Shown: piece by piece, positions 1 through 14,617 of the stretch
Numbering within the stretch: the first letter of the stretch is position 1
How the letters are laid out: each line of letters begins with the position of its first letter
Source: Candidatus Eiseniibacteriota bacterium
Lineage (GTDB): Bacteria > Eisenbacteria > RBG-16-71-46 > SZUA-252
Assembly (NCBI GenBank): GCA_031370645.1
Contig: JANMQV010000177.1
Span: 1-14,617, forward strand
Direction: 5' to 3'
DNA length: 14,617 bases
Program-made: the position numbers and the translations under genes
The notes under the pieces: generated by a model
What the model was told of the DNA's origin: nothing
The model's database searches: none
The model's input: the letters and a program-made list of their open reading frames with translations, nothing else

Positions 1-1064
1 AGATAGAACTGATCGCCGCTTTGGGACTTGAACGGCTCGCCGCGGAGCGTGCCGATCCCGCCGAGATCCCAAATCTTCTGTGCCGGGAGGCTCCCCGAGC
101 GTGTGGAACCGAGAATCGCGCGGGCGCGGAAGCCCTGGCCCGGCGAAAGTCGCTGGCGGAGATTTCCCTGGATGCGGATCCGGCCGTAATCGAAATCGCG
201 TTCGATCGGCGCGCCGGCGCGCTCGTAGCGAACGATGATCCGCGACCCGCCTTTCGGCGGAAGCACGGCGGGCCCCACGCGGACCGCGCCCCAGACGAGA
301 CCCTCCTCGCCGCGTTCGATGGCGGGGTTCGCGCGGAAGAGGTCGTCCACGCCCCACGCGGCCACGCGCGTTTCGACGTCGAGTGGGTTCTGATCTTCCA
401 AGCGCGCGCCGGCGGAGAACCCGGCGTCGCGGCCCGGAGTGACGGAGAGGTGCCCTTCGAAGCCCTCGGCCTCGTAATAGTCGAGGTAGTCCTTTCGCGA
501 GAGGAGCGCGAAGAGACTGTTCTCGAATTCGCTCACGATCCAGGCGTCCTCGCTCGCGGTGCGGCGATAGATGCTCCCACCGATCGTGACGGTGCGGGCG
601 CGTCCGATCGGCACGTCGGCGGCGAATTCGGCAAGGAGCCGCTCCCGCGAGATCGCAACCGTCGCTTGCGCGCGAAGAAGCGGGAGCGGATCGACTTCAT
701 TTCGAACGGAGAGCCCGACGGTGGGTGCGGGACCGTCGACGCGGTTGTAGCGGAATCCGATCACCGGCGCGAGGCGATATTCCTCGGGGAGCCCCATCGA
801 GAGCGTCTCCCACTCGGCCGGCTGCGCGGCGGGAAGGGGCGCGGTCGCCGCGGGGGCTCGCAACGAATCGGCGGCGGCCGAGATGGCGGCGGCGGCGCCC
901 GTCACCGCGGTCGCCGTGTCCTCCACCGGGCCGGCGACGCACCCCGCCGCTCCAAGGAGCCCGAGCGCGCCGAATAGCCCCATCGCGCAGCGGCGTCCGA
1001 GCACGCCTGCCCGGCGGGCCACGGCAGCAAGTCCGCGCCGCGACTCGCCCCGCGCGCGCCTCAC
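1..1064 (-). CDS. Outer-membrane beta-barrel protein, Omp85/BamA-TamA- or DUF5686-like; runs off the left edge; absent from the ORF track
   Basis: Manual translation from GTG 1064 (alternative ATG 983) is open to the window edge. It contains IGFRYNRVDG, ENSLFALLSRKDYLDYYEAEG and LPAQKIWDLGGIGTLRG, the last resembling the Omp85 loop-6 LGG..TLRG motif. There is an N-terminal hydrophobic segment LFGALGLLGAAGC. Confidence 0.75.
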   Translation of the reverse strand, partial: MRRARGESRRGLAAVARRAGVLGRRCAMGLFGALGLLGAAGCVAGPVEDTATAVTGAAAAISAAADSLRAPAATAPLPAAQPAEWETLSMGLPEEYRLAPVIGFRYNRVDGPAPTVGLSVRNEVDPLPLLRAQATVAISRERLLAEFAADVPIGRARTVTIGGSIYRRTASEDAWIVSEFENSLFALLSRKDYLDYYEAEGFEGHLSVTPGRDAGFSAGARLEDQNPLDVETRVAAWGVDDLFRANPAIERGEEGLVWGAVRVGPAVLPPKGGSRIIVRYERAGAPIERDFDYGRIRIQGNLRQRLSPGQGFRARAILGSTRSGSLPAQKIWDLGGIGTLRGEPFKSQSGDQFY

Positions 1065-1119
1065 CTCAGGAGGCCGACGCATCGCGCGTGAGTCCATAGC
1101 GCTTGATCTTCCGGTGAAG

Positions 1120-2423
<1,304 letters not shown>

Positions 2424-2427
<4 letters not shown>

Positions 2428-4010
2428 CGGGCGGGCTCCGCGCCGGGAGAAGAAGCCGGGGCGCCTCCGTCCGGCGCGGACGGAAGGGCGACGGTGGCGC
2501 GCGTTCCCGCGCCGGGGCTCGACGTCAGCACGAAGCGGCCGCCATGTTGTTCCACGATTCGTTGAACCAGTGTCAGTCCCAATCCGCTCCCGCTCGATTT
2601 GGTTGTGAAGCCGGGATGCCCCGCCCGTTCGAGGGTCGAGGGATCCATTCCCGGCCCAGTGTCGACGACTTCCAAGAGCACGCCGCCGCCGGGCGCCCCA
2701 TCGCGACAAACGTGCAGCGTGATCTCCCCCTGTCCGCCCATGGCGTCGAGCGCGTTCTTGATGAGGTTCACGAGCACGCGCTGAATCTGTCCCGGGTCGG
2801 CCCAGGCTACGGGAACCGACGCCTCCGCCTCAACGCGGAATGTGACGGGGGAACTCCCGCGATAAAGGCGCGCCACGTCCTCCACCAGCGCCGTGAGATC
2901 GCATGCCTGGAATTTCGGCTCCGGAAGCTGCGCCACCGACGAGAAGGCGGTGGCGAATTCCTGGAGCGAGCGGACCTCGCGGAGGATCGAATCGGTGTTC
3001 TCGCGCACGACCTCCGCACGCGGCCCCTCGTCGCGGCGCGATTCCTCTTGGAGCCGCTGAAGCGCGAATTGGATCGGCGTGAGTGGATTTCGGATCTCGT
3101 GCGCCACCGCGCGCGCCACCTCGCGCCACGCCGCCAGCCGCTCCGCTTTCAGGAGCGCGCGCCGCGACGACTGGATCTCCTCCACCATCCGATTGAAGGC
3201 GCGGCCGAGATAGCGAACCTCCGTCGTGCCACGGGGCGCCACGCGATGATCGAGATCGCCCTGCGTCACGCGCTCCATTCCCGAGCGAAGTTCCAGCACC
3301 GGGCGCGCGATCCCGCGCGATACCGCGACCGCCAGCACGAAGGAGAGGAGGCCGAGGATCACGGTCCAGAGGGCGGCGAAGATCCAGAGGCCACGTTGCG
3401 AGAGGGAGGTGTAGATCCCGAGCCGCCGGTACATGGTGAGATTCTTCTGGAGTGATTCGATCTCGGAGGAGACTTCGGGGTCGAGTTGGTATCCGGTGAG
3501 GATGACGTGAGTCCCCCCGAGCGCCACGACGCCGCTCACCTGGCGCGGCACTTCGCCGCCCGAGACGATTCCCCCTTCTTCGCGCGCGCTGAGGAGCGAT
3601 GCTTTGTCGGGCGCCGGAAGGGTGATCCGCGGGCCCAAGCGCGCGCCGAAGAGGCGCTTCGCTGTCTCGCCGCTCAGATCGTAGAGGCAGATGTAGTCGA
3701 GCCCTCGGCTCCTCGCCTCGTCGCGCAGGTATTTTTCGAGCGCGGGGAACTGCCTCGCTTGGAAGAGGCGGACCGTTTCGCTGTCGAGCGCCAGGACTTC
3801 GCCGTGCTGACGCGCGTCGCTCCCGAGCCGTTCGATTCCCTGGCGGATCACCTCGAGCGACTGTCCCAACGCGCGCTCCGTCTCGGGGTTCCGGAGCATG
3901 GCGAGACTCTTGGCGAGATATTGGGTGACCGCGAAGGTGAGACCGAGGCTCGGAATGAGGGCGACGAGGAAAAAGAGCGCGAGGAGACGCCCGCGCAGCG
4001 TGCGGAACAT
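2424..4010 (-). CDS. Membrane HAMP-domain sensor histidine kinase, NtrY-like
   Basis: Two TM segments flank a periplasmic domain, followed by HAMP. H-box AWREVARAVAHEIRNPLTPIQ is typical of the NtrY family. N-box NLIKNALDA, G1 DTGPGM, G2 GSGLGL. GGAG RBS upstream. Confidence 0.93.
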
Positions 4011-4025
4011 CGCGCGCTCCGCGCC

Positions 4026-5138
4026 TTAGCGCGGCGGCTCCTCCGCCATGCCGGCCAGCTGCCCGCAGGCGGCGCCGATGTCGACCCCCTGGCTGTAGCG
4101 CACCGTCACCGCGGCGACTCGCGGCCCGAGGTAGTCGACGAATCGCTGGATCCGATCGGCGGACGGACGCTTGAATTTCCCCGGTCCGATCGGGTTGTAG
4201 GGGATGAGGTTGATCTTGCAGGGAATCTGACCGACCAGGCGGACCAATTTCGCCGCGTCGCCGACCGAATCGTTGATCTCTTCGATGAGGATGTATTCGA
4301 ACGTCACGCGCCGCCCCGTCACTTCGACGTGGTGGTTCACTGCTTTCATGAGCGGCGCCAGCGGGAAGGTGCGGTTCACCGGCATCAATTTCGAACGCGC
4401 GGCGTCCGTCGCGGCGTGAAGCGAGATGGCGAGCCGGTAGCGATGCCCCTCGTTCGCCAGGCGTAAGATTTGAGGCACGAGTCCGACGGTGGAGATCGTG
4501 ATCCGCTTCGGCGTGATGCCGATGCCCGTCGGCGCCGGAAGCGTGAGGAGTCCGAGCGCCGTGATGACCGCGTCGTAGTTCTCGAGCGGCTCGCCCATCC
4601 CCATCATGACCACATTGAAATCGGATACGCCCGGGGGGAGTTCGCGCCGCAGGCGAAGCGCCTGCTCCAGGATTTCTCCCGCCGTGAGATTCCGCCCGCG
4701 GCCCATGCGTCCAGTGGCGCAGAAGCGGCAGGCGAAGCCGCAGCCGTGCTGCGACGAGAGGCAGAAGGTGACGCGCTTCGGGGTCGACATGTAGACCGAT
4801 TCGACGATGCCGCCGTCGGGAAGCGCGAGCGCGAACTTTCGCGTCTTCCTGTCGGGCGTCTCGCGCCGCGTGGTCTCGCGAAGCGATCCGATGCGATAGT
4901 GCTGATCGAGTTTTGCGCGGAGCGACTGGGGGAGGTTCGTCATCGTGGCGAAGTCGCGCGCGCCGCGGCCGTAGAGCCACTCGGCGACCTGGCGACCACG
5001 GAACGGCTTCTCCTCCAAATCGAGGAGCGTCTTCTCCAGCTCCTCCACAGAAAGGCCAAGCAGGTTCTCGCGCTCGTCGAGAGCGCCGCCCCCGCCGCCA
5101 TTTTGCGACAGGATAATGGGTTCCGGCTTTACAGTCAT
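4026..5138 (-). CDS. rlmN: 23S rRNA (adenine2503-C2)/tRNA methyltransferase RlmN (radical SAM)
   Basis: CLSSQHGCGFACRFC (CxxxCxxC), MGMGEPL, ISTVG, ISLHA, FEYILI, NLIPYNP and C-terminal DIGAACGQL. Confidence 0.96.
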   Translation of the reverse strand: MTVKPEPIILSQNGGGGGALDERENLLGLSVEELEKTLLDLEEKPFRGRQVAEWLYGRGARDFATMTNLPQSLRAKLDQHYRIGSLRETTRRETPDRKTRKFALALPDGGIVESVYMSTPKRVTFCLSSQHGCGFACRFCATGRMGRGRNLTAGEILEQALRLRRELPPGVSDFNVVMMGMGEPLENYDAVITALGLLTLPAPTGIGITPKRITISTVGLVPQILRLANEGHRYRLAISLHAATDAARSKLMPVNRTFPLAPLMKAVNHHVEVTGRRVTFEYILIEEINDSVGDAAKLVRLVGQIPCKINLIPYNPIGPGKFKRPSADRIQRFVDYLGPRVAAVTVRYSQGVDIGAACGQLAGMAEEPPR

Positions 5139-5146
5139 AAGCCCCT

Positions 5147-5176
5147 ATGCTACGGTCCCGCCGTTCCCGCCGTCAA
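5147..5176 (-). promoter_or_regulatory. Putative sigma-70 promoter of the rlmN operon
   Basis: On the minus strand: TTGACG (5176-5171), 18 bp spacer, TAGCAT (5152-5147), ending 8 nt before the rlmN ATG. Confidence 0.6.
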
Positions 5177-5202
5177 CCCACGGCTGACGGCGCTCCTCCT
5201 TA

Positions 5203-6180
5203 TTGCATACGAGGGTTCGCGCTACGCCTGGTCCCACGGAGAGCACGGTCCGCATCGGAGCGGTCGATATCGGCACCAATTCGGTCCGCTTACTCGTGGC
5301 CGACGTCGACCCCCTTCAGCGACTTCGAACCGCCCACCGGATGGGGGAGATCTCCCGGCTCGGCGAGGGGTTGGACCGGACCGGCGTCATCGACGAGCCG
5401 GCCGTTCTCCGCACACTCGAATGCCTCGAGCGCTTCGTTCAGGAAGCCGAATACAGCGGCGCGAGCCACATCCGCGTGGCCGGCACGAGCGCGCTGCGAT
5501 CCGCCACCAACGGCCCCGACGTCGCCGCCCGATTCGCCGACCGGATCGGGTATCCGGTCGAAATTCTCTCCGGCGAGGAAGAGGCCCGCCTCGTCTTCCT
5601 CGCCGTCTCGAGCGGCCTGGCCGGGAAGAGTGGCGCCACGGTCGTCGTCGATATCGGGGGCGGGAGCACCGAGGTCATCGTCGGTTCGGGGGACGAAGGG
5701 CGTGAGGTGATCAGTCTCCCCCTTGGATGCGTCCACCTGACCGAGCGTCTTATCCACAACGACCCGCCACAGACCGCCGAACTCGATGCCGTCCGAAATC
5801 TAGTCCAAACCACTTTCGCCGAACGGCTTGCCGATTTCGGCACAGGCCCCGTGGAGCGGGCGGTCGGAGTCGGGGGGACGGTCACGGCGTTTGGCGCTCT
5901 CGACATGGGGCTCGCCAAGTACGACCCCTCACGAATCGAGAACCACTTCCTGAGCAAGGATCGAGTGCTGGCAATCGAGCGGGAGCTCTGTTCGACGCCG
6001 CTCAAACTTCGCCGGGAGCTTCCCGGAGTGAGCCGGGGGCGCGCCGACATCATTCCGGCGGGGTCGGTCATTCTCTCGGAATTCGTTACCCGTTTCCCGG
6101 TCGGCGGTCTCTTCGTTTCCACACGGGGGCTCCGCTACGGACTCGTTCTGAGCGAGGCCCGACGCGCCATCGGGAGGTAG
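5203..6180 (+). CDS. ppx: Ppx/GppA family exopolyphosphatase / pppGpp phosphohydrolase, short form without a C-terminal HD domain; start uncertain
   Basis: AVDIGTNSVRLLV, RLGEG, GTSALR, ILSGEEEARL, DIGGGSTE, SLPLG, GVGGT, RADII and GLRYG. Confidence 0.93.
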   Translation: MHTRVRATPGPTESTVRIGAVDIGTNSVRLLVADVDPLQRLRTAHRMGEISRLGEGLDRTGVIDEPAVLRTLECLERFVQEAEYSGASHIRVAGTSALRSATNGPDVAARFADRIGYPVEILSGEEEARLVFLAVSSGLAGKSGATVVVDIGGGSTEVIVGSGDEGREVISLPLGCVHLTERLIHNDPPQTAELDAVRNLVQTTFAERLADFGTGPVERAVGVGGTVTAFGALDMGLAKYDPSRIENHFLSKDRVLAIERELCSTPLKLRRELPGVSRGRADIIPAGSVILSEFVTRFPVGGLFVSTRGLRYGLVLSEARRAIGR

Positions 6181-6241
6181 CCCCGGTCTAGACTTTCGGC
6201 TGGAAAACCCAGGGAACTCGAGGTTTGGTCGTATTCAGCCC

Positions 6242-6270
6242 TTGACAGTCGCCCTAAGTCGTCGTATCTT
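6242..6270 (+). promoter_or_regulatory. Sigma-70-type promoter upstream of the small secreted ORF and the TPR activator
   Basis: Perfect -35 TTGACA (6242-6247), 17 bp spacer, -10 TATCTT (6265-6270). Confidence 0.7.
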
Positions 6271-6439
6271 CTGTAACTAGCGGAACTGTACGCAGGCGGG
6301 AGGCCGCCCCCTCTCGGGGATGTCCCTCCACGATTTCGGTCCCAAACTCGAAATCACGTCGCCCGCAAGCGGCACTTCCGTACTCAGGAACGGAAATCGA
6401 TGGATATGCCGGCGTCGATTTACCGACAAGGAGCATGGA

Positions 6440-6757
6440 ATGAGGATCCGGGTCACACAACGCATCCTGCTTCTAGGAATTGTCCTCGCCCTGCTCTGCG
6501 CCCTCCCGGCGGTCACACCCTCGCCTACTTACGCAAGACCTTTCAACTGGGACAAGGATCCAACCGATCCGAACAACCCGGGCCCCATCCTTGGTGATGG
6601 TGATGGGACCGTTGTGAAGGCGCGTTATGTCGGCGGCACCACCTACGACGCTTTGAAGACGTCGACGGTGTCGGTGACCACCCAACGGACGTGGAGCATT
6701 TGGAGGACGTACCTGTCGCTGGTGCGCTGGGGCTTCGGGGGACGCTGGACGCCGTAG
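6440..6757 (+). CDS. Small (105 aa) secreted protein, candidate signalling-peptide precursor
   Basis: AAGGAG RBS (6428-6433) lies 6 nt before ATG 6440. Sec signal MRIRVTQR-ILLLGIVLALLCALPAV-TPSPTYA, then an Asp/Pro/Gly-rich segment (DKDPTDPNNPGPILGDGDG) and a Trp/Arg-rich C-terminus. The 6320 start in the track lacks these cues. Confidence 0.75.
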   Translation: MRIRVTQRILLLGIVLALLCALPAVTPSPTYARPFNWDKDPTDPNNPGPILGDGDGTVVKARYVGGTTYDALKTSTVSVTTQRTWSIWRTYLSLVRWGFGGRWTP

Positions 6758-6830
6758 CGACGCGGTTGTAACGACGCAGTCGCCGTTCAGCAGCCCGATC
6801 TCCTACAGAGACGTTCAACGAGGGCCGGTA

Positions 6831-9800
6831 ATGGACGGAATCGTCCCCAAGGACCGCGCACATAGCCCCTCGAGGGATTCCGCAAACGCCGCGCCGCGGG
6901 TGGAGCTAGCTCCACCCGCGGTCGCGGACGAGCGGGCACAGGAACTCGGCGACCTCTATTTCGCCGCCGAGAATTTCCCGGTCGCCCTCGAGTACTACCG
7001 TCGCGCGCTCGATTTCGAAGCGCGTCGCGCGGACGCGGCGAACCGAGAAGTGATGCTTCGCATCGGGTTCCGGCTCGTCGAGTGCTTGCGGCACCGAGGC
7101 GATCTCTCCGAAGCAGTCGACGCCCTTCACGATCTCCACACGCGGCTCCGCCCCCACGTCACGCGGGAACAAGTGGGCCGCCTCTCGGTTAGCCTGGCGA
7201 TGGTGCTTCAAGACCGCGGCGAATATCGCGCAGCCTACCGCTCCGCCAGCCTCGGCTACCGACTCCTCCGGGACACGAGCCACCACATCGATTTGGGCCG
7301 CGCCGAAGTCGTGCTCGGCCTGGTTGCGCTTCGCACTGGAGACGGTGAAACGGCGCGAGAGCACTTCGAGAGCAGCATCGCCACGTTCCGCCGCGCCGGC
7401 TATCCGGCCGGCATGATGGCGGCGTACAACAACCTCGCGCTGGTGCACAAGAATCAGTGCCGGTTCAAGGAAGCGGCTCGCTTCCTCGAGCAGGCGCTCC
7501 GCATCGGTGAACGCGCCGGCTTCTTCCTCGACTCGGCGACCTTCCTCCACAACCTCGGCATCGTCCACGAGAAGCTGGGCGAACTCGATCGGGCGGAGGA
7601 GCATTACCAGCGCGCGCTGAACGTCTACACCGAGATGGGCTATCAGCCCGGCCGCGCCCGCTCCACGAACTGCCTCGGCATCGTCCGCCGCCGCCGCCGC
7701 GACTACGCCACCGCGCTCACGTTGAGCCGCGAGGCGCTGTCGATCGCGGAAGAGCGGGGGTACGCTCGGGAGCGCGTGGTCATTCAGGAAGCGATCGGCG
7801 ATATCTACGCCGAGAAAGGCGAGTTCGATCTCGCCCGCCGCGCCTACGACACCACCTACTCCCTCTCCGAGCAGATTGCCCCCGAGTCCGACCTCACCGT
7901 GCAGATCATTCGCCGCCTCGGCGATCTCGAGTTGGCGGTCGGCAATCTGGATGCCGCCACGCGCCACGCCGATCGGACGCTCGATCTGGCGCGCCGCCTG
8001 CGGGATCGGTACGAGGAGGGTTGCGGGCTTCGCCTCTACGGGCTCATCCGCGCGGAAGCGGGCGACCTCGAAGCGGCGGCCGCCGCGCTCAGCGAAGCGG
8101 GAGAACTCTTCAGCACGCTTGGCATTCGCTACGAGTTGGCCCGGCTTCAGATCGCCGCCGGCGTCTCCTGGCGGCGCCGCGCTCGCCGCGGCAAGTCGCG
8201 CGGCGTGCTCGACCAGTCGGTCGCGTTCCTGCGCCGCGCGGTCGCGAGTTTCGAAGGGCTCGCTGTTCCCGCCTGGACGTCGCGCGCGCTTCTGGAATTG
8301 GCGCGGAGCGAACTCCTCCGCGGCCTCGTGGACGAAGCGGTCATTCACGTCGACTCAGCCTCCTCGCTGATTCCGAGCGAAGACGATCCCACGTTGGCTC
8401 GGGAAATCGACGAGTTCCGCGCCGAGATCGAGCGCGGGCTGATCGAGGGGACCTCGTCCTCCAGCAACGAATTCGCCGCCTTCGAAGAAGTTCGGGACGT
8501 GCTCCGTCGCGGCGACGCCGATGCGGCCGTGCAGGACGTTCTTTCGGTGGTGGCCCGCCGCACGAACGCCACCCGCGGATTCGTGTCGGCGCCGTCCACT
8601 TCGGGCTCCCTGGAAATCGTCGGAGCGCTCGGCATCGCGCCTCGTTCCGCCCACGAACTGCTGGCCGAGATCGATCGCCGCGTCGGCTCGCCCCGGCTCG
8701 CCTCGGCCCCGCTCGTCGCGAGCCGCGCCAGTGCCGACGAACGATTCCGCGACCTTCCTGCCTCGGCCCACGTGGGTCCGCGCACGACGATCGCGATCGT
8801 TCCGCTGCCGCTTCCCTCGGGCCAGCCCGGCTACCTCTATCTCGACCGGAGCGAGGACGGCCCGTTCGGCGCCTTCAAGCAGCGCGAAATCAATCTCATG
8901 GCCGTTCTGGCGAATCACGTGGCGATGGCGATCTTGGAACTGCAGCGCCAGAAACTGGCGAATGAGAACAGCGCGCTCCGCGGGCGGCTACTCGGCTCGG
9001 CCAACGAACATGGCATCGTCACCCGAAGCCCCGACCTGCTCGAGATCCTCTCGTTGCTCGATCGCGTCGGACCCTCGGACGCCACGATTCTCATCGAGGG
9101 CGAGACGGGAAGCGGCAAGGGCCTCCTGGCGCGCGCCATTCACGCGTCGAGCACCCGTGTTCAGAAGCCGCTCATCACCGTGAACTGCGCCGCGCTTCCC
9201 GAGCACCTGCTCGAGAGTGAGCTCTTCGGCCATGTGCAGGGAGCCTTCACGGGTGCCGTGCGCGACAAGGTCGGACTTTTCATCGAAGCGAACGGCGGTA
9301 CCATCTTCCTCGACGAAGTCGACAAGACCTCGATCACCATCCAGGGCAAGCTCCTACAGGTGCTCGATACGAAGGAAGTGCGCCCGGTCGGCGGTAACCG
9401 CGCGACCAAGGTGGACGTGCGCGTCCTCTGCGCCACCAACGTGAATTTGAAGGCGCGAATCGCCCGCGGCGAGTTCTTGGAGGACCTCTTCTACCGTCTG
9501 AACGACATCTGCTTCCGCGTGCCGCCACTCCGCGAACGGCCCGAGGATGTTCCGATCCTGGTCGAGCACTACGCGCGACGCTACGCGGCCGAGATGGCGA
9601 AGGATATCCGGGGGATCGATTCCGAGTTGATCGGGACGTTCGCCGGGCTTCCGTGGCGCGGAAACGTGCGCGAGTTGGAGAAGGTCGTGAAGCGGATGGT
9701 GGTGATGGCGAACGACGGCGATTCGCTTTCGCTGCGCTTGGTTCCGAAGGAGCTGCTGAAGGTCGAGGAGGAAGTGTCTGAGGGACCGGCAAGTCTCCGT

Positions 9801-9968
9801 GCCGAGGTGGCGAAGGTGGAGCGCCGGCTCATCGCGGGGGCGCTGGAGCGCCACAATTGGAACAAGCTCCAGGCCGCGAAGGAACTTTCGCTCAGCTACC
9901 CGACCCTCCTCCAGAAGATTAAGATCTTCCGGCTCGATCGCCGGACGGTGATTCGGCAAAGAGCTTAA
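6831..9968 (+). CDS. TPR-repeat / GAF / sigma-54 AAA+ / Fis-HTH transcriptional activator (bacterial enhancer-binding protein)
   Basis: About 500 aa of TPR-like repeats (e.g. AYNNLALVHKNQCRFKEAARFLEQAL, LHNLGIVHEKLGELDRAEEHYQRAL). A GAF-like segment ends in GYLYLDR...FKQREINLMAVLANHVAMAI. Walker A GETGSGKG (nt 9099), intact GAFTGA (nt 9240), FLDEV, EDLFYRLN, WRGNVREL and C-terminal WNKLQAAKELSLSYPTLLQKIK. Confidence 0.93.
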   Translation: MDGIVPKDRAHSPSRDSANAAPRVELAPPAVADERAQELGDLYFAAENFPVALEYYRRALDFEARRADAANREVMLRIGFRLVECLRHRGDLSEAVDALHDLHTRLRPHVTREQVGRLSVSLAMVLQDRGEYRAAYRSASLGYRLLRDTSHHIDLGRAEVVLGLVALRTGDGETAREHFESSIATFRRAGYPAGMMAAYNNLALVHKNQCRFKEAARFLEQALRIGERAGFFLDSATFLHNLGIVHEKLGELDRAEEHYQRALNVYTEMGYQPGRARSTNCLGIVRRRRRDYATALTLSREALSIAEERGYARERVVIQEAIGDIYAEKGEFDLARRAYDTTYSLSEQIAPESDLTVQIIRRLGDLELAVGNLDAATRHADRTLDLARRLRDRYEEGCGLRLYGLIRAEAGDLEAAAAALSEAGELFSTLGIRYELARLQIAAGVSWRRRARRGKSRGVLDQSVAFLRRAVASFEGLAVPAWTSRALLELARSELLRGLVDEAVIHVDSASSLIPSEDDPTLAREIDEFRAEIERGLIEGTSSSSNEFAAFEEVRDVLRRGDADAAVQDVLSVVARRTNATRGFVSAPSTSGSLEIVGALGIAPRSAHELLAEIDRRVGSPRLASAPLVASRASADERFRDLPASAHVGPRTTIAIVPLPLPSGQPGYLYLDRSEDGPFGAFKQREINLMAVLANHVAMAILELQRQKLANENSALRGRLLGSANEHGIVTRSPDLLEILSLLDRVGPSDATILIEGETGSGKGLLARAIHASSTRVQKPLITVNCAALPEHLLESELFGHVQGAFTGAVRDKVGLFIEANGGTIFLDEVDKTSITIQGKLLQVLDTKEVRPVGGNRATKVDVRVLCATNVNLKARIARGEFLEDLFYRLNDICFRVPPLRERPEDVPILVEHYARRYAAEMAKDIRGIDSELIGTFAGLPWRGNVRELEKVVKRMVVMANDGDSLSLRLVPKELLKVEEEVSEGPASLRAEVAKVERRLIAGALERHNWNKLQAAKELSLSYPTLLQKIKIFRLDRRTVIRQRA

Positions 9969-9998
9969 AAATCTTGTATAAAGGAATTTGATATACCT

Positions 9999-10031
9999 AA
10001 ACCCATGCACCGCATGGGTTTTCTTTTTTTT
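9999..10031 (+). terminator. Intrinsic terminator after the TPR activator
   Basis: AAACCCATGC-acc-GCATGGGTTT inverted repeat followed by TCTTTTTTTT. Confidence 0.85.
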
Positions 10032-10179
10032 GCCTCCGCGACTAGCAAGTTTCTATTAAACCAACTGTCAACAAGACCCCATCCGAGGACACAAACGGGC
10101 GCCGCGACCAGGTGGTTAACTCGTTTTTTGATTTAGCATTACGGACTTAATTCACCCATCGATAAGGTTCCTCTCTGGA

Positions 10180-10195
10180 TGGCACGTCGGATGCT
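10180..10195 (+). promoter_or_regulatory. Sigma-54 (-24/-12) promoter 1
   Basis: TGGCACG-TCGG-ATGCT. GG (10181-82) and GC (10193-94) are separated by the canonical 10 bp. It follows an AT-rich intergenic tract. Confidence 0.75.
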
Positions 10196-10205
10196 TTGAG
10201 TATGG

Positions 10206-10387
10206 CCCGGAGGGGGGGACCTCCAACGAGCCCGCAGGTCCAGACAGCGTTGGGCCATGAGTTAGCGGCCAGAAAAGGCACCGGCCCTTTTCGAAGACGC
10301 GTAACTCGACAGGAGCTGTCAGGGCCGGGGCTCAATTTTTAAGAGATGACGGCGGCATTCCGAAAGGGGTGCCGCCGTTTCTTTCTT
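10206..10387 (+). ncRNA. Candidate sigma-54-dependent structured small RNA (about 180 nt), family unrecognised
   Basis: Bounded by the -24/-12 promoter and a strong terminator. It contains several nested complementary segments, and no RBS-led ORF of appreciable length starts within the predicted transcript. Confidence 0.6.
10349..10387 (+). terminator. Intrinsic terminator ending the candidate sRNA
   Basis: ACGGCGGCATTCC-GAAA-GGGGTGCCGCCGT (13 bp with 2 G-U pairs, GNRA loop) followed by TTCTTTCTT. Confidence 0.85.
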
Positions 10388-10565
10388 GGTGCACGGCCCG
10401 CCAGCGGGCTCGGCAGCACGCTTGGTACCCTTGCCGAATCCTGTATCCGCGCCGTCACACTGTTCTCTGCGTCACACCCTTTCGTTTATTCGCGCGAAAA
10501 TCCTAGACCCCTGTAAGACGCTGTATTGAAGCAAGTTGCCGCTGAATTCAGGCCCGCCCGCGAAG

Positions 10566-10581
10566 TGGCACGCGCGTTGCG
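10566..10581 (+). promoter_or_regulatory. Sigma-54 (-24/-12) promoter 2, upstream of the lipoprotein-DUF4384 operon
   Basis: TGGCACG-CGCG-TTGC matches the consensus TGGCACG-N4-TTGC. GAGGAGG RBS at 10621-10627 and ATG at 10637 lie downstream. Confidence 0.85.
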
Positions 10582-10636
10582 ATAGCCCTCCTATGTGAAG
10601 GACCCGAAGTTTTAACGTGCGAGGAGGGCAAAAGCC

Positions 10637-11416
10637 ATGAACGGTGCCATGAAAGCGACGCTTACCGGACTTGCCATGCTGGCGCTTCTCGGCGCCACGG
10701 GCTGCAACGACCACAACGACCGCGTGATCGCGGTCGACGCGATCCCATTCACGGTGGACGGGGTCTATAGCGTCACCGGAGACCTTGAAGTCACGATCTA
10801 CTGGCGCGCGAATCAGGAAAGCGACATCGACCATTACAAGGTCTACCGGAACGGTGCCGCGGCCGGCACCTTCACGCTGATCGGGACCTCGAACGGCACG
10901 AGCTACGTGGACGCGAGCGTCGTGAACGGAACCACGTACTTCTATGCAGTCGCGGCCGTCGACGACGCCGGGCAGGAGAGCTCGGCGCTTTCGTATGAGA
11001 ACGTCTTCGACACGCCGCGCCCTGCGGGGATCGACGCCGTGCTGACGAACGCCTCCACGAACACCGCGAACGCCGGATGGGATTTTTCCGGCTTCTCGAA
11101 TCGCACCCTGCTCGACGCGCGGACCGACATCTGGTACGACGTCCAGGGCGCGAGCTTCCTGATCCTCGTGCCGACCGACACCAAGATCCAGGACGCCGGC
11201 TACGTGGCGCTCCGCGACGTCGACTTCGCGCCCCCCTTGGGGTGGTCGACCGACGGCGTGGTGGAAGCGATCGTCGGACACTCCTACATCGTCTACACGC
11301 GCGACGGGCACTATGCGAAATTCGAGGTGATCGCCCGCGGATCGAGCACCTTGACGATGGACTGGGCCTATCAGATCGACCCGAACAATCCGGAGCTAGC
11401 GCGGAGGGTGCCATGA
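10637..11416 (+). CDS. Lipoprotein with a fibronectin type III domain and a C-terminal HmuY-like beta domain
   Basis: Signal ends in LLGATG-C (lipobox). FN3-like VTIYWRANQESDIDHYKVYR...SYVDASVVNGTTYFYAVAAVDDAGQES. The C-terminal GWDFS...YIVYTRDGHYAKFEV...MDWAYQ resembles HmuY-type motifs. Strong RBS. Confidence 0.8.
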   Translation: MNGAMKATLTGLAMLALLGATGCNDHNDRVIAVDAIPFTVDGVYSVTGDLEVTIYWRANQESDIDHYKVYRNGAAAGTFTLIGTSNGTSYVDASVVNGTTYFYAVAAVDDAGQESSALSYENVFDTPRPAGIDAVLTNASTNTANAGWDFSGFSNRTLLDARTDIWYDVQGASFLILVPTDTKIQDAGYVALRDVDFAPPLGWSTDGVVEAIVGHSYIVYTRDGHYAKFEVIARGSSTLTMDWAYQIDPNNPELARRVP

Positions 11417-12864
11417 CCCCTCGTATTCGACTTGCCCTGGCGGCGGCCCTCGTGGCCGCCGCCCCGGTGTTCGCCATGCTCGCCCCGCCGACCGCCTCCG
11501 CGGCGACTCAGGTCGCCCCGGGGCGCGGTCGTTTGTCGGTAGACGTCTGGATCAACAAGGAAGAGGGAGGGGTCTTCCACTCGGGCGAGAAGATGCAGGT
11601 CTACTTCCGCGCGAACCAGGACTCCTACGTGCTCCTCTATAACATCGACACCGAGGGATACATCCACCTGATCTATCCCTTCCGCCCCGGCGATCCGGTG
11701 CACGTTCAGGGGGGCGAGACCTACCGCGTCCCCTCGCGGCACGACCCCTACGACCTCGTGGCGGAAGGCCCCGAGGGCGTCGAGTACGTCGTCGCCTTGG
11801 CGAGCCCCGAACCGTTCCAAGACTTGCCGTGGTATCTGGCGCCCGGGCTCTCGGACGACGCGCGCGACCGGGGCGATGTCCAAGATCAGGGCGACAGCGA
11901 GGACGATCTGGAAGACGGCGTGATTGTCGGCGATCCGTTCGTGGGGATGGAGCGGCTCCATCGGCGGCTCGTGCCGCGCGGGCTGGAAGATCGAGTGGCG
12001 ACCGCTGACACTTATTTCTACATCGAGCGGCGCGTCGAATATCCGCGCTACGTCTGCGCCGACTGTCACCACCGGGCCTACTGGTTCGATCCCTACACCG
12101 ACCTCTGCAGCGTGATCGAGATTCGGATCGATGCCACCTGGGCCCGCTACGTGCCGCTTCGCGTCGGGTCGGCCCGGCCACGCTACTACTACCAGGTCCG
12201 CTCGGGCGCGCCCGACCGCTATCGGAACTGGAAGGAACGCTGGTCATCGCTCGACGGCAGCACGAACCTCCGGACGAAGTTCGTCCTCGAACGTGAAGTG
12301 CGCGATCGGCGACTGCGCGACGGATCGCAGCGGCGGCAGACGCCGCCCGAATTCAAGGATCTCCGCCGCTACCGTCCCGGCCGGTTCTGGAAAGGGCGCG
12401 ACGAGGTGATTCCGCTCCGCGAACGCCGCGAGCGGGTGCTCGAGAAGATTCGCGAGCGCCAGAACAATCGCCCGGGAACTCCGGGTACGCCGGGTACCGA
12501 GGGGCGCACGAGGCCGGGAACCGATGCCCGCGAGCGTCGCGACCGCGGAAGCCGCGATCAGAGTCAGCCGCCGGAGACGCGCGGCGAGGAGCGGCGCCGC
12601 CAGCCCGAACCGCGGCAGCGCTCGGAACCGCAGCAGCGCTCAGACCCGCGGCAGCGCTCGGAACCGCAGCAGCGCTCGGAGCCCCGTGAGCGCTCGGACC
12701 GGCGGGAGCAACCCGAAGTCCGCGAGCGCGAGGCGCCGAAGGAGAATCAGGACCAGCAGAAGGCCCGCGAGGACCGGAGCCGCTCCGAAGACCGTGGTCG
12801 CTCTGAGGACCGTGGTCGCTCCGAAGACCGCGGCCAGAGCGAAAATAGGGGGCGCGGGCGCTAG
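11413..12864 (+). CDS. Secreted DUF4384-domain protein with a CxxCH motif and a charged low-complexity C-terminal tail (483 aa)
   Basis: ATG 11413 overlaps the upstream stop (ATGA) and has a GGAGG RBS. Signal peptide MTPRIRLALAAALVAAAPVFA. DUF4384-like VDVWINKEEGGVFHSGEKMQVYFRANQDSYVLLYNIDTEGYIHLIYP...GPEGVEYVVALAS. CADCH at 12055-12069. Confidence 0.85.
   Translation: MTPRIRLALAAALVAAAPVFAMLAPPTASAATQVAPGRGRLSVDVWINKEEGGVFHSGEKMQVYFRANQDSYVLLYNIDTEGYIHLIYPFRPGDPVHVQGGETYRVPSRHDPYDLVAEGPEGVEYVVALASPEPFQDLPWYLAPGLSDDARDRGDVQDQGDSEDDLEDGVIVGDPFVGMERLHRRLVPRGLEDRVATADTYFYIERRVEYPRYVCADCHHRAYWFDPYTDLCSVIEIRIDATWARYVPLRVGSARPRYYYQVRSGAPDRYRNWKERWSSLDGSTNLRTKFVLEREVRDRRLRDGSQRRQTPPEFKDLRRYRPGRFWKGRDEVIPLRERRERVLEKIRERQNNRPGTPGTPGTEGRTRPGTDARERRDRGSRDQSQPPETRGEERRRQPEPRQRSEPQQRSDPRQRSEPQQRSEPRERSDRREQPEVREREAPKENQDQQKAREDRSRSEDRGRSEDRGRSEDRGQSENRGRGR
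12607..12696 (+). repeat. Five in-frame 18-bp tandem repeats encoding [E/D]P[R/Q][Q/E]RS
   Basis: gaaccgcggcagcgctcg / gaaccgcagcagcgctca / gacccgcggcagcgctcg / gaaccgcagcagcgctcg / gagccccgtgagcgctcg. Confidence 0.9.
12781..12852 (+). repeat. In-frame 18-bp tandem repeats encoding RSEDRG x3 plus a degenerate QSENRG
   Basis: cgctccgaagaccgtggt / cgctctgaggaccgtggt / cgctccgaagaccgcggc / cagagcgaaaataggggg. Confidence 0.9.
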
Positions 12865-12915
12865 ACGCCGGCCGTGGGGCCAGAGACGTGCTGCAAGGCC
12901 GGGCTCCTGCCGACA

Positions 12916-12945
12916 TTGACCGCATCGGGAGCGCGCGGATACACT
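12916..12945 (+). promoter_or_regulatory. Putative sigma-70 promoter of the M6 protease gene
   Basis: TTGACC (12916-12921), 18 bp spacer, TACACT (12940-12945), ending 6 nt before the in-frame GTG at 12952. Confidence 0.6.
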
Positions 12946-12951
12946 CTTAGA

Positions 12952-14617
12952 GTGCGATTCCGCGCGCTCCGCGTCGTTTCCCTGATCGATTCCACCGCCC
13001 GTCTTCGGGCCACCGCGATGATTCTCATCGCCGCGGCCCTTTTCGCGGCTTCCGCTCGCCCCGCTCTAGCGGCCGAGCCGGTGCCCCCTGTTCCCGGAAA
13101 GCAGGGGACGCTCGGCCCGCGCGAGGGATTCGCCGCCCCCCGGATTCCGGGCTTCGGACTCCCCAACGGGATCGACGGATCGCGCGCCCCGCTCGCGGCG
13201 CAGGTCACGCACAACGTGCTCGCCATTCGGGTCGCGTTCTCCGACACGCCGATCGACTCGAGCACGGCTTACTACGACCGCATCCTCTTCTTCATGAACC
13301 AATACTGGAGCCAGACGACGGGCGGCCTCCACGTGATCAGCGCGACCCTCGAGGATTCGGTCTTCACGCTCCCCCACACGATGGCCTACTACGGCGATGA
13401 CGATCGATTCCAGGAACGACTCGCCTTCATGGTGCGAGACCTCGTGGCGGTCGCCGATTCGACGGTCGATTTCAAGAACATGGAACTCATCATCTTTCAC
13501 GCCGGGCAGGGGCAGGAAGCGGACGTGCTCGACAACAGCCACGATCAGGTCTGGTCGGCATTCATCACGGCCGACGACTTCAAGCTGATCCTCCCCGATC
13601 CGAGCGGGCTCCCCGGCGTCGTCACCAACGATTTCGTGGCGCCCGGCGTGCCGTGGCGCGTGAAGGAAGCGACGGAACTCCCCGAATCCGAGTCGCAGGA
13701 CGGCTACTTCTTCGGCATGACCGGCGTCTCCTGCCACGAGTACGGACATCAGCTCGGACTCCCCGATCTCTACGACACGACGCCCGACGTGAACGGCAAT
13801 AACCAGGGCCTCGGCGGGTGGGACATCATGGCCGGCGGCGTTTGGAACGCGAACGGTTTCGTGCCGGCGAGCCCGAGCGCCTGGTCGCGCATGCGCCTCG
13901 GCGTCATTGCGCCGCAACGCGTGATGGCGGACGGCACTTTCCAACTCTCGCGCCTCGACCCGGCGGTTGCGCCCTATCCGCGCGCGATTCTCATTCCGCA
14001 GACCCAGAGCGAGTATCTCCTCCTGGAGAATCGTGACCAGGATCCGAATCGGAATGGATCGTTCGATTTCGACGACACGAACGGCGACGGCCTCTTCGAC
14101 TTCTATGACGACAGCTATCTGAACGCCGAATTCGACTTCTTCCTTCCGGGCGAGGGGACCGGCTCCGGCATCACGGTCTATCACGTGGACGACGCGAAGA
14201 TCGCGGCCACGTTGGCGGACAACGTGGTGAACGGCGACACGTCGCACAAGGGCGTCGACATCGTGGAGGCGGACGGCGTCCAGGACCTCGACGTGCCGCC
14301 GACCGAATTGACCGCCGGAAGCCCCAATGACGTCTTCCGGGGTGGCGGCCACGACGCGCTCACTCCCGACACGAATCCCTCCACCGAGGCGTACGGCGGC
14401 GTGCGAAGCGGAATCTCCATCACGGCGATCAGCGCGGCCGACAGCGTCATGGGCTTCACGGTCGGCGTCGCGCGGAATCGCCCCGGCTTCCCGAAAATCC
14501 TGAATACGCGGCTCATCGTCGGCGCGACGCTGGCCGTCGATCTCAACGGTGACGGCGTCATGGAGTTGCTCGTGCCGGCGCGCCGGACGAGCAATCCGGG
14601 CGAGCTCTATGTCTTCG
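12952..14617 (+). CDS. Secreted M6-family (immune inhibitor A-like) zinc metalloprotease with Ca-binding/FG-GAP-like repeats; runs off the right edge; absent from the ORF track
   Basis: Manual translation from GTG 12952 (or ATG 13018). Signal MILIAAALFAASARPALA; VLAIRVAFSD; IIFHAGQGQEAD...QVWS; zinc motif CHEYGHQLGLPDLYD (HEYGH 13735-13749); Met-turn GLGGWDIMAGGVWN; EYLLLENR; DDTNGDGLFDF; AVDLNGDGVMELLV. Confidence 0.9.
   Translation, partial: MRFRALRVVSLIDSTARLRATAMILIAAALFAASARPALAAEPVPPVPGKQGTLGPREGFAAPRIPGFGLPNGIDGSRAPLAAQVTHNVLAIRVAFSDTPIDSSTAYYDRILFFMNQYWSQTTGGLHVISATLEDSVFTLPHTMAYYGDDDRFQERLAFMVRDLVAVADSTVDFKNMELIIFHAGQGQEADVLDNSHDQVWSAFITADDFKLILPDPSGLPGVVTNDFVAPGVPWRVKEATELPESESQDGYFFGMTGVSCHEYGHQLGLPDLYDTTPDVNGNNQGLGGWDIMAGGVWNANGFVPASPSAWSRMRLGVIAPQRVMADGTFQLSRLDPAVAPYPRAILIPQTQSEYLLLENRDQDPNRNGSFDFDDTNGDGLFDFYDDSYLNAEFDFFLPGEGTGSGITVYHVDDAKIAATLADNVVNGDTSHKGVDIVEADGVQDLDVPPTELTAGSPNDVFRGGGHDALTPDTNPSTEAYGGVRSGISITAISAADSVMGFTVGVARNRPGFPKILNTRLIVGATLAVDLNGDGVMELLVPARRTSNPGELYVF

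Follow-up and report, generated by a model that had tools for sequence, protein, structure and literature searches.

The analysed window, a 14,617-nucleotide stretch of DNA, comes from an uncultured sediment bacterium of Candidatus Eisenbacteria. On its forward strand, which carries every window feature described below, lies a cassette whose order is fixed in most of the phylum: a sigma-70 promoter and structured leader, a gene for a signal-peptide protein of ~100 aa, a TPR-GAF-AAA+-HTH activator gene, an sRNA behind the sigma-54 promoter P1, and an operon behind a second sigma-54 promoter, P2. The sequence features listed in the original prediction were all recovered at or near their predicted positions, and are conserved.

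Small exported protein and TPR activator

The operon is preceded by a sigma-70-type promoter, TTGACA-17-TATCTT (6242–6270), which is the sole sigma-70 site between 6150 and 10700, as had been proposed. Its -35 CTTGAC is identical in 22/22 same-family sequences, all of which also retain the -10 TATnnT at a spacing of 17 or 18 nt. RNAalifold analysis of the 22 family sequences revealed a structured 5' leader of ~160 nt (6278–6439) with a consensus of 19 pairs, 13 of them showing compensatory changes. The leader has no Rfam match; it carries a conserved UCCCUCC stretch resembling an anti-Shine-Dalgarno sequence, a motif not retained outside the family.

The first gene (6440–6757), with an AAGGAG ribosome-binding site, encodes a small exported protein of 105 aa. 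The small Sec-signal ORF that had been predicted is thus present, with a signal peptide of n-h-c organisation (assigned by eye and by hydrophobicity) and a cleavage-type site between TYA and R (within TYARP). An acidic proline-rich N-terminal part containing GDGDG, in which G52, D53 and D55 are conserved, is followed by an S/T-rich linker, and the C-terminus forms an amphipathic helix rich in Trp and Arg. Neither Pfam nor NCBIfam gave a family match for the protein. In gapless pairs of the small ORF, third codon positions vary at roughly twice the rate of the first and second positions. The frame of a longer in-frame ORF starting at 6320 is not conserved.

The two genes are separated by a 73-nt spacer (6758–6830) that contains a GC-rich hairpin lacking a U-tail, followed by the conserved activator translation start region, GAGGGCCGG-N-ATG. 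No terminator-like site was found in this spacer, consistent with the claim that none separates the two genes. Homologous spacers yielded no consensus structure, and the pairing probability of the Shine-Dalgarno sequence, calculated for each sequence, ranged from 0.11 to 0.98.

The second gene (6831–9968), which starts 73 nt past the small-ORF stop, encodes a sigma-54 enhancer-binding protein of 1045 aa. Pfam domains and invariant motifs both bear out the predicted TPR-GAF-AAA+-HTH architecture with an intact GAFTGA: a TPR superhelix (approximately aa 29–545), a GAF domain (562–701), an AAA+ domain with GAFTGA (729–893), a lid (901–981) and HTH_8 (993–1031), with matches to TPR_12, TPR_MalT, GAF (26.0 bits against a cut-off of 22.4), Sigma54_activat (6e-62), AAA_lid_14 and HTH_8. 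The GAFTGA and Walker motifs are invariant in 35 orthologues, and the invariant stretches include G804–A809, GETGSGK and FLDE; within the TPR domain, N200, N241, R313 and R362 are invariant. Among the TPR activators of this genome, only this paralogue has a GAF domain, and this domain, rather than the small protein, could carry the real signal.

An AlphaFold2 model of aa 1–545 comprised 26 helices (pLDDT 89.1). Among the Foldseek matches listed to rank 50, its best structural matches were the TPRs of LGN/Pins solved with extended groove peptides (E ~5e-11), and no RRNPP receptor appeared. The best sequence match was kinesin light chain (4e-13), and RapF matched the domain only at E 5e-3. TPRs of LGN/Pins and kinesin light chain bind extended, often acidic peptides in their concave groove.

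An AT-rich palindrome of the TATAAA-N5-7-TTTATA type (9976–9996) directly follows the activator stop codon in the family alignment from stop codon to P1; judged from its sequence, it is a candidate protein-binding site. Beyond it lies the predicted intrinsic terminator of the operon (9999–10029), a 10-bp stem and a T-run. Terminator-like sites were detected at 9999–10021 and 10348–10379.

Sigma-54 promoters, sRNA and envelope operon

Both of the -24/-12 promoters claimed to lie downstream of the activator were found, and homologues conserve them. P1 (TGGCACGTCGGATGCT, 10180–10195) matches the consensus at a conserved position, and P2 (TGGCACGCGCGTTGCG, 10566–10581) is a perfect consensus site 71 nt before the lipoprotein gene. 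The window contains exactly two matches to TGGCAC-N5-WTGC, which start at 10180 and 10566 of the forward strand; the chance expectation is 0.01, and two matches arose in 0/200 shuffles. The distance from the activator stop to P1 is 171–212 nt in the window and in each of the 21 same-family loci that were fetched, and 198–362 nt in 13/14 other-family loci. A P2-type site with at most two mismatches is located 60–98 nt before the lipoprotein gene in 17 of the 18 family loci that hold this gene.

Upstream of each promoter we observed an inverted repeat of the same type. The first, GTTAAC-N-CATTAC (10115–10142; family form GTAAC-N15-17-GTTAC), is family-conserved, lies 37 nt upstream of P1 and is a candidate activator binding site. 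The second, TGTAAG-N17-GTTGC (10512–10539), lies 26 nt upstream of P2 and may be an activator site shared with the P1 repeat. The family alignment of the P2 region also contains a conserved TGT-N12-ACA(C/G)TGT element ~105–125 nt upstream of P2 (10442–10463). The genome encodes rpoN and about 19 sigma-54 activators; among these, P1 and P2 are provisionally assigned to the present one by conserved adjacency alone.

P1 is followed by a structured sRNA core (10205–10343), which is 139 nt long without indel in all 22 family sequences. The core consists of a 5' hairpin, GGAGG-GGGGGA-CCUCC (10209–10224), and a rod closed by GAGCCC/GGGCUC plus a U-run; of its 33 pairs, 11 show compensatory changes. 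The sRNA is single-copy in the genome and has no Rfam match. Its 5' GGAGG...CCUCC hairpin is found phylum-wide, with a rod-like body that differs between families. The proposal of an sRNA at this position held as regards a conserved structured RNA behind P1, but not as regards the hairpin at 10348–10379 as its general terminator. Apart from the window, only three loci, all of the same genus, retain this hairpin, and it is absent from the other 18 aligned same-family sequences. The conserved core ends in the closing stem and U-run; in this genus the sRNA probably extends to the terminator at 10348–10388.

The predicted envelope-protein operon was confirmed behind P2. Its first gene (10637–11416) encodes a 259-aa putative lipoprotein, in which an fn3-like region gave a weak match below the Pfam cut-off; the closest clusters in the Atlas, from Ignavibacteriota, WOR-3 and Gemmatimonadota, consist of hypothetical proteins. 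This gene lies downstream of the activator in 18/21 family loci and 12/14 other-family loci. Its stop overlaps (ATGA) the start of a gene for an exported protein of 483 aa that contains DUF4384 and carries a long repeat tail rich in Arg, Glu and Ser (11413–12864; Pfam DUF4384 5.8e-21, and synteny). The third gene (13018–14617), which runs off the window, encodes an exported metalloprotease of the M6 family that contains the motif HEYGH and an FG-GAP repeat (Pfam Peptidase_M6 1.7e-13; TIGR03296 116.4 bits against a cut-off of 110.8).

Throughout the phylum the cassette genes belong to the core, occur in single copy and keep their synteny. Orthologues of the activator were present in 41/41 genomes searched. 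The P1-plus-hairpin signature was found in 168/206 phylum genomes, nearly always once per genome, and a reversed control gave 0. Starting from the RNA side, 77/80 loci found via P1 plus hairpin had an activator upstream on the same strand, at a distance of 173–346 nt in 75 of these 77.

Pairing of the two proteins and the candidate input

Homologues of the 1045-aa protein carry the linked small signal-peptide ORF that the original prediction led us to look for. A small ORF with a ribosome-binding site lies directly upstream of the activator, at a distance of 13–139 nt, in 36/36 loci, and the ORF was also found in 28/31 further loci under a strict filter, with candidates identified by eye in the remaining three. 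The encoded proteins are 86–126 aa long. The genome has four TPR activators (the one in the window, C20, C131 and C175), each preceded by its own small exported protein. The four small proteins share a signal peptide, a G-[DE]-x-D type motif and the Trp/Arg-rich C-terminal helix, a common core with paralogue-specific flanks. A six-frame filter of the 3.0-Mb genome returned exactly these four small ORFs, and none was found upstream of the 16 non-TPR activators, the single match being a false positive. The second paralogue has its small ORF in 16/17 loci, where a cleavage-type site between AWA and G directly precedes the motif; the third has it in this genome and in 12/15 fetched loci, two of the 15 being cut by contig ends.

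Because the upstream-ORF check was positive and pairing occurs at all four TPR activators and nowhere else in the genome, a dedicated partnership between small protein and TPR activator is well supported. The invariant gene order and short spacing would be in keeping with partners that are expressed together in stoichiometric amounts. All four pairs derive from a single ancestral pair, and exclusive pairing therefore cannot separate a binding partner from a cis-acting leader ORF.

The cassette looks like an undescribed signalling circuit. We interpret it, tentatively and with somewhat less than even confidence, as a dedicated sigma-54 regulatory module conserved across Eisenbacteria, in which the small exported protein is the activator's cognate input and most likely reports export or envelope state. 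The sigma-70 promoter would give a bicistronic transcript encoding the small protein and then the activator; the small protein, predicted to be largely disordered, would be exported by Sec, and the activator would be cytoplasmic. By the positive-inside rule and a conserved AxA site, the two conserved motifs of the small protein are expected to end up outside the cytoplasm, so contact with the TPR domain needs a pre-export pool or re-import. Before export, the small protein could offer its acidic proline-rich G-[DE]-x-D segment, its Trp/Arg-rich C-terminus or both as an extended peptide that would sit in the LGN-like groove of the TPR superhelix, and the cytoplasmic level of this peptide would decide AAA+ ring assembly. 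The active activator would then bind the conserved repeats in the downstream spacer, firing P1 to produce the structured sRNA and P2 to produce the lipoprotein, the DUF4384 protein and the M6 protease.

It is also conceivable, though improbable, that the small ORF monitors export in cis, as SecM, MifM and VemP do. The ribosome would pause at the Trp/Arg-rich C-terminus until the translocon pulls the signal peptide, the pause would remodel the hairpin-rich spacer and set activator translation, and the TPR domain would sense something else. An N-terminal export signal and a C-terminal stretch of ~20 residues are conserved in all four paralogue families, the small ORF is always upstream on the same strand and close to the activator, and every spacer holds a stable GC-rich hairpin without a U-tail. 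The monitoring substrates described in PMC7897499 have the same layout: small ORFs that combine an export signal at the N-terminus with a conserved C-terminal segment and share an operon with the regulated gene, which follows them directly. However, the gene downstream here encodes a transcription activator and not a Sec or YidC component of the export machinery; the small ORF has no RAPP-like or other known arrest motif; and the spacers show no conserved structure sequestering the Shine-Dalgarno sequence, the pairing probability of which varies widely between them. Such a monitor would also leave unexplained the second conserved motif, G-[DE]-x-D, near the mature N-terminus, with its paralogue-specific flanks.

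The small protein might instead be purely periplasmic and merely co-expressed, for example as a chaperone-like or inhibitor-like accessory resembling ZraP or CpxP, or acting together with the P2 envelope proteins, with TPR and GAF sensing unrelated cytoplasmic ligands or proteins. ZraP is a small periplasmic accessory protein of a sigma-54 envelope system, the topology predicted for the small protein is extracytoplasmic, and all three proteins of the target operon are exported. Exclusive pairing with TPR activators in four of four cases, with no copy elsewhere in the genome, retention of the small gene by all of paralogues 2–4, and a cassette holding no membrane transducer gene make this reading unlikely.

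Comparison with known systems

The original prediction had labelled the locus RRNPP-like. In the corresponding scheme of cell–cell signalling, the exported small protein would be processed and a fragment, from either the acidic proline-rich mature N-terminus or the C-terminal segment, would be re-imported, bind the TPR groove and switch the activator. In the RRNPP pairs of Bacillota and their phages (Rap-Phr, NprR-NprX, PlcR-PapR and AimR-AimP), too, the gene of a cytoplasmic TPR protein adjoins that of a small protein with a Sec signal and a genome can hold several cassettes, and those here look orthogonal as in Rap-Phr families. Four of the five signature points set out in PMC10075063 are present or nearly so (Sec-type signal, TPR receptor, direct adjacency and a length of 86–126 aa). 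The TPR type is one known to bind extended peptides, the AWA/G site of paralogue 2 immediately precedes the motif, and the genome encodes one Opp/Dpp-type binding protein. In contrast to the 250–500 aa of that signature (PMC10075063), the receptor here is twice the size and fused to GAF-AAA+-HTH, with sigma-54 activation as output. Its LGN/kinesin-light-chain-like TPR domain has only generic similarity to RRNPP receptors, with no specific likeness in sequence or, among the Foldseek matches listed to rank 50, in fold. The small protein, with ~100 aa, conserved internal motifs and a C-terminal helix, is unlike a short pro-peptide, and the genes belong to the core of a phylum with two membranes, in which they are single-copy and syntenic and in which a fragment would have to pass the outer membrane twice. 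In every case the small gene precedes the receptor gene, unlike the peptide gene in rap-phr, plcR-papR and aimR-aimP. Within the genus there is no dialect pattern, because the small protein (72–88% identity) diverges about as much as other exported proteins and the activator is 91–97% identical. Receptor size, TPR type, small-protein length and motifs, core synteny and fixed gene order thus all speak against the label; we rejected RRNPP membership and consider signalling of this kind quite unlikely.

An input from the pre-export small protein, the reading we favour, draws on the likeness of the sensor domain to LGN/Pins and kinesin light chain; these are eukaryotic scaffold proteins, and the likeness is in repeat type, not in function or ancestry. 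The PrsK/PrsR/PrsT system with PEP-CTERM proteins also combines a sigma-54 activator with a TPR protein and with small secreted proteins that have a signal at the N-terminus and a hydrophobic, basic C-terminus (PMC1569441), and an exosortase is encoded in the present genome. In that system, however, it is the secreted proteins that are under sigma-54 control, the TPR protein is a lipoprotein of its own and a response regulator serves as the activator, whereas the small protein here matches no NCBIfam model. On the output side, the cassette resembles CbrB-CrcZ and NtrC-NrsZ of Pseudomonas, in which, as PMC5113210 and PMC4253122 describe, an sRNA gene with its own -24/-12 promoter lies directly downstream of the activator gene. 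The sRNA here has no sequence or Rfam relationship to CrcZ or NrsZ, and the activator is a one-component TPR-GAF protein, not a response regulator like CbrB or NtrC; the RNA is distinguished by its phylum-wide 5' GGAGG...CCUCC hairpin and family-variable rod-like body.

Organization and conservation of the cassette

The cassette, which lies in a window of about 67% G+C, begins with a sigma-70-type site (TTGACA-17-TATCTT, 6242–6270), the only one found in a scan of positions 6150–10700. Genes for RlmN (4026–5138, minus strand) and Ppx/GppA (5203–6180, plus strand) precede it. Downstream of a leader of about 160 nt (6278–6439), a small ORF of 105 aa (6440–6757, plus strand) has AAGGAG as its ribosome-binding site and encodes a typical signal peptide, and a 73-nt spacer separates it from the 1045-aa activator (6831–9968, plus strand). 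No terminator-like site was found in this spacer, and a terminator follows the activator at 9999–10021; the promoter, the uninterrupted gene pair and the closing terminator were thus all seen as originally predicted. Two kilobases upstream of the cassette, a HAMP histidine kinase (2424–4010, minus strand) and an NtrC-type sigma-54 response regulator, itself an activator (1120–2709, minus strand), form a separate pair (1120–4010). The leader is structured and conserved in the family, with 19 predicted pairs, 13 of which show compensatory changes, and it may be a cis-regulatory RNA. Within it, a UCCCUCC stretch is conserved and might base-pair with the Shine-Dalgarno sequence or with the start region.

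All 41 related genomes yielded a match to the TPR part of the activator. Each of the 24 other genomes in the family has a full-length orthologue (58–96% identity), and the homologues sampled from other families of the phylum Eisenbacteria were 1030–1090 aa long and about 25–34% identical. The orthologous loci fetched numbered 35, of which 21 belong to the same family and 14 to other families. Across the family, the order RlmN, Ppx, small ORF, activator, spacer, lipoprotein, DUF4384 and M6 is kept, and the link between activator and lipoprotein is retained in 12/14 loci of other families. A tblastn search recovered the small ORF in 17/21 family loci and in 0/14 other-family loci; in the remaining loci it was found by direct reading of ORFs. 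In this way, a small same-strand ORF of 86–126 aa was found at all 36 loci (the window and the 35 fetched), each with a ribosome-binding site and a signal-peptide-like N-terminus and each ending 13–139 nt before the activator. The prediction that homologues of the 1045-aa protein would carry such an ORF upstream was therefore borne out.

All 36 small proteins keep a basic n-region, a hydrophobic h-region and an AxA-type site, the Sec signal being judged by eye and with a hydrophobicity heuristic. Only G52, D53 and D55 are invariant or nearly so; they belong to a G-[DE]-x-D motif that takes the forms GDGDG, GDNDG, GDPD[DE] and GEPD. The C-terminus is in every case an amphipathic segment of roughly 18 residues in which Trp, Arg and hydrophobic residues abound. 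Within the genus, gapless comparisons showed about twofold more changes at third codon positions than at first or second ones (in one example, 10, 10 and 25 changes by codon position, with 20 synonymous and 14 non-synonymous codon changes), which fits a coding, fast-evolving gene. The small protein had no match in Pfam or NCBIfam, and the nearest Atlas clusters scored 0.88–0.89, under the lead threshold of 0.9.

We considered whether the small protein is a PEP-CTERM protein and rejected this, because no NCBIfam match was obtained at E-values up to 0.01; in addition, the motif of this protein family lies about 45 residues from the C-terminal helix, whereas a PEP motif would stand immediately before a C-terminal transmembrane helix and a basic tail. 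The genome may also hold a PEP-CTERM-type system, as an exosortase gene of the EpsH family (9.7e-67) is located at 43457–44206 of contig C68, about 12 kb from a sigma-54 AAA+ domain on the same contig.

The activator, its candidate promoters and the sRNA

Pfam analysis of the 1045-aa protein identified TPR_12 (1e-37), TPR_MalT (1.8e-18), GAF, Sigma54_activat (PF00158, the sigma-54 interaction AAA+ domain, 6e-62), AAA_lid_14 and a C-terminal Fis-type HTH_8 (1.1e-9). The intact GAFTGA loop (G804–A809) and the Walker motifs (GETGSGK and FLDE) are invariant among 35 sequences, and rpoN is present in the same genome (Sigma54_DBD at 3.2e-65, contig C106). The 14.6-kb window has just two occurrences of TGGCAC-N5-WTGC, at 10180 (P1) and 10566 (P2), both on the plus strand, against a chance expectation of 0.01. 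P1 lies 171–212 nt past the activator stop codon in the window and in all 21 fetched family loci, and 198–362 nt past it in 13/14 loci of other families. P2 lies 71 nt before a putative lipoprotein gene (10637–11416), which overlaps a DUF4384 gene (11413–12864) that is in turn followed by an M6-family metalloprotease gene (from 13018); among the 18 family loci holding the lipoprotein gene, 17 have P2 60–98 nt 5' of it. The two -24/-12 promoters of the original prediction thus match the consensus and are conserved in relatives, and we infer that the activator switches them on. The DUF4384 protein has a long, low-complexity tail (about 12500–12864) of Arg/Ser/Glu/Pro/Gln repeats with RSEPQQ and RSEDRG units.

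Similar inverted repeats precede both promoters (GTAAC-N15-17-GTTAC before P1 and TGTAAG-N17-GTTGC before P2) and are the best candidate for the activator binding site. A further element, TGT-N12-ACA(C/G)TGT (core GTCACACTGT, 10442–10463), is strongly conserved in the family about 105–125 nt before P2, and no counterpart was seen 5' of P1.

Downstream of P1, the 22 predicted family transcripts are each exactly 139 nt long without a single indel. RNAalifold analysis of these sequences predicted a 5' hairpin (GGAGG-GGGGGA-CCUCC) followed by a rod closed by GAGCCC/GGGCUC and a U-run, with 33 pairs, 11 of them showing compensatory double changes. The U-run is weak in this genus, where another terminator follows at 10348–10379 and the sRNA probably ends near 10388.

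The hairpin sequence has one copy in the genome of the window. P1 together with the hairpin pattern was found in 168 of 206 genomes of the phylum, a count that includes one unpublished genome (G099), and in 101 of the 121 high-quality ones; it was single-copy in all but one among the genomes listed, and a reversed control pattern gave no match. A scan of all species representatives returned at least 119 stretches, of which 80 loci were read; 57 were titled Eisenbacteria or Eiseniibacteriota, 16 bore no phylum name and 7 named another taxon. A same-strand activator was located 5' of the pattern in 77/80 loci, at a distance of 173–346 nt in 75, and in the three loci without an activator match the sequence upstream was shorter than 450 nt. 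When a covariance model was built from the family sRNA, other families scored only 20–33 bits; the body of the sRNA is therefore family-specific, and its hairpin is phylum-wide. In two other-family loci, L045 (minus strand, 1759–3384) and L048 (5718–7454), P1 and the hairpin precede a winged-helix and AAA ATPase gene (PF22977 and PF00004) and not a terminator, indicating that the hairpin can also head an mRNA. In a third locus, L044, a PorV-like gene lies 3' of the hairpin; its Pfam scores are below or close to the cut-offs.

A search of Rfam gave 0 matches at E-values up to 1. Identity with 6S RNA was rejected, because the 6S RNA of this genome sits on another contig, and pairing of the sRNA hairpin with the UCCCUCC stretch of the leader was dropped, because this stretch is not conserved beyond the family.

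Four pairs of small protein and TPR activator in one genome

The genome encodes about 19 sigma-54 AAA+ domains, four of which belong to TPR proteins, one in the window and one on each of contigs C20, C131 and C175. Each of the four TPR activators has its own same-strand small ORF directly before it: at 542–868, before the activator at about 940–3413, in the C20 cassette (locus L192); within 363–956, before the activator at 1020–3329, in the C131 cassette (L193); and at 1515–1835 on the minus strand, with the activator downstream, in the C175 cassette (L194). A GAF domain is absent from the C20 protein, and the C175 activator is cut by the contig end. In the C131 activator the GAFTGA loop is degenerate (GEESDVGTAG) and, judging from this loop, the protein may not contact sigma-54 in the usual way.

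All four small ORFs encode a signal peptide and a Trp/Arg-rich C-terminal helix, and their motifs have a common core but flanks that are specific to each paralogue; the motif is AWAGG[ST]PDETL-PP in the C20 protein, GDPTADDQPSPTPK in the C131 protein and AGDPDTPESPYSGP in the C175 protein. The C20-type ORF was present in 16/17 loci examined, other families included, and the C131-type ORF in this genome and in 12/15 fetched loci, two of the three misses being cut by contig ends. The 3.0-Mb genome was then filtered in six frames for ORFs combining a hydrophobic N-terminal segment, the motif and an aromatic, basic tail. Exactly four ORFs passed, namely those before the four TPR activators; applied 5' of the 16 non-TPR activators, the filter gave one match only, a false positive. 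That the gene order is fixed and the spacing short in all four ancient paralogues speaks for stoichiometric or translational coupling, and the motif flanks, being specific to each paralogue, favor a cognate partner over a generic leader.

A sigma-54-like site ([CG]GGCAC-N5-ATGC[TA]) lies 280–400 nt past the C20-type activator in 12/14 loci (L192, L195–L207); in this genome it is at about 27299 of contig C20 (about 3700 of L192). Within the family, the site is followed by a conserved RNA stretch (GGGCCGCGGA.GATGGGGAGCTCTCAG), which may be a second activator-linked RNA.

Routes from the exported protein to the activator and comparison with known systems

The TPR part of the activator spans about 515 aa. 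AlphaFold2 modelled residues 1–545 as a superhelix of 26 helices (pLDDT 89.1, pTM 0.82), and the top fold matches in the PDB were the TPRs of LGN/Pins bound to extended peptides (3sf4, 4a1s, 5a7d, 6hc2 and 4wng; E about 5e-11), followed by OGT and TONSOKU. Asn200, Asn241, Arg313 and Arg362 are invariant within this part. The small protein, largely disordered with two short conserved motifs, would be the type of ligand that fits such TPR grooves. Co-folding of residues 1–545 with the mature small protein (residues 34–105), using alignments, scored 0.00 in two runs without controls and was counted neither for nor against binding.

Topology is, from the sequences, the main obstacle to any direct reading of the small protein by the activator, since the basic N-terminus and the conserved AxA site predict an extracytoplasmic location for both conserved motifs, while the activator lacks any membrane segment. 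We tentatively favor a route in which the TPR domain would bind small protein that has not yet been exported, and the module would act as a sensor of export or envelope state. That the small ORF instead works in cis, like SecM, MifM or VemP, we regard as unlikely: the export signal, the upstream gene order and the conserved C-terminus of the small protein are in keeping with it, but this C-terminus contains no known arrest motif, and the regulated gene encodes a sigma-54 activator and not a Sec or YidC component. In the spacer between the two genes, RNAalifold found no consensus structure, and occlusion of the Shine-Dalgarno sequence of the activator varied by sequence. A similarly low probability is given to a purely periplasmic protein that is merely co-expressed with the activator; the predicted location of its motifs would suit this, and the coupling and cognate pairing suggested by the four paralogues would not.

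Re-import of a processed fragment of the small protein, which would then be read by the TPR domain, appears less probable still; the genome has one SBP_bac_5 gene, and such a gene is necessary but not sufficient for peptide re-import. The original prediction had proposed a candidate RRNPP-like system. The RRNPP_detector signature, as outlined in PMC10075063, comprises a pro-peptide of 10–100 aa, Sec export, a receptor of 250–500 aa, TPRs and adjacent genes. The predicted Sec-type signal, the TPRs in the receptor and the gene adjacency (13–139 nt in 36/36 loci) agree with this signature, and the size of the small protein is borderline, as the 105 aa of the window and the 86–126 aa of the orthologues straddle the limit; at 1045 aa, the activator is outside the range for receptors. 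It also shows no specific relation to the Rap, NprR, PlcR, PrgX, Rgg or AimR receptors: in a sequence search, the TPR part matched kinesin light chain best (4e-13) and RapF only at 5e-3, and no RRNPP receptor was among the fold-search (Foldseek) matches listed, to rank 50. Within the genus, the small protein is 72–88% identical and diverges no faster than other exported proteins, and the activator is 91–97% identical. Given this divergence and the core, syntenic nature of the genes, we found no sign of signal-receptor dialects. Although parts of the RRNPP signature stand, the receptor length, the absence of kinship with RRNPP receptors and these core genes without dialects led us to abandon the assignment.

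A broader reading, which we offer as an improbable one, is that Eisenbacteria, and perhaps related uncultured phyla, possess a family of cytoplasmic TPR receptors fused to sigma-54 activators, each reading a cognate exported protein or peptide, with four orthogonal pairs in this genome. If true, these pairs would be a counterpart, in two-membrane bacteria, of Gram-positive RRNPP signaling, with sigma-54 promoters and a dedicated structured sRNA on the output side.

Known switches of sigma-54 activators are phosphorylation, small molecules that bind GAF, PAS or V4R domains, and anti-activator proteins. Searches of the full text of open-access papers and preprints yielded no description of a sigma-54 activator whose TPR sensor is paired with a dedicated exported small protein. 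This system thus provides a defined setting in which to ask how an exported protein could be read by a cytoplasmic AAA+ activator. To our knowledge, the phylum Eisenbacteria has no cultured member; the parts are small enough to be rebuilt in a laboratory host, which makes this question testable nonetheless.

CbrB-CrcZ (as outlined in PMC5113210) and NtrC-NrsZ (as outlined in PMC4253122) are known cases of an activator gene that has a sigma-54-dependent sRNA of its own downstream. The sRNA described here likewise follows the activator with its own -24/-12 promoter, and its sequence has the further features of this type, a predicted non-coding transcript, a closing stem with a U-run and a conserved structure; it differs in having no homology to a described RNA family in Rfam. 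What is new relative to these systems is the sensory arrangement of the sigma-54 activator and the sRNA family: a phylum-wide pairing, present four times in this genome with paralogue-specific partners, together with a new structured sRNA.
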